From Candidatus Latescibacterota bacterium (GTDB taxonomy: Bacteria > Latescibacterota > UBA2968 > UBA8231), in contig OZ244561.1 of assembly GCA_965217585.1 (NCBI GenBank), forward strand, positions 6,688,001-6,752,000: a DNA stretch of 64,000 nt. The letters run 5' to 3'. The notes below the pieces were generated by a model. It ran no database searches and was not told the DNA's origin. It worked only from the letters and a program-made list of their open reading frames with translations. The position numbers were made by a program, and so were the translations under genes. This document shows positions 1-64,000 of the stretch, in pieces. Each line of letters starts with the position of its first letter. Within the stretch, counting starts at the first letter, position 1.

Positions 1-33
1 CTCGCAGGGCTATGGCGTTGGGAGTGGTTTCAA

Positions 34-84
34 TCAATCTGCGACCAATCGGTAGGAAAGATTTTGGTCGTAGAGGAGTCTCAT
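34..84 (-). pseudogene. N-terminal remnant of a DUF5615/PIN-like protein
   Basis: Manual translation MRLLYDQNLSYRLVAD*, resembling the MKLLFDQNLSPRLV start of DUF5615 PIN-like proteins; truncated after 16 codons. Confidence 0.55.
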
Positions 85-135
85 GCCGAAGAAATAGACA
101 TAAGCCGGCGCTCCCGATCCGCAGCAAAAGCCAAA

Positions 136-490
136 TTACCCCCTCATCTTCGCGAAGGCTCCTGCCCTCTCATGTTCCAGAATAGCTGCCGTCCTCTCCA
201 GTTCAGCCACAACCTCATCGTCTGCCTTCTCGTCTCGAAGGCGGCACCCGAGTTTCGTCCAACCCCGGACCCCTGTCCATCCGCTCCTGTAGAACAACGC
301 GAAGCATCTGCGCCTGCAGGCCGACAGTATCCCGCGCACCCATCTCCTCGAAGCGCAAGGCAAGTTCATCCACGTTGCTCCGGTCACCCAAACCACTGCC
401 TGCCTTGAGTTCCATCAACGCCTCGTCAAGCAGTTCACCGAACTCCCGAAGCTGTGCATAGATGTCTGAATACAATCCTGTGGCACTCAT
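136..490 (-). pseudogene. Small helical hypothetical protein split by a +1 frameshift
   Basis: ORF 215..490 (MSATGLYSDIYAQLREF...) continues plausibly in the frame of ORF 136..396 (...WTKLGCRLRDEKADDEVVAELERTAAILEHERAGAFAKMRG); span is 355 nt = 3n+1; shift lies near G-runs at ~262-274. Confidence 0.6.
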
Positions 491-570
491 TCGCTCTCGT
501 CCTCTTCTTCACTGCTGAAGTCCAAGGCATCCTCATCGTATTCGCTGGCGTCCTCACCGATGTGGATCCA
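487..570 (-). pseudogene. Acidic C-terminal remnant of a truncated upstream gene
   Basis: Translates WIHIGEDASEYDEDALDFSSEEEDESE*; its TGA overlaps the ATG at 490 (ATGA coupling); cut off at the repeat starting ~574. Confidence 0.5.
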
Positions 571-573
571 TGT

Positions 574-686
574 GCCCGGCCGATAAAAAAAAGATGCCCA
601 AGGCTTGTGGAAAACTTCGGTCACTCTGCCTCTGAGCAAGCACGAATACCGCTTTGTAATCCATGGCCAGTGGCGCGATGATCCGC
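574..686 (+). repeat. Degenerate copy of an internal segment (6899-7010) of the CBM48-type gene
   Basis: Shares e.g. TGTGGAAAACTTCGGTCACTCT and AAGCACGAATACCGCTTTGT with 6899-7010; has one extra A in the poly-A run. Confidence 0.9.
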
Positions 687-690
687 GACC

Positions 691-1992
691 TCAACGCGCA
701 GTCTCCGCCTCATCAGACAACGAATCGTCTGCGCCCTTTATGTCGTAGGTCGTTTCCGTATAGGTTATGACCTTCACGCTCCGCCCCGTCCTCTCATTGA
801 CGATACGACAGCTAGGACAGTTCGGCCCTGTACGCTCGATCCGATGCGGCGTCAGTATTCCTTGGACGGCCTCGTAGTCCTCGTATGTCGTCGTCCAAAC
901 AGGGGGCCGCCGGTGATACTTCTGGCGATAGTCCCTTTGTTCGGCAGCGGTCAGCCCGTCTCGCGTGGCTACCAACAGTCCGGTGCTGCGCGAAAAGAGC
1001 GCGTCGTAATAGTTTCCGTACAGGGCATCGTCCACCCGGATGACGTCAGTCAATCTATCGCGGAACCGTTCCGTCTGTATGTATCGCAAAACGACCCCGT
1101 CGCCGAAAAAACGGTCGATAAAATGCCAGCGGCGCATCTCGCCCATTTGGCGCGATTGACGGCTTGCGGGTGTTAGGAAGTCCCACCGCAGATTGAACAG
1201 GCGGTAATAGCGGCTCAGCGACTCGGCTGGGTTGCGCATCCCGCCCCCCCTATCGGCGGCAACGGCCTGCTCCCTTTTTTCCTCTAAGGAGATGTCGGTA
1301 ACTTCGCCCCATCCTTTGTAGTGCCGGTTGGAAACGGGATGTAAATAAGGCTTTACCTGCAGGACCTCCCGACCCGTCCGGTGATCCCAGGCCTTGATCG
1401 ACATTTTAACCCGAGCCCCCTTAATGGAGGCCAAAGCACGGCGCCCCCCCATCGCGGCGATAGCCCGCTCTACGATCTCTTCGGCGCGCTGGCGGCTCTT
1501 GTATGCAGCAGTTCCCGGCGTTACGGCCGCAACGCGAAAGCGCACGTATTGTTCCGCCTGTTTCGCTCGCTCGCGCACAGCGCGCAACGCCAGTTCGTTG
1601 AGATCTGGCATCTCTACGGGCGGCGCTTGGAACTCACGTGCCTTGGCTGCCACTTCGATAGTATCTATCGCCAACTCGGCAAAGGGCGTGATGATGGGCA
1701 GTTTCCCGACGCCGACGACCTCGGGAATCGATTCGGGCGGATCGGGACTCTCGGGGCCCGCCGGCAACTCTAGGCGTTCTAGGCGGTGCTGCAATAGCCG
1801 CGGACTATCCGCTGTGAAGGCAGCGGGTTTGGGCATCACCAGAACCGGCGGCGGCAGCCGCAACACTTGCACCTTGAGGCCCGCTGTGTCGCGCCCAGGC
1901 GGAACGATCCAGAGCAACAACAAGTGCAATGCCGCGGACAGGACGAAAAACGGAACGATCCGCCAGCGATTCTTGGGTGTTCGACGATCCAT
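691..1992 (-). CDS. Membrane-anchored exported hypothetical protein (TonB-like N-terminal anchor, Pro-rich linker)
   Basis: 433-aa ORF; N-terminal TM with SxxLH motif (VLSAALHLLLL); Pro-rich segment; AxxIVERAIAAMGG motif. Confidence 0.7.
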   Translation of the reverse strand: MDRRTPKNRWRIVPFFVLSAALHLLLLWIVPPGRDTAGLKVQVLRLPPPVLVMPKPAAFTADSPRLLQHRLERLELPAGPESPDPPESIPEVVGVGKLPIITPFAELAIDTIEVAAKAREFQAPPVEMPDLNELALRAVRERAKQAEQYVRFRVAAVTPGTAAYKSRQRAEEIVERAIAAMGGRRALASIKGARVKMSIKAWDHRTGREVLQVKPYLHPVSNRHYKGWGEVTDISLEEKREQAVAADRGGGMRNPAESLSRYYRLFNLRWDFLTPASRQSRQMGEMRRWHFIDRFFGDGVVLRYIQTERFRDRLTDVIRVDDALYGNYYDALFSRSTGLLVATRDGLTAAEQRDYRQKYHRRPPVWTTTYEDYEAVQGILTPHRIERTGPNCPSCRIVNERTGRSVKVITYTETTYDIKGADDSLSDEAETAR

Positions 1993-2028
1993 TTATCCAA
2001 TCGCGATCCGTTAAGAGGTGCCCTCTGA

Positions 2029-3318
2029 TCAAGGTGTTCCGCCGTGCCCCGCCGCCAAGTAATCCTTCAGCAGTTGCGCGATTTTCTCGGCTGCCTCTTG
2101 GCACAGCGGGGCCATAGGCTGCTTACCGCCCAGAGTAGATTTCTGCACCGACACGCTCAGAGGAGGGATCTGTTCAAAAAGAACTCTTCTTTCCGACAGA
2201 CGAATTAACCACACGCTGATTTCGGCGACGCTAGTTGCCTGGGGTCCAGCACCGTAAGTGTGCCAGAAATTGAGTGCCGTAATGTCGAAAACCAATTTGT
2301 AGTCGCCTCTCCAAGGAAAATGCCGCATGGGCGACTCGCCAATCTGCTCGACTAGTGCGGACACCAGCGACTGGTGGAGATCGGCCGTCTGCTCTCTTAT
2401 ATACGATATATCAAGCGTGCCGAAATAAGCGAAAAAGGGACTGTCGTGCAGCTCATCCCCTCGGGCGGTAAACCGTTCCAACTCCCGTTCGAGCTGATGG
2501 GTACTGCGCCCCGCAATAAGAAGCCCCGACTCCGCTGGCACTTGCGCGACGAATTCGCTATTTCCCGCAGGCAGCGGTGGTGGCATGCCGCCGCCCTCAG
2601 GGGCGGCCTCGGTCGCATCGTCGGCGACAACCGAGTGCAGGATCGCCCGGTGTGTTTCCTCCAATAAGGTCTGCGCTAGGACAGGCATCTTCTCCTCGGG
2701 GAACGACGCTGCACTAAACGAATACCATTTTTCTACAATCTCTCCGCTCCTGCGATCCTTTAGCTCGTAGCGCGCCATAAGACCGCGCTGGCTGACGATC
2801 TCCCGCTTACTCGTTTCCGCTACCCATGCGGGAACGGATACATCGACAAATTCTTTGGCCATTATGCTCTCCTTCTCATGGCGAGCAAACCAAGCCCCGT
2901 ACATATTTAGCTCGTACGCCGGCTTTAGGTTGTAGGACAGGGGATCTTCGTAGCGCGTGACGTGTTCAAATAGCCCTAGACCCTCCGCTTCCTTCAACAG
3001 TTTCCACTCCAAACCATTGGCCTCCCGATTCGTGAGTGGGGTAAAGGCCCTCTCGGCTCCACGCCACGAGTACGGATCGGAATCCCTTGCTAGGACCAGA
3101 ACTGCTATGTTCCTTTCGTTCAGGTCCTTGGGCGTTCTACCGCCGCCGCTTATAGCGCAGCCGTACAGACAACAAACTGCAACCGCCAAAAGGACGATCA
3201 AATGGCCGTATCCTGCATGGTTGCGGTGCCACGAAAACAAAGGCCGCATAATTGGCATCTCCGATTGGCATCTCCGATAAGTGAATAAGACGTTTGAACA
3301 AAGCACGTCTACGAGCAA
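2029..3318 (-). CDS. Putative lipoprotein, hypothetical (true start probably near 3249)
   Basis: Long ORF with hydrophobic stretch and lipobox LIVLLAVAVCCLYGC. Confidence 0.65.
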   Translation of the reverse strand: MLVDVLCSNVLFTYRRCQSEMPIMRPLFSWHRNHAGYGHLIVLLAVAVCCLYGCAISGGGRTPKDLNERNIAVLVLARDSDPYSWRGAERAFTPLTNREANGLEWKLLKEAEGLGLFEHVTRYEDPLSYNLKPAYELNMYGAWFARHEKESIMAKEFVDVSVPAWVAETSKREIVSQRGLMARYELKDRRSGEIVEKWYSFSAASFPEEKMPVLAQTLLEETHRAILHSVVADDATEAAPEGGGMPPPLPAGNSEFVAQVPAESGLLIAGRSTHQLERELERFTARGDELHDSPFFAYFGTLDISYIREQTADLHQSLVSALVEQIGESPMRHFPWRGDYKLVFDITALNFWHTYGAGPQATSVAEISVWLIRLSERRVLFEQIPPLSVSVQKSTLGGKQPMAPLCQEAAEKIAQLLKDYLAAGHGGTP

Positions 3319-3457
3319 TCCTCCACGGTCGTAGGATTAGTAGTAAGTACATATTGCAATCTGCGATGTATTGCAAACAGCCTCTGCTCAACTATCCACT
3401 CGCGGGTTGCCAGAGCCGATTCCTGCCGAGCGGCTACATATCCTCGTTTTCCTGTTG

Positions 3458-3487
3458 ACTCTGAAATACTCATGAGTATTTTAGAGT
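3458..3487. promoter_or_regulatory. 30-bp palindrome, putative operator upstream of the AAA gene
   Basis: ACTCTGAAATACTCA/TGAGTATTTTAGAGT with one mismatch, overlapping TTGACT (3455) and abutting TATAAT (3487). Confidence 0.6.
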
Positions 3488-3530
3488 ATAATCTAAAATA
3501 ATAACACAACAATCGAGAAAGTCGGCAGGG

Positions 3531-4670
3531 ATGGAGCAGCGCTATATCAAAAATAGTATTGAAGCAGATATTGCGGACAGGATGGTATTCATCGGTGGGC
3601 CACGCCAAGTTGGCAAAACGACCCTCGCACTATCTCTACTGGATCGAGGCCAAGACGAGTCGTCGCCAGCTTATCTAAACTGGGATGTGTTGGCCGATCG
3701 CGAGGATGTCCTGGCAGAACGACTTCCCGCTGGTCAGACCCGCGTCATTTTTGACGAGATTCACAAGTACGCACGCTGGCGCAACCTGATGAAGGGATTG
3801 TTCGACAAGAACAAGAGCGCCGTTTCCTTTATCGTCACTGGCTCGGCGCGTCTGGATTACTATCGCAAAGGCGGCGACTCCTTGCAGGGACGGTACCACT
3901 ACTACCGGCTTCATCCGTTCACGGCGATGGAGTACGGGCGGTCACCCAATGATGCGCTCGTGGAGCAATTACTCAGGTTTGGCGGTTTCCCCGAGCCTTT
4001 TCTCAGGGGCGAGGTCCGCTTTCAGCGTCGGTGGCTGCGCGAGCATTCCGCAAGAGTCCTCTATGAAGACCTCCGCGATCTGGAGAATGTCCGCGAGGTG
4101 TCCATGCTAGAACTGCTGCTGTCGCACTTGCCGGCGTGCGTGGGCTCCCCTCTTTCGGTCAACAGCCTCAGCAAACTGCTACAAGTGGCGTACGAAACCG
4201 TCGAGCGCTGGCTGACGATCTTTGAGCGGCTGTACCTGTGCTACCGCATTCCGCCGTTTGGGGCCAAGCGGGTCCGGGCTGTCCGCAAGGAGAAGAAGCT
4301 GTATTTCTGGGACTGGTCGCGCGTGGCCGATCGGGGTGCCCGATTCGAGAACATGGTGGCTGGCCACCTGCTGAAGTACTGCCACTATGTCGAGGACACC
4401 GAAGGGCATGAGATGGAATTGCGCTTCATTCGCGATACCGACAAGCGCGAGGTGGACTTCGTCGTTCTCCGCGATGGCAGGGCGGAATTCGCCGTAGAGT
4501 GCAAAAGCGGTGAGCAAAGCGCTGCGCCCGCCTGCCGCTACTTCAGGGAGCGGACCGATATTCCACGGTTCTATCAGGTCCACCTCGGCACAAAAGATTT
4601 TGGCAACGCCACCACCAACACGCGCGTTCTGCCGTTTTTAACCTTCTGCCGCGAAGTAGGACTGCCCTAA
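3531..4670 (+). CDS. AAA_14 ATPase with C-terminal DUF4143 (restriction-endonuclease-like) domain
   Basis: GPRQVGKTT Walker A, IFDEIHK Walker B, VTGSA, GGFPE, REVDFV..AVECK. Confidence 0.9.
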   Translation: MEQRYIKNSIEADIADRMVFIGGPRQVGKTTLALSLLDRGQDESSPAYLNWDVLADREDVLAERLPAGQTRVIFDEIHKYARWRNLMKGLFDKNKSAVSFIVTGSARLDYYRKGGDSLQGRYHYYRLHPFTAMEYGRSPNDALVEQLLRFGGFPEPFLRGEVRFQRRWLREHSARVLYEDLRDLENVREVSMLELLLSHLPACVGSPLSVNSLSKLLQVAYETVERWLTIFERLYLCYRIPPFGAKRVRAVRKEKKLYFWDWSRVADRGARFENMVAGHLLKYCHYVEDTEGHEMELRFIRDTDKREVDFVVLRDGRAEFAVECKSGEQSAAPACRYFRERTDIPRFYQVHLGTKDFGNATTNTRVLPFLTFCREVGLP

Positions 4671-4754
4671 TTCGGTGTCCCAAGGCTTCCTCGTCCCTGC
4701 GATGTCAGGTTCGATACCGCCGTCTCCTGTCGCCCCACATCCTGACGTTCATCG

Positions 4755-5267
4755 TCAGATCCTCTCTACAGGATAATCGGGAAAATACTTATTCCAAGTC
4801 GAGATATTGAAAACGCCACACTTAGCAACGATTTTCCGTTTCCACTGCTTTTTTGCAGGTTCGGGCAGCGCTTCGGACAGCGGAAGTTTCCTTTTAATGG
4901 CTTCGATTCTAGGACCCAGATGCGCTTTAGTCAGTGCTTCGCTAGCAATAAGGATCCAGTAGTCGATTGGTTTATCGACCCTCTTGCATGCCCACTCGTA
5001 GAGAAAGGAATCGCGAAATTTATAGACCAGATCATGATCTAGGCACTCGTTTTGAAAATCTTCAATGAGCGCTTCACGATTCTCACTTGGCGCACGAGGA
5101 TGCTCGAAATCCTTGATTTCGATGAAAGACACCCGATCTTCAAGCTCAACGATAAAGTCCACAGCCTTCATGCAGTAGGATAACCCATGCGACTTGTCAT
5201 CGAATTTCCTGACATTCACGCCGCGAGGAAATGTGATCTGGAGATTGCCTTCCGTTAGAATCGTCAT
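4755..5267 (-). CDS. Small PD-(D/E)xK-like nuclease-fold protein coupled to ABC ATPase
   Basis: KAVDFIVE...FIEIKD motif; start overlaps the stop of the upstream ATPase. Confidence 0.65.
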   Translation of the reverse strand: MTILTEGNLQITFPRGVNVRKFDDKSHGLSYCMKAVDFIVELEDRVSFIEIKDFEHPRAPSENREALIEDFQNECLDHDLVYKFRDSFLYEWACKRVDKPIDYWILIASEALTKAHLGPRIEAIKRKLPLSEALPEPAKKQWKRKIVAKCGVFNISTWNKYFPDYPVERI

Positions 5268-6298
5268 TCTTCCTCACCCCTTATACTGCGCTCAATCTCG
5301 CGATCGTACAGGCTATCGAAGGCTTGGGCGATGGCATTTGGATGGATATCCAGATAGGCTTCCGTTGTATGTAAAGCGATCTGACCGTTTTCCAATTCGC
5401 GATAGAGCGAGTGGAAAGCGATTTGGTCCTGCGAATTCATCCGCAAATCCAGCTCCTTGAGGATCACGTAGTCGTGGGTGGCGATAAAAATCTGTACGCC
5501 CATGCGCTGTAATTCGAGGAGGGTTTCGACAAGTGGCCCAAAGAGCTTGGGGTTGAGGTTTGTTTCAGGCTCATCCCAAAAAAGGATAGAACCTTTGGAC
5601 ATCGTTCCGTTCCGGATCAGTCTCCACAGAAGTCCGAGCTTGCGCATCCCCTCAGCGAGGAGCATAAACTCCAGGTTCCCTTGCTCGCTGCTGAGGAAGA
5701 ACTCTTCGCCCTCGGTCGTAACTTCCCCGCCGATTATCTCTTGTAAATCCGCAAGCAATCTGTGATCATGGTCCGTCGGATCACGCGGGGGGGGCAGGTA
5801 GGCACGATGAAGAATATCGGCGTAAATTTCCTCAAAGTGAATTTCGCGCTGTGCATACAGGGAGAGAAAACCGGGCGCATTCGCGAGCATTTCCTTCACC
5901 GGTATATAGACACTTTTGACGGGATGATCGCACCATTCTTTTGCACTGGCGATCGCGGCATCGCCGAAATGCATTGCAAGATTGGGGAAGTAAGCATGGA
6001 TCGACAGGGCATCATCGCGGAAAATCCCGATATGACAATCGATATGATCATGTGAACTCGTTTGCTGTCGTCTGGCTAGTCGGCCGAGGTGTTTAAAAGA
6101 CGGCATGAATACGCTAACGAGCTTTTCCGCGAAATCTGCTTTTGTCTTGCTGATGTCACACGCCGCGTAGGCGACCTTCATAAGATGGGTCTTACCGGTC
6201 CCGTTGGCACCTACGAGCACATTGATGCCTGGAGAGGCAATGAAATCAAGCTCTTCAAAAGCTGTAAATTGACTAAACCGCATTTCTGTGATGGCCAT
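5264..6298 (-). CDS. AAA_21/AbiEii-like ABC-type ATPase
   Basis: GANGTGKT, LAEGMRK signature, LFWDEPETNLNP, IATHD H-loop. Confidence 0.9.
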   Translation of the reverse strand: MAITEMRFSQFTAFEELDFIASPGINVLVGANGTGKTHLMKVAYAACDISKTKADFAEKLVSVFMPSFKHLGRLARRQQTSSHDHIDCHIGIFRDDALSIHAYFPNLAMHFGDAAIASAKEWCDHPVKSVYIPVKEMLANAPGFLSLYAQREIHFEEIYADILHRAYLPPPRDPTDHDHRLLADLQEIIGGEVTTEGEEFFLSSEQGNLEFMLLAEGMRKLGLLWRLIRNGTMSKGSILFWDEPETNLNPKLFGPLVETLLELQRMGVQIFIATHDYVILKELDLRMNSQDQIAFHSLYRELENGQIALHTTEAYLDIHPNAIAQAFDSLYDREIERSIRGEEE

Positions 6299-6344
6299 GC
6301 GTCTTCTCCTCTAGCCGCTTTGGCTCCGCGATGGATGTATAGGC

Positions 6345-6374
6345 AGTATAAAGGGCCTTCTCGCCGTTGGTCAA
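6345..6374 (-). promoter_or_regulatory. Sigma70-like promoter for the ATPase pair
   Basis: TTGACC-N18-TATACT on the minus strand. Confidence 0.5.
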
Positions 6375-6796
6375 GCAGCCTTTCCGGGAGGCCGTATTAA
6401 TGTGGGTTCGGTTAAAAGAACGCAAAGCCTCCCGCGCCAGCGCCTCTTACGAGCCAACAGAAATCGCGCGGCTCAATACCTTTCTCGACTGTTGTCATGA
6501 TTACCCTCCTATAAATCGGCGTTCCATCCTGCATCATTCCGGTCGGACAGCGTATAGGGCAAATACCAGACCCCGAGATGCGACCGGCTACGCAGACGAT
6601 GGACGACGCAGGAACACACCGACCCGTCCCACTCGCTCAGGCGGCGAACGCCAACTTCGGCTCAGGATCGGGCCGCAGCCGCCGACGTCTCGCCCTAAGC
6701 AAAAAATAAGCCCGCTACCGCCGGCTTATTGACTTTTTCCAAGCATCCACGTTCTTTGATTTTGTTCCCCTTTGACCAACAGAAAAAGGTTCTACT

Positions 6797-7069
6797 ATGT
6801 CGACGACTAACTCTAAAAAACGCAAACTCTTCAAACTTTTAGCCCCGCAGGCGGAAAGCGTTTACTTGGCCGCCTCCTTCAACAATTGGGACCCACAGGC
6901 CCGGCCGCTAAAAAAAGACGCCCAGGGCCTGTGGAAAACTTCGGTCACTCTACCTCTGGGTAAGCACGAATACCGCTTTGTGATCGATGGCGAATGGCAC
7001 AATGATCCGCAGTGTCAGGAGCACCTCCCCAATCCCTTCGGCACCACCAACTGCATTTTGCACGCCTGA
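6797..7069 (+). CDS. Glycogen-binding CBM48 / isoamylase early-set domain protein
   Basis: APQAESVYLAASFNNW...G.HEYRFVIDGEW.NDP...NPFGTTN. Confidence 0.9.
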   Translation: MSTTNSKKRKLFKLLAPQAESVYLAASFNNWDPQARPLKKDAQGLWKTSVTLPLGKHEYRFVIDGEWHNDPQCQEHLPNPFGTTNCILHA

Positions 7070-7180
7070 TTCATCGCGCCTAAGGGCGTGACTTCACCGC
7101 GCCTTCAGGCGTGACAATCCTTCTGCATTTCGACGGGCACGGCACGGGACTCCCCTCGCCGTGCCACGTGCAGGCTTGGC

Positions 7181-8011
7181 TTATTCGCCGTCGCGAGGCC
7201 GGTATTCGCCGCGAGCGTTCCAGCCGGGATACTGCTCTTCCAAGGCGGTGAGCGTCTGGTGGGTGTAGTAGGGGTGGTCGGGCGGAGGGAAGCGGAAGAA
7301 CTGGCGATCAGCGGCAGTGAGGCCGGCGATAAACTCGCAAAAGTGCGGGTCGCGGCCCACGTGGGTGTAGTGCTCAACGCCTTCCCAATAGTGGTCGGCG
7401 CGACCATAGGCGAATTTCCAGATATAGCGCTGGCCGTCGGCACGCCGATAGTCGCTGGCGGCGTGCCAGGAGTAGTTGTGGAAGATGGCTACCGAGCCGC
7501 CAGGGGCGACCATTGGCTCGGCTTTGGTCGGGTCTTGGTGCTGGCCGTCGCCATCGGCGACGAAAAGAGTCGGGGCCTGATCCTCGTCCACGTCTTCGAG
7601 ACAGAACCAGAAGTTGAGTTGGCTGTGGCGATGGTCGGATTCGGTGGGCGGCAGCAGCGAGTTGTTGCCATTGTCGATGTGGAACGTCCTACCCTTGCGG
7701 CCCGGATAGGTGACCAGACCCAGTCCGGGCCGGTAGTGGATTTGGTCGGTGCCGAGCCAGCGTCGGGCGAAGGCGATGGCTTCGCGGTCGACGATGGCGC
7801 GATTGAGGCATTGTTCGGGATAGGGGAAATAGTAGGAGTCGATGCGATCGTCGGGCGGATCGTCCGCGATTTCATCCCAGGGTTTGAGGATGCGGCGGAG
7901 GGCAGCGGCCATTGCGGCGCGTTGGGCTTCGGGGAGGTAGTTGTGGACGATGACGTAGCCGCGTGTGGCGAGCGCTGCGAATACTTCGTCGTTTAGTTTT
8001 TGCTCCTGCAT
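7181..8011 (-). CDS. Phytanoyl-CoA dioxygenase (PhyH) family Fe/2OG oxygenase
   Basis: GYVIVHNYL start, HxD motif (FHID), distal WHAA. Confidence 0.85.
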   Translation of the reverse strand: MQEQKLNDEVFAALATRGYVIVHNYLPEAQRAAMAAALRRILKPWDEIADDPPDDRIDSYYFPYPEQCLNRAIVDREAIAFARRWLGTDQIHYRPGLGLVTYPGRKGRTFHIDNGNNSLLPPTESDHRHSQLNFWFCLEDVDEDQAPTLFVADGDGQHQDPTKAEPMVAPGGSVAIFHNYSWHAASDYRRADGQRYIWKFAYGRADHYWEGVEHYTHVGRDPHFCEFIAGLTAADRQFFRFPPPDHPYYTHQTLTALEEQYPGWNARGEYRPRDGE

Positions 8012-8022
8012 GATGGGTTCCT

Positions 8023-8334
8023 TTAGGCGATGTATCTCTGAATACCGACGACGAGTGCGATGCTCAGGGCCGAGATCAGCGCGACACCGACGAGCGTGAT
8101 AGTCAGAATCTTGCCCATAAGGTAGATCCCCAAGCCCATCAGGACGGTCACTACTCCCATAAGAAAGAGCATCAGCCCTGTCCAGCGAGCCAACCCGTCC
8201 TTATCGGCGACCCGGTCTGGGTTGAGACCGGAGATCAAACCGACGCGTTTCTTAACCCCGATCAGATAGGCGATGACATAGAGCGGCAGGGCGCAGAGCA
8301 GCATGACGAGGAAGATAAATAGGCCTGAGTCCAT
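8023..8334 (-). CDS. Small membrane protein, DUF3784-like
   Basis: Three TM helices; LISGLN..DK.GL motif. Confidence 0.7.
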   Translation of the reverse strand: MDSGLFIFLVMLLCALPLYVIAYLIGVKKRVGLISGLNPDRVADKDGLARWTGLMLFLMGVVTVLMGLGIYLMGKILTITLVGVALISALSIALVVGIQRYIA

Positions 8335-8363
8335 CTGGGTATCCTTTCATGGGTTGGGAGTCG

Positions 8364-10340
8364 TCACGACGGAAACGGCACGGGAATCCCATCGCCGTGC
8401 CACGGAAAGGCGTAGCTTGGCGTATTGCAGAAGCGGTCTAACCCGGCTCCGACGCGAATCGCCGTTGACGGCGGCAGTTCCACCGAGAAGTACTTCCCTT
8501 CTACAGCAGCTACAACCTCGCCATCCTTCCCTGCCGCGCGGTATTTGAGCTGCGTGAAGCGGTGCTCGCCAAAGGCACCAGCCTGCACAATGAGGCGGCG
8601 CGTCTCGTGCCGCGACGTGTTGACGAGTTGGATGCCGACCACGGCCGGTCCTAGTTCATCCACCAAGGCAGCCACGTCTAGGGGTAGCCCCGGACGCAGG
8701 CGGTCGGCGTCGAAGTAGCGCACCGTAGCGCGCAGCAGGCCGCCGTTATAGACCGACTGCGGCGCTCCCAACGCCACTTGGGTCAAGCCCTTGGTCAACA
8801 CCGGCTGCGACGGGAGTCGATTAGTCGCAATGATCTCCAAGGGACTGCGTTCGTCGGCGCGCATGGCCTCGTAGGTCTCCAAGGCCTGCTGGTACTCTGC
8901 CCGCAGAATCTGCTCCGGCCAGCCCGGGTTCTTGCCATCGTAGTACTGAAAGCGGGCGAATTCGGTATTGCCCCAGTTTTTCTCGCCCAAGGATGCGCCT
9001 ACGTCGTTCCAGTCGCGCTCCACGTCCCCATCGCGCACCAAGGTAATCAGCTCGTAGTCCTCTCGGGCCATAGAGGCGTGGTACAGGTGCATGATGTCCT
9101 GGCCCCGCAGCGGGGTGGGTTCCAGCCAGTAGCCCCGCATCTCAATGCCGTCGCTTACGTGCAACCCCGGCGCCGGATTCCAGTCCCAGCCGTCCGGCCC
9201 GTAGCGCACCGGTACGAGGAACTGCCCGTCCTCACGCTTCCTGCCGTTATCGACTTGCAGCTTGATTTGCGAGCGCAAAAAATCGAGGTAGCCGCTGTCG
9301 CCGGTGAGCAGTTGGGCGCATTCGACCGCGATGTTGATGCCGTGGAACATGATGTTGTAGCCCTGGTAGTGGTTCCAGCCGTACTGGCCGCCCCACCACA
9401 CGCCCTCGCGTCCCCCACCGATGACGCCTTTGGCATCGACATTGTCCGGGCAGATACCACCGTTTTTCTCCGTGCGCTCCATCCACGCTTCTGTGTAGTC
9501 GAGGACCCACTGTTTGTACTTGTTGTCGCCGGTGTACAGATAGGCATTGGCCACCAGCGCGGTGGCCGCCAAGCTGTTGGGCGTGTCGCACTGCAAGACG
9601 AGGCGGTCGAACAGATCGACGATCTGCTTGCGCCGCGCTGGATTTTCAAACCAGCGAGTCTCCAAGTTTTTGACGATGGGATACAGACTGGCGCGCACTC
9701 CGTAGTAGTTGGCCTGGCCCCCCAGACCGCGCCCGGCCAGCAGCATGGTGTTGGCGTATTCCGCGTCCGCGTGGAGCTTGGGGCCCTGGCTCGAATGGAA
9801 GGGCGAGCGCAGGATGCGGTATTGGGGATCCCAGTTGGGGGCTTGGGGATCCTCGCCGATGAACATGGCCGCAAAGCTCCGCGACCGCCGCATGTTTTCC
9901 GATACCGTGGGGTCGGCCACCCCAAAGTCGTAAAAGGCCATATTGCCCTCGCCCAAGTGGTGCCACTCCATGGCTTGTTCGAGGTTCCAAAATTCGTTGT
10001 GGATGGACGGCCGGAAGACCTTCTTATGGTCGTTGTAGCGCGTGCGGTGATTGATGCGCTCGTCGCTGATGCGGGTGACTGCGTTCCAGTTGCGGAAGTG
10101 GAGGTCGAGTAAATCGTCGGCCGCGCCAATCGCGTAGAACAGGCCAAAGTTGTATAGCTGTTCGTAGAGATCATCGACATCCTCGGCCAACAAGGTGCCG
10201 CCGCCGCGCTCAAAGTACTGCCGGGCGAACAGGCGACCCGACTCCTCCATTAGTGCGATCAAATTTCGCTCCATCAAGGCCCATGCCGGCGGGGCCGCAA
10301 CCTCGGTCGCCTCAATCTTGGTCATACTATTTGCTATCAT
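8364..10340 (-). CDS. Conserved hypothetical protein, probable (alpha/alpha)-barrel enzyme
   Basis: 658-aa ORF with SD GGAGG; Trp/Gly-rich motifs (DDLYE, EWHHLGEG, WWGGQYGW). Confidence 0.75.
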   Translation of the reverse strand: MIANSMTKIEATEVAAPPAWALMERNLIALMEESGRLFARQYFERGGGTLLAEDVDDLYEQLYNFGLFYAIGAADDLLDLHFRNWNAVTRISDERINHRTRYNDHKKVFRPSIHNEFWNLEQAMEWHHLGEGNMAFYDFGVADPTVSENMRRSRSFAAMFIGEDPQAPNWDPQYRILRSPFHSSQGPKLHADAEYANTMLLAGRGLGGQANYYGVRASLYPIVKNLETRWFENPARRKQIVDLFDRLVLQCDTPNSLAATALVANAYLYTGDNKYKQWVLDYTEAWMERTEKNGGICPDNVDAKGVIGGGREGVWWGGQYGWNHYQGYNIMFHGINIAVECAQLLTGDSGYLDFLRSQIKLQVDNGRKREDGQFLVPVRYGPDGWDWNPAPGLHVSDGIEMRGYWLEPTPLRGQDIMHLYHASMAREDYELITLVRDGDVERDWNDVGASLGEKNWGNTEFARFQYYDGKNPGWPEQILRAEYQQALETYEAMRADERSPLEIIATNRLPSQPVLTKGLTQVALGAPQSVYNGGLLRATVRYFDADRLRPGLPLDVAALVDELGPAVVGIQLVNTSRHETRRLIVQAGAFGEHRFTQLKYRAAGKDGEVVAAVEGKYFSVELPPSTAIRVGAGLDRFCNTPSYAFPWHGDGIPVPFPS

Positions 10341-10480
10341 CGCCCACTACCTCCTATGCGCGGGAAAGGGTCGGACGTAATTCTAGGCGGCAGCCCATGC
10401 GCAGGCAAGCGGTTCGTTTTCAGCCGCTAGCGCGTTGGTCCGCTTGGCCGCTCCAGATGCATCCTTTACCTTAAAACTCC

Positions 10481-11266
10481 ATGAACAGTAACGACTATCT
10501 ACACGCCCTCTTCGGCTGCCAAGGCCGCAAAGCCATCGTCACAGGTGCCTCCAGCGGCTTAGGAGCCGAAATGGCTCGCGTCCTCGTCTCGGCGGGTGCC
10601 GACGTCCTCGCCGTCGCCCGCCGCCAAGAGCGCCTCGAAGCGCTAGCCAACGAATTACAAGACCGCGCCGGAACCATCCATCCACACTCGGCTGACCTAA
10701 GCGACAGCACCGCCATCGCCTCCCTACCCGAGCAGGCGCGCGAGCAACTCGGCGGCTGCGATATCTTGGTTGCCAATGCCGGCACAGCCACCCGCGTCCG
10801 CCTCGAAGATATGGCCGAGCAAGACTTTGCCCGCGTCGTCGATTTCAATCTCAAAGCCCAGTGGCTACTCGCCAAAGCCTGCTTTCCCTTGCTCCGCCAA
10901 TCTGAAGCCGGCCGCATCGTCAATATCGCCTCGATCTACGGCTTGGGGGCCTCGGTAATCAACGGCCTGAGTGCCTACACCGTCAGCAAACACGGGCTCG
11001 TGGGGCTGACGCGCTCGCAGGCAGTGGAATGGAGCAGACACGGCATCACTGCAAACGCCATCGCTCCTAGCTATTTCCCCACCGAAATGACCGAGACCGC
11101 CCTCGATAACGAGAAGATGAGTTCCCGCCTGCGTGCCTTTACTCCGCAAGGGCGCTTCGGTCAGCCCGCAGAGCTAGCCACCGCCCTGCTCTTTTTGTGC
11201 TCAGAGGCCAGTGGCTACGTCAATGGGGTCGTCGTGCCGGTGGACGGCGGCTGGACGGCGTGGTGA
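10481..11266 (+). CDS. Short-chain dehydrogenase/reductase
   Basis: TGASSGLG, NAG, YTVSK catalytic motif, VDGG. Confidence 0.95.
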   Translation: MNSNDYLHALFGCQGRKAIVTGASSGLGAEMARVLVSAGADVLAVARRQERLEALANELQDRAGTIHPHSADLSDSTAIASLPEQAREQLGGCDILVANAGTATRVRLEDMAEQDFARVVDFNLKAQWLLAKACFPLLRQSEAGRIVNIASIYGLGASVINGLSAYTVSKHGLVGLTRSQAVEWSRHGITANAIAPSYFPTEMTETALDNEKMSSRLRAFTPQGRFGQPAELATALLFLCSEASGYVNGVVVPVDGGWTAW

Positions 11267-11277
11267 GCGGAATTCGC

Positions 11278-12672
11278 ATGACGCCTGAGCAAATCATAGC
11301 CCTAGTCGCAACCGGTGAGTCCGAGACACTGGAGTTCAAGGAGACTACCCGAAGACGCCGCGAAGCAGCCCAAACGATGTGCGCCATGCTTAACCATCGC
11401 GGTGGGCGCGTCCTTTTCGGCGTCACGCCGGAAGGATCTGCACTCGGCCAGCAAGTGAGCGACCACACGCTCGAAGAAGTGAGTGCAGAGATCCAGGAGA
11501 TCGAACCGCCGGTATTTCCGGTAGTAGAGCGGGTTCCCGTGGAGGACGGCCGAGAAGTGGTCGTAGTAAACGTCAATCAAGGTCCTATGAAGCCTTATAA
11601 CTACAGGGGAATCGCCTACCGTCGGGTTGGAAATACCAACTTGAAGATGTCGCCCGACGAGTACAACCAGATGCTGTTTGAACGGATGCACAGCGAGCAA
11701 CGCTGGGAAAATCAGCCCGCTACCGGATGGTCGGTCAGCGACCTCGACGTAACTGAGATTGGGCGCACGATTGAGGAGGCGATTCGCCGAGGGCGTGTCA
11801 AGGATCCGGGCACTCGTGAACCCGAGGCATTATTGCAGGGCCTCAGTTTGATCAAAGATGGCGAATTGTTGCGGGCCGCGGTCGTATTGTTCGGAAGCAC
11901 CGACCGGATCGAAGCTGAGATGCCTCAGTGCCTGCTCCGGGTCGCCCGTTTTCGTGGAACCGCCCGCACGGAATTTCTCGACAATCGACAGTTTCGCGGC
12001 AACGCTTTCGTGCTGCTCGCAAGTGCAGAGCGTTTTATGCTCGAAAACCTGCCAGTAGCCGGCCGCATTGTCCCGGATCTCTTCGAGCGGATCGATGACC
12101 CACTCTATCCGCCTGCGGCGTTGCGCGAGGCACTGGCGAATGCGTTCTGCCACCGGGATTATGCGATCGGCGGCGGCTCGGTAGCCACTGCAATATACGA
12201 CGACTGCTTGGAGGTAACCTCAACGGGCTCGTTGCATTTTGGACTGACCCCAGAGAAGTTGTTTGCTCCACACGAATCGCTGCCTTGGAATCCTCTAATC
12301 GCTGATGTGTTTTACCGACGCGGCATCATTGAGCGATGGGGGATCGGCACGATCAATATGGTAAAGTGGACGACGGCTGCCGGCCTGCCACAACCCGAGA
12401 TCGAGGATACCTCTGGTTGCGTGACGGTGCGCTTTCGGCCCAACCGAAATGTGATGCCTCAGCGCGTTGAGAGGGACCTGACCGAGCGGCAACAAGCGAC
12501 GCTAGCCCTGCTGGATCAGGCTGGTCGAGGGCTAGCACTGCGCGAGATATACGCACAACTAAAGCCGCTGGCCAGCGAGCGGCAGGTGCGAGAAGACTTG
12601 GCTATTCTGAGGACGCTTGGGCTGGTCGAGCCCACGGGACATGGGCGAGGAGCACGGTGGAACCGCCTGTAA
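11278..12672 (+). CDS. Schlafen/AlbA_2 domain protein with HATPase_c_4 (RecG-C-like) and wHTH domains
   Basis: GESETLEFKE..AMLN..GG..LFGV; YPPAALREALANAFCHRDY; IERWGIG; C-terminal HTH; ATG at 11278. Confidence 0.9.
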   Translation: MTPEQIIALVATGESETLEFKETTRRRREAAQTMCAMLNHRGGRVLFGVTPEGSALGQQVSDHTLEEVSAEIQEIEPPVFPVVERVPVEDGREVVVVNVNQGPMKPYNYRGIAYRRVGNTNLKMSPDEYNQMLFERMHSEQRWENQPATGWSVSDLDVTEIGRTIEEAIRRGRVKDPGTREPEALLQGLSLIKDGELLRAAVVLFGSTDRIEAEMPQCLLRVARFRGTARTEFLDNRQFRGNAFVLLASAERFMLENLPVAGRIVPDLFERIDDPLYPPAALREALANAFCHRDYAIGGGSVATAIYDDCLEVTSTGSLHFGLTPEKLFAPHESLPWNPLIADVFYRRGIIERWGIGTINMVKWTTAAGLPQPEIEDTSGCVTVRFRPNRNVMPQRVERDLTERQQATLALLDQAGRGLALREIYAQLKPLASERQVREDLAILRTLGLVEPTGHGRGARWNRL

Positions 12673-12710
12673 ATCAAAATTATGGCTTATTCACAGGCCA
12701 AGTGGAAGGA

Positions 12711-12794
12711 GTAATTCAGCAGCGGTTAGATTTTAACCGCTGCTGAATTACTGACCCGCCCTTGTCCCAACGTTACAGCAGGACAAGGGCGGGT
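12711..12794. repeat. Two adjacent perfect inverted repeats (18-bp and 14-bp arms)
   Basis: GTAATTCAGCAGCGGTTA-gattt-TAACCGCTGCTGAATTAC (12711-12751); ACCCGCCCTTGTCC...GGACAAGGGCGGGT (12754-12794). Confidence 0.9.
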
Positions 12795-13330
12795 TAGATT
12801 TTAACCCTTAACAGGACATGACACAATACGTGCCGGTTGCGCTACTGAACGACAGAGAAACGCTTTCTGATTGGACTAAGCCTGATTTTCGGCCTCGCCG
12901 TTGTGATTCTGCTGAACAATTCGTGCGCCGGGATAACCCCCACGCTAATCATCGAAACAACGCCGTGCAGTGATGTGAACGTAGAAGGGACGTGAGGGCG
13001 CGAACATAGCTCCGGCAATGTGCAAGCCGTAGGCATATCCCGTCTGCGGGGGTGTGTTGTTCTTCTCAGTTACGTTACTCTCGATTCGGATGGGGAGCTA
13101 CTCGAAGAGAGTAGCCAGCTACATTCCATCATCAGCGTAGAGCAGTATTCTGATTGGACGCGTTACACCCCTATGCGTTTAGAGAGCGGACAGGATACGC
13201 TCGAAAGTGTAGGTGTGGAGATTCTGTCAGACGGTGCGCTTATGCTCTGAACTGAACGCTTTGAGAGACATGAGTAATAGAATACGAGCATTAGTTAAAT
13301 TTTAACTCTTCACTGAACAGAAGCATCATT

Positions 13331-13530
13331 ATGATGCAGCTACTTGAAAATAAAGGTGTTGGCTTATTATGGCTTATTATGGCTTATTCACGGCCAATAT
13401 GATGCAACTACTTGAAAATAAAGGTGTTGGCTTATTATGGCTTATTATGGCTTATTCACGGCTTATTATGGCTTATTCACGGCTTATTATGGCTTATTCA
13501 CGGCCAATACGATGCAACTGCTTGAAAATG
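13331..13530. repeat. Nested tandem repeat array
   Basis: Long unit starting ATGATGCARCTACTTGAAAAT at 13331, 13399 and 13509 (partial), with internal GGCTTATTAT / GGCTTATTCAC subunits. Confidence 0.95.
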
Positions 13531-13555
13531 CCATTCACCACTGAAAGTTGACACT

Positions 13556-13669
13556 ATGAAAAAGCGCATCCTCGACCGCACGGGCCTAACCGTGGGCGAA
13601 CTGTCGCTCGGCGGGCTTTTCGTCTCGTCGTATGGCGCGACCTTTGAACAGAGCAAGCAGGCCCGCTAG
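13556..13669 (+). pseudogene. Aldo/keto reductase N-terminal remnant
   Basis: MKKRILDRTGLTVGELSLGGLFVSSYG...* is a typical AKR start, truncated at 37 aa. Confidence 0.7.
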
Positions 13670-13769
13670 CAGTCCTCCTGGTAGTGGTCGGTGGCCTGTG
13701 CCGATCCCCGCCCACAGGGCCGAGGGGGTTGAGCCTGATCACTGGCCACTGGCTACTAACCACTGCCTC

Positions 13770-14486
13770 TCAGACCGGCGGCGCTTCCAGAAAAACGCGC
13801 ACCCCCATATCGGTATAGCGCGACCGGCTCTCGGCCGTGCCATTGCGGAAACAGACTGCGGTATCCGTGCCCTGCAAGGCTTCGACCACGTGGCGCACGC
13901 AATCGTCAACGCTTTTGAGCTGGGGATGGCCTCGGTGATTTAGGTCCATTTGCAGGTCGGTAGGCCCAAAAGAGAGGCAATCAACCCCAGGCCGAGCCAA
14001 ATTGAATGCACTGGTCGCGGCCGCCACCGATTCGACTTGCAGCCACAGCACCCCGTACTGGTTCCACCAATCCGCATACGCTTGGGGGCCGCTGCTCGTA
14101 TCGCCGACGCGGGCACCGCCGCCGTGGCTGCGCACCCCTTGCGGCAAGTAATAGAAATTGGCCACGGCCTCCTCAGCGGTCGCCACGGTCTCTACCTGGG
14201 GCACTTCGATCCCCGCAGGCCCCAAGTCCAAGCAGTTGCCGATTAGGTAGGTGTGACGGGTGTGCTTGATGCGAAAGTGCAGCGGCAAGTCGAACTCCCC
14301 AATCATGCCCGCCAACGCGACCAAGCGGTCTTCGCTATAGGGCGAATGCTGGCTATCGACAAAGACAAAATCGCACGCGCCCAACTCGGCGATTCGCTTT
14401 AATGCGTCGCGCTCGATATCGCCGCGGATGCCAAACCCCACCACCATTTCGCCCCGCTTGATCTTCTGCTTCAAATTCGCTGCCAT
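13770..14486 (-). CDS. HpcH/HpaI aldolase family protein
   Basis: DFVFVDSQH, LDLGPAGIEVPQVET, QVES, GPTDL. Confidence 0.9.
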   Translation of the reverse strand: MAANLKQKIKRGEMVVGFGIRGDIERDALKRIAELGACDFVFVDSQHSPYSEDRLVALAGMIGEFDLPLHFRIKHTRHTYLIGNCLDLGPAGIEVPQVETVATAEEAVANFYYLPQGVRSHGGGARVGDTSSGPQAYADWWNQYGVLWLQVESVAAATSAFNLARPGVDCLSFGPTDLQMDLNHRGHPQLKSVDDCVRHVVEALQGTDTAVCFRNGTAESRSRYTDMGVRVFLEAPPV

Positions 14487-14522
14487 GCTCGTATCTCCTT
14501 TAAGAGAGTGCCAACGCCTCGG

Positions 14523-15407
14523 TTAAGCGTATAGCCCGAATACGCTAGCCGCCAACCAGAGCAGGGTGTTGATCTGCAAAGGTCGATCACTCCAGACGAC
14601 TGCCGTCGGGTCGCCCCCTTGCCCCCGGTGGTACACTAGATAGAGATAGCGCAACACGCCGTAGAGCACAAAAGGGATCGTCCACTGCAGTCGCGCGTCT
14701 TCTGCATCGCCCACCCCCATCGCGTACAGCACGTAGCAGACCATGGTCACGGCAGTGAGCGCGGCAATCATTTGATCGAGAAAAGGCACGCTGTATTCTT
14801 CGAGGATGGCGCGGTGATCCGCGGCCGCATCCGCCAGTTGCACGATCTCCTGTCGGCGCTTGACTACAACCACGAAGAGCACGAGTGCGAAGATACAGAC
14901 GATAAACCAAGTGGAAATAGATACCTCGATGACTAGACCGCCGCCAACGGCGCGCAGCAGATAACACGCGGCCACGATCAGCACATCCACCAATACCACG
15001 TGTTTGAGCCGGAGAGAGTACGCCGCGTTGAGCACCGCATAGAGCGCGGCCACCCACCCCAAATGAGGGTGCAGCCAAAACGCGCAAGCCAGTGCAAGGA
15101 CCAACGCGACCAAAGCCGCCCCCCAAGCTAACGCGACCGACAGATGGCCGGCGGCAATCGGCCGGTGGCACTTCTCGGGATGCAGGCGGTCGTACTGCCG
15201 GTCGAAGATGTCGTTGAACAAATAGACGCCCCCGCTCAGTAGGACGAAGCAGAGGGCCGCCCCTAAGCTGCGTACTAGGTAGGGAATTTCAAAGAGATGT
15301 TCGGAAAATACGAGGGCAGGTAAGACGAAGACATTCTTGATCCACTGCCGGGGACGCATGGACCACAGGATGTAGTAGAGCGACAAAACGGGGCTATGCT
15401 TTGGCAC
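14523..15407 (-). CDS. UbiA-family decaprenyl-phosphate phosphoribosyltransferase-like protein
   Basis: RPRQWIKN, NDIFD...D..HP.K..RPIAAG, multiple TM segments. Confidence 0.9.
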   Translation of the reverse strand: MPKHSPVLSLYYILWSMRPRQWIKNVFVLPALVFSEHLFEIPYLVRSLGAALCFVLLSGGVYLFNDIFDRQYDRLHPEKCHRPIAAGHLSVALAWGAALVALVLALACAFWLHPHLGWVAALYAVLNAAYSLRLKHVVLVDVLIVAACYLLRAVGGGLVIEVSISTWFIVCIFALVLFVVVVKRRQEIVQLADAAADHRAILEEYSVPFLDQMIAALTAVTMVCYVLYAMGVGDAEDARLQWTIPFVLYGVLRYLYLVYHRGQGGDPTAVVWSDRPLQINTLLWLAASVFGLYA

Positions 15408-15427
15408 AACCGGAGAGCAGAGGCCGT

Positions 15428-15988
15428 TTAGACCTCCATGATCTCCTTTTCCTTGTTCTCGATGATCCTGTCAATGGAGGCTACGTATTCAGCGGTCAAC
15501 TCCTGCACCCTTTTCTGCGCGCTGCGCGACTCGTCTTCAGAGATGTCCCCGTCCTTTTGAGCTTGCTGGAGCAGGTCTATCCCGTCGCGCCGCGCATGTC
15601 GCACTGCGACCCGCCCCTCCTCGGCTCGGTGCCGGGCGACTTTGGTGATTTCCACCCGCCGCTCCTCGGTCAGTTCGGGAATGGGCAGCCGGATGAGGGT
15701 GCCGTCGTTGGCCGGATTAAGGCCCAAGCTCTTGTCGGCGAGGATGGCCCTTTCAATCACGGGAATCAGGGCGGCCTCCCAAGGCTTGATCGCCAACAAG
15801 CGCGGCTCGGGGACGCTGATCGTCGCCACCTGGTTGAGCGCCGTCTGTTGGCCGTAGTAATCCACCCGCACGTTGTCGAGCATGGCGGCCGAGGCCCGCC
15901 CCGTGCGGATAGATGATAAGTCGCGGCGCAGAGACTCGATGGCCTTATCCATGCTCTCTTTTACTTCTTCAATGATCTCTTCCAACAT
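15428..15988 (-). CDS. frr: Ribosome recycling factor
   Basis: IRTGRA, PELTEERR, ISEDE motifs. Confidence 0.97.
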   Translation of the reverse strand: MLEEIIEEVKESMDKAIESLRRDLSSIRTGRASAAMLDNVRVDYYGQQTALNQVATISVPEPRLLAIKPWEAALIPVIERAILADKSLGLNPANDGTLIRLPIPELTEERRVEITKVARHRAEEGRVAVRHARRDGIDLLQQAQKDGDISEDESRSAQKRVQELTAEYVASIDRIIENKEKEIMEV

Positions 15989-16006
15989 GGCGGCCCCAAT
16001 GTGTTT

Positions 16007-16609
16007 TTAGGCGTCTTCTCCCAAGACAAACCGCTCAAAGCGCCGCACGGTAATCTTCTCGCCGATTTTGGCGGTTATCTCGGTGACTAATTCGCCAATG
16101 GTCTGGTCGGGATTCTTGACGAAGACCTGTTCCATCAGGCAATTTTCCTGATAGAACTTCTCCATGCGGCCCTCGACGATTTTTTCGGCAATGTGCTCGG
16201 GCTTGCCCTCGTTTTTGGCCTGTTCGAGGTAGATGGCCCGCTCCCTTTCCACGGCGTCGGCGAGAACGCCCTCCCGGTCGACCGCCAAAGGCTGGGAGGC
16301 GGCAATGTGCATAGCCACGTCCTTGGCAAAGGCCTGGAAGTCGTCGGTGCGGGCGACGAAGTCGGTTTCGCAGTTGACCTCTAGTAGCACGCCGAGGCGG
16401 CTGCCCTGGTGAATATACGCTTGGATCAGCCCTTCGCTGGCGTCGCGGCCAGCTCGCTTTTCCACGGCGGACAGGCCCTGCTTGCGCAAGTACTCAATGG
16501 CCTTTTCGCTGTCGCCGCCGGTCTCTTGCAGGGCCTTCTTGCAATCCATCATGCCCAAGCCCGTCTTCTGCCGGAGCATTCGTACGCTTTGTGCGGTAAT
16601 CTGAGTCAT
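16007..16609 (-). CDS. tsf: Elongation factor Ts
   Basis: GMMDCKKAL, EVNCETDFVA. Confidence 0.98.
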   Translation of the reverse strand: MTQITAQSVRMLRQKTGLGMMDCKKALQETGGDSEKAIEYLRKQGLSAVEKRAGRDASEGLIQAYIHQGSRLGVLLEVNCETDFVARTDDFQAFAKDVAMHIAASQPLAVDREGVLADAVERERAIYLEQAKNEGKPEHIAEKIVEGRMEKFYQENCLMEQVFVKNPDQTIGELVTEITAKIGEKITVRRFERFVLGEDA

Positions 16610-16640
16610 CGTCGTTTGCTCTCAAAAGTAGTTGATCTGT

Positions 16641-17426
16641 CTATGCTGTGGCCTCGGCCACAGCCGGGGCCTCTTCGGCTTCTTTGGTCTCTACGGCCTC
16701 TTCGGTCCCTTGCTTGTCGTCGCGGGCTGCCCTCTCGGCCTCGGCCTCGGCCTTGCCCTCAATCGCCGCGTCGGCGATGAGGCGCGTGATGAGACCGATT
16801 GAGCGGATGGCATCGTCGTTACCGGGGATTGGATAAGTCACCAAGTCGGGATCGCAGTTGGTATCGACGATGGCCACTGAGGGAATGCCTAGCTTGGCCG
16901 CCTCGCGCACTGCGATGTGCTCCTTCTTGATGTCTATGATAAAGACCAAGCCGGGCAGGCCGCCCATGTTGCGGATGCCGGCCAAGGTTCGCTGGAGCCG
17001 GGCGCGCTCTTTTTCGAGCAGCAGGACTTCTTTTTTCTTGAGGTTCTCGTAGGTACCGTCGGTCGAGATGCGGTCGAGATGCTCTAGGTGCCGGATACTC
17101 TGGCGGATGGTCTGCCAGTTGGTCAGCATCCCGCCGAGCCAGCGCTCGGTGACGTGAAACATGCCGCAGCGCTCGGCCTCCTGCCGCACGAGATCAGCGG
17201 CCTGTTTCTTCGTGCCGACAAAGAACACGGCGCGCCCGGCGCGGACTGTCTGGCGCACGGCTTCGCAAGCGGCTTCGACCTTGCCAACCGTCTTTTGCAG
17301 GTCGATGATGTGGATGCCGTTGCGCTCGGTGAAGATGTAGGGACGCATTTTGGGGTTCCAACGCCGGGTCTGGTGCCCGAAGTGGGTCCCGGCTTCCAGC
17401 AAATCGCGGATGGTGAAGTCAGCCAT
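16641..17426 (-). CDS. rpsB: 30S ribosomal protein S2
   Basis: [26 protein letters not shown]. Confidence 0.98.
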
Positions 17427-17444
17427 GATCGCTCCTAAATGTTA

Positions 17445-17540
17445 GTTGGGCCTCCGCCTCCCTCATCTACACACAGAAGCCCCGCAGACGCCGGACGCCC
17501 ACGGGACACTCTCTGCTGTGCATCGGGAAGCGTGTGTATT
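17445..17540 (-). ncRNA. rpsB 5' leader (t44-like S2 autoregulatory RNA)
   Basis: Minus strand ACACACGC...structured GC-rich stem...GGCGGAGGCCCAAC immediately upstream of rpsB. Confidence 0.65.
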
Positions 17541-17549
17541 GGGATGAGA

Positions 17550-17942
17550 CTAGCGCTTGGAGAATTGGAAGCGCTTGCGCGCGCCGGCCAATCCGTACTT
17601 CTTGCGCTCTTTCTCGCGGGCATCGCGCATCAGAAAGCCGCCCTTCTTTAACACCTCCCGCTTCTGCGGGTCGTACTGCAGCAAGGCGCGGGCAATGCCC
17701 AGGCAGGCGGCACCGGCTTGGCCGCGCAGGCCGCCGCCACGGGTGGAAATGTGGATGTCGAAGGTGTTCCGAGTCTCGGTCAGCTCCAGAGGCTGCACGA
17801 GGATCATCTCTAGGGAATCTCGGCGCAGGTATTCGCCGACAGCGCGATCGTTCACGTAAATACTGCCATTGCCGAGCTGCAGGCGCACCCGGGCTACCGA
17901 GGTCTTTCTGCGGCCGGTCGCTTCGTAACTTTCTAAGGGCAT
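17550..17942 (-). CDS. rpsI: 30S ribosomal protein S9
   Basis: TGRRKTSVARV; ERKKYGLAGARKRFQFSKR. Confidence 0.98.
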   Translation of the reverse strand: MPLESYEATGRRKTSVARVRLQLGNGSIYVNDRAVGEYLRRDSLEMILVQPLELTETRNTFDIHISTRGGGLRGQAGAACLGIARALLQYDPQKREVLKKGGFLMRDAREKERKKYGLAGARKRFQFSKR

Positions 17943-17960
17943 GGACGCGTTGCCTTTGGC

Positions 17961-18395
17961 TTAAAGTTCGAGAGGCTGGGGGTTTTGCGCTTGGTGCCGG
18001 TGTTCGCCGCCGATATAGACGCGGAGCTTCTTGAGCTGCATCCGGCCCAACTTGGTGTGGGGCAGCATGCCCCGCACGGCCTTGCGGATTATCCGATCGG
18101 GATGCCGCTCGGCCATGCGGCTATAGGGAGTAACCCGCAAGCCACCTGGATAGCCGGTGTGGCGATAATAGACCTTCTTTTCGGCCTTGTTGCCCGTGAC
18201 TCGCACCTTGTCGGCATGAATCACGATGACGTGGTCGCCTACATCGGCATGCGGGACGTATTCGGGCTTGCCCTTGCCGCGCAGCACTTGGGCAATTTCC
18301 GAAGCCAGCCGCCCCAAGATCTTGTCGGTGGCATCGACCACGAACCACTGCCGCTCGATTTCGCCCCCTTTAGGGGCGTAGGTAATGTCGTTCAT
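17961..18395 (-). CDS. rplM: 50S ribosomal protein L13
   Basis: WFVVDA..LGRLA, HTGYPGG, VRGMLP. Confidence 0.98.
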
Positions 18396-18437
18396 TAGTC
18401 TTTTCTCGGATTAATTATATTAATATAGAAATGGATT

Positions 18438-18466
18438 AACCTAAGCCCTCTATCCGTACTTGTCAA
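18438..18466 (-). promoter_or_regulatory. Sigma70-like promoter of the rplM operon
   Basis: TTGACA-N17-TAGGTT on the minus strand. Confidence 0.55.
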
Positions 18467-19071
18467 GACTGGCCCACCCGCCGCTTGCGCCGCCAACGCC
18501 AGAGCAGCACCGCCCCGACCAAGCACAGCATCCCCACCAATAATTTGTTGTATTGCGCGAGCAACTCCGTGACCTGTTCCCAGTTCTCGCCCACCAAAAA
18601 TCCTGCGTAGAGCAGCAATCCGTTCCAAACCGCCATGCCGATCGAGCCGCAGAGTGCAACGGTTAGCCAAGGCATGCGCCCCAGACCAGCACCGATGGCG
18701 ATGACCGACCGAATGCCGCTCAAAAACCGGTTGCCGAGAATGAGCGCGACGCCGTAGCGATTGAGCCACCGCTCGGCTTGGGCCAGCTTTTTCGCGCCTC
18801 GACGAGCCGCGAAAAAGGCGCGCCCCCTGCTATAGCCCAGATAGTACATGACTAAGAAGCCCGCCATGCCCCCGGTACAGGTAGCAAGAAAAACCGGCCA
18901 TATATCCAAGAGGCCGCGCCCCACCAGATAGGCGCTAAACACCACCACCGTATCGCCCGGTATGGGCGGCACGATATTTTCTAAAAAGGCACTAAGCAAC
19001 AAGAGACCATACGCCCACAGCGGATCGACGCCCGACAGAGCCGCGAGCAGAGATTCCAAATAGGCCGCCAT
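18463..19071 (-). CDS. DedA family membrane protein
   Basis: LENIVPPIPGD, RFLSGIRS...AG. Confidence 0.92.
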   Translation of the reverse strand: MAAYLESLLAALSGVDPLWAYGLLLLSAFLENIVPPIPGDTVVVFSAYLVGRGLLDIWPVFLATCTGGMAGFLVMYYLGYSRGRAFFAARRGAKKLAQAERWLNRYGVALILGNRFLSGIRSVIAIGAGLGRMPWLTVALCGSIGMAVWNGLLLYAGFLVGENWEQVTELLAQYNKLLVGMLCLVGAVLLWRWRRKRRVGQS

Positions 19072-19074
19072 GCT

Positions 19075-20241
19075 TTAGAGCGCCAAAAGGGCTACGGCTT
19101 GGGCCGCCATCCCCTCCTCGCGCCCAACGAACCCCAAGCGCTCGGTCGTAGTCGCCTTGAGCGAAACCTGCCCCACATCTAGACCCAAAGTCGCAGATAG
19201 CGTTTGGCGCATCGCTGTTATGTATGGCGCGAGTTTGGGCTGCTGAGCCGCGACGACGGCGTCGATGTGCAGGACCCGTGCCCCTCGTTCCGCTATCAGA
19301 ACGCCGACTCGCTGGAGCAGCACCAAGCTCGATATGTCCTTGTACTGCGCGTCCGAGTCGGGAAAGAGCTGGCCGATATCCCCGGCCGCCAAGGCACCCA
19401 AGAGCGCATCAATTATCGCATGTGTCAGCACATCCGCGTCCGAGTGGCCCGCCAATCCTCGTGCAAAGGGCACGACGACCCCGCCCAAGATTAGGGGCCG
19501 CCCTTCCTCCAAGCGATGCACGTCGTAGCCCTGTCCTATGCGCAAGCCCATAGCAGGCACCTTTTCCATTGCACGCACTCGCCACTCGGCCCAAGCCAGA
19601 TCCTCGGGCGTGGTTAGCTTGCGGTTGTCGGCTTCGCCGGGCACGACGCAGACCGCGTGGCCCAGCCGCTCGACCAGCGCGGCGTCGTCGGTGGCCACCG
19701 CATCGGTCCCGGCCGCGTGGTATGCCCTCAGGAGCAGCTCGCGGTCAAAGCCCTGCGGGGTCTGCGCCTGCCACAGCCGCTCGCGACGCGGCGTGCCGAC
19801 GACCCGACCGGCCACCACTTCCTTGATCGTCTCTACCACCGGCAAAGCGGGTAGCGCCGCTCCGTGCTCGCGGGTGGCAGCGACCACTCTCTCTAGCAGC
19901 TCCTCCGAAACAAACGGCCGCACGGCGTCGTGTACCAAGACCATATCGGCGCGGGTCTCCTGCAGGCCCCGATACACGGATGCGCTGCGCTGCGCCCCCC
20001 CAGGCACGAGGGTGGCGACTTTGGCAAAGCCTCCGCTCGCGCTCAATTGGCGGCGACAATAGTCCATGTCTTCGTGCCGCACGACCAAGACGATATCGGA
20101 AACCAGCGGGCTAGCTTCGAGCCGTGCGAGTACGTGCCAGAGCACGGGTCGGCCCCCTAACGGGAGATACTGCTTGGGCTGATCTCCTCCCATGCGCTGC
20201 CCCCGACCGGCGGCCGGAACGATGGCAGTTATGCGTTCCAC
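19075..20241 (-). CDS. ispDF: Bifunctional IspD/IspF (MEP pathway)
   Basis: PAAGRGQRM..PKQY, VHDAVRP, QTPQGF followed by IGQGYDVH, HSDADV. Confidence 0.95.
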   Translation of the reverse strand: MERITAIVPAAGRGQRMGGDQPKQYLPLGGRPVLWHVLARLEASPLVSDIVLVVRHEDMDYCRRQLSASGGFAKVATLVPGGAQRSASVYRGLQETRADMVLVHDAVRPFVSEELLERVVAATREHGAALPALPVVETIKEVVAGRVVGTPRRERLWQAQTPQGFDRELLLRAYHAAGTDAVATDDAALVERLGHAVCVVPGEADNRKLTTPEDLAWAEWRVRAMEKVPAMGLRIGQGYDVHRLEEGRPLILGGVVVPFARGLAGHSDADVLTHAIIDALLGALAAGDIGQLFPDSDAQYKDISSLVLLQRVGVLIAERGARVLHIDAVVAAQQPKLAPYITAMRQTLSATLGLDVGQVSLKATTTERLGFVGREEGMAAQAVALLAL

Positions 20242-20245
20242 GGCG

Positions 20246-21274
20246 TCACACGATCATCATGGCATCGCCATAACTATAAAAGCGATAGCCTCGCTCTATA
20301 GCCTCGCGGTAGGCGGCAAAAAGCCGTTCCCGCCCGACGAAGGCCGCCACGAGCAACAACAGGCTTGAACGCGGCAAGTGAAAGTTAGTCACCAACCTAT
20401 CGACCGCTTTGAATGCGTAGGGCGGATAGATAAACGCATCCGCAAATCCCCCGCAGGCACACACATTGCCCTCGGCATCGGTGCTCGACTCCAAGGTCCG
20501 CACCACGGTGGTACCGACGGCGACGATGCGCCTACCGGCCGCGCGACAACGCCTGAGCGCGGCCGCCACCGACTCGTCGATTTCGCAGTATTCGGGCTCG
20601 AGCAAATGCTGGCGCGGATCGGCACAACGCACCGGCTCGAACGTGCCCGGCCCCACGTGCAAGAGCACCTTCAGGACCGCCACGCCCTTAGCCGCGATCG
20701 CAGCGATTAACTGAGGGGTAAAGTGCAGGCCAGCCGTAGGTGCGGCAACAGCCCCCGGGCGCACCGCATAGATGGTCTGATAGCGCTCCCGGTCCGCGGC
20801 CTCAGGCGGACGGCGAATATAGGGAGGCAGCGGTATTTCTCCGATCTCTTCCAGCCGCGCCAGCACGTCCTCGACGGCAAAGCGCACGCGGAACCGGCCC
20901 GGTGCAACCTGCTCGACAATGTGTGCTTCCACCGCTCCGTCGCCAAACTCCAACCGCGTCTTTGGTTTTAATCCCCGCCTAGGCCGCCCCATAGCCAGCC
21001 AATCGCCCGCAGTTAGCGGTCTGAGCAGCAGCAGTTCAACCCGGCCTCCGGTAGCAGCTTTACGGCCCCTGAGCCGAGCCGGCACGACCTGTGTCTGATT
21101 CAATACTAGGGCGTCGCCGGGCGCGAGCTGATCGACGATGGCACCAAAGTGCAGGTGCTGCAATGAGCCATCCACCCGGTTCAAGAGCAAGAGGCGCGCT
21201 TGATCGCGCTCGGGCGACGGGCGTTGGGCGATCAGGGCATCGGGCAGGTCAAAATCGTAGTCTACTAGTTGCAT
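20246..21274 (-). CDS. queA: S-adenosylmethionine:tRNA ribosyltransferase-isomerase
   Basis: PLPPYI, AAPTAGLHF, TNFHLP, RFYSYGDAM. Confidence 0.97.
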   Translation of the reverse strand: MQLVDYDFDLPDALIAQRPSPERDQARLLLLNRVDGSLQHLHFGAIVDQLAPGDALVLNQTQVVPARLRGRKAATGGRVELLLLRPLTAGDWLAMGRPRRGLKPKTRLEFGDGAVEAHIVEQVAPGRFRVRFAVEDVLARLEEIGEIPLPPYIRRPPEAADRERYQTIYAVRPGAVAAPTAGLHFTPQLIAAIAAKGVAVLKVLLHVGPGTFEPVRCADPRQHLLEPEYCEIDESVAAALRRCRAAGRRIVAVGTTVVRTLESSTDAEGNVCACGGFADAFIYPPYAFKAVDRLVTNFHLPRSSLLLLVAAFVGRERLFAAYREAIERGYRFYSYGDAMMIV

Positions 21275-21288
21275 CGAGCGGTGCCAAC

Positions 21289-21996
21289 CTATCCCCTAGA
21301 CCGCGTAGGACGCCACCACACATAGCGGAAAATAGTCCAGAGAATTTTGTATCCGGCCCGCAGCGTACCGGTGAGCGTGCCGGTGATCTTGGAGGTGCCG
21401 ATGCGGCGGCGGTAGCGCACGGGCACTTCGGCTGCGCGCAGGCCCAGCCGAGCGGCTTTGACCTGCATCTCCGCAGTCCAGCCAAAGTTGCGGTCCTGCA
21501 TCTCCAGCCGCATGAGCGCGTCGTAGCGCAATGCGCGGAAAGGCCCCAAATCCGTAAAAGTGACGCCGAACAACAGGCGAATTAAGAAGGTGGCCAACCA
21601 GTTGCCAAAACGGGCTTGGGGCAAAAGAGCACCCTTTTCTCGCTGGCCCAAGACCCGCGAGCCAATAACCATATCGGCGCGGCCGGCGACGAGCGGGCTT
21701 ACTAAAGCTGGCATGTCCTCGGGGTAATCGCTGTAGTCGCCGTCGAGGAAGACGACGATATCCGGGCACTTGAGATGGGCCATGCCCGCCAGACAGGCCT
21801 GGCCGTAGCCGCGGCGCGGCTCGCTGACGACACAGGCACCCAAGCGGCGGGCCACCTTGGCGGTGCAGTCGCCCGAGCCATTATCGACGACGATGACCTG
21901 CTGTGCAATGGCCGGGATGTCTTGCAGCACCTTGCCGATGGCTTCTTCTTCGTCGCAGGCGGGAATGACGACGGCAATGGCCGGAGGCGAGTCCAT
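21289..21996 (-). CDS. Glycosyltransferase family 2
   Basis: VVIPA, VDNGSGD, FLDGD. Confidence 0.92.
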   Translation of the reverse strand: MDSPPAIAVVIPACDEEEAIGKVLQDIPAIAQQVIVVDNGSGDCTAKVARRLGACVVSEPRRGYGQACLAGMAHLKCPDIVVFLDGDYSDYPEDMPALVSPLVAGRADMVIGSRVLGQREKGALLPQARFGNWLATFLIRLLFGVTFTDLGPFRALRYDALMRLEMQDRNFGWTAEMQVKAARLGLRAAEVPVRYRRRIGTSKITGTLTGTLRAGYKILWTIFRYVWWRPTRSRG

Positions 21997-22025
21997 GCGC
22001 TGGGCACCGCAGGTGAAGTACTTAC

Positions 22026-22856
22026 TTAGAGGTTTTCCTCCAACCAGAGAAAGAACAGGTCCTGCGCCTCGACGACATTGTCGAGCAATTCAAAGCCGTG
22101 GTAGGCCGAGTCTGGAAAAACGCGCAGATCTTTTGGCTCGGCCGTCAGCGCCTCTAGGCTGCGAGCGAAATCGGCATAGCTGAGAATGACGTCCCCGGCC
22201 TGAATTTGATCCTGATCGCCCGCCATAAAGAGCATGGACCGCGGGCCAAATGACTCGAGGCCAGTCCCGATGACCAACGGCTCTAGCGAAGAGGCCCCCC
22301 ACAGCCCGGGCGAGAGGGAGACGCCGGTTTTTATTAGCTCGGGGAAAATGCCCGAACTCACGTAGGCCACATTCCCCCCCGAGCCAGTACCCACTACCGC
22401 GATGCGGCTGACATCGACTTGGGACTGGCTCGGCAGCCAGACCAGCGCGGCATGGACATCGAGGAAGCTCAGTTCCAGATCCACCAATTCCAAGACCTGC
22501 CGATCATCGGGCAGCGGGGTTTCGCCGTGCCCGCGCATGTCGATGGCCAAGACGGCGTAGCCACGCTCTAGCAGGGCCACGTACGTGTCGGTGTTGTTCA
22601 ACCAGTCGGATTTGCGCCCCCCTAGATCGTGCAGGAGGATCACCACCGGCAGCAATTCGCCGCCCTGCGCCGTGCCAAAAAGCGCGCTCACCTCGACGCC
22701 GTCGTTGGACGGGAAGCTAACTGCTGAAATGGGATAGGCACGGCCCGGTCCCTGGGGCAGATCGGGGCCGACGATCCGTAGATCCTCCTCCGAGTCGCTG
22801 CACCCCGCAACCACAAGGGCGAGTATCCAAACCCACCTGCACAGTATCTTGCTCAT
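22026..22856 (-). CDS. Alpha/beta-hydrolase fold lipoprotein
   Basis: Lipobox VVAGC; DMRGHG; GTGSGG at the nucleophile elbow; distal HG. Confidence 0.8.
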   Translation of the reverse strand: MSKILCRWVWILALVVAGCSDSEEDLRIVGPDLPQGPGRAYPISAVSFPSNDGVEVSALFGTAQGGELLPVVILLHDLGGRKSDWLNNTDTYVALLERGYAVLAIDMRGHGETPLPDDRQVLELVDLELSFLDVHAALVWLPSQSQVDVSRIAVVGTGSGGNVAYVSSGIFPELIKTGVSLSPGLWGASSLEPLVIGTGLESFGPRSMLFMAGDQDQIQAGDVILSYADFARSLEALTAEPKDLRVFPDSAYHGFELLDNVVEAQDLFFLWLEENL

Positions 22857-22976
22857 AAGATCATAATCCTCGCCCAAAAGCGCGTTGCAAGCGCCCTCTA
22901 TTGGCAACGCTCCTGATTTTCGTAACTCCTTGAGTTTGAATAAACAACCTCACTCTCTAGCTGTCAACTTGACGCC

Positions 22977-23005
22977 TTGACGGCAAAATTCTTTTGCCGT
23001 ATGCT
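22977..23005 (+). promoter_or_regulatory. Sigma70 promoter with a palindromic spacer; likely leaderless transcript
   Basis: TTGACG-N17-TATGCT, 8 nt before ATG 23014; IR ACGGCAAAA-ttc-TTTTGCCGT at 22980-23000. Confidence 0.6.
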
Positions 23006-23013
23006 GCCGCTTT

Positions 23014-24720
23014 ATGATCCGCGTCGAAAAACTCAGCCTTAGCTATCGCGGGGGCCTAGCCGCCTTGCGCTCCATCGACCTCCACATCAGCCCCGGGGAA
23101 GACATCGCCCTCATCGGTGCCAACGGATCGGGCAAAACCACCCTCGCCCGCTGCTTAAATGGACTACAACAGCCCCAAGAGGGCCGGGTCCTCGTCGATG
23201 GCATGGACGCCAGCAATCCGGCCCAACTCCGCTCCATCCGCCAGCTAGTCGGCATGGTGTTTCAAAACCCAGACGATCAGCTAGTCGGCACCACGGTCGC
23301 CGACGAATTGGCCTTTGGCCTGGAAAATATAGCCCTAGCCAGCGATGAAATTCGCCACCGCGTCGAAGAAGCGCTCGCCGCTTTCGACCTCGAAGCCTAT
23401 CGCCGCTATCCGCCGCACAGGCTCTCCGGCGGCGAGAAGCAGCGCGTGGCCATTGCCGCAGTGGTGGCGATGCGACCGCGCTATCTCGTCTTGGACGAAT
23501 CGACGGCCCTGCTCGACCCGGGCGAAAGACAGCAAGTAGCCGAGCTGCTCCAGCGGCTGCGCACCGCTCACGGCATCGCGACGATACTCATAACCCAGTC
23601 TCCAGAAGAAGCCGCTCGCGCCGACCGCGCCATCGTCCTCCACGCGGGTCGGGTCCATGCAGACGGCCCCCCTGCCGCGCTCTTCGCCGACCCGCCCAAG
23701 CTCCGCGCCCTCGGCCTCGACCTCCCCTTCGCCAGCGCCCTTGCCGTTCACCTGCCGCTGGCCGAGACCCACTTGGCGCTAGACACCTTATCCGACGCGC
23801 TGGCCGCGCTAAAACCTCAGACGCCCCTAGCGCCTTGGACGCCGCCGCCGCCACCGCCGCCCGCTCCGAGCAAACTAGCGGCCGAAGGGCTGACGCACCT
23901 CTACGACGAGTATCTGCCCACCCAGCGTCGCGGCATTCGCGACATTACCATGGATGTCCCCACCGGTGCCGTACTGGCCCTCATGGGTACCAATGGCTCG
24001 GGAAAAACCACCCTCGTCCAGCACTTCAACGCCCTGCTCAAACCCTCGCGCGGTCGCGTACTCCTCGACCGCTGCGACATTGGGTCCCAGCCCCCGGCTC
24101 GCGTGCGCCAGCGCGTCGGCTTGGCCTTCCAGTTTCCCGAACTCCAGCTATTCGCCGAAACCGTGGCCGAGGATGTGGCCTTTGGGCCGCGCAACCTCGG
24201 CTTTGCTCCCGAGCGCGTCGGTTGCCTCGTAGCGCGCACACTCGCCTTGGTAGGCATGCCGCTGGGAGAATTCGGGCCGCGCCAACCCCTCTCGTTGAGC
24301 GGAGGCGAGAGGCGTCGCGTCGCACTCGCCGGTGTCCTCGCCATGGACCCAGAGGTCTTAGTGCTCGACGAGCCGACCGCTGGCCTCGACCCCCGGACTA
24401 CGGCCCGCTTGTGCCAGCTCTTCGCCGAGCTGAGTGGCCAAGGCCGCACCCTCGTGATGATCAGCCACGATATGGAGCTAGTCGGTCACCTAGCCACCCA
24501 CGTAGTGGTCCTGCGCCACGGCCGCATCGAGTTGCAAGGGCCAGCCCGCGCCGTGCTCACCCATCCCGAATTCGAGTCTATTAGTGGGCTTGTGCCCCCT
24601 ACGTCCGTGCAGTTGGCCCGCCGCCTGCGACAACGCGGTCTAGCCCTAGCCGGCGACCCATTGACCCTGCGCGAAACCATCGACTGGCTAACCCCACTCG
24701 TCGCCCTCTCCCATGTCTAA
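23014..24720 (+). CDS. ECF transporter ATPase with two fused ATPase domains (EcfA-A')
   Basis: Two GxNGSGKTT, FQNPDDQ/FQFPELQ, two LSGGE; poly-Pro linker. Confidence 0.92.
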   Translation: MIRVEKLSLSYRGGLAALRSIDLHISPGEDIALIGANGSGKTTLARCLNGLQQPQEGRVLVDGMDASNPAQLRSIRQLVGMVFQNPDDQLVGTTVADELAFGLENIALASDEIRHRVEEALAAFDLEAYRRYPPHRLSGGEKQRVAIAAVVAMRPRYLVLDESTALLDPGERQQVAELLQRLRTAHGIATILITQSPEEAARADRAIVLHAGRVHADGPPAALFADPPKLRALGLDLPFASALAVHLPLAETHLALDTLSDALAALKPQTPLAPWTPPPPPPPAPSKLAAEGLTHLYDEYLPTQRRGIRDITMDVPTGAVLALMGTNGSGKTTLVQHFNALLKPSRGRVLLDRCDIGSQPPARVRQRVGLAFQFPELQLFAETVAEDVAFGPRNLGFAPERVGCLVARTLALVGMPLGEFGPRQPLSLSGGERRRVALAGVLAMDPEVLVLDEPTAGLDPRTTARLCQLFAELSGQGRTLVMISHDMELVGHLATHVVVLRHGRIELQGPARAVLTHPEFESISGLVPPTSVQLARRLRQRGLALAGDPLTLRETIDWLTPLVALSHV

Positions 24721-26011
24721 ATTTTCTGCCGACTTGCTCGTCCGCCAAGGCCGCCTGATCGACCCAGCCAACGGCACAGATGCCCTAGGAGACATCCTCA
24801 TCCGCCGAGGGAAAATAGTCCAGTCGGCCCCGAGCCTCCCGGCACCTCCAGACGCACCCATCCTGACGGCCGCCGGTTTGGTCGTCGCCCCAGGTTTTAT
24901 CGACATCCACACCCATCTCCGCGAACCGGGCTACGAACACAAGGAGACCATTCAGAGCGGCACCGCAGCAGCGGCGGCCGGCGGCATCTGCGCAGTAGCC
25001 GCCATGCCCAATACCAACCCTCCTCCCGACAGCAGCGATCACTTGCAGCTAGCGCTGGAGCGAGCGCAGACGGCCGCGGTGCGCTACTATCCAATCGCCT
25101 GCGTGACAGTGGGCCGCCAAGGCCGCGGCGCACTCGCCCCCCTCGCGAAATTGGCTGCGTTGGGCGCGGTGGCCTTTTCCGACGACGGCGATCCCGTCGA
25201 AGACGAGGCTTTGATGCGCCGCGCCCTCGAAATCGCCCGCGACCTCGACCGGCCCATCTTCCCGCATGAAGAGGTCAAGTCGCTTACGACCGGCGGCTGT
25301 ATGCACGCAGGAGAAGTGGCAGCGCGCCTCGGCGTCAAGGGTATGCCAGCAGCAGGCGAGGAGGAAATGATCGCTCGCGACATAGAACTTGTTCGCCAGA
25401 CCGGCGGCCCTTTGCACATCGCCCATATCAGCACAGCCGGCACCGCGCAATTGGTCCGGCGCGCCAAAGCCGACGGCCTACCCGTGACCTGCGAAGTGCT
25501 ACCCCACCACTTCGTACTCACCGACTGTGAGGTCGAGCGCCAAGGCACGGCCGCCAAGATGAGCCCTCCGCTGCGCGAGGCCGCCGATGTCGAGGCCATG
25601 CTCGCGGGGCTAGCCGATGGCACCATAGAGGTCATTGCGACCGACCATGCGCCGCATACGGCCGCGGAAAAAGCCCAATCCCTAACCCAAGCCCCTATGG
25701 GCATCGTCGGTCTAGAGACGGCCGTCGGCCTCACCTTGACCTATTTGGTGGACCGCGTTTTGCCCCTCCACGAAGCCATCGCGCGCTGGACCTGCCACCC
25801 AGCGCGCATCTTGCGCCTGCCCGGGGGAGCGCTCTCCCCGGGGATGCCCGGGGATCTAACCCTCCTCGACCTAACGCGCGAATGGGAGGTAGTCCCCGCG
25901 CACTTCCGCTCCAAATCGCGGAACACTCCCTTTGCTGGTTATCGCCTAAAGGGCAAGGCCATGGCCACCATCGTCGGCGGCCAGATCGTCTATAGCGAGT
26001 TGGCCACTTAG
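24713..26011 (+). CDS. pyrC: Dihydroorotase
   Basis: DIHTHLREPG, MPNT, SDDG, HIAHIS, ATDHAPH, SRNTPF. Confidence 0.95.
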   Translation: MSKFSADLLVRQGRLIDPANGTDALGDILIRRGKIVQSAPSLPAPPDAPILTAAGLVVAPGFIDIHTHLREPGYEHKETIQSGTAAAAAGGICAVAAMPNTNPPPDSSDHLQLALERAQTAAVRYYPIACVTVGRQGRGALAPLAKLAALGAVAFSDDGDPVEDEALMRRALEIARDLDRPIFPHEEVKSLTTGGCMHAGEVAARLGVKGMPAAGEEEMIARDIELVRQTGGPLHIAHISTAGTAQLVRRAKADGLPVTCEVLPHHFVLTDCEVERQGTAAKMSPPLREAADVEAMLAGLADGTIEVIATDHAPHTAAEKAQSLTQAPMGIVGLETAVGLTLTYLVDRVLPLHEAIARWTCHPARILRLPGGALSPGMPGDLTLLDLTREWEVVPAHFRSKSRNTPFAGYRLKGKAMATIVGGQIVYSELAT

Positions 26012-27354
26012 TCGAGGAGCTTAAACGCGTCCGGCCAATGCTCAATCTCCGCGTCGGCCGCGCGCAGCCACACGGCGAGCACGTCGAAACGGCAGACCGT
26101 ATCGGCCGCGGCGCGGTATTGGATATAGTGCTGGGCGGCCCGCGTCAGGCGCTGCCGCTTGGCGCGATCCACCCTTTGTTCGGGGCGAGACGCGCGCTGG
26201 CTGGCCTTTACCTCGACAAAGACCAACTCGCCCTTCTCTTCGGCCACCAAGTCGATCTCGCCCCCAACGGCGCGATAACGACGCGCCCGGATCCGATAGC
26301 CCCGTTCTTTTAGATAAGCCTCGGCCGCCGCTTCACCCCGCCGCCCGATGTCCCCCAGCCTGTCGCGCTGCTCCTGATAAGCCCCTCTCAAGGCCGCTAG
26401 CTCATCGGTCGTTAAATCGTCCACGGCCTCTTTGACTAACTGTCCCAACCTCTCTAGCTCGGCGAGGTTCGCGCAGTCGTATATGCCTTCTTCAAAACGG
26501 AGAAAAAGCTCCGAGCGCGGCTCGGCGACTAGCGCGGCCACCGGGCCGAAACTGCGGCGGTGCAGCGGGCAAGGACCATGGGCGTCAAGCGCGGCTAAGT
26601 GCGCGGCACTGCCGTAGCCTTTATGCGCGGCAAACCCGTATTCGGGATAGCGGACGTCGCATTCGCACATCAGGCGGTCGCGGTGTACTTTGGCCACGAT
26701 CGAGGCAGCGGCAATCGACAGCGAGCGGGCGTCTCCGTCAATGATGGCTTGTTCGGGATAGGGGCTACGCGCCGGCAGGTGTCCGTCGATCAGCACCCGG
26801 TCGGGCGGGGCTTGCAAATTCTCCAACGCCAAGCGCATGGCCTTGAGCGAGGCCTGTAGGATGTTCAAGCGGTCGATCTCCGCGGCCTCTACCTGCCCTA
26901 TCCCCACGGCTAGGGCCTTGGCCGCGATCTCCTCGTACAGGGCTTCGCGCTGGGTGCGCGACAGCTTCTTGGAATCGTCGATCTTGGCGATGACACAGTC
27001 CGGCGACAAAACGACGGCGGCGGCCACCACAGGCCCCGCCAAGCAGCCGCGCCCAGCTTCATCGACGCCAGCCACTCGGCGCACCCCCTGTGCCCAAAGG
27101 TGCCGTTCAAAGTGCAGCAGCCGCTCGCGCCGCTGGGACTCCGCCTGCTCCCGCGCATCGCGGCGACGCCGTTCGACCACCAAGCGCCGGACGCCGACGC
27201 GGCGATCCTTTTCGAGCAAGGCCCAGCCCGGATCGCCGCTTTTCCACTCCGCCACCTGTGCGCGTATCTGGGCGATCGTCATTCTAGCGAGTTCGGCCGC
27301 GGCCTCGCGTTCGCAGGAACGGTTCATACCGGCAGACGTCTCATCTGTTGACAT
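26008..27354 (-). CDS. rnhB: Ribonuclease HII fused to a C-terminal YraN-family domain
   Basis: GVDEAGRG.LAGPV, DDSKKL, HKGY, LHRRSF followed by G.RGE..A..YL...GY, GEIDLV, FVEVK, RFDV. Confidence 0.92.
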   Translation of the reverse strand: MSTDETSAGMNRSCEREAAAELARMTIAQIRAQVAEWKSGDPGWALLEKDRRVGVRRLVVERRRRDAREQAESQRRERLLHFERHLWAQGVRRVAGVDEAGRGCLAGPVVAAAVVLSPDCVIAKIDDSKKLSRTQREALYEEIAAKALAVGIGQVEAAEIDRLNILQASLKAMRLALENLQAPPDRVLIDGHLPARSPYPEQAIIDGDARSLSIAAASIVAKVHRDRLMCECDVRYPEYGFAAHKGYGSAAHLAALDAHGPCPLHRRSFGPVAALVAEPRSELFLRFEEGIYDCANLAELERLGQLVKEAVDDLTTDELAALRGAYQEQRDRLGDIGRRGEAAAEAYLKERGYRIRARRYRAVGGEIDLVAEEKGELVFVEVKASQRASRPEQRVDRAKRQRLTRAAQHYIQYRAAADTVCRFDVLAVWLRAADAEIEHWPDAFKLLD

Positions 27355-27404
27355 GGGGTATCGACCTCGTATATTTGCAAAAAGCTACCAAGAGGAGCCT
27401 TAAC

Positions 27405-27989
27405 ATGAAGCGCAACACGGTGTTAGTCGCCTGCTTTTGCCTCGTTTTGCAACCCGTCTTGGCCCTCGCCGAGACGGAACCGGAACCTATCGCCGGGGCA
27501 GACACCCGACTCTATCTGGCCGATGGCAGCTTGGTGGAAGGCAATTTGATCGAGAAGGCCCAAGATCTTGTCATCATGCGCATCAATGACAAGATCTTCA
27601 CTTTCGACAAGACCGAAATCGACAAGATCATCACCCTCGAATCGCTGGGCGGGGGTGCCCAGACGATCTCGGTGACCGAGTTCCCCTACATCAGTTTCCT
27701 CGGGGGAGCCCTTGCCTTTAGCCTGCTCTCTTGGCTGCAATTCGACCGGGCTTCCGACAACGAAGCCGAAGCGGAGCTCAACCGCCTACACGGCCAGGAA
27801 GCCCGCGCCCAAAAGCTCGACGACAAAGCCGATCGCGCCCGCCTCTATGGCTGGTCCACAGCCGTTTTTGCTGCCGGCAGCTTCGGGGTCGCCCTGATCC
27901 CGCGCAAAACCACCCGCCGCGTCTTTCCCGAACTCAGTTTCCGCGACGGCGAGCCGCGCATCGGCGTATCCTACGTCTATTCGTTCTGA
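27405..27989 (+). CDS. Exported/membrane hypothetical protein
   Basis: SD AGGAG before ATG 27405; signal peptide; two hydrophobic segments. Confidence 0.7.
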
Positions 27990-28441
27990 GAGCCTTCCGC
28001 ACCCCTCAGGTGATGCACCAAAGCCTCTAGCCCGAGCACGTAGCTAAAACTGCCAAAACCCGCGATTTGCCCTAGACAGACGGGCGCGATAACCGAGTGC
28101 TGGCGAAACGCTTCCCGGGCGTGAACATTAGACAGATGGACCTCGACGGTCGGCACCCCCTTGGCCGCCACGGCATCGCGCAGGGCAAGGCTATAGTGGG
28201 TGAAGGCACCCGGATTGAACAGCAGGCCCTGCGCTTGGGTTTGGTGCAGGGCGTCGATTAGCGCACCCTCGCAATTGGATTGGTGGCAGCGCACCTGCAC
28301 TCCGAGCCGCTGCGCGTGGTCGGCGATCAATGCGTCGATCGCGGCCAAGGTCTCCCGACCATATACCTCGGGCTCACGCGTTCCCAGCAAGTTGAGATTG
28401 GGTCCGTGTAGGACTAGGATGCTAGTCAAATTGACCTCCAC
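27977..28441 (-). CDS. aroQ: Type II 3-dehydroquinate dehydratase
   Basis: [22 protein letters not shown]. Confidence 0.97.
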
Positions 28442-29303
28442 AGTTTCGCGCTATCACGCAGATCCACGTCCCTTTTGCCAAGATGGTATCGACCTCCAAT
28501 TTAGCTTCGGTGACCCAGCGGCAAAAAGCCGCTTCTTCCCGCGCCAACAAACCCGAAAACGCGACTCGTCCATCCGACGCCAACAAGCCGCGCAAAGGGG
28601 CCAAAAGGGGCTGTAGTACGTGGCTTTGGATGTTGGCCAAGACCAAGTCAAAGGGCCTTTCCGCGACTGCCTCCACCCCCCCCAGTCGCACCTGGACCTG
28701 CCTAGCGCCGATGCGGTTGTGCGCCAAGTTTTCCCGCGCATTGGCCACGGCTTTCTCGTCGACATCCACGGCGAGCACTGGCCCCGCCCCCAGCAATGCG
28801 GCGGCAATGCTGAGAATGCCGCTGCCCGTTCCCAAGTCCAAACAGCGCGCCCCGGGGCGCAGATAACTCTCCAGAGCCTGCAAGCAGAGTTGGGTCGATT
28901 CGTGCGCACCCGTGCCAAAGGCCATTTTGGGGTCTATGCTCACGGCGATTTGGCCCTCGGCTATCTCGACCGGAATCCACGAAGGGTGGACGACGATCCG
29001 CTCGGTGGGCCACACTGGCGCAAAGAACCGCCGCCACTCGGCCTCCCAATCCTGCTCCTCCACGCATTCGGTGCCTATCGGCGACGCCAAGCCGAGCGCG
29101 GCGAGCCTATGCATCAGTTCGCGCCGAACCCCAGCCAAATCGCGCACCGGCTCAGCCGCAAAGTACGCGCTCAACTGAGTCCGCTCCCCTACTTCCTCGG
29201 CCTGGAGTCCACAGCTACCCAACTCGTACGCCCACGCGCTCACATCCTCGGCGCAAGCCGCAGGCACCTCTAGCCGCAAGCAGTGCCAAGCCCGTTTATT
29301 CAC
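28422..29303 (-). CDS. prmA: Ribosomal protein L11 methyltransferase
   Basis: [27 protein letters not shown]. Confidence 0.95.
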
Positions 29304-30069
29304 TGGATTCCCAGCGGCGTAGTTCGGCGACTAGCCCATCGCCGATTGCGGCGAAAAGGGGATCGGGCGCGGCCCGTCCTTCATCTCCGCTCTGGCGGAT
29401 TGCAGCCGAGAGGGGCAGCGCACCCAAGAAGGGCAACCCCAACCGCTCCGCGGCCGCGGCCCCCCCGCCGCACCCGAAGATCTCGTGGCGCTGGCCGCAT
29501 TGGCTGCACAGGTAGTAACTCATGTTTTCGACTATCCCGAGAATATCCACCTCGACCTTGGAAAACATGGCGATGCCCCGCTCCACATCCTCCAGCGCCA
29601 CGCTCTGTGGAGTAGTCACGATCAAGGCACCGGACAGGGCTACGGCCTGGCTCAAGGTAAGTGGCACATCTCCGGTGCCGGGCGGCAGATCGATCAACAA
29701 ATAGTCGAGTGGCCCCCACTCTACTTGGTTCAAAAACTGCTGCAACGCCCGCGCCAAGAGCGGCCCCCGCCACACCACGGGCGCGTCCTCGCCCGCGATA
29801 AAACCAATCGACATCAGGGCAACTCCGGCCTTGTACACCGGGCGCATAGTGCCCTCCAGCCCGGTAGCGGGCTGCTGCCTAATACCCATCATCAAGGGAA
29901 TGCTTGGGCCGTAGATGTCGGCGTCGAGCAGGCCGACGCGGGCCCCTTGGGCCGCCAGACTCACGGCCAAGTTGATACTTACAGTTGATTTGCCCACGCC
30001 GCCCTTGGCGCTGGCAATGGCGACAGTATGACGCACTTGGGCTAAGGGGCCGGTTTGGGGAACGGACAA
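29296..30069 (-). CDS. mrp: Mrp/NBP35 (ApbC) Fe-S carrier ATPase
   Basis: KGGVGKST, DADIYGPS, DLPPGTGD, ENMS..C..C. Confidence 0.95.
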   Translation of the reverse strand: MSVPQTGPLAQVRHTVAIASAKGGVGKSTVSINLAVSLAAQGARVGLLDADIYGPSIPLMMGIRQQPATGLEGTMRPVYKAGVALMSIGFIAGEDAPVVWRGPLLARALQQFLNQVEWGPLDYLLIDLPPGTGDVPLTLSQAVALSGALIVTTPQSVALEDVERGIAMFSKVEVDILGIVENMSYYLCSQCGQRHEIFGCGGGAAAAERLGLPFLGALPLSAAIRQSGDEGRAAPDPLFAAIGDGLVAELRRWESSE

Positions 30070-30081
30070 GTGTACCTGCTC

Positions 30082-31224
30082 TTAGGACCGGAAAGCCTTG
30101 CGCATTTTGGCAAAGAAGCTTTCGCCTTCTTTGGCGACGCGCTCTTGTTCGAGCTCGGCTAGCTCGACGAAAAGTTCGCGCTCTCGTCGGCTGAGGCCCT
30201 CGGGAGTCCACAAGACGACCTCGACTAGCTGGTCGCCGACACCGCGGCCGTTGACGTCCGGGATGCCCCGGCCGCCCATGCGGAAGACGCGCCCGGATTG
30301 GGTGCCTGCGGGTATCTTCAACATGGCCTTGCCGGACAAGGTCGGGACTTCTACCTCTGTGCCTAGTGCGGCTTGGCCAAAACCCAAGGGCAATTGGTAG
30401 ATAACGTGGTTGCCATCGCGGATGAAATAGTCGTGCTCTTTTTCCTCTATAAAGACCAAGCAATCCCCGGCCGGCCCACCGCGCGGCCCGACTTCGCCTT
30501 GGCCGCGCAATGGAATGTAGTTGCCCTCTTGGACGCCGGCGGGAATCCGCACCGTCAGGGTCGTTTGGCCGCGCTCGCGGCCCTCGCCCCGGCACTCTGG
30601 ACAGGGATTGGATACAATGTGGCCCTCCCCGTGGCAGGTCGGACACGTCACCACAGTCATCGACGGCCCAAAGAGGGTGCGTGCCATCTGTTGCACTTGG
30701 CCCCGCCCACCGCAAGTGCCGCAGGCCTTGCGGCCCGCTCCACTGGCCGCGCCGGTCCCTTCGCAGCTTTTGCAGCGCTGCAAGCGCGTCAGGGCGATGT
30801 TCTTTTCCACGCCCGTGGCGATTTCCTCTAAGGTCAAGGCCACTTTGATCTTCAAATCGCGGCCTTTCGTCCCCCTCACCGACCCTCGCGACCGCCGACC
30901 CCCACCGAAGAAACTCTCGAAAATATCGCCGAAAATGTCTTGAAAATCGCCAGCGTGCGAAAAGTCCGACCACTGAAAGCCACCGCTGCTGAAATTGCCC
31001 TCAATGCCAGCGTGGCCAAAGCGATCGTACGCGGCCTTCTTCTCTGGATCCGAAAGCACCTCGTATGCTTCGGATGCCTCCTTGAATTGCTCCTCGGCCG
31101 CTGTGTCTCCGGGATTGCGATCAGGATGGTACTTCAGCGCCTTCTTGCGGTAGGCCCCTTTGATCGCTCTTTCGCTGGCGTCTCGCTCGACGCCCAGTAC
31201 CTCGTAGTAGTCCCTTTTGGACAT
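30082..31224 (-). CDS. dnaJ: Chaperone DnaJ
   Basis: HPD motif; four CxxCxGxG repeats. Confidence 0.98.
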   Translation of the reverse strand: MSKRDYYEVLGVERDASERAIKGAYRKKALKYHPDRNPGDTAAEEQFKEASEAYEVLSDPEKKAAYDRFGHAGIEGNFSSGGFQWSDFSHAGDFQDIFGDIFESFFGGGRRSRGSVRGTKGRDLKIKVALTLEEIATGVEKNIALTRLQRCKSCEGTGAASGAGRKACGTCGGRGQVQQMARTLFGPSMTVVTCPTCHGEGHIVSNPCPECRGEGRERGQTTLTVRIPAGVQEGNYIPLRGQGEVGPRGGPAGDCLVFIEEKEHDYFIRDGNHVIYQLPLGFGQAALGTEVEVPTLSGKAMLKIPAGTQSGRVFRMGGRGIPDVNGRGVGDQLVEVVLWTPEGLSRRERELFVELAELEQERVAKEGESFFAKMRKAFRS

Positions 31225-31232
31225 TCGGTTCC

Positions 31233-31859
31233 TCAGTTCTCCGCGCTCGCCTTGCTGACGACGACGCGCGCGTAACGGACCACCTTGTCATTGAGTTTGT
31301 AGCCCTTCTCCATCTCCTCAATGACCGTGCCCGGGGGGTACTCACCGTCTGGGACTTCGGCTAGAGCCTCGTGGACTTGGGGATCAAAGGGCTGCCCCAC
31401 CGCCTCGATTTCGGCTAGCCCATAGCCTTTGAGAACGTCGTTGAATTGGCCGCAAATCAACTCGACGCCCTGCTTAAGTGAATCGACTTCTTGGGTCTCC
31501 TGACGAAGGGCGCGGCGCAAGTTGTCCAAGACGGGCGCGACTTGCAGCAAGACATCGCGCAAGGTCTCATCCCGCGCTTCCGTGCGCATCCGCACCGTGC
31601 GCTTGCGGTAGTTATCCAACTCGGCGACCGCCCGCACATAGCGGTCGTAATTAGCCGCCACCTCGGCGCGAGCAGCCTCGAGCTCGGCCAGCCCATCGGC
31701 CTCAGACTCTGCCGCTTCTTCCTCCTGCGGCTCCGCTGCTTTCTGTGATTCCGCCGCTACTACTTCCTGCGACTCCGCCGCTTCCTCCTGCGGTTCGACG
31801 ACACCCTCCGCGCTCGCCTCGTCCACTGCGACGCGGTCCTGAGTTTCGCGCTCGCTCAT
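31233..31859 (-). CDS. grpE: Nucleotide exchange factor GrpE
   Basis: AELDNYRKR, FDPQVHEA, KGYKL...R.A.VVV. Confidence 0.96.
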   Translation of the reverse strand: MSERETQDRVAVDEASAEGVVEPQEEAAESQEVVAAESQKAAEPQEEEAAESEADGLAELEAARAEVAANYDRYVRAVAELDNYRKRTVRMRTEARDETLRDVLLQVAPVLDNLRRALRQETQEVDSLKQGVELICGQFNDVLKGYGLAEIEAVGQPFDPQVHEALAEVPDGEYPPGTVIEEMEKGYKLNDKVVRYARVVVSKASAEN

Positions 31860-31906
31860 CGACGCTCCTTACTCTTATTTGTGAATTAGATTGGGACAAA
31901 AACCCG

Positions 31907-32941
31907 TTAGCAGATCAGATTCGCCGCTCGGGAGGCCGCGCAATTGACCAAGTTCACCAAGGGCCTGTAAGGCATGCGCGTCGGGCCGATCACGCCGATC
32001 ACGCCGATCACGCCTTTGGCCCCGGCGACCTCGTAGCTGGCCGTCACCATGCTGCACCGCCCCATCGCCCGCGGCCGGTGATCGGAACCAATGGTGATGA
32101 CCACGCCACGCCGCTCGCTCATAAGCTGGGCGAGGATGTCCTTTTTCTCTACCAAATCGACCAAACCGGCCACTTGGCTCGGATCGTCAAATTCGGGCTT
32201 TAGGCAGAGATTGCGGGTCCCCGAGACGTGGAGATCGACACCGCGAGTGGTGGCCAAGCCTTCGATCTGCCGCACGACGGCCTCCACAACCGGCCGCGGG
32301 ATTGGCCCTAATTCGGCCATTCGCTCCTCGACCGCGTTTTGGATTTCAGCCATCGTCAACCCGTGTAAGCGCTCGTTAAAAAGCCGGCTCAGCGCCTCTA
32401 ACTCGCGCTGCGACACCGCACAATCTACTTCGACCATCAAGCTCTTTGTCAGGCCTCCACGAATCGTGACGACGAGCAACAGGCGACGCTCCCCCAAGTG
32501 CCAAAGCTCCAGCTTGTGAAAGATGCCCTGATTAAAGCGCGGAGCCAAAACCAACCCGAGTTGGTTCGATAGATCGCCGATGGTCCGCGCCAGTTGATGC
32601 AGGATCTCCTCGTAATTACCCTCCTGTTGTGCGGCCTCCATCTGCTGCCGCAGGGCCATCCCGACTGAGTCCAAGCCATGGTCTGCCGTCGTCATGCAGC
32701 GCTGCACGTAGAATCGGTAGCCCTTTTCAGAGGGAATGCGGCCCGCCGAAACATGGGGCTGGGATACGTAGCCCTTTTCCTCTAGGCAGGCCAAAGTGTT
32801 GCGTATGGTAGCCGAACTGACGCCCAGATCCTCGTGCTGGCTCAACGTCTGCGAGCCAACCGGGACGCCGTGGGCAACGTGGACTTTGACCAAAGCAAGG
32901 AGAACTTGGATTTCGCGTTTGGATAGTGGGATAGTGGCCAT
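31907..32941 (-). CDS. hrcA: Heat-inducible transcription repressor HrcA
   Basis: PVGS, SSATIRN, QPHVSAGRIPS, GPTRM. Confidence 0.95.
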   Translation of the reverse strand: MATIPLSKREIQVLLALVKVHVAHGVPVGSQTLSQHEDLGVSSATIRNTLACLEEKGYVSQPHVSAGRIPSEKGYRFYVQRCMTTADHGLDSVGMALRQQMEAAQQEGNYEEILHQLARTIGDLSNQLGLVLAPRFNQGIFHKLELWHLGERRLLLVVTIRGGLTKSLMVEVDCAVSQRELEALSRLFNERLHGLTMAEIQNAVEERMAELGPIPRPVVEAVVRQIEGLATTRGVDLHVSGTRNLCLKPEFDDPSQVAGLVDLVEKKDILAQLMSERRGVVITIGSDHRPRAMGRCSMVTASYEVAGAKGVIGVIGVIGPTRMPYRPLVNLVNCAASRAANLIC

Positions 32942-32995
32942 GGCCGAGAAGCATCTCAAGCGGCATAAACGCCAGATAAATACTGACTTTGAGAT

Positions 32996-33071
32996 ATAAT
33001 AAAAGCCGCCGATTGCTTGTCAAGGCTCGCTTCCCGGCCTTCTTGACAGCCAATTTACAGGATCGTACTAT
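32996..33071. promoter_or_regulatory. Divergent sigma70-like promoters for hrcA (-) and glnA (+)
   Basis: Minus: TTGACA(33023-33018)-N16-TATTAT; plus: TTGACA(33043)-N17-TACTAT(33066). Confidence 0.6.
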
Positions 33072-33133
33072 TAAACCTTCATTTTTGTCTCAAACCACCC
33101 TAAAGCACTATTCGACGCGAGAAAGGAATTCTC

Positions 33134-34609
33134 ATGGCCAAAGCCAAGGCTAAAGCCAAAACGAAAGCCAAAGCTAAAACGAAGTCATCCGGGCCTAGCG
33201 CGGTAGAGTCTGCGCTGGCCCTAGCACGCGACCAACAAGCACAGATGGTCGATTTCAAGTTCGTCGATCTGCCCGGCACTTGGCAGCATTTTACCATGCC
33301 CATTGCCGACTTGGAACCCGACCTGTTTGACGACGGCCTCGGCTTCGACGGCTCCTCCATTCGCGGATGGAAGGCCATTGACGAATCCGACATGCTCGTC
33401 GTGCCCGATCCGACCACCGCCGTCATGGATCCGTTCACCGAGGTGCCCACCCTGTCGCTGGTTTGCTCGATTGAAGACCCCATCACCCGCCAGCCCTATG
33501 CCCGCGATCCCCGTGGCGTCGCCCAGCGTGCCCAAGCCTACTTGCTGCGCACCCAGCTGGCCGACACGGCCTTCTTCGGGCCGGAAGCGGAGTTTTTCAT
33601 CTTCGACAACATCCAGTTCGACCAGCAAGCCCATCAAGCCTTCTATGCGATTGACTCAGCCGAAGGCCGCTGGAACAGCGGTGCCGACGAAGGGCCCAAC
33701 CTCGGCTACAAGCCCGACTACAAGGGCGGCTACTTCCCCGTCCCTCCCACCGACTCCCTGCAAGACATCCGCACTGAGATGGTGCAGACGATGCTCGACT
33801 GCGGCATCGACGTGGAGATTCACCACCACGAGGTGGGCACCGCCGGCCAAGGCGAGATCGACATCCGCTTTTGTCCGCTGCTTATTTGCGGCGACCGGAT
33901 GATGATGTATAAATACATCGTCAAGAATGTGGCTCATCAGCATGGCAAGACCGCCACGTTCATGCCCAAGCCGCTGTTTGAGGACAACGGCACCGGCATG
34001 CACACTCACCAGAGCCTGTGGCAGGGCGACCAGCCGCTGTTTGCCGGCAGTGGCTACGCCGGCCTCAGCCAGATGGCCTTGCACTACATCGGCGGGCTGT
34101 TGCACCACGCACCGGCGCTGTTGGCATTCACTAATCCAACGACCAACTCCTACAAGCGGCTGGTGCCCGGCTACGAGGCCCCGGTCAACTTGGCTTACTC
34201 CCAGCGCAACCGCAGTGCCTCGGTGCGCATCCCGATGTATTCACCCAGTCCTAAGAGCAAGCGGGTGGAGTTCCGCTGCCCCGACCCGTCGTGCAACATC
34301 TACTTGGCGCTGTCGGCGATGCTGATGGCGGGGTTGGACGGGATCGAGCAGCAGATGGATCCGGGTGAGCCGTTGGACAAGAATCTGTATGATCTGTCGG
34401 CGGAGGAGCGGGCGGGGGTGCCGCAGACAGCCGGCTCGTTGGAGGCGTCGTTGGATCACTTGGAGCAGGATCGGGACTTTCTGTTGCAGGGGGATGTGTT
34501 CTCCGACGACCTGATCGACGCGTGGATCGACTACAAGCACACCGAGGAGGTCGATGCCATCCGCTTGCGGCCCCATCCCTATGAGTTCGCCCTCTACTAC
34601 GACATCTAA
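33134..34609 (+). CDS. glnA: Glutamine synthetase type I
   Basis: [32 protein letters not shown] adenylylation site. Confidence 0.98.
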
Positions 34610-34635
34610 ACAACTGCTAACTACGGGTACTCACG

Positions 34636-34672
34636 GCAAGGGAAGATTTCCACTGGGGGAATCTTCCCTTGC
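34636..34672. terminator. Stem-loop after glnA
   Basis: GCAAGGGAAGATT...AATCTTCCCTTGC with 13-bp perfect arms. Confidence 0.65.
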
Positions 34673-34699
34673 TCTATATACACCCTACGGCCACACCTC

Positions 34700-35605
34700 G
34701 TGAAACTCGTCATCGGCAGCCGCGGCAGCCAACTCGCCCTCGTCCAAGCCCATGAGGTCCGCAACCGCTTGCTAGCGCTGCACGACGGGCTGGACATTGA
34801 GATTTCAATCATCCGCACCACCGGCGACGCGGCGACGGGTTCGCTGCGCAGCTTGGGGGGCGCGGGTGTTTTTACCAAGGCCCTCGAATGCGCCCTGCTA
34901 GCCGAGCACATTGACTTAGCGGTCCACAGCCTGAAAGACCTGCCGACCCAGATGGACTCCGGCCTCGCTCTCGTCGCCACGCCCGAGCGCGAAGATGTGC
35001 GCGACGCTCTCGTCGGCCCCGGCATATCCTCGCTGGCCGATTTGCCGGACGGCGCGCGGGTGGGCACAGGCAGTCTGCGCCGCCGCGCCCAACTCAAGGC
35101 CCTGCGACCCGACTTAAACATTATAGATATCCGCGGCAACCTAGATACCCGCATCGACAAGGCCATGCGCGGCGAGTGCGATGCCGTCGTCCTGGCCGTT
35201 GCCGGACTCAACCGCCTCGGCTGGCAGGAGCGCATTGGCTGCTATCTGCCCCTGCATCAGGTACTGCCCGCGCCCGGCCAAGGCGCTTTAGGGCTGCAAA
35301 TGCGCGCCGATCATCCTGCGCGTGCCGCTGTCGCAGCTCTCAACCACGCCCCGACCTTGGCCTCGGTGCAAGCCGAGCGCCACCTACTACACACCCTGCG
35401 CGCCGGGTGCCACGCACCCGTCGGTACTTGGGGCCGCATCGAGGGCGACCTCCTCGCACTCGACGGCTTGGTGGGCCATCCCGAAGGCACCCAGTTGCTG
35501 CGCGCCGAACAGCGCGCACCCCGTGCCTGTGCCGAATCCCTAGGTGCATCCCTTGCAGACGCCCTGCGCACCCAAGGCGCCGATGCCCTCTTGCAGATGC
35601 CCTGA
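34700..35605 (+). CDS. hemC: Porphobilinogen deaminase
   Basis: GSRGSQLAL.Q, VHSLKD, GTGSLRR, RGN, GC cofactor Cys. Confidence 0.97.
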   Translation: MKLVIGSRGSQLALVQAHEVRNRLLALHDGLDIEISIIRTTGDAATGSLRSLGGAGVFTKALECALLAEHIDLAVHSLKDLPTQMDSGLALVATPEREDVRDALVGPGISSLADLPDGARVGTGSLRRRAQLKALRPDLNIIDIRGNLDTRIDKAMRGECDAVVLAVAGLNRLGWQERIGCYLPLHQVLPAPGQGALGLQMRADHPARAAVAALNHAPTLASVQAERHLLHTLRAGCHAPVGTWGRIEGDLLALDGLVGHPEGTQLLRAEQRAPRACAESLGASLADALRTQGADALLQMP

Positions 35606-37134
35606 TGTCCGCTGAATACGCCACTCCAGGTACCGTGTACATCGTCGGGGCTGGTCCCGGCGACCCCGGTCTGCTGACCCTCAAGGGCCTGCGTTACCTG
35701 CGCGAGGCCGGCGTCGTCCTCTACGACGACCTCCTCGACAGCCGCTTGCTCGACCTAGTACCCAACACATGCGAGCAAATTGCGGTCGGCAAACGCGGTG
35801 GCCGCAAAAGCCCCTCCCAAGACGCGATCCATGCGCTCCTCGTCGATCGCGCCCGCCAAGGCCATGTCGTCGTCCGCCTCAAAGGCGGCGATCCGTTCAT
35901 CTTCGGCCGCGGCGGCGAAGAGGCCCTGCACCTGCGTCAGGCCGGCATCCCCTTTGAAATCGTCTCTGGCGTCTCTGCGGCCTCTGGCGTCTTGGCCTAC
36001 GCGGGCATCCCCCTGACTCATCGCGGCACGGCCTCGGCCGCGCTGCTAGTCACCGGCAACGAAGATCCGGCTAAGCCCGACGCGACCATCGACTGGGATC
36101 AACTAGCGGCCTTTGACGGCACCCTCGTCATCTTCATGGCCGTCCGCAAGCTCGCCAGTATATGCCAGCATCTCGTCGCTCGAGGTCGGCCGGCCTCGAC
36201 GCCGGCTGCAGCCATTGAATGGGGCACTTGGCCCGACCAGCGCACGGTCGTCGCCGATCTCCAACACCTGCCAGCCCGCGCCGTTGCCCAGCAAATCCGC
36301 TCGCCAGCCCTCATCGCAGTCGGCCCAGTCGTCGCGCTGCGCCAAGAGCTCAACTGGTTTGAGAGCAAGCCGCTCTTTGGCCGCCGCCTGCTCGTCACCC
36401 GCAGCCGCGAACAGGCCGGTCCCCTCCAGCAGCGCCTCGAAGCCGAAGGGGCGGCCGTATCGACGCTGCCCCTCCTGCACATCGGCCCACCCGACGACTG
36501 GACGGCTGTGGATGCGGCCCAAGACCGGCTCGGAAACGCTGCTTGGGTCGTCTTCACCAGCCCCAACAGCGTGTCCTTTTTCTGTGACCGGCTCTACCAG
36601 CGCGGCCTCGACGCCCGGGCCTTTGCCCACACGCGCATCGCGGCCGTCGGCTTGGCTACGGCCGCGGCGCTGCGCCAACAGGGCTTAGTTGCCGACCTCG
36701 TGCCCCCGAGCCAATCACAGGCTGCGCTAGCGAGGGCCTTTGCCGCATTCGATGTGGCCGGCCAAGAGATCCTCTTACCGGCCTCTTCCATTGGGCGCAC
36801 CGAACTCGCCGATACCCTCGAGGCACGCGGTGCCCAAGTTTATCACCTAACGACGTACGTAAATCGCCTGCCGGACCAGGTCGAGCTCCCCACTGCGCTG
36901 GCCGAGAACAAACTCGACCTCATCGTCTTTGCCAGCCCCTCCAGCGTCCACAATTTTCATCAGGTTCTAGGATCAGAACGCGCGGAGGCCGTATTGGCCC
37001 GCACCCACATCGCCTGCATTGGTCCCACCACGGCTGCAGCCGTGCGCCAACTGGGGTTTGCCGTTCACGTGCAGCCCCGCGAAAGCAGTATCCCCTCGCT
37101 CGTCCAAGCTATCATCGCCTTCTACGCCCCGTGA
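35605..37134 (+). CDS. cobA: Uroporphyrinogen-III C-methyltransferase / synthase fusion (CobA-HemD)
   Basis: VGAGPGDPGLLT, RLKGGDPFIFGRGGEE followed by LVTR..Q, FTSPNSV, FASPSSV, IGPTT; ATG 35605 overlaps the hemC stop. Confidence 0.93.
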   Translation: MSAEYATPGTVYIVGAGPGDPGLLTLKGLRYLREAGVVLYDDLLDSRLLDLVPNTCEQIAVGKRGGRKSPSQDAIHALLVDRARQGHVVVRLKGGDPFIFGRGGEEALHLRQAGIPFEIVSGVSAASGVLAYAGIPLTHRGTASAALLVTGNEDPAKPDATIDWDQLAAFDGTLVIFMAVRKLASICQHLVARGRPASTPAAAIEWGTWPDQRTVVADLQHLPARAVAQQIRSPALIAVGPVVALRQELNWFESKPLFGRRLLVTRSREQAGPLQQRLEAEGAAVSTLPLLHIGPPDDWTAVDAAQDRLGNAAWVVFTSPNSVSFFCDRLYQRGLDARAFAHTRIAAVGLATAAALRQQGLVADLVPPSQSQAALARAFAAFDVAGQEILLPASSIGRTELADTLEARGAQVYHLTTYVNRLPDQVELPTALAENKLDLIVFASPSSVHNFHQVLGSERAEAVLARTHIACIGPTTAAAVRQLGFAVHVQPRESSIPSLVQAIIAFYAP

Positions 37135-38144
37135 AAACCTATCCAGCCGGCAAGCTGCCTCCCGCTGAATTAGGCCGTCTGCTCGCTGCCTATACCCACC
37201 GCCACGAACGCCTGCTCGTGCCGCCGACCGTAGGCGAGGACGCGGCGGTCATCGACTGCGGCGACCGCTTGCTAGTGGCCAAGACCGACCCCATCACCTT
37301 TGCCAGCGACGAGATTGGCTGGTACGCAGTCCACGTCAATGCCAACGACATTGCCGTCATGGGAGCGACGCCCCGCTTCTTTCTCAGCACCATCCTCCTC
37401 CCCGAAGAACGCGCCACGCCCGAGTTGGCGGAATCCATTTTCCGCTCCATCCACCAAGCCGCCGACAGCTTGGGCATCGCCGTCTGCGGCGGCCACACGG
37501 AGGTGACCTACGGACTCGACCGTCCCTTAGTCATCGGCCAGATGCTCGGGGAAACCACGCGCGACCGCTTGGTGCGCTCCTCGGGCTTGCGGCCCGGCCA
37601 CGCCCTGCTCCTGACCAAAGGCTTGGGCATTGAAGCCACCGCCATCATCGCCCGCGAAAAACGCGCGCAACTACGAGATCGCGGCTGTACGCCCACCTTT
37701 TTGGACGCCTGCGCCGACTTCCTCCACACGCCCGGCATCAGCGTCGTGCGCGATGCCCAAGTCGCCGTCCAAGCCGGACGAGTTACCGCCATGCACGATC
37801 CGACTGAAGGCGGAGTCGCCACGGGGCTGTGGGAATTGGCCACCGCATCTGCCGTAGGCGCAGAAATTGACTACCACGCATTGCCCATCGATTCAGCCAC
37901 AGCGCGCCTCTGCGCGGCCTTTGAACTCGATCCCCTCGGAGTGATTTCTTCGGGTGCGCTACTGATCGGCTGCACGACTAATTCCGCCGACGCTATACTC
38001 GCGGCCCTACACGACGCCAACATAGCCGCAGCCCACATCGGTACGGTCCGTCCACCTTCCTTTGGGCTTCAGCTACGCCGCGACGGCCACCTGACACCAT
38101 TGCCCACTTTCCCGGTGGACGAAATAGCGCCCCTCTTTGCCTAA
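37131..38144 (+). CDS. AIR synthase-related (PurM/HypE-like) protein
   Basis: GEDAAVI, TDPIT, NANDIA, GGHTE, MHDPTEGG. Confidence 0.88.
   Translation: MKTYPAGKLPPAELGRLLAAYTHRHERLLVPPTVGEDAAVIDCGDRLLVAKTDPITFASDEIGWYAVHVNANDIAVMGATPRFFLSTILLPEERATPELAESIFRSIHQAADSLGIAVCGGHTEVTYGLDRPLVIGQMLGETTRDRLVRSSGLRPGHALLLTKGLGIEATAIIAREKRAQLRDRGCTPTFLDACADFLHTPGISVVRDAQVAVQAGRVTAMHDPTEGGVATGLWELATASAVGAEIDYHALPIDSATARLCAAFELDPLGVISSGALLIGCTTNSADAILAALHDANIAAAHIGTVRPPSFGLQLRRDGHLTPLPTFPVDEIAPLFA
38053..38144 (+). repeat. Left 92-bp direct repeat (3' end of the AIR synthase-like gene)
   Basis: Aligns without gaps to 43739-43830 with 10 mismatches (manual count). Confidence 0.95.
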
Positions 38145-38167
38145 AGTCACGGCATGGCTATCATTAT

Positions 38168-38278
38168 GTGCGTATCGTCGTAGACACCAACCTGCCCGAT
38201 GGCACGATCAGGCACCATGCCTTCCATAGCTACACCATGAAGCAGGCGATCCAGGCGAAAATCGCTGGTGGGACTTGA
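38168..38278 (+). pseudogene. Chimeric remnant: PIN-toxin start joined to an internal type I HsdR fragment
   Basis: VRIVVDTN (PIN N-terminus) + LPDGTIRHHAFHSYTMKQAIQ (HsdR motif HxY[ST]MKQAI). Confidence 0.6.
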
Positions 38279-38379
38279 AGATATCAGGCCCATCCCTTAG
38301 TTTGCCACCGCCTTCATTTTTGAATCACCTTTCAACTGCCCGCGACATCACTTCAACGATGTTCCCTCGGAGGGTTCCT

Positions 38380-41300
38380 TTGTCTGAAAAAATGCACGCG
38401 AAGGCATGGATTCAGCAGCAGTTACTCCATGACCTATGCACGACGTTCCCACCGCAGCCTGACCACGAGATCCACCGTGACCATCATCTCGAGACCTTCG
38501 AACGTGTGTTCGTTGGTCCTGTTGATCTGCTCGTACTTGAAGGAGATGAAGGTATCGGTAAGACAACACTCTTGTCGCAGTTCGCGAAGCGCTACCCAAA
38601 CCGAACAATCTCCTCATTTGTCACACCCATGCGGTACTACGGCTACGACACCAAGTCACTTTGGCGAGACTACTCAGCACAGATCCTGGCCATCGTGGAT
38701 CCTCGGGAATCGTTCTCATCTGAAGACGGGGGCGACGGCGTATTACAGAGTCTCATTCAAAAGCTCAAACAGCGGCATAGAAAGGACACCTATTACTTCC
38801 TACTAGATGGATTAACAGACATCGCCGACCCGATCATGAGAAGAGAAGTCGCCAGCCTTCTTCCTATTGGTCATGGTTTCCCAGTAATCGTCTCCGGTGA
38901 AGCGAGCCTACTCCCACCCGAGCTCAGGGATAGTCCACGGACAAAGACGACGCAGGCCGTCAACTTCTCTTTGGCAGAAGTCCAACAGTACTTTTCTGAT
39001 CTCGGGCTAAGTGACGCCAATATCAGGCAAATATACCAAGAATGTGGAAGGGGGGTCCCGGCCAATCTTGCAAGCGTCCGGCGTAGCTTGATTGCTGGCG
39101 TGGACTTCAATCACTTAAGTGGAAGGGGAATTAGAGATCTTTATGAACAGGAGTGGCGGAACGCTGTAACAGATGAACTCGCTGAGCAGATCGTCGCAAT
39201 CGTAGCACATTCGGGTCACCGATTAACCTTGCATTCCCTCTCTGATATCTTGGGAGTCGGGGATGACGTTGTCTCCGAGCGACTAGACCAGATTCCGTTC
39301 CTTCAACTTGATCCTGACGTCTCCTATGTTTCCTTCATCTCCCGATCGTTCGCGGATTTCGCGTCCGAAAAGCTGTCGGGGACTAAGGCCAACGTTATCG
39401 ACGTGCTTGTTGAACATTTAGAGAGGGGCACAGATGAGGGCCCGGAGGCTATTGACAGTCTTCCGGGTTACCTACAGGAGTCAGGACGGCTCGATAAGGT
39501 TATTTCCTTTCTCTCACCGGATTACTTCTCCAGCATGCTGAATAGAAGCGAATCGCTTATTCCGCTTCGAAGGCAACTCCAGATTGGCATCGACGCAGCA
39601 GCAGAACTTCGCCAGGACGGTGAGCTTGTGCGTTTCGGATTAGAGAGTAGCGCGATCAGGGAGATTGAAACTGCACAGGTTTCTCGCTTTGAGATCGAGG
39701 CGTTGGTAACGACTGACCAAGTGTCAGAGGCTCTCTCCTTCGCTGCCAACTGCTCACTACGGGAGGATCGGCTTCATTTGCTAGGGGTGATCGCTCGGTG
39801 TCAGAAAGAGCGAGGGACGCCCCCTAGCGAGGAGATTCTCGATCAGATCCGACAGCTCCACGGTCAGATTGATGCGAAGTCTCTTGGTGATAAAGCCATA
39901 GACATCGCAGCTGATCTCTTTCCGTGCTGTCCAGACCTAGCGGTTAGCTTGATCGAGCAAAGTTCTTGGGCGGACGGCGACGAAAACGAGTTGGACATCG
40001 CGTACGTTCGTCTTTCCATAGCGACGGCTGTACACGGGACAGTGCCGAGAAGTGATCAGGACGACCTTGAGACGATCCAAAAACGGATAAGAAATCCCAG
40101 GTTACGCGGTTTTACCTCTGCTCTGTCCGGGAAAGTCCAATCGGCGGCCGAGGTAATCGCCGAGGCAGAGAAGCTTGGGACAGCTTCTGATAAGTTGTAC
40201 ATCCTGAGGGAATGGGCTATAGAACATTCGACGAGAGAGGATGCGCTGGATGTGGCGGAGTACGGCCTTAGGACAGTTGTGGAGGCTACGGGATACGCTC
40301 CTAACGTGCGGGTTCTTCGAGAACTCTCATCCCCTTTGCTCCATGCCAAGGATCTCGCTAGGACACAGTCATTGGTAAGGGCCTTCGACGGACAGCGCAC
40401 GACCGTTGAGGACCAAGGACCAACGGAAGAAGTAGTCAGGCTCCAGTTGAACCTCGCGGTTGCGGAATCTCTTTTTGATGAGGAAGCGTGTGTGAACCGG
40501 CTGGTGGAAGTCTTTCTGAGCGTGCACGAGTTGGCAGATCTTTCGACCAAGTCAAGCTGTCTCGCAAGGCTATTATCTGCGCTACGAATTATTGACTCGT
40601 CTGGGCGAATCGAGGATAAGGAGCACCTAACGTCCCTCTCCACCGAAGAACTGGACACGGCGATATCCAACTTGTTGGCCCACACGGCCCAACAAGTCGA
40701 TGTCACCCGTAGGATCATCGACGCGCTAGGGGCCTTAGACGTCGGTCGCAGTATTGCCCTCGCAGAGAACCTGAATACAGCAAATCGTCGGGAGCAAGCT
40801 CTACTGTTGGCCGTAGACGCCATCCTGGAGAGCGATTCGGACCATATCGACCTGAAGCGTCTTAGGGAAGCGTGCAAAAACCTTCGAAAGCGCGAGTCTC
40901 TAGATCATGTTGCAGCAGCAGTAGCAGAGTACCTGGCACGGCGGGACTCAATTGACCAAGAAGCAATCGTAGAGTCTGGATTCCAGCTCTTCCAAGATCT
41001 TTTCTTCTCCGTTTCCGATCCGATGGAGCGATGTCGGGTGCTATGTCTGCTCTACGGCTTGGGAGAGCAAGGCCTATCGGCATCAGAGGCCATGCTTCTT
41101 GATCTGTTAAAACGGATCGAGGAAGCCATTACAGAGGTTGAGGCGGGGTGGGGCCGAATTGACGCAGGATTTCGAGTCGCTCGTTCCTTTGCTAACCGGA
41201 ACCCGACACAGGCGAAGAGGTATCTCGATGACGCCGAAGATGAGCGCAAAAGGACTGCGCTTTCCTCATTCTCTTCTGAGTGGACTTATCAAGCATGTTT

Positions 41301-43302
41301 GCGGTTGTCAATCCGCGCGTTCTCAGGTCAGCTCGGTCGTGGATATGATCCCGAGGACGATATGTCGAGACTAGGACGGTTAATAGACCAGCTCCCAAGC
41401 ACGTCTCTGCGAGTGCAGCTATGGGGTGAACTTGCTATGCACCTCTTTCTGCAACAGCATTCCGATGCCGGCAACCGTGTGGTGAGCGAGCGCGTCGTCC
41501 CGCTGATAGATTCCATGCCTAAGGGGCCGGCAAAAGAAAGCACTATCATAGGCGTTTCACCCGCGTTGTACCGAAATCACAAGACTACCGCCCTTCGGCT
41601 CTTCGAGGCCATAGAAGGCAATCAGCGGGATAGAGCACTCATGACCTGTGCTAAGTTTATACTGGAGCAACATATTCCCTCGGATCCATACGAGGAACAC
41701 GAAAACGGGTACGATATCATATACCAAGACGCCGTCGATGTAGTTGAACTGGCGAGCGAGCTTAGTCAGGACAATATGGTATATATACTGATCGTAGCGC
41801 TCGCTGATACTCTCTCATCATCTCAGTTTTCCATTACCAGGCAACAAGAAGCGGAGCTTGTTCGACGTATTGAGAACCTTGTCGCTGACAAGTTCCCCGA
41901 TCAAGACAACATCCAACATGACGGGTACGGAATCGCAAGCGAAGCGCAGTTATTGCGGATCGGGCGACATAAACGCCAATCTTGGCTTAACGTGATAAAA
42001 CGCGCACAGTCAATCCCGAATATGTCTGATCGAGCTTTTGTGTTGGCCATTATCGGCCAAGTCCTACCGGCTCGGGAGGGGACCCATCGGGAGCGCGTGT
42101 TCGAAGAGGCTATACATGTCACGGGAGCCATCCCTTGCACCTATGATCGACTTATGCGGTTAAACGATCTGGCCGGAATGATGGCACAGAAGTGTCCCCG
42201 TCTGGCACGGAAATGCCTCTCTGAGGCCGTCGGGAGATTTCAGTATGCTGAGGATGGCCCAAATGTCCGTGTCTTTAGGGATGTGATTGACACTGCCTTC
42301 AAATTCGACGCAGACTTCGCTGCGTCACTTGTTTCTCTTGGGGATGACGACCCTGCTCGGGCGATGGGCCGACACGAGATGAAACGTCGCCTAGAAATGC
42401 TGCGCGCAAAAAAAGCTATAATCGACGGACCGGAGTCATGGGACGAGTTCGGACCAGAAAACTCAGACTTTCCTCGCTCCACTTGGCTTGCCCTGGGATC
42501 ACTGAACGCTGGACGGGTGCATACGGCATCGGTAGATCAGCTCAGGCTGGCGCTTCGCGCCGCCGGACAGTTTGCGCTTCACGACGGATTTCCCATCCTA
42601 GCCTGGGTTATCGAAAACGCGGTACGCCGATTTTCCGGAACTTCTCAGTCACGGTCGATGATTCGTGTAATCTTCGAGGGTGCGATGCGTGCAACGGAGT
42701 TTGTGGAAATAGCGGGGGCAAGCGCTTCGGCCACAGTCCGGCGCGGAACCTTAGCGGAAAGTACCCCACCGAGCGAAGAAAGCATGGTGGTAAAGGTCGG
42801 TGAAAGAGACCGCGCAGTGGAGTTCTTGCGGCGGTGGTTGCAGCAAACGGAGTTGGAACGCCTCTATATCTGTGATCAGTACTTCGGCCCGGCGGAGCTT
42901 GCTCTTCTGATGTTAATTCAATCAGAGGTTCCAGATATAGAAGTGGTAGTCCTCACCAGTCGACATTGCCAGGAGCAGCGCCAGATAAAATCCCTGTATG
43001 AAGCCTATAGAACGGGCTGGCAGAAGATCTCTGATCAGAATCCGCCGAAAGCAGAAATCGTTGTCGTCGGATTGGAGGAATCAGGGAAATCGCCTATTCA
43101 TGACCGAAGCATTTTGACTGAGCAAAGTGGGATTAGCCTTGGGACCTCGTGGAACTCACTTGGCTTATCGCAGGATTCGGTCATTAGAGTGCTGTCCGAG
43201 AGGGAAGCGTCTGATCTGTTTGAACACGCTAGTCAGTTTCTCCTAGAGAGAAGGCGTGAGTATCGCGGAGAGCGATTACGCTACGAAACGGTAACACTGT
43301 AA
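38380..43302 (+). CDS. Large STAND-like P-loop NTPase with helical repeats and C-terminal PLD-like (HDR) nuclease domain
   Basis: GDEGIGKTT, YFLLDG, long alpha-helical region, C-terminal YICDQYF...SPIHDRSIL...LGTSWNSLG; SD GGAGG 6 nt before TTG 38380; lower GC than flanks. Confidence 0.75.
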   Translation: MSEKMHAKAWIQQQLLHDLCTTFPPQPDHEIHRDHHLETFERVFVGPVDLLVLEGDEGIGKTTLLSQFAKRYPNRTISSFVTPMRYYGYDTKSLWRDYSAQILAIVDPRESFSSEDGGDGVLQSLIQKLKQRHRKDTYYFLLDGLTDIADPIMRREVASLLPIGHGFPVIVSGEASLLPPELRDSPRTKTTQAVNFSLAEVQQYFSDLGLSDANIRQIYQECGRGVPANLASVRRSLIAGVDFNHLSGRGIRDLYEQEWRNAVTDELAEQIVAIVAHSGHRLTLHSLSDILGVGDDVVSERLDQIPFLQLDPDVSYVSFISRSFADFASEKLSGTKANVIDVLVEHLERGTDEGPEAIDSLPGYLQESGRLDKVISFLSPDYFSSMLNRSESLIPLRRQLQIGIDAAAELRQDGELVRFGLESSAIREIETAQVSRFEIEALVTTDQVSEALSFAANCSLREDRLHLLGVIARCQKERGTPPSEEILDQIRQLHGQIDAKSLGDKAIDIAADLFPCCPDLAVSLIEQSSWADGDENELDIAYVRLSIATAVHGTVPRSDQDDLETIQKRIRNPRLRGFTSALSGKVQSAAEVIAEAEKLGTASDKLYILREWAIEHSTREDALDVAEYGLRTVVEATGYAPNVRVLRELSSPLLHAKDLARTQSLVRAFDGQRTTVEDQGPTEEVVRLQLNLAVAESLFDEEACVNRLVEVFLSVHELADLSTKSSCLARLLSALRIIDSSGRIEDKEHLTSLSTEELDTAISNLLAHTAQQVDVTRRIIDALGALDVGRSIALAENLNTANRREQALLLAVDAILESDSDHIDLKRLREACKNLRKRESLDHVAAAVAEYLARRDSIDQEAIVESGFQLFQDLFFSVSDPMERCRVLCLLYGLGEQGLSASEAMLLDLLKRIEEAITEVEAGWGRIDAGFRVARSFANRNPTQAKRYLDDAEDERKRTALSSFSSEWTYQACLRLSIRAFSGQLGRGYDPEDDMSRLGRLIDQLPSTSLRVQLWGELAMHLFLQQHSDAGNRVVSERVVPLIDSMPKGPAKESTIIGVSPALYRNHKTTALRLFEAIEGNQRDRALMTCAKFILEQHIPSDPYEEHENGYDIIYQDAVDVVELASELSQDNMVYILIVALADTLSSSQFSITRQQEAELVRRIENLVADKFPDQDNIQHDGYGIASEAQLLRIGRHKRQSWLNVIKRAQSIPNMSDRAFVLAIIGQVLPAREGTHRERVFEEAIHVTGAIPCTYDRLMRLNDLAGMMAQKCPRLARKCLSEAVGRFQYAEDGPNVRVFRDVIDTAFKFDADFAASLVSLGDDDPARAMGRHEMKRRLEMLRAKKAIIDGPESWDEFGPENSDFPRSTWLALGSLNAGRVHTASVDQLRLALRAAGQFALHDGFPILAWVIENAVRRFSGTSQSRSMIRVIFEGAMRATEFVEIAGASASATVRRGTLAESTPPSEESMVVKVGERDRAVEFLRRWLQQTELERLYICDQYFGPAELALLMLIQSEVPDIEVVVLTSRHCQEQRQIKSLYEAYRTGWQKISDQNPPKAEIVVVGLEESGKSPIHDRSILTEQSGISLGTSWNSLGLSQDSVIRVLSEREASDLFEHASQFLLERRREYRGERLRYETVTL

Positions 43303-43337
43303 CTTGAGAGACATCTACCGGGTTTTATAACCGGACG

Positions 43338-43731
43338 ATGCAGAAGATTCTGCTGCCGGACGAGGACGCCGAGGTCGATCCGGTGCCGACCTCCGGCGGG
43401 AGTCGCCGAAGCTAGTAGGAGCTGGACCGGCTGTCGAACATCCTCAAGGCGTTCAACGACCTCTTCGGCGACATTGACTGGGAAGACGCCGACCGAGTGC
43501 GGCAGCTCATCATCGAGACCATTCCTTCCCGAGTGGCAGATACCGCCTTCCGCAACGCGCAGCAGAACTCGGATCGAGAGAACGCCCCCATCGAGCATGA
43601 CAAAGCGCTGCTGCGGGTGATAACCTCCGTGATGAAGGACGACACCGAGCTGTTCAAGCAGCCCGGGCTTCGAGCGCTATATGGCTGATACGATGTTCGA
43701 CCTTGCCAGCGAGCAGGCGGTCGCGGGCTGA
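43338..43731 (+). pseudogene. hsdR: C-terminal remnant of type I restriction enzyme R subunit
   Basis: DEDAEVDPVPTSGG...ELDRLSNILKAFNDLFGDIDW...HDKAL..V...MKDDTELFKQ; two in-frame TAG codons and a frameshift. Confidence 0.8.
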
Positions 43732-43738
43732 GCCCACT

Positions 43739-43830
43739 CACCTTCCTTCGGACTTCAGCTACGCCGCGAAAGCCATCTGACGCCATTACCCACTTTCCCG
43801 GTGGACGAAATCGCCCGCCTCTTTGCCTAA
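43739..43830 (+). repeat. Right 92-bp direct repeat (orphan gene 3' end)
   Basis: Encodes PSFGLQLRRESHLTPLPTFPVDEIARLFA*, versus ...RRDGHLTPLPTFPVDEIAPLFA* in the gene. Confidence 0.95.
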
Positions 43831-43903
43831 TCGCGGCCCGGCCAGTTATCTTGACATCGGCTACGAGAGCGGTAACGCAGCGATAGAGTAGGGAGGAAAT
43901 GCA

Positions 43904-46900
43904 ATGTATAGGGAGCCTTGTAGGAGATCGGGACAAGCAGTAGCCATCACGGCGCTGGCGCTTGGAATGGCCATGTGCAGCCTGTCCCACGCCAATCTCT
44001 CCCCCCCGGCCGTGGTCTGGTGGTCGGCACCGATCCTGCCCGGTGAAATCGTCCTCCTGCACGGCGGGGACTGGGGCGGCGATCCCAAGGTGCAGATAGC
44101 GTCGATCCGCGACGCCGAGCCGGGCGAGGCGGCTACGGGGCGTGCACCCATCATCGGTGATGTGCGCGTCCTTGTCCCCATCCACCGCACAGAGACCGGC
44201 CTCAGTTTCGTCCTGCCGGAGACGCCGGAAGGCCTGCATATATGTCGGGTCATTTCGGGCGTGCGCGGGCCCTCAGCGCCTTTCGTCCTGAACGAGCCAG
44301 CCCCGTGGTGGGTCCAAGGTGATCGCGGACGAGCGGCATCGCCCGGCGGATGGCTGCGTGTCTTCGGTCGCTGCCTCTCCTTCGACGCAAAGGCGCAGAT
44401 GGCCCTGAAGCGGGGCAACGACCACATCGAACTGCCCCTTCAGCAACAGGACTCGTGGTCGGTGACGGCCCCCCTGCCGACGAAGCTGACGCCGGGGGCA
44501 TACGAGGTCTTCGTCCACAATGGCTACGGCGGCCCGGCCGGTTGGCGCCGCGCGGGAACCGTGGACATCGCCGTGCACGAGGAGGTCTGGGAGGATCGGG
44601 TCTTCGACGTCGTCGATTTCGGCGCCGTGCCCAATGACCGGGGCGGCGACACCCAGGCCCTGCGCGCAGCCCTAGCGGCGGCTGGCCAGAACGGCGGCGG
44701 CATCGTCCACCTGCCGCGAGGCCGCTACCAGATCCACGGCACCTTGGAGATTCCCCCGTTCACTTTGCTGCGGGGCGAGTCCCTAGAGCTGAGTCAGCTC
44801 TACTGGCCGGACGCGCAGAAGCCACCGGCGGCGTTGATCAAAGGCAGCCATAACTTCGGAGTGGAAGACCTGTTCATCACGTCTGGGAACTATCTGAATG
44901 GCATCGTCTCCGGTCGTCTAGCCGACCCCACGAGCGGGCGGGTCCTCATTCGCCGGGTCCGGATGCGCCTTTTGCGGGATCAGTACGTCAGCGCCGAGGA
45001 ACGCCTTCGTCGCCATAGCCTGCCGGGCCACGCCCTAGACCTCGAAGGCGAGTTCGTCCGCGTCATCGACTGCGACATCGCGACCAGTGGCCGCGGCGGG
45101 AGCTTTGCGCTGCGCGTCCGCTACGGACAGGTCGCTGGCAACCGGTTTATCAACGGCGGCAACTCCATCTCCGGCTCGGAGAACCTGATCTTTGAGAACA
45201 ACACCGTGACCGGCGGCGGCGTCAGCGCGACCCCTGCGCCGCTCTACCAGCGCAACATCTACTTCGCCAACAACCGCCTAGAGCGCAACTTCGCCCACGA
45301 CCGCGAGGCCATGACCCTCGACGGCGGTGCCCACACCTATCTTGGTGCCGTGACTAACGTGGCAGGTACCCGCCTCGTGCTCGCCGATGAGAGCATGACC
45401 TGGCGCAATGGTGCCGATCACTGGATCAACGGCGGCATCATGATCTTCGCCGGCCGAGGCGCGGGCCAGCTACGGCGCATCCGCCGTATCGACAGCAGAA
45501 CCGTCGAAGTGGATCGGCCTTGGATCATCGAGCCCGACGACAGCTCCCTGATTGTGATCTCCTACTTCCGCGAGCGCCACCTGTTCGTCGGCAACCGCAT
45601 CGAGGACGCCACCATTGCCCTGCAGCTCTACGGCTCCCTCATCGAAGGGATCGTGGCGGGCAATACGAGTGCCCGGGCCGGTGGGTTCCACAACTTCGGC
45701 ATGTGGAAGGGCGGCGGGCCCGAGCCCTCCTGGTACGTCCAGTATCTCGACGACGAGATCCTCGAGGGGAATGCCTACCGCGGCCCCATGAACGAGATCC
45801 CGTCGCTCGACTCGCATCTGGCCATCCGGGACCGCGGGTACTCGCAAACGGACTACTCTTTCACTCGCACCTGCCTGGCTCGGCGCTGCATTCTGCGCAA
45901 CAACGCCCGCATCGAGGTGCTCGGCAACGGCATCGCCGACAACGTCCTCATCGAAAACTGCTTGGTCGAAAACGCCGACGTCGGGCTGCACGTGGATTCG
46001 CGCGCCCAGGGCGTGATCCTGCGGGGCAACCGCTTCGACAACGTCCTCCAGCCCATGACCGGCGCTATCGAGCGCGCCGTCACCCATCCGGCCGATTGCG
46101 TACTCGCCGCCCTGTCCGGCACCCAAGCACAGCTCGGCGCAGGGGCACCCGCCGCCTGGGCCCGAATCCAGAGCAAGCTCGCAACACTTGCCGTTGAGGG
46201 GGACCTAGCGTCCAAGGCCACGGCGGCAAAAGCCAGGGCCTTCCTCGCAGAAGCAGTCTCTGCACTAGCGTCCGACGGTTCAGAGGAATACACCGCTGAC
46301 TTGATGCGGACCCTGCTGGGCATCGACGTCGCGATTGAGACGGACGCCCTCGCCTCCGCCGCGACGACGGGCAAGGCGACCTCCGTGCCCGCGCAGGTAG
46401 CCGTCCCCCCATGGTCGCTGCCGGTGTCGGTTGCGCTGCGCGTCGATCCGTTTCCCGGGTGGACGGTGGAATCGGGCCCGGCCCAAGCGGTCGAGCCGGG
46501 CGGAACCGCCCATTTTGCCCTGCAAACCGCCGGCCCCAAGCGACCGGCCGGCCCCTTCGACCGGCCCTTTACCTACGACGTGCACGGCGACGGCTGGCGG
46601 TTGTCATTCACCGACCACGCCGGGCCGGCACGGCTCACTGTCACCGACTGGCTCGTCGTGGGGCCCTTCGAGAACGAGAGCGGCGGGGTCATCGACAAGA
46701 CCGTGCATCCCCCAGAACTGAAGCTGGACGTAACCGCCCGCTACGAGACCCGGGACGGCGTGAAGGGCTGGAAGCCAATCCACACTACCGCCGACGGGAG
46801 GCTCGATCTGGCCGCCCATTTTGCGGACGCGGATCGGGCCGTCGCCTACGCCGCGGCTTGCGTGCGCGCGGCCCGTGACACTCCGGCGATGGTCACCTAT

Positions 46901-47194
46901 GCCGGCATGACCTCCACGGACGGGGTCATGCTCTACGTCAACGGGCAGCGAATCGGCACGCGCTGGCGCTTCAACCAGTGGGGCCCGACGCTGCTGCGAC
47001 AGGGAGACAACGTCGTCTTCGCCGTGCTTTCCAACCTCGACCGCGACTGGCGGGCAGGCATGCAGGTGGAACCGATGGCTCCCCTCGCCCCCGGCGAGCT
47101 CATCGCCGTCCCCGCCGACAAGCTCTCCGACGTGGCGGCCCTGAAGAGTGCAGTCGAAGCGGTACCGGAAGGCCGGGCCCGTGGACTCGACTGA
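43904..47194 (+). CDS. Secreted right-handed beta-helix (pectate lyase-superfamily/GH28-related) protein
   Basis: Signal peptide; VFDVVDFGAVPND..DT.AL..AL...GGGIVHLPRGRY; Asn-ladder repeats; C-terminal WLVVGPF module. Confidence 0.8.
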   Translation: MYREPCRRSGQAVAITALALGMAMCSLSHANLSPPAVVWWSAPILPGEIVLLHGGDWGGDPKVQIASIRDAEPGEAATGRAPIIGDVRVLVPIHRTETGLSFVLPETPEGLHICRVISGVRGPSAPFVLNEPAPWWVQGDRGRAASPGGWLRVFGRCLSFDAKAQMALKRGNDHIELPLQQQDSWSVTAPLPTKLTPGAYEVFVHNGYGGPAGWRRAGTVDIAVHEEVWEDRVFDVVDFGAVPNDRGGDTQALRAALAAAGQNGGGIVHLPRGRYQIHGTLEIPPFTLLRGESLELSQLYWPDAQKPPAALIKGSHNFGVEDLFITSGNYLNGIVSGRLADPTSGRVLIRRVRMRLLRDQYVSAEERLRRHSLPGHALDLEGEFVRVIDCDIATSGRGGSFALRVRYGQVAGNRFINGGNSISGSENLIFENNTVTGGGVSATPAPLYQRNIYFANNRLERNFAHDREAMTLDGGAHTYLGAVTNVAGTRLVLADESMTWRNGADHWINGGIMIFAGRGAGQLRRIRRIDSRTVEVDRPWIIEPDDSSLIVISYFRERHLFVGNRIEDATIALQLYGSLIEGIVAGNTSARAGGFHNFGMWKGGGPEPSWYVQYLDDEILEGNAYRGPMNEIPSLDSHLAIRDRGYSQTDYSFTRTCLARRCILRNNARIEVLGNGIADNVLIENCLVENADVGLHVDSRAQGVILRGNRFDNVLQPMTGAIERAVTHPADCVLAALSGTQAQLGAGAPAAWARIQSKLATLAVEGDLASKATAAKARAFLAEAVSALASDGSEEYTADLMRTLLGIDVAIETDALASAATTGKATSVPAQVAVPPWSLPVSVALRVDPFPGWTVESGPAQAVEPGGTAHFALQTAGPKRPAGPFDRPFTYDVHGDGWRLSFTDHAGPARLTVTDWLVVGPFENESGGVIDKTVHPPELKLDVTARYETRDGVKGWKPIHTTADGRLDLAAHFADADRAVAYAAACVRAARDTPAMVTYAGMTSTDGVMLYVNGQRIGTRWRFNQWGPTLLRQGDNVVFAVLSNLDRDWRAGMQVEPMAPLAPGELIAVPADKLSDVAALKSAVEAVPEGRARGLD

Positions 47195-47295
47195 CAGCGC
47201 GGCGGCACCAAGTTCGGATCGTTGCACAGGTTTGTGGTAATGGATCGGAAGACGTTTTTTGTCTGCATGAATAGACTCTTCTAGGTTAACGAAGT

Positions 47296-47964
47296 ATGAT
47301 GATAAAATTCACTCTTTTACTTTTGACCTTATACTTGGGCACATCACCTGTTTTTGCACAGGAAACGCAAGCGGATTCTACGCGGAGTGAACGGCCGACA
47401 TTTTCGCTGACGCCTACCTGAGTGGGCTGACCTGGCGAAGGCGCACCACTCCGGGGGAGTGGTATTCATACGAAATTTGCACTTTCGGGGCGGTATGTAG
47501 ATACATCAATGGACCGTCCGCAATGGCGGTTTACCGCCAATTACCGCCTGCATCAACGCCTGCAAGTTGGGGTTGAGTTGAATCCAAAAGCAAAAGAGGC
47601 AGGACCTCTTGTGACCCTGTTTTTGCTAACCGAGACAGAGACGCGTCCGGCGCTTTTTTTGGGCACGAGCTCAGATCGAATTGGTTCGCCGGCGGGCGAG
47701 CAGTCTTACTTCGCGACTATAAGTAAATATATACCTCGGTGGCGCACTTCTTTTTACGGCAGTTTGAATTATTCGGAATGGGATGGGAAGTTCAATATTC
47801 CCTTTGGCGTGGGGGTTGAATTGGGCAAAGGCTTTTCATTGCGACCGATGTATGATGGCGATCGGGGGCATGTGATGCTGAATTATTTCGCCACGCAATA
47901 CGGTGTCAGTTTGATGTATGTGTGGCTTGAAACCATGGGTATTTCGTTTTCTCTTGGATTTTAG
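47296..47964 (+). CDS. Putative exported selenoprotein with UxxU motif and outer-membrane beta-barrel (222 aa)
   Basis: ATG 47296 is in frame with ORF 47509..47964; signal peptide MMIKFTLLLLTLYLGTSPVFA; only interruptions are TGA 47419 and TGA 47428 (T-U-V-G-U-P); amphipathic strands and terminal Phe. Confidence 0.75.
47445..47463 (+). promoter_or_regulatory. SECIS-like hairpin
   Basis: ACCACTCC-GGG-GGAGTGGT perfect stem with G-rich apical loop, 22 nt after the second and 31 nt after the first TGA. Confidence 0.65.
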
Positions 47965-47976
47965 TGTGGAGGATCA

Positions 47977-48660
47977 ATGCGTTATTGTAATTTTTTATTT
48001 CTAATTGTTCTGGCAAGTTCGGCTACGCTTATAGCTGAAGCTCAGATTCCCGCTAAGGCACTTTGTAGTGTCTGTGCATTAAAGGGCGGCGAGACAGAGT
48101 TGGAAAAGGTCAAGGCCCATTCGGAACACGATGGCAAGGCGTACTATTTTTGTTCCGAAAACTGTAAAAAAGAATTCGACTCAGATCCCGTGGCTTATTT
48201 ACCACCGGTATTTCCACGACCTGCACCAGCCTGCGTCATTGAAATGCTGGAGGGCGGGGACAAGGCGTTGGGGGATTTGCAGGACAAAGTTGTGCTCGTA
48301 GATTTTTGGGCGACATGGTGCGAACCTTGTCTTGAGACAATGCCCCGGTTGCAAAAACTCTACAGCGCTTATTCCGCTAAGGGTTTTGACGTTTGGGGGG
48401 TGTCTATAGATGAGGACAAAGATCGGGTCGAGAAGATCAAAAAGATGGTGGACAAAATGGATATTTCTTATCCCATCTTTGTAGATACGAAACAGACGCC
48501 CGCTTGGTATCAGTTTAAGGTGAAAGCGATTCCTGCGATGTATCTTCTCGATGGAGAAAGTCAGATCGTAGCGCAGTGGACGGGAAAGATAGATTACGAG
48601 GAAGTGGAGAAGGAAGTCTTGCGACGGTTAGAAAAAAGGCTCAAAGTTGAAGGGCCATGA
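47977..48660 (+). CDS. Exported YHS-domain + TlpA-like thiol:disulfide oxidoreductase
   Basis: Signal peptide; CSVC...YYFCSENCKKEF (YHS/TRASH); DFWATWCEPC; cis-Pro AIP. Confidence 0.9.
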   Translation: MRYCNFLFLIVLASSATLIAEAQIPAKALCSVCALKGGETELEKVKAHSEHDGKAYYFCSENCKKEFDSDPVAYLPPVFPRPAPACVIEMLEGGDKALGDLQDKVVLVDFWATWCEPCLETMPRLQKLYSAYSAKGFDVWGVSIDEDKDRVEKIKKMVDKMDISYPIFVDTKQTPAWYQFKVKAIPAMYLLDGESQIVAQWTGKIDYEEVEKEVLRRLEKRLKVEGP

Positions 48661-48711
48661 GCGAATTTGTTGCGAAGAATACTCAGGCGACTGGCGCGCC
48701 CACGAGACTCA

Positions 48712-49788
48712 CTACCGCAACCACCAATGCAGCACATTGGTCATGTGTTCCTCATAAGCGTGAGAAGCCTGAATGAGCAATCGTTCAGCCTCGGCTGTAT
48801 GCGGGTTCCTGACGATCAGGTTGTTGGAGTAGGCGCCAGCGCCCGCTTCGCCCATGCGAAGATAACGGCCGGCGTCCCAACTCACTCCATCATGCGAGGT
48901 ATAGAGGACCAAGTGATTCCTCCCCTCGCCTTGGTTGCCACTGCGGCCGTGCAGAACAAAGGCGTCCTTGAACGCGGCCATCTGGGGATTGCGAATTTTC
49001 TTCGCCATGAAGGCCGTTTGCACGGTGCTCCACGTGCAACCACCGTCGTCGCTGGTCGCGTAGTCGAGATGCTTTTCGTCATTGATGTTGTAGACATAGG
49101 CGATAAGCCGGCCGTCGGGCAGAGTGGCCATGGTCCCGTAGCCGCGTCCCTGAACGTCGAAGGGAAGGATGCTGCGTTGGGAGAAGGTAAGACCATTGTC
49201 CTGGCTGACATGGAGAGCATAATGGTGCTCCGGCAGGTTGCCGTACCAATGGACTGTGCTGTCGTTGCATAACTCCAGGACGAGAATGCAGCCTTCGTGA
49301 AGAACTACATCCCAGATGCGTGCGGGCTCATCGCCCATGGGTTTTGCCGGTTCCCAGGTGAAACCGCAATCGGTGCTGCGCAGATAGGTCGGAACCGCCA
49401 GTGGCTGCCAGCCCTTGCCCCGGCACTCCAGGTTGAACAGGAGGATCGCTCCATCGTCGGTTCGCAGCGCCTTTTCGCACATGACCGAGTGCCCGACACC
49501 TTGGTCGTAGGTCTGCTTTGAGTGCGCAAGAGCGGCGGGCTCGCTCCAAGTACGTCCGCCGTCCTCGGAACGCTTGAATTCCATCCAGCCATCCCCGCTG
49601 TGGCCCTGCTGAAAATCGGAGCAGTTGGCGTAGAATGCCAGTATCTTACCCGGCGCGTACTCGACTAGGGCATGACCCAAGTGACCACTGCGACCGGCCT
49701 TGGCATGATCCACAAACACGATCCCCTGATTGGGCGGCTCAGGTGGTTCAACTACAAACCTGTCTATATCAGTGTCTTTGCGATCCAT
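48712..49788 (-). CDS. Sialidase-like BNR/Asp-box protein
   Basis: Asp boxes SEDGGRTW, STDCGFTW, SQDNGLTF, SDDGGCTW, SHDGVSW. Confidence 0.85.
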   Translation of the reverse strand: MDRKDTDIDRFVVEPPEPPNQGIVFVDHAKAGRSGHLGHALVEYAPGKILAFYANCSDFQQGHSGDGWMEFKRSEDGGRTWSEPAALAHSKQTYDQGVGHSVMCEKALRTDDGAILLFNLECRGKGWQPLAVPTYLRSTDCGFTWEPAKPMGDEPARIWDVVLHEGCILVLELCNDSTVHWYGNLPEHHYALHVSQDNGLTFSQRSILPFDVQGRGYGTMATLPDGRLIAYVYNINDEKHLDYATSDDGGCTWSTVQTAFMAKKIRNPQMAAFKDAFVLHGRSGNQGEGRNHLVLYTSHDGVSWDAGRYLRMGEAGAGAYSNNLIVRNPHTAEAERLLIQASHAYEEHMTNVLHWWLR

Positions 49789-49979
49789 TGCAGATTCCTT
49801 TCGCTTAATGAGTCTTAAATTAACTCGCCCAGCCAATATGGCCAGTGGCGCGGTGTGCACCCGGGGTGCCCGACACCGAGGACTGCCCTGACTCTTGCCT
49901 GCGCTCAGCGCCTTGACAGAGAATCCCCCAAAGGGCCTTTATTATACCCGAACTTCGCTCCCGAAACCCAGTAAATCCC

Positions 49980-50978
49980 ATGACACAAATAGTCTCTACT
50001 GTCGACTTTGACCGCGATGGCAAGCAAATCGGCTGGTTGCATGTGCCGCATTCGGTCACTCGCAGCGCCTACGGGGTACTGCCCATCCCCGTCGCCGTCA
50101 TTCGCAATGGCCCCGGGCCGCAGGTCCTGCTGACAGCCGGCAACCACGGCGACGAGTACGAGGGCCAGGTGGTCCTGACGCGCTTGATCCAGGAGGTGCA
50201 GCCCGAGCAAATCCGCGGCGGCCTTATCATCATACCGGCGCTGAATCAGCCAGCCGTGCTAGCGGCAGCGCGGGTCAGCCCGCTGGACGCAGGGAATCTG
50301 AACAGGGTCTTCCCGGGCGACCCCAGGGGCGGACCGACGTGGAAAATTGCGGACTATGTCGAACAGCATCTGCTGCCGCGGGTTGAAGTGGTGGCCGACT
50401 TCCACGGCGGCGGGGCCTCCCTGGACTACCGACCGCACGCCAGCACCCACTTCGGCCCCGACACGTCCTCTGAGCACAAGCGCCTAAGCCTAGATTTGGT
50501 TTCCAAGCTAGGTGTGCCGCACGTAATGGTTTTCGAGAACCGCACTGATAAGGGAGGGCTACCCGATGCCGCCATCCGGCAGGGCGTGATCTCGCTGGGC
50601 GGGGAATACGGCGGCACGGGTAGCGTATCGCGGTCCGGGGTAAAGCTGGTGCAACAGGCGGTTGACCGATTGCTGGCAGCCCTGGGGGTTAAGGGTACGC
50701 TGCCGGACGACCTCGAGACGCCTCAGGTCCTCCACATCTTCGGCCCCAACGCGTACGCTTATGCACCGGAACCAGGCCTGTTCGATCCGGCCACCGATCT
50801 GGGCGACGAGGTGAGTGCCGGCGATCTGTGCGGTCAGGTCCTGTTTCCGGAGAATCCTTCGCGGCCCCCCGTACCCGTCACTTTTCGCGGCGAGGGTACG
50901 GTGGTCTGCAAACGGCACCTGGGCAGGGTGGAAGCCGGAGACTGCGTCGCCCATCTGGCAGCCCCTGTAAGCGACTGA
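49980..50978 (+). CDS. Succinylglutamate desuccinylase/aspartoacylase family (DoeB-like deacylase)
   Basis: GNHGDEYEG, NLNRVFPG, DFHGGG. Confidence 0.9.
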   Translation: MTQIVSTVDFDRDGKQIGWLHVPHSVTRSAYGVLPIPVAVIRNGPGPQVLLTAGNHGDEYEGQVVLTRLIQEVQPEQIRGGLIIIPALNQPAVLAAARVSPLDAGNLNRVFPGDPRGGPTWKIADYVEQHLLPRVEVVADFHGGGASLDYRPHASTHFGPDTSSEHKRLSLDLVSKLGVPHVMVFENRTDKGGLPDAAIRQGVISLGGEYGGTGSVSRSGVKLVQQAVDRLLAALGVKGTLPDDLETPQVLHIFGPNAYAYAPEPGLFDPATDLGDEVSAGDLCGQVLFPENPSRPPVPVTFRGEGTVVCKRHLGRVEAGDCVAHLAAPVSD

Positions 50979-50987
50979 CCCTAAACC

Positions 50988-51728
50988 TCACTCAATCTCA
51001 TACACCACAGTGACATTCACGGTGACAGTGAGTTCACCTGCGACAATGGGAGTGGCAGTACGCGCGGCATCATCGAAGGCTTCTTCTGCCATCGCAAACG
51101 GGATTGGCGGACCTTCGAAATAGGTACTTTCAGTGATAGTAATAGGTTCTCCTAGCGTTACACCACTTGCTTCCGCTAAGGTTTGTGCTTTCGCTTCAGC
51201 ATCCTTTACCGCCAAACTACGTGCCTGGGTTTGTAATGGTGTGGTATCATCAATCATAAATTGAATAGAGTTAATGACGATGCTATTCCCTCCCGCTGCG
51301 GCAGCAGCATCTATGACATCGCTGAGGGTTGCCAATTCTCGGATCTTCGCCCGAACGGTGTTGTTTACTCTGTAACCACGAAGTATGCGCCCATTGTCTG
51401 TATAGTCGTACTGGGGATGGATACTGAAATTCTCAGTTTTAATGTCTTTTTCAGCAACGTTGTTCGCTTTCAGAGAAGCGATTAACGCTGTCATCGCACT
51501 CGCAGCTTCTTCACGTGCTTCTGCGACGGTCTCTTTCTCAACAGACACACCTAAATCGAGCGTTGCAATATCTGGTTCACCAGTAACTGAACCACTCCCG
51601 GTCACATGGATAGCTCTGTCAGTTGTTGAGGACGATAATACCTCCGAGGCAATATTCACATCACAGGCAGTGAGGGCTAAAATCAGCAATGTGCCGATCG
51701 CTAAAAACCAATAATTATATCTTTTCAT
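50988..51728 (-). CDS. SIMPL (DUF541) domain lipoprotein
   Basis: Lipobox LTAC; VTGSG....PD.A; AVKDA..KA..LA; lower GC. Confidence 0.9.
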   Translation of the reverse strand: MKRYNYWFLAIGTLLILALTACDVNIASEVLSSSTTDRAIHVTGSGSVTGEPDIATLDLGVSVEKETVAEAREEAASAMTALIASLKANNVAEKDIKTENFSIHPQYDYTDNGRILRGYRVNNTVRAKIRELATLSDVIDAAAAAGGNSIVINSIQFMIDDTTPLQTQARSLAVKDAEAKAQTLAEASGVTLGEPITITESTYFEGPPIPFAMAEEAFDDAARTATPIVAGELTVTVNVTVVYEIE

Positions 51729-51874
51729 TTTTCCTCTTATAAATCTCGACGAAAACTACACCGCTTGACCTACCCCCCTAAAAGACCCTTTATAATTCCT
51801 ATAGTGGGGCTCTTTATTGATACCCTCAATCTGTTTATCCCCCAGTGGTTTGTCAACAAGAGAGGAGATCATTC

Positions 51875-52720
51875 GTGGCGTACAAGTTTCAGCCGGGCGT
51901 GATGTACCTCATGCCCACTCACTTCGGACCAATGACGGGACCGCGGCGCGGCCCCGACGGCAAGGGCTATGCCTGCATCGACACCCCCAAGGGCACCAGC
52001 TACTCGGTCAGCTTCCTGACCAACGCCGCACAGCTCGAGGAGCTGCTACCGGAGGGGTTCGCGCTGCACGGCGAGCCGGTGGTGACGGTGTCCCAGACTC
52101 ACATGAAGGAGATCGAGTGGTTGGCCGGACGCGGCTACAACATGATGGGCGTGACCTTTCCGGTGACCTACACCGGCAAACACGACCGCGCAATGGGACC
52201 GTTGCTGACTGTCCTGTGGGAGAACATGACCGAGCCGATCCTCACCGGCCGGGAACAGCTCGGGTTCTCGAAGATCTACTGTGAGCTGCCGGACCCAGCA
52301 GTGTGCCGAGGCGAGACCCACGTCACAGCGCACTGGCAGGGGTTTCGCTTCTTGGACATGAAGCTGACCAACATGCGCGAGGTGGCACCCGCCGACTATC
52401 CGGAGCCGGCAGCGCCGCGCACCGACGGCGTGTTGACCGGGCAACTCCATTACAAGTACATCCCCCGCACCGGCCACTGGGGCGAAGCGGACGCGGCCTA
52501 CGCCTGTCTTACCTCGTCGGAGGGCAGCAACAGCCGCCTGACCGGGTTGTGGAAAGGTGACGGGACGATCGAGTTTCATCCGGCGCGCTGGGAGGACATG
52601 CCGACCCAGTACATGATCGTCAACGCATTCCACAACCTGGAGATCAAGGAATTCCGCGGCGGCACCATTAGCAAGACCGTGGGCAGCAAAGATCTCAGCG
52701 ACCAACGCATGCTGGTGTAG
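51875..52720 (+). CDS. Acetoacetate decarboxylase family protein
   Basis: WLAGRGYN, LWEN...I.TGREQLGFSK; SD GAGGAG before GTG 51875. Confidence 0.8.
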   Translation: MAYKFQPGVMYLMPTHFGPMTGPRRGPDGKGYACIDTPKGTSYSVSFLTNAAQLEELLPEGFALHGEPVVTVSQTHMKEIEWLAGRGYNMMGVTFPVTYTGKHDRAMGPLLTVLWENMTEPILTGREQLGFSKIYCELPDPAVCRGETHVTAHWQGFRFLDMKLTNMREVAPADYPEPAAPRTDGVLTGQLHYKYIPRTGHWGEADAAYACLTSSEGSNSRLTGLWKGDGTIEFHPARWEDMPTQYMIVNAFHNLEIKEFRGGTISKTVGSKDLSDQRMLV

Positions 52721-52901
52721 GACCGCAGGCGGAGCCGAGGCCAGCGCATCTCTCCCGGGCGTAGCTGCTGTCCCCCGGTGGGGGTGAAGCTAGCGTCGCA
52801 CCTGCATCGACTGCCCAGTCCACGCCAGAAGCGTACGAACGTAGTCCATAGTGCCACGCTACACAGAGGGAGCACGGAGACCTGGGACGGCGTACCGATT
52901 T

Positions 52902-53198
52902 CTACACTTTGGCCGGAAGAGGTTGGATAGTGATTTTGAAATCATGCCCCAAGATACCGAGGATATTGAAAAGTACATCGAAGCTAATTTTTCCGATCTT
53001 GGTCCTATTTTCAATCTGGGCAATGCGCGGTTGGGAGACGCCGACCATCTCGGCCAATTGGCCTTGCGTCAAGCCAAATCGCTTTCTACTCTTCACGATC
53101 TTTTCGATGAGCTGTTCTTTCTGGCGTAGTTCGTTAATATTGACGCCGAGTTCCTCTGCCCATTGCTCAATGTTTACCTTTTCCCAAGGCATTTTCAA
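52902..53198 (-). CDS. XRE-family HTH antitoxin (HigA-like)
   Basis: GLTQGQLAEMVGVSQPRIAQIE; downstream of the toxin. Confidence 0.88.
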   Translation of the reverse strand: MKMPWEKVNIEQWAEELGVNINELRQKEQLIEKIVKSRKRFGLTQGQLAEMVGVSQPRIAQIENRTKIGKISFDVLFNILGILGHDFKITIQPLPAKV

Positions 53199-53527
53199 AT
53201 CTCCTTCAGTCTTCTGAGAATCAGCCGTCTATCCTTATCGGGAATGGTTTCGGTCTTTTTTTGCAGCACATGAACCAGATAAATTGCATCCCCGCGCTTG
53301 ATGAAATAGAAAACTCGATAGATACTGCGCCGTTCTTTGAAGCGCAGTTCGTGTAAACCGAGAGCAATATTGAACAGCGGCTTGCTCAACGGCATCTCCA
53401 GGCTTTCCCCCTGCTTCAACCGATCAAGTGCCAAGAAGAAATCCTCCTGTAGGCTTTGAGATAATCCCTCGACAAATTTCTTGATCGGCGAATTGCCTGA
53501 AGCAGTGGTATAGTAGAGGATTTCCAT
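53195..53527 (-). CDS. RelE/ParE (Gp49/HigB-like) toxin
   Basis: YYTTASGNSPIKKF, LHELR, YRVFY, KKT. Confidence 0.88.
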   Translation of the reverse strand: MEILYYTTASGNSPIKKFVEGLSQSLQEDFFLALDRLKQGESLEMPLSKPLFNIALGLHELRFKERRSIYRVFYFIKRGDAIYLVHVLQKKTETIPDKDRRLILRRLKEI

Positions 53528-53535
53528 ACTTTAAA

Positions 53536-53553
53536 TATAATCTGTAAATTATA
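53536..53553. promoter_or_regulatory. Palindromic operator upstream of the HigBA-like pair
   Basis: TATAAT-N6-ATTATA. Confidence 0.5.
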
Positions 53554-53720
53554 ATCGATCAACAGATTCTGCTATAACTGGAAGGGGGCTTCCCGCGCGA
53601 AAGGACTCCGCGATCCAGCGTTTTAAAAGGTACATATTGGCAAAGTATGAAGAGTTTGCTAAATTCTTACTATAAAGTTGGATTATCCAAAAAAGTAGGA
53701 ATCAACCAAAGGATCGCGCG

Positions 53721-53963
53721 ATGGTTGTCGCCAAACTAACCTCCAAAGGACAACTGGTCATTCCCCAAGCCATACGCCAGCATCTGCACCTACAGCAGGG
53801 CGACAGCGTGGATTTTATCATCCAAGACGATGGCGAAGTGGTCGTCAGACCGGCCACCCGGGATGTGCGAGAACTAAAAAATATCCTGCCGCAACCCAAG
53901 AAGGCCGTATCGCTAGCGGAAATGGATCGCGCGGTGCGCGAGGGCGCGGCAAAAGCGCTGTGA
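53721..53963 (+). CDS. AbrB/MazE-type antitoxin
   Basis: LTSKGQLVIP..IR..L.L..GD. Confidence 0.9.
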   Translation: MVVAKLTSKGQLVIPQAIRQHLHLQQGDSVDFIIQDDGEVVVRPATRDVRELKNILPQPKKAVSLAEMDRAVREGAAKAL

Positions 53964-54355
53964 GGGGGCTGGATACCAATGTGCTGGTGCGCTATCTGGT
54001 GCAGGACGATGCGGTCCAGGCGCGGCGCGCGGCAAAAGAGATCGAAGCGGGATCGGATGCGGGCGAGATCTATTTTATTGCCGACGTCGTCGTCTGCGAA
54101 CTGGTGTGGGTGCTCGATCGGGCCTATGGATACAGCCGGGCGCAGATTGGCGACGCGCTGGAGGGTATTTTGCAGACGCGCTCATTTCATTTTGTCGACA
54201 AAGACCTGCTCTGGCAGGGGCTAGGCGATTACAAAAAGGGCAGGGGCGACTTTGCCGATTATGCGATTGGGCGCGTGGGCGAAAAGTCCGGGTGCGAAAA
54301 AACGCTAAGTTTTGATCGCGCTTTAAAAGGCGATGTACGATTTGAAGTGCTTTAG
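53960..54355 (+). CDS. VapC PIN-domain toxin
   Basis: LDTNVLVR, E..WVL, DFAD, SFD. Confidence 0.9.
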   Translation: MRGLDTNVLVRYLVQDDAVQARRAAKEIEAGSDAGEIYFIADVVVCELVWVLDRAYGYSRAQIGDALEGILQTRSFHFVDKDLLWQGLGDYKKGRGDFADYAIGRVGEKSGCEKTLSFDRALKGDVRFEVL

Positions 54356-54441
54356 GAAAATCCGCATGGAATCAATCTGTATATAGGGTTATAGAAACCG
54401 CTTAGAGGGCAATGCTCTGCGCCCAGCGCCCGAGGTGACCT

Positions 54442-56004
54442 GTGGCACGCAAAGATAGAAAAATCATCAGCAACGACGACGGCTGGATCATGAGCAACAT
54501 GACCGGTCCCGTAACGCCGCAGACCATCAAAGAGCGCATGATCGACACCTATTCCGGTGCGCCCATTGGCGCGGTGTCGTGGTGCGTCGGCAATAGCGAG
54601 ACCTACGAATACGAAACAGAAGTGGGCGAGCGCACGGGGGACGGCTACACCCATTTTGCCGACGAGCGCTACGCCTGGCAGCAGCGGAACCTCCACAGTC
54701 TGATCGCCTCGTGTGGCGGCCCCTTGACCGAGATCGCGCGCCAGTTCCACGAGGCCAAGATCGACGTCCTGCCTTCGGTGCGCATGAATAGCCACTACGA
54801 CATCGCCTACGACTCGCCGTCCCACGGCCAGTTCCGCCGCGACCACCCCGACTGGCTCATCGGCCGCCCCCACGAGTACATTCCCCATCCCACCCTCGAA
54901 TACGCCATTGCCAGGGGCCTCGACTACAAATATCCCGGCGTCCGCGCGCACATGAAAAAAATCATCTTCGAACTCTGCGAAAAATTCGACGTGGACGGGG
55001 TCGAACTCGACTATTTCCGCCACCCGGCATTCTTCCGGATCGAAGAAGCTTATACCAATCGCTATCTCATGACCGACTTTATCCGGCACATTCGCCAGCA
55101 CCTAGACGAAGTCGGCGCGCAGCGCGGCAAACACCTCGACCTGCTGGTCCGCGTTCCGCCGACGCTCTACGACTCGCAGCGCATCGGCCTGGACGTCGAG
55201 GCCTGGATCGGCGAAGGGCTGGTGGACATGGTCGCGGCGGGCGGCGGCTTTATGCCCTTCGAGCAACCCATTGGCGAATTTGTCGCGGCGGCCGCGGGCA
55301 CCGGCTGCCAGATCTACGGCAGCTTTGAGGCGCTGCGCTGGACCCTCGACGAGGAGGTGCTCTACGCCTTAGCAGCGCGGTTCTGGGACGCTGGCGTCGA
55401 CGGCCTCTACCTATTCAACTATTTCAATACGCCCAACGAGTGGAAGAAGCGCGTACTCGGCAATATGGTCGACCAGGACCGGCTGCCGCGTCTGCCCAAG
55501 CGCTACGAACTCGATCATTCAGACCGCATCAACAGCAAGGAACACCATGTCGGCGCGTTCAGATACGCCGTGCCCTGGGCCTCCTTGCCGGTGTTCATGG
55601 AGGAAACGCAGTGCGGCGGTGGCTCCGCGCTTTTTATGGACCTCGCCGACGATGTGGACGGTGCCCGTTCCGCAGGGGCCCTGGGTGGCTGCACCCTGAG
55701 CCTCGGGTTCGACCATATCAATGACGACGACGAACTAGACGTCCACATCAATGGTGAGCTCGTACCCTGGGACCAACGCCAAGTTTCCCAAGACGGCTGG
55801 GGCTATACCGTCTTCGACGGCGTAGTCTACCACACGACCATGGCGACGGAGCGCGTCGAGGGCACTCTGATACAGTTTGATGTGACCGGTCTGCCGATCA
55901 AGAAGGGGAGGAACGAATTGCTCGTGCGGCTCATCAAGGGCGCCGGACCGCACTTTGAACCGGTGACCCTGACCGAGGTGCGGTTGGCGATCGATTATCG
56001 CTGA
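54442..56004 (+). CDS. Glycoside hydrolase-like TIM-barrel protein (DUF187/GHL10-like)
   Basis: NDDG, SVRMNSH, LDY....VR, DVDGVELDYFR, DGLYLFN. Confidence 0.75.
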   Translation: MARKDRKIISNDDGWIMSNMTGPVTPQTIKERMIDTYSGAPIGAVSWCVGNSETYEYETEVGERTGDGYTHFADERYAWQQRNLHSLIASCGGPLTEIARQFHEAKIDVLPSVRMNSHYDIAYDSPSHGQFRRDHPDWLIGRPHEYIPHPTLEYAIARGLDYKYPGVRAHMKKIIFELCEKFDVDGVELDYFRHPAFFRIEEAYTNRYLMTDFIRHIRQHLDEVGAQRGKHLDLLVRVPPTLYDSQRIGLDVEAWIGEGLVDMVAAGGGFMPFEQPIGEFVAAAAGTGCQIYGSFEALRWTLDEEVLYALAARFWDAGVDGLYLFNYFNTPNEWKKRVLGNMVDQDRLPRLPKRYELDHSDRINSKEHHVGAFRYAVPWASLPVFMEETQCGGGSALFMDLADDVDGARSAGALGGCTLSLGFDHINDDDELDVHINGELVPWDQRQVSQDGWGYTVFDGVVYHTTMATERVEGTLIQFDVTGLPIKKGRNELLVRLIKGAGPHFEPVTLTEVRLAIDYR

Positions 56005-56062
56005 TACCGCAAGGCGCGATTTAAGAAACTGTCAAAATTCAGTCTATAGGGAGGGATATCCC

Positions 56063-56884
56063 ATGCCACTGCACGAACCCTTTACAGAAGAAGAACTATC
56101 GCCGATTCTCGAAGATTTTTACAAAAACGGTGCGGCCATCATCCGCAACGTCTTATCCCGAGAAGAATGCGAGCAAATATGTAGACGCGTCGACCAGATC
56201 TTCGCCGAACCTTATTTCACCGAAATGCGGAACGTAAAAATAAGGCCAGAGCTCAATGACAAAGCGCCCATCGTTGTACATCGGCTATTTGAATGCGACC
56301 GGATGTTCCGCGATCTGCTCGTGCGCGAGCCTATCATATCTATTGCCGAAACAGTCCTCGGCCCACAGTGCCATTGCATGGCGCAGGGATGCATCTTGAA
56401 CCGCAGGGATCTGGGCATTAACCGCTTTCACGTAGATGACAGCCTAGAGTTTCCAATTGCGGACGACAATATCAGCAGTCATGACCGGCGTCTGCAGATG
56501 CCCGTTTTTCGCATGTCGTTCCAGATCGCCCTGACAGACCAAGACGAAGACCAGTATGGCCCCAGCCAATTCGTGCCGGGCAGCCACTATGCGGGCAGAC
56601 ACCCCAACGATCCAGAAAATCCAACCTTCGATGGTCAAGGCCCCACCTCCCTGCTCATGCAAGCGGGAGACCTCTACCTCCTCAGCAGCCAAACCTGGCA
56701 TCGCGGCGCCCCCAATACATCGGATCGCGTCCGCTACCTCTTTCACCAGGTCTATGGTCAGCGCTTCGTCGCCCAGCGATTCTGGCCCTATCTCAACTAT
56801 CACATGCCCGATTACGTCCTCGAAGACGCCGACGAACGCCTTCTGCGCGTTCTCGGGCAACACCCCGAAATGGCCTATGGATAA
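56063..56884 (+). CDS. Phytanoyl-CoA dioxygenase family protein
   Basis: FHVD, VPGSH, WHRG..N.SDR.R. Confidence 0.9.
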   Translation: MPLHEPFTEEELSPILEDFYKNGAAIIRNVLSREECEQICRRVDQIFAEPYFTEMRNVKIRPELNDKAPIVVHRLFECDRMFRDLLVREPIISIAETVLGPQCHCMAQGCILNRRDLGINRFHVDDSLEFPIADDNISSHDRRLQMPVFRMSFQIALTDQDEDQYGPSQFVPGSHYAGRHPNDPENPTFDGQGPTSLLMQAGDLYLLSSQTWHRGAPNTSDRVRYLFHQVYGQRFVAQRFWPYLNYHMPDYVLEDADERLLRVLGQHPEMAYG

Positions 56885-56931
56885 CCCGCCACGCAACATT
56901 AGGCGTAAAATTCACTTGAAAAGGGATATAG

Positions 56932-57021
56932 ATGCTTACCGAAAAGCAGGTTGAAGCGTATAAACGCGATGGTTATGTCAAAGCCGAAGGGCTTTTTACC
57001 CCGGATGAGGTTGAAAAATAG
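56932..57021 (+). pseudogene. N-terminal remnant of another PhyH dioxygenase
   Basis: MLTEKQVEAYKRDGYVKAEGLFTPDEVEK*. Confidence 0.7.
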
Positions 57022-57249
57022 GGGGCAGGAGCCGAAGGTGACGTACCGTTGAGTTGAACAATGTATTTTTTGCAAAAGAAATCGGCGGCGCATCGTACCT
57101 TTATGATGGCACAGGTAACACGCGAATGAGCCGCCCTATTCGACCGCAACCAGCCGGTTGAGCGCGTCGAGCGGTTGTTTGATATCACTCCACTTCAAGC
57201 TCTGTCCTCCTGCTTCTGCCTCCTGAATACCTAACCGGCCACAGGAGAA

Positions 57250-58713
57250 TCACTGCGGCGTCACGTCTCCCGCAAAGGGTCCGTACATGCCCTTCCCCCA
57301 TTCGATCCACGCCGTTTCCACATTTGCGACAACTTTGGGGTCGGCCGGCGCTGATGCGATCTCTGCACCATCCTGGGCAATCGCGATCCGGTCACCATCC
57401 GCGATGAACTCAAGTGTGGTTTCCCCCTCTCTCCAAGCCACTGGACCCGCGGCGCATCCCGGCTTGCGCATTCGGTGCACAGTCCGATACTCGTTCCAGA
57501 CTTCGTCGTCGTGCAGAAACTCCATTCTCATGTCCCGTTCCGGACAACCCTTCGCGCTTGTCGAGATGAAGAGCGAATCGTCCATCGGGACCAGACCCGT
57601 TGTTCGATTGCCCCAGCCGTTCCAGACAATCTCCGCGCCGTGAATCTCGTTGTAGCCAACGACCCGATCTTCCCAAGGGTGGTTCATCTCGTCCGTGACT
57701 GCGGGATGCTCGAACATCCTGCGGACAAAGTGCCATTCGGCACCGTGGTGATCATAGCGCCATAACTCGGCCCACGGCCAGACCCCCACATATACATCTC
57801 CCCCGAACAGGCAGGTTGTCTGCGCCTCGCGTACGGCGGACGAAACACCGGGCATCACCGGCGGCCAATCCTCCAAGTGACGCAGCGCCGTCCCCTTTTT
57901 CACGTATTCCAAGAGGTTCCCGGTCGGATAGTGGCCGATCAGCATTCGATCGTACCAGTCCAACATCGAATAGAGCTGGTGACTGACGCCCTTCTGCGAC
58001 TGGCGAATGATCCTCCACGCCGAGCCGTCGAAGGCGTAGACTCCTCCGACGTTCGAGGACTGAATGATCTCGTCGCCCAGTTGCCCGGCGGCGAAAGAGG
58101 TTTCGCCCGCATAGCGCAGATCCAGCGTGATCGCCCTATCCAGATCGAGCGGACCGTCGCCCGGCCGCCAGGGAACCGCATGAAGCTTGCTCCATTCGGG
58201 GTCGTTGTTCTGATAGAAGACGAGGTGGCCGTGGGAGTAATAGAAATGATGGTAATGGCCCTCGTCGGGCTTTATCAGGATCTTCACGCCGTCGTACCAT
58301 GCCTCGCCGCCCTTGAACTGGAGCAGTTTTCCGGCCAGGCGCATCATCCCCTCGCCGCTTGTCGTCTCCTTGACACCAAACCTTTCATCGACAACCCAAG
58401 CCTTGGATTCGTCATCGTACCATCGCGCGGTGCGATCAAGATGATTACTGCACTGGTAAACCTTGCCGTCAAGGTCGAACAGATAGTTGCCACCGTCGTC
58501 GGATGGAAACGGCAGCTTCTCGTAAGTCACCTCTCCACCGTCGTGACGAACGAAAAACTGCAGCGTCCATCGGTCCAGGCGGAAGTGCGTGTTGAAAAGC
58601 CCCATGAACCCCGCGCCAAACAGCACCTGACCGTTGCTATCTCGGGCTTCAAACACGGTCCCCATGTTCTGCCCGAGATCTTCCCCGAAGTTCACCTTCG
58701 CAGTGATCTGCAT
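57250..58713 (-). CDS. Conserved hypothetical protein (probable beta-propeller)
   Basis: 487-aa ORF with SD GAGGA; beta-rich, aromatic-rich sequence. Confidence 0.7.
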   Translation of the reverse strand: MQITAKVNFGEDLGQNMGTVFEARDSNGQVLFGAGFMGLFNTHFRLDRWTLQFFVRHDGGEVTYEKLPFPSDDGGNYLFDLDGKVYQCSNHLDRTARWYDDESKAWVVDERFGVKETTSGEGMMRLAGKLLQFKGGEAWYDGVKILIKPDEGHYHHFYYSHGHLVFYQNNDPEWSKLHAVPWRPGDGPLDLDRAITLDLRYAGETSFAAGQLGDEIIQSSNVGGVYAFDGSAWRIIRQSQKGVSHQLYSMLDWYDRMLIGHYPTGNLLEYVKKGTALRHLEDWPPVMPGVSSAVREAQTTCLFGGDVYVGVWPWAELWRYDHHGAEWHFVRRMFEHPAVTDEMNHPWEDRVVGYNEIHGAEIVWNGWGNRTTGLVPMDDSLFISTSAKGCPERDMRMEFLHDDEVWNEYRTVHRMRKPGCAAGPVAWREGETTLEFIADGDRIAIAQDGAEIASAPADPKVVANVETAWIEWGKGMYGPFAGDVTPQ

Positions 58714-58987
58714 GCCTATCCTCGTCCTGGTCTAGCTTCTGGTTGTCATGCGGATTGTTAAGATGTATAGATCATAGGGATTATAAAAGGCCTTTTAGAT
58801 GTGTGTCCTCCTATCGACCTGTTGGCTGCTGGGGCTGCTCGCCCTGACCCCTCAACATCTGCACTACGAACGGACGCCTGCTAGGTCGTCTTATGCCCGT
58901 CAATGCCGACAAAAAGCGGTTGCTTGGTGCGGCGACTTTTCGTATCCCTAGATATGTTAGCCTCCCGTGTAGATGGTGCAGGATGTC

Positions 58988-61591
58988 ATGCCTAAACCAT
59001 ACAAAATTCAGTGGATTAGCCTAATTGCGCTGCTAAGCTGGTTCGAAGGGACCGGAGCGCAGCAAGCCGGGCACCGCATCGCCGACTCCCAAATCATAGT
59101 CAACAGCTCGCGTCATTGGAAAAACTGGATATTCGCTCCGGGCACGGTGGGGATCTCCCCGACCGGTGAGGTGCGACCCAATGAGTTGCGCAAAAACACC
59201 AATGCAACGACCCAAATCGTAAAATTCCTCCGCTTCCACCCACCGGACAATCTGACTGACAAAGAACCGGAGGAGTTGAGCCTACTCGATGCCATTGAGG
59301 CTGGCTCGAACCTGGCGGATGTAGTCAATGTGCTCGACGGCGACCCTGCTACCTACTGGGAGCCGGAGGCACTGCAGGGCACAGCGGATGTAAGAGGCCA
59401 GTGGTGGTTCGGCTTGGATCTGGGACGCCTAGTCTTCGCCCATAAAATTGTCTTGCGCTTTGTCGAGGAAGGTCAAGGGGATCCCTTTCTGCTCTTCGAT
59501 GTGCTGGTATCCGAAGGCTTAAAGCCGAGTCGCCTGCAGGGCGGGGACGCCCTGGCTTTCAAGACGGTGCTGCGCATGGTGCAACCCAATAAAAGCCAGC
59601 GCGTTTTCGAAATCGATCTGCGGAACGCCAACCGCGAAGTCCAAGGCGAGCCTTTGCGCTTCGTCCAGGTGGTGGTAACCGGAACCGATTCGACCCAAGG
59701 TCGAGAAGTCTCTCTCGAAGAGTACGGGCAACTGGCCGGGGCGGACCGAGGTGCCGTCCGGTTTTTCAAGCGCCAGCCCGACGGTCGAGAGGCGGCGGTG
59801 ACAGAGGCCGTACACCAGCAACTGGATGAAGAGCGGCGAGGGGCCGTGCGCTATTTTCGCCGCGAGCGTCCTCGCCTGGCCGAGCTGGAGGTGTGGCACG
59901 AGGGGGATGAGATAATAAGCGGCATCGTCGCACGAGGCGGCTCGATGGCCCTCTCGGCGAAAGAAGTGGTTAATCTGGGCGCTTTTATCGATGGCAATGT
60001 GGACTCTAATTCGGGTGTGCTTATCTCTGGAGCCCAAGCCGTCTCAGACCCCGAGCGATTTTTGTTTTTCGATCTGGGCAGCTTTTACTGGATCGATGCC
60101 CACCGCCAAGCTTATGGCCGAGGTTCGTACCGGGGCAGCTTCGCCAATTACCGACTCGATTTTTCAGACGGCTCGCTGGCTCCCGACGGCAGCCTCTGGT
60201 GGACTAGGGCCGTAGAACGAGACCAGCCGCGGGTGTCGGGACGTCCCTATGAAGGCAACCGCTTCGATCCGGTCAAAGCCCGCTTCTTCCGCATCCACTG
60301 GTCGATGCAGGTGCGCGGTCTAATTGTCGCCACACTGGCGGAGGTCCAGCTCTACGGGGAGGGTTTCCAACCGGAGGTGATCCTCGAATCAGATCTGATC
60401 CGGCTGGGCGGGACCCGCAACCTGATCTCGGTCGAGTGGGACGCCGATACCCCCGTCGGCACCCAAGTCCTGGTCCAGACCCGCACCGGTAACCAACTGG
60501 GCGAACGCCTGCACTATTTCAAGAAGGACGGTACCGAGGTAACCGAAATCGAGTACGGCAAATTGCTCTCGCTCTTCAAGGGGGATACCGTCGCTGAGCC
60601 GGTGCCCGGCAGCGACTGGAGCGACTGGAGTTATCCCTACGAGAATAGCGCCGGCAGTCCAATCACCTCGCCGTCGCCACGAGAATTCTTAAAGATTCGC
60701 GCGACGTTGACTTCGAACGACCCGCAAATCAGCGGCGCGCTCAGGTCCATTCGCCTCCACTTCGCCGACCCGGTGGCCCAGGATCTGGTCGGCGAGGTCG
60801 CGCCCGTCGAGGTAGATTCGCTGGGCGTGGAGCGCCCCTTCTCCCTCTATATCCGGCCCCAGTTCGTCGCGACCGATCCCGGATTCGATGGCTTGCTAAT
60901 GGTCGTTCCCGCCGATATGCGACTGGAATTTAAGAGCCTCTACGCCGGGAAGGCTACCGATTTTGCCGAGCCTACCGCCGATCTGTCCGCGCTCGTTCAG
61001 GACCAAGTCGAGATTCTGGCGACGGATGGAGACACCCTGCGTCTGGCCTTCCCCATAATCGGCCCCGCAACGGGTGTCGAAGTTTTGCGTCTCGACTTCG
61101 ACACGGCCCTATTCTCGGCCGGAACGATTCTGCGCGCGGCGCTGAGCAACAGTGCCTCAGACGAACAAGCCTGGCAGTGGCTCAGCCCGGGTAATGCACT
61201 CGATCAGGTGGAGAGCAATACGACCACTATAGTCGGAGCGGTAAAACGCAAAGAATTGATCGGCCAACTGTCGCTACGCCCCAGCGTATTGACCCCCAAT
61301 GGCGACGACATCAACGACCGGATCGAGATCGCCTTTTCGGTAGTCCTAGTCGGCGACGACAGTCCCGTCCGGGTGCAGATTCGCGATTTGCGCGGCCGGC
61401 GGGTGTGGCGCGCCGTCGAGCACAAAGCGGTGGCTAGGGGGCATTACACCATGTCTTGGGATGGCAGAGACCAGGCAGGGAATTTAGTGCCCCCCGGCCT
61501 CTACGTGGTCGAGATCGACGTCGTGGCCGAAACAGAGCAGACCGGTATCGCGCGCGGCAATGTGCTGCGCGCCGTGGCCGTCGCCTATTGA
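58988..61591 (+). CDS. Large secreted protein with C-terminal FlgD-Ig-like sorting domain
   Basis: Signal peptide; discoidin-like DGDPATYW; TPNGDDIND...WDGRDQAGNLVPPGLY. Confidence 0.85.
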   Translation: MPKPYKIQWISLIALLSWFEGTGAQQAGHRIADSQIIVNSSRHWKNWIFAPGTVGISPTGEVRPNELRKNTNATTQIVKFLRFHPPDNLTDKEPEELSLLDAIEAGSNLADVVNVLDGDPATYWEPEALQGTADVRGQWWFGLDLGRLVFAHKIVLRFVEEGQGDPFLLFDVLVSEGLKPSRLQGGDALAFKTVLRMVQPNKSQRVFEIDLRNANREVQGEPLRFVQVVVTGTDSTQGREVSLEEYGQLAGADRGAVRFFKRQPDGREAAVTEAVHQQLDEERRGAVRYFRRERPRLAELEVWHEGDEIISGIVARGGSMALSAKEVVNLGAFIDGNVDSNSGVLISGAQAVSDPERFLFFDLGSFYWIDAHRQAYGRGSYRGSFANYRLDFSDGSLAPDGSLWWTRAVERDQPRVSGRPYEGNRFDPVKARFFRIHWSMQVRGLIVATLAEVQLYGEGFQPEVILESDLIRLGGTRNLISVEWDADTPVGTQVLVQTRTGNQLGERLHYFKKDGTEVTEIEYGKLLSLFKGDTVAEPVPGSDWSDWSYPYENSAGSPITSPSPREFLKIRATLTSNDPQISGALRSIRLHFADPVAQDLVGEVAPVEVDSLGVERPFSLYIRPQFVATDPGFDGLLMVVPADMRLEFKSLYAGKATDFAEPTADLSALVQDQVEILATDGDTLRLAFPIIGPATGVEVLRLDFDTALFSAGTILRAALSNSASDEQAWQWLSPGNALDQVESNTTTIVGAVKRKELIGQLSLRPSVLTPNGDDINDRIEIAFSVVLVGDDSPVRVQIRDLRGRRVWRAVEHKAVARGHYTMSWDGRDQAGNLVPPGLYVVEIDVVAETEQTGIARGNVLRAVAVAY

Positions 61592-61602
61592 TTGGATATC
61601 TC

Positions 61603-63519
61603 ATGCGATTGCGGCTTTTCCATTGCGTGTTGGCGATTCTCTTACTCGGTTTTGTCCGCCCTAGTGCTAGTCTGACGATCTTTCGCCTCGGCGGCGAGAA
61701 CCTGCCCCGTCCCGAGTTGGACGGTCCCTATGAATTCGTCCAGCTCAGCTGGAACGAAATCGAGGCGCGGCGCCACGGCAGCGCCGAACGGCTGGACTTT
61801 GACCCCGATTTCATCCGTCCGCAGCAATTGGACCCCAAGGTCAATCTCGTCCCGCTCATCGAGGAGCAGGGTGGGCAGATCTTCAATCTGACATGGCATG
61901 GTTGGGTCTCGCCCCATCAGGAAGATTTTCTCATGTACGACGAGGATCCCGACACCTTCTATCTGGGCGATGGCCGTTTCGCCGTGCACGGACCGCCCAT
62001 CAAGTTCACAATCTTCGATTTCGGCGCTCGTCTGTGGCTCGAACGCATCCGCTTTTTTCCGCGCCAGAAACACCTCACCGATCGCTTTATGCAGCGTTTT
62101 AGAATTGGCATAAACGATGGCGATCCGTTCAAAGACGGCACGCGGGAACTGACCGTGCGGCGCGGGGACGGCTTTTCCGATTTCGACATTGCCTACCAAA
62201 GAACAGAAAATACCGAAGCCGTTGTCGACGTCGAATTGCCCGCCGTACCCGTGCGCCGTCTGCTCTTCGAGGCCTATGAGAATACGCGCGGCGTCTGGGA
62301 AATCGCCGAACTCGAGATCTATGGCAACGGCTATGTCCCCTTCACCAGTTACGTCTCCAACGTGACCGATCTGGGAGGCCCCGCCAGTCTGGGGCAGCTA
62401 AGCTGGAGCGGCCATATCGACGCGGGGGCCCAAGTTGACCTGACCATGCGCAGCGGCGTTGACGACGATCCCAACACCTACTGGCGCACCACCTTCCGCG
62501 GCAGCGAACGCACCCGCTTCGACAGCAAAGGCATACCGCTCAACCGAGCCTCCTACAACAAGCTACAGCGCGGCGAACAAGACGACATCACCCACGACAC
62601 CGAAAACTGGGTCTTCTGGAGCGCACCCTATGACTTTGGCGCTGGGACTGGCGTGATGCTCGGCGATGGTACCCGGCGCTATGTGCAGCTGCGCGCCGAT
62701 TTCACCTCTACCCAGACGGCCGGCAGCCAACTGGACTACGTCCAGTTCGCCGTGTCGATCCCGCCGGTGGCCAGCCGCGCCCTAGCCGAGATCGTCCCGG
62801 TCGCCGTGCTGCCGGGGCAGGTGACGTCCTTCACCTACAAACTTCGTCCGACCATAGAATCCGAGGATTTGGGCTTTGACAGCATAGGCATCGACACGCC
62901 GACCGAGGCGAGAAGCGTCGACCAAGTGCGAATCTCAGGGGCCCCCGTGGCTTTTGCGGTGGTGGAAATGAATGAGGCCGGCTTTGTAGTGCAGATCCCG
63001 CGCATCGACATCCAGCGCACCACGGAGCTGATCGAAGTGGATTTCCAAGCCGAGGTGTTCAAGTTCGGTACGGTGTTTGCGGGGCGGCTCTTCGATAGCC
63101 AGCAGCCGTTGGAAGTACCACAGAGCGTCGCGGCGGGCGATGCCGACGAATTGGAAGACAGCAATAGGCTGAGTGTGGATCTGGTGCGTTTCGGCGAACG
63201 CGCGATCGGCTCGTTGACCCTCGACCCACCGGTGTTCAGTCCCAATGGCGACGGCGTCAACGACGCGGTGCAGATCGGCTACGATTTGCTCAATCTAGTG
63301 GGCGCGGTGCCGGTGCAGGTGGAGGTTTTCGATTTGTCGGGTCGCTCGTTGGGCGTGGTGTTGCAGGAACAGGCGGCGAGCGGTAGCTTTTCGGTCGCCT
63401 GGGACGGGCGCGACGGGGATAATGCGTTATTGTCGCCGGGCCTCTACCTAATACGCCTGCGCGTGGAGTCCGACAAGGCGGAAGACACCCAGCAGGCTCT
63501 ATTGTCCCTCGTTTACTGA
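61603..63519 (+). CDS. Paralogous secreted protein with C-terminal FlgD-Ig-like domain
   Basis: Signal peptide; SPNGDGVND...WDGRDGDNALLSPGLY. Confidence 0.85.
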   Translation: MRLRLFHCVLAILLLGFVRPSASLTIFRLGGENLPRPELDGPYEFVQLSWNEIEARRHGSAERLDFDPDFIRPQQLDPKVNLVPLIEEQGGQIFNLTWHGWVSPHQEDFLMYDEDPDTFYLGDGRFAVHGPPIKFTIFDFGARLWLERIRFFPRQKHLTDRFMQRFRIGINDGDPFKDGTRELTVRRGDGFSDFDIAYQRTENTEAVVDVELPAVPVRRLLFEAYENTRGVWEIAELEIYGNGYVPFTSYVSNVTDLGGPASLGQLSWSGHIDAGAQVDLTMRSGVDDDPNTYWRTTFRGSERTRFDSKGIPLNRASYNKLQRGEQDDITHDTENWVFWSAPYDFGAGTGVMLGDGTRRYVQLRADFTSTQTAGSQLDYVQFAVSIPPVASRALAEIVPVAVLPGQVTSFTYKLRPTIESEDLGFDSIGIDTPTEARSVDQVRISGAPVAFAVVEMNEAGFVVQIPRIDIQRTTELIEVDFQAEVFKFGTVFAGRLFDSQQPLEVPQSVAAGDADELEDSNRLSVDLVRFGERAIGSLTLDPPVFSPNGDGVNDAVQIGYDLLNLVGAVPVQVEVFDLSGRSLGVVLQEQAASGSFSVAWDGRDGDNALLSPGLYLIRLRVESDKAEDTQQALLSLVY

Positions 63520-63610
63520 TGAATACTTCAACTCAGGATATGACGGCTCTCGGCCGCTAGCCTAGGGCCTCGAATGCCATCTACGCCCTGCCCCTAAAAG
63601 GCCCTTTGGA

Positions 63611-64000
63611 ATGGAAAAACTCGCCAAACTCGGCTCTACCGACCTCGAGGTCAGTCGCCATGGCTTCGGTGCGGCGCGCATCGGTGCCGGCGTTCCCCTC
63701 GACCAGCTAGAGAGCCTGCTCGACAGCCTCATCGATCTAGGCATCACCTTCATCGACACCGCTGACTGCTACGCCCGGAGCGAAGAACTCATCGGCCGCT
63801 ATCTCGGCAACCGCATCGGCGAGTTCGTCATAGCCACCAAGTGCGGCTGCATCACTGACGGCGATGAGGGAGAGGCGTATTCCCGCGCCGTTATCGAGCG
63901 CAGCATCGACCGGTCGCTCAAGCGGATGGGTCTCGAGTGTCTCGATCTCGTTTTCCTACACACCTGTTCGGCCGAGATATTGCGCGCCGGCGAGGCGGCG
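63611..64000 (+). CDS. Aldo/keto reductase (partial, runs off the window)
   Basis: LGSTDLEVS..GFG, GITFIDTADCY, SEELIG, ATKCG, SLKRMG...DL. Confidence 0.88.
   Translation, partial: MEKLAKLGSTDLEVSRHGFGAARIGAGVPLDQLESLLDSLIDLGITFIDTADCYARSEELIGRYLGNRIGEFVIATKCGCITDGDEGEAYSRAVIERSIDRSLKRMGLECLDLVFLHTCSAEILRAGEAA

Follow-up and report, generated by a model that had tools for sequence, protein, structure and literature searches.

What protein is encoded by a gene that carries two in-frame TGA codons near its start, and what might that protein do beside the product of an exported thioredoxin-like gene? The question is raised by two adjacent genes in a stretch of 64,000 nucleotides from a Candidatus Latescibacterota bacterium, the whole of which is referred to here as the window. 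The plain list of open reading frames of the window holds gene 1 only as its last 151 residues; read through the TGA triplets at codons 42 and 45, it occupies 47296-47964 on the forward strand and comprises 222 codons, closed by a TAG stop. An earlier note on this DNA had reported that gene 2 follows after 12 nt and a GGAGG Shine-Dalgarno sequence, and the gap is indeed exactly 12 nt long (47965-47976). We report a comparative and structural analysis of the pair, which likely forms an envelope system handling a soft metal such as copper. The features of the locus are as follows.

47296..47964, + strand: gene 1, exported UxxU selenoprotein, a predicted 12-stranded outer-membrane beta-barrel of 222 aa (translation may instead begin at the second ATG, 47299)
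47296..47358, + strand: putative signal peptide of gene 1, residues 1-21 (hydrophobic core and VFA|Q site; N-terminal helix in the model; hydrophobic leaders in homologues)
47419..47421, + strand: TGA codon 42, likely selenocysteine (conserved; aligns with the first Cys of the CxxC in homologue P0152)
47428..47430, + strand: TGA codon 45, likely selenocysteine (conserved; aligned to CxxC homologues)
47445..47463, + strand: SECIS-type hairpin, 8-bp stem, GGG loop, -11.7 kcal/mol (covariation; criteria of PMC13188914)
47476..47961, + strand: predicted barrel domain, residues 61-222, last residue Phe (structure model)
47968..47972, + strand: GGAGG ribosome-binding site inside the 12-nt gap (sequence)
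47977..48660, + strand: gene 2, signal peptide, YHS domain and TlpA/ResA-type thioredoxin domain, 227 aa (Pfam/NCBIfam profile matches)
48064..48165, + strand: YHS domain cysteines C30, C33, C59 and C63 (invariant in linked partners)
48316..48330, + strand: TlpA active site W-C115-E-P-C118 (profile match and sequence)

Selenocysteine in gene 1

Comparison of related sequences makes it very likely, to the point of near certainty, that both TGA codons of gene 1 are read as selenocysteine. We collected the best 80 of 170 genome relatives and the best 80 of 236 metagenome relatives; three of these 160 loci end before the site, and UxxU is present in all 157 that include it (79/79 genome and 78/78 metagenome, the metagenome set being partly redundant). 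At both positions the codon is always TGA, never TAA or TAG. The reading frame and the signal peptide upstream of the TGAs are conserved among homologues, and in distant homologues a CxxC lies exactly at the UxxU, as in P0152, which is 29% identical to gene 1 over 213 residues (E 3e-29).

A hairpin downstream of the two codons has the properties of a bacterial SECIS element, for which the Fig. 2 legend of PMC13188914 gives a loop of 3-9 nt containing G, a stem of 4-16 bp, a distance of 16-37 nt from the UGA and a folding energy of -7.5 kcal/mol or lower. For both TGAs the hairpin falls within all four limits, with its GGG loop, 8 bp, distances of 31 and 22 nt and -11.7 kcal/mol. Pairing holds in 99% of cells across 66 close sequences (the window plus 65 of those 79 genome loci that include the site), and two third-codon positions show changes on both sides; when the structure is transferred to 28 distant Acidobacteriota sequences and the window, 85% of cells pair and two-sided changes occur at 5 of the 8 pairs. 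For these 29 mostly distant sequences, about seven of which have a weaker stem, the covariation score was reached by none of 500 shuffles and slid controls scored lower. The figures of both sets may be inflated by relatedness. The folding z-score of the single sequence was set aside as evidence, as it ranges from -0.2 to -3.2 depending on the stretch chosen.

The genome holds the machinery for selenocysteine: tRNA-Sec, SelA, SelB and SelD were all found. Together with the conserved TGAs, the covarying hairpin and the CxxC homologues, this bears out the description of gene 1 as a putative UxxU selenoprotein, made originally from the window alone. Co-occurrence with SelA was rejected as a discriminator: SelA is present in 35/35 and 4/5 UxxU carriers, yet also in 18/20 non-carriers of the same phylum. 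It was found in one of four genomes with a distant CxxC-type barrel; of the three others, two have a completeness of 68% and 80%, and no figure is given for the third.

In the databases the gene 1 family is represented mostly by fragments of 130-166 aa that start after the TGAs (610 matches), and gene callers, by breaking the gene off at these two UGA codons, have probably kept it out of sight. These truncated products, together with a few full-length entries that show W at both sites (P0027, P0056), would be expected if the TGAs were stops (a leader peptide followed by a short barrel gene) or tryptophan codons, a reading that we regard as extremely improbable: the truncated products have no signal peptide and disagree in their called starts, the conserved upstream frame, the exclusive use of TGA, the Cys homologues and the covarying hairpin all argue against it, and Trp recoding is ruled out since TGG occurs 407 times in the same genes, 35 of 79 of which terminate in TGA.

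The partner gene and its linkage to the barrel

Gene 2 begins with a hydrophobic N-terminus, followed by the motifs CSVC (30-33), FCSENC (58-63) and WCEPC (114-118). Pfam places a YHS domain (PF04945) at residues 46-77 (E 3.8e-9, 36.8 bits against a gathering cut-off of 30.3) and an AhpC-TSA/Redoxin match at residues 82-203 (E 5e-19). The thioredoxin fold given by the profile, the WCxPC motif, the cis-Pro and the export leader characterise the second domain as TlpA/ResA-like, so that the reading of gene 2 as an exported protein joining YHS and TlpA (WCEPC) domains holds. It lies below the curated cut-offs for both families, with 62.7 against 230 bits for the TlpA equivalog NF047696 and 89.6 against 170 bits for ResA (NF002854). 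The four YHS cysteines are invariant in the linked partners (46/46, and 25/25 in alignment A5), and CxPC occurs in all 107 partner motifs read. There is a weak Pfam match to zf-FCS (E 0.013); the four invariant cysteines could be a structural zinc site instead of binding a transition metal.

It is highly probable that the barrel and the YHS-TlpA protein work together, a view that rests on their adjacency, on their joint deletion within the genus and on fusions of TlpA or YHS to the barrel. A survey of gene neighbourhoods had been set beforehand as the test by which the linkage could be refuted, and the two families proved to be linked in 52 of the 56 assessable genome loci outside Poribacteria. 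Of all 80 genome loci, 52 have YHS-TlpA after the barrel, 26 lack it (22 Poribacteria, one broken copy and three others) and two are too short for a call; the 80 metagenome loci, the best of 236, comprise 64 linked, 10 unlinked and 6 short ones. The linked loci span records labelled Latescibacterota, Gemmatimonadota, Planctomycetota, Calditrichota, Deferribacterota, Acidobacteriota, Eisenbacteria, Myxococcota and Bacteroidota. Two of the three other unlinked genomes carry the partner on a different contig, as does a Poribacteria genome whose contig ends after the barrel. In all 22 assessable Poribacteria loci the barrel stands without an adjacent partner, its UxxU and hairpin intact, and a search of five Poribacteria genomes without the neighbour recovered YHS-TlpA in none, only generic TlpA domains.

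Within the class of the window (61 genomes), the barrel is matched in full or almost so in 12 genomes, each of which also has the partner; one more carries the partner beside a barrel remnant, and a strong partner match was found in none of the 43 genomes of the class without any barrel match. Broken copies make up 7 of the 12 in the genus, and in several a deletion begins in one gene and ends in the other. Clustering of 79 close genome loci, with unannotated ORFs, brought out no third gene that accompanies the pair in different lineages. The mirror-tree correlation between barrel and partner distances (r 0.92, 46 pairs) is not counted as evidence, because it is expected from shared ancestry. 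Contigs from RNA libraries (four runs, two studies) cover both genes, mostly at below 95% identity, and thus come from relatives; one of them crosses the gene junction (47842-48103), which fits a single transcript or residual DNA alike. The gene downstream of the pair has no contig cover in the four runs, which is uninformative, and scans for promoters and terminators at the locus gave no usable signal.

A search of Acidobacteriota, in which 36 of 401 genomes have a barrel match, lent the link independent support, as it revealed barrel and partner modules joined in one chain. Among the 30 loci listed, 23 encode TlpA-UxxU-barrel fusions, each a single frame of the form signal-(Cys-rich domain)-TlpA-linker-UxxU-barrel that ties TlpA to the arm carrying the UxxU and has no YHS domain; four encode YHS-like-UxxU-barrel fusions, each directly after a YHS-TlpA gene, and three a plain barrel. 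Two further loci that were read are also TlpA fusions. In Armatimonadota, YHS-repeat-CxxC-barrel fusions occur in five cluster representatives. A chain that unites YHS, TlpA, UxxU and barrel was not among the proteins found. A database search for longer fused proteins found none, because the fusions are broken up at the TGAs or are too short for its length range; it was profile and genome searches that brought them out.

The pair differs in composition from its surroundings, as had been noticed at the outset: GC is 0.49 in gene 1 and 0.47 in gene 2, against 0.67 and 0.58 in the flanking genes and 0.595 in the genome, and GC this low occurs in only 1.8% of genome tiles of that size. The further suggestion of a transferred cassette does not find support as far as recent transfer is concerned. 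In 8 of the 12 matching genomes of the genus, the pair or what remains of it adjoins anchor DNA that is also present in the window (there at about 43740-43870 or from 49963), and it is the GC-rich genes at 43904-47194 and 48712-49860 that are missing, from 6 and 5 of the anchored same-genus loci respectively. Since the anchors are shared while the GC-rich neighbours are variable inserts, the pair is the older resident of the site, and its GC-rich flanks are what is gained and lost. Acquisition at an earlier time, by an ancestor, is possible. Barrel GC is below that of the flanks in most Latescibacterota-labelled loci and close to it in other phyla; the nearest relatives, among the best 80 of 170 genome relatives, belong to the same group (88-94% identity), and sequences group largely by phylum in a quick, midpoint-rooted tree, from which two broken rows were left out and which cannot date a transfer.

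The predicted barrel and its possible function

We have strong confidence, on the basis of structure prediction, that gene 1 encodes an outer-membrane beta-barrel. The AlphaFold model, computed from a 54-sequence alignment with Sec modelled as Cys, has 12 strands in residues 61-222 and a mean pLDDT of 80.7, with values mostly of 84-92 in the barrel and of about 60 for residues 41-60. The predicted strands alternate polar and apolar faces and the C-terminal residue is F222. An even number of strands, amphipathic strands, a terminal Phe and a signal peptide are the marks of outer-membrane barrels; gene 1 shows the first two in its predicted strands and the other two in its sequence. In a fold search against 48,161 PDB representatives the top matches are all outer-membrane barrels, so that the barrel assumed in the earlier note is now supported by prediction. 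The best match is the COG4313 channel (4RL8; Z 16.2, rmsd 2.6, 164 aligned), followed by FapF (5O65; Z 16.0, rmsd 2.6, 171 aligned) and KdgM (Z 15.4, rmsd 2.6, 152 aligned); NanC (Z 13.3) and the translocator domains of the autotransporters AIDA-I (Z 14.9), EstA (Z 13.8) and NalP (Z 13.1) also match. The copper protein PcoB ranks 26th (Z 8.8, rmsd 4.2, 150 aligned), below many unrelated barrels.

The sequence itself points to no known family. Gene 1, with Sec read as Cys, matched none in Pfam or NCBIfam 20.0 at E up to 0.1; searches of gene 1, its alignments and distant homologues against PDB sequences gave no family match, nor did 10 distant homologues at 1e-5. The best sequence-profile match of the gene 1 family is to OMP_b-brl, by 2 of 77 members (E 0.028). 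Weak profile matches in the phylum (loci L215-L219, E about 1e-4; one of these loci matches YjbH) are not counted as members of the family.

The fold alignments begin at model residue 44 for COG4313 and 32 for FapF and thus reach into the arm, and in FapF residues 89-101 form a plug that enters the lumen from the periplasm (PMC5557850). Together these alignments offer hints, of low confidence, that the UxxU arm sits at or in the pore, facing the lumen.

On this framework we propose a metal mechanism, held tentatively and as a little short of evenly balanced, in which TlpA keeps the UxxU pair reduced for the binding of a soft metal or its passage via the pore. Gene 1 would be a 12-stranded outer-membrane barrel with its two selenocysteines on a periplasm-side N-terminal arm. 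In outer-membrane barrels with an even number of strands the N-terminus faces the periplasm, where the exported TlpA can reach the arm. Electrons might arrive at gene 2 through a membrane protein of the DsbD/CcdA type (the genome has one DsbD_TM gene), and its TlpA domain would reduce the diselenide of gene 1 and keep the U-x-x-U pair reduced. The reduced selenolates could then bind a soft metal, most likely Cu(I), at the mouth of the pore; the metal would be handed between the YHS domain and the pore, whose channel may open or close upon oxidation or metal binding. Export or detoxification is slightly favoured as the direction, because the metal genes nearby are mostly resistance genes. A fuller version, which we consider possible and hold more loosely, is a plug channel gated by diselenide or selenolate, opened or loaded by its dedicated thioredoxin and fed by a YHS metallochaperone, that is, a redox-controlled route for soft metals.

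Several observations are consistent with a role in metal handling. TlpA-type proteins reduce Cys pairs before copper loading (PMC6669012), and the YHS domain is a probable copper sensor in one enzyme (PMC4626032). In 9 of the 23 TlpA fusions the linker is rich in histidine, with 5-9 His in the 70 residues before the UxxU; the N-terminal region of PcoB is also His-rich (PMC12509749). The YHS domain and these linkers, modules that turn up on the barrel repeatedly, are likely to bind metal. Out of 28 wide loci, 16 Acidobacteriota barrel loci (each up to 11 kb) had a control stretch; metal or metalloid genes were found at 6 of these 16 and at none of 16 arbitrary control stretches of the same genomes (Fisher p 0.018, rising to 0.083 if the CutA1 of a control is counted and to 0.23 for strict Cu/Zn/Cd genes, 3/16). 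The six loci have, respectively, a multicopper oxidase with a CDF gene; VIT1 with FTR1; ChrA/ChrB; CusA/CzcB-like genes; a heavy-metal P-type ATPase; and ArsS. The test is small, its category was set after the loci had been seen, kin are not independent, ORF calls were heuristic and NCBIfam was applied to selected test genes only; we regard these neighbourhoods as only suggestive. Outside the 16 loci, metal or metalloid genes also occur in L257, L268 and L275, and at L214 a CxxC barrel comes after TolC-CusB-CusA-like genes of the same strand.

Against the metal mechanism stand the best fold matches, which are not metal channels and among which PcoB comes so low, the lone barrels of Poribacteria, and the want of a recurring third gene in the 79 close loci. 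A further difficulty is chemical: UxxU diselenides found in nature resist reduction. A diselenide is a more stable bond than a disulfide (PMC5514408), so that a CxPC thioredoxin may reduce one poorly; thiols exchange quickly with exposed diselenides (PMC5514408).

An account in terms of redox chemistry alone, unlikely in our view, is that TlpA feeds electrons to the UxxU arm, which reduces a small oxidant or a sulfur or selenium compound (peroxide, polysulfide, disulfide, selenite or arsenical) passing through the pore, with the YHS cysteines serving as a structural zinc site or relay. No partner is as constant as TlpA, whether as a neighbour or in a fusion; oxidoreductases typically are where pairs of Sec occur (PMC13188914, section 7); and some loci lie near genes for ArsS/ArsM, a peroxiredoxin, AhpD-like proteins, DsbA/DsbB or SenA/SenB, the close family being without a conserved metal-resistance neighbour. 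What such a relay accommodates less readily is the recurrence of YHS modules on three architectures, including Cys forms with repeated YHS and no TlpA; the His-rich linkers of the fusions and an arm that is not a thioredoxin fold also weigh against it.

The stability of diselenides (PMC5514408) is the starting point of another reading, in which the bond is a structural or gating element of the plug that TlpA does not cycle, TlpA serves to reduce the YHS cysteines of its own chain or some other periplasmic target, and the solute of the barrel is an unrelated one. The persistence of the Poribacteria barrel would then be natural, and the best-scoring folds are those of plugged channels that pass organic solutes or peptides. 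We judge it improbable, given the 23 fusions that tie TlpA to the arm without a YHS domain and the fast exchange of thiols with exposed diselenides (PMC5514408); several generic TlpA domains in Poribacteria could moreover substitute for the partner. That the barrel is an autotransporter-like anchor, threading the UxxU arm (and TlpA or YHS in the fusions) to the cell surface for metal binding or reduction of an extracellular substrate, is suggested by AIDA-I, EstA and NalP among the close folds and by the passenger-linker-barrel order of the fusions, and is very unlikely for a barrel of only about 160 residues with very short loops whose partner is a separate protein in the window and whose TlpA domain would need periplasmic electron donors.

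If the metal mechanism that we favour holds, the pair would constitute a redox-controlled outer-membrane channel and a test case for the use of diselenides in the oxidising periplasm; should the channel also be gated in the way outlined above, it would provide a selenium-based soft-metal route across the outer membrane in many uncultured phyla. The natural Cys versions offer a ready comparison of Sec with Cys, and the two-gene unit is small enough for laboratory expression.

Comparison with known systems

Gene 1 adds a widespread two-Sec family that is stored in databases as headless fragments. The UxxU motif had previously been catalogued in soluble redox or metal-binding domains, and gene 1 places it on a predicted outer-membrane barrel tied to TlpA reductase and YHS domains by adjacency and by several kinds of fusion. 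Table 1 of PMC13188914, from 2026, lists 119 prokaryotic selenoprotein families, among them two barrel selenoproteins and three UxxU families; compared by description only, the architecture of gene 1 fits none of the 119, and the accessible text of PMC9312934 does not describe it. Full-text literature on bacterial UxxU or outer-membrane selenoproteins, or on YHS-TlpA-barrel selenoproteins, yielded no description either, in a body of texts with few subscription papers and where supplementary lists could hold the family. As judged from its sequence, gene 1 thus apparently represents an undescribed two-Sec barrel family with a dedicated YHS-TlpA partner.

The two barrel selenoproteins, the GSU2204-family MtrB/PioB-type protein (NF041027) and the TonB-dependent receptor of FCYXU type (NF049945), resemble gene 1 in having a predicted Sec in an outer-membrane beta-barrel (PMC13188914). 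Each has a single Sec in Table 1 of that paper, and neither matches gene 1 at E up to 0.1, which in contrast is a minimal barrel of 12 predicted strands with a UxxU arm and a dedicated TlpA. The Prx-like PF00578, the metal-binding NF041115 and the FmdB-family regulator TIGR02605 share with gene 1 two Sec three residues apart and CxxC homologues; their UxxU lies in a thioredoxin fold or small soluble domain, whereas in gene 1 it precedes a membrane barrel, and there is no profile match. The COG4313, FapF, KdgM/NanC and autotransporter barrels are the closest folds and only that, with 6-15% identity and no sequence-level match of gene 1 to any PDB chain. To our knowledge, none of them has a Sec or Cys pair on its plug. 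The Armatimonadota YHS-repeat-CxxC-barrel proteins (MCA0361030.1, MCB0824974.1), by contrast, are true homologues, with 29% identity over 213 residues and the CxxC aligned to the UxxU; they differ in having Cys for Sec, a fused and repeated YHS and no TlpA in the chain, and they are named only 'YHS domain-containing protein'.

Two further parallels come from copper biology. PcoB is likewise a small outer-membrane barrel with a periplasmic partner, and has a His-rich N-terminal region (PMC9210255, PMC12509749); gene 1 has no sequence match to PcoB/CopB in Pfam, NCBIfam or the PDB, carries a Sec/Cys pair instead of His/Met, and is partnered by YHS-TlpA in place of PcoA, although the fusion locus L250 does adjoin a multicopper oxidase. 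The TlpA that acts with ScoI and CoxB in Bradyrhizobium is, like gene 2, a periplasmic CxPC thioredoxin, and there keeps Cys pairs reduced for copper loading (PMC6669012); gene 2 differs in lying far below the equivalog cut-off, in carrying a YHS domain and in its likely target, an outer-membrane selenoprotein. By analogy with these two systems, we propose that the pair works like PcoB plus TlpA; it is a member of neither family.

Decay of the pair and variability of its flanks

Within the genus of the window's own genome, 7 of the 12 copies of the pair, the genes for the UxxU barrel and its YHS-TlpA partner, are broken, by nonsense codons, by deletions that run across both genes or by an insertion (loci L002-L019, from genomes G002, G008, G010, G013, G022, G027 and G029), and 18 of the 30 genomes of the genus gave no match. 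The pair is thus in decay here and looks dispensable in the habitat of the lineage. The neighbouring genes of the window are as follows.

37131..38144, AIR-synthase/SelD-like gene, 9 kb upstream of the pair (TIGR00476 match, E 1.9e-26, below cut-off)
38275..43302, gene whose 1675-aa product combines an N-terminal P-loop (GDEGIGKT) with long helical repeats, GC below that of the genome
43904..47194, pectate-lyase-like beta-helix protein gene, GC-rich flank
48712..49860, BNR-repeat protein gene, GC-rich flank
52902..53527 and 53721..54355, two toxin-antitoxin-like pairs, recognised by eye in the ORF list

The two GC-rich flanking genes are absent from the site in several genomes of the same genus and thus it is these flanks, and not the AT-rich pair, that are the variable inserts. 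The 1675-aa protein resembles defence-type NTPases and may be one. By eye, the toxin-antitoxin-like pairs comprise a RelE/ParE-like gene with an HTH partner, and an AbrB-like gene with a PIN-like partner.

Arrangements of the partner gene and the fusions

A YHS-TlpA gene that is not linked to a barrel, and whose product has lost one of the YHS cysteines, is found in a Poribacteria genome (L101:1156-1908), adjoining a repressor gene of the BlaI/CopY type and a gene for an M56 peptidase. In one further genome a PhoX phosphatase gene sits between barrel and partner (L020:6817-8184).

Many of the TlpA-UxxU-barrel fusions (L231, L233-L236, L242, L246-L249, L273 and others) start with an extra domain of ~110 residues, which carries a CxxC and further cysteines in the pattern G-Q-V-x-C-x-x-C-W...; two examples were scanned against Pfam and neither matched a family. 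In a single case, L250:78-2086, two genes of selenoneine biosynthesis, SenA-like and SenB, are found ~3 kb from a TlpA-UxxU-barrel fusion, which also adjoins multicopper oxidase and CDF transporter genes.

Further candidate selenoproteins and distant barrels

In two other redoxin-like frames of the window's genome (G000:C1:2235240-2235530 and 4566292-4566510) the active-site position is translated as a stop (FFGFI*SHC, FFGFN*PAC), and both are probably further UxxC selenoproteins. The database protein P0132 has C-x-x-W at the motif position, which may reflect a CxxU form translated with TGA as Trp.

A more distant barrel subfamily (L213:7407-8060, L214, L270 and L271) has an N-terminal C-G-P-x-C-P-x-C motif, encoded without TGA; in L214 this barrel follows TolC-CusB-CusA-like genes. 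Other small barrels of the phylum (L215-L219) give weak profile matches (E about 1e-4), and one of these matches YjbH, which hints at a distant kinship with YjbH-type barrels.
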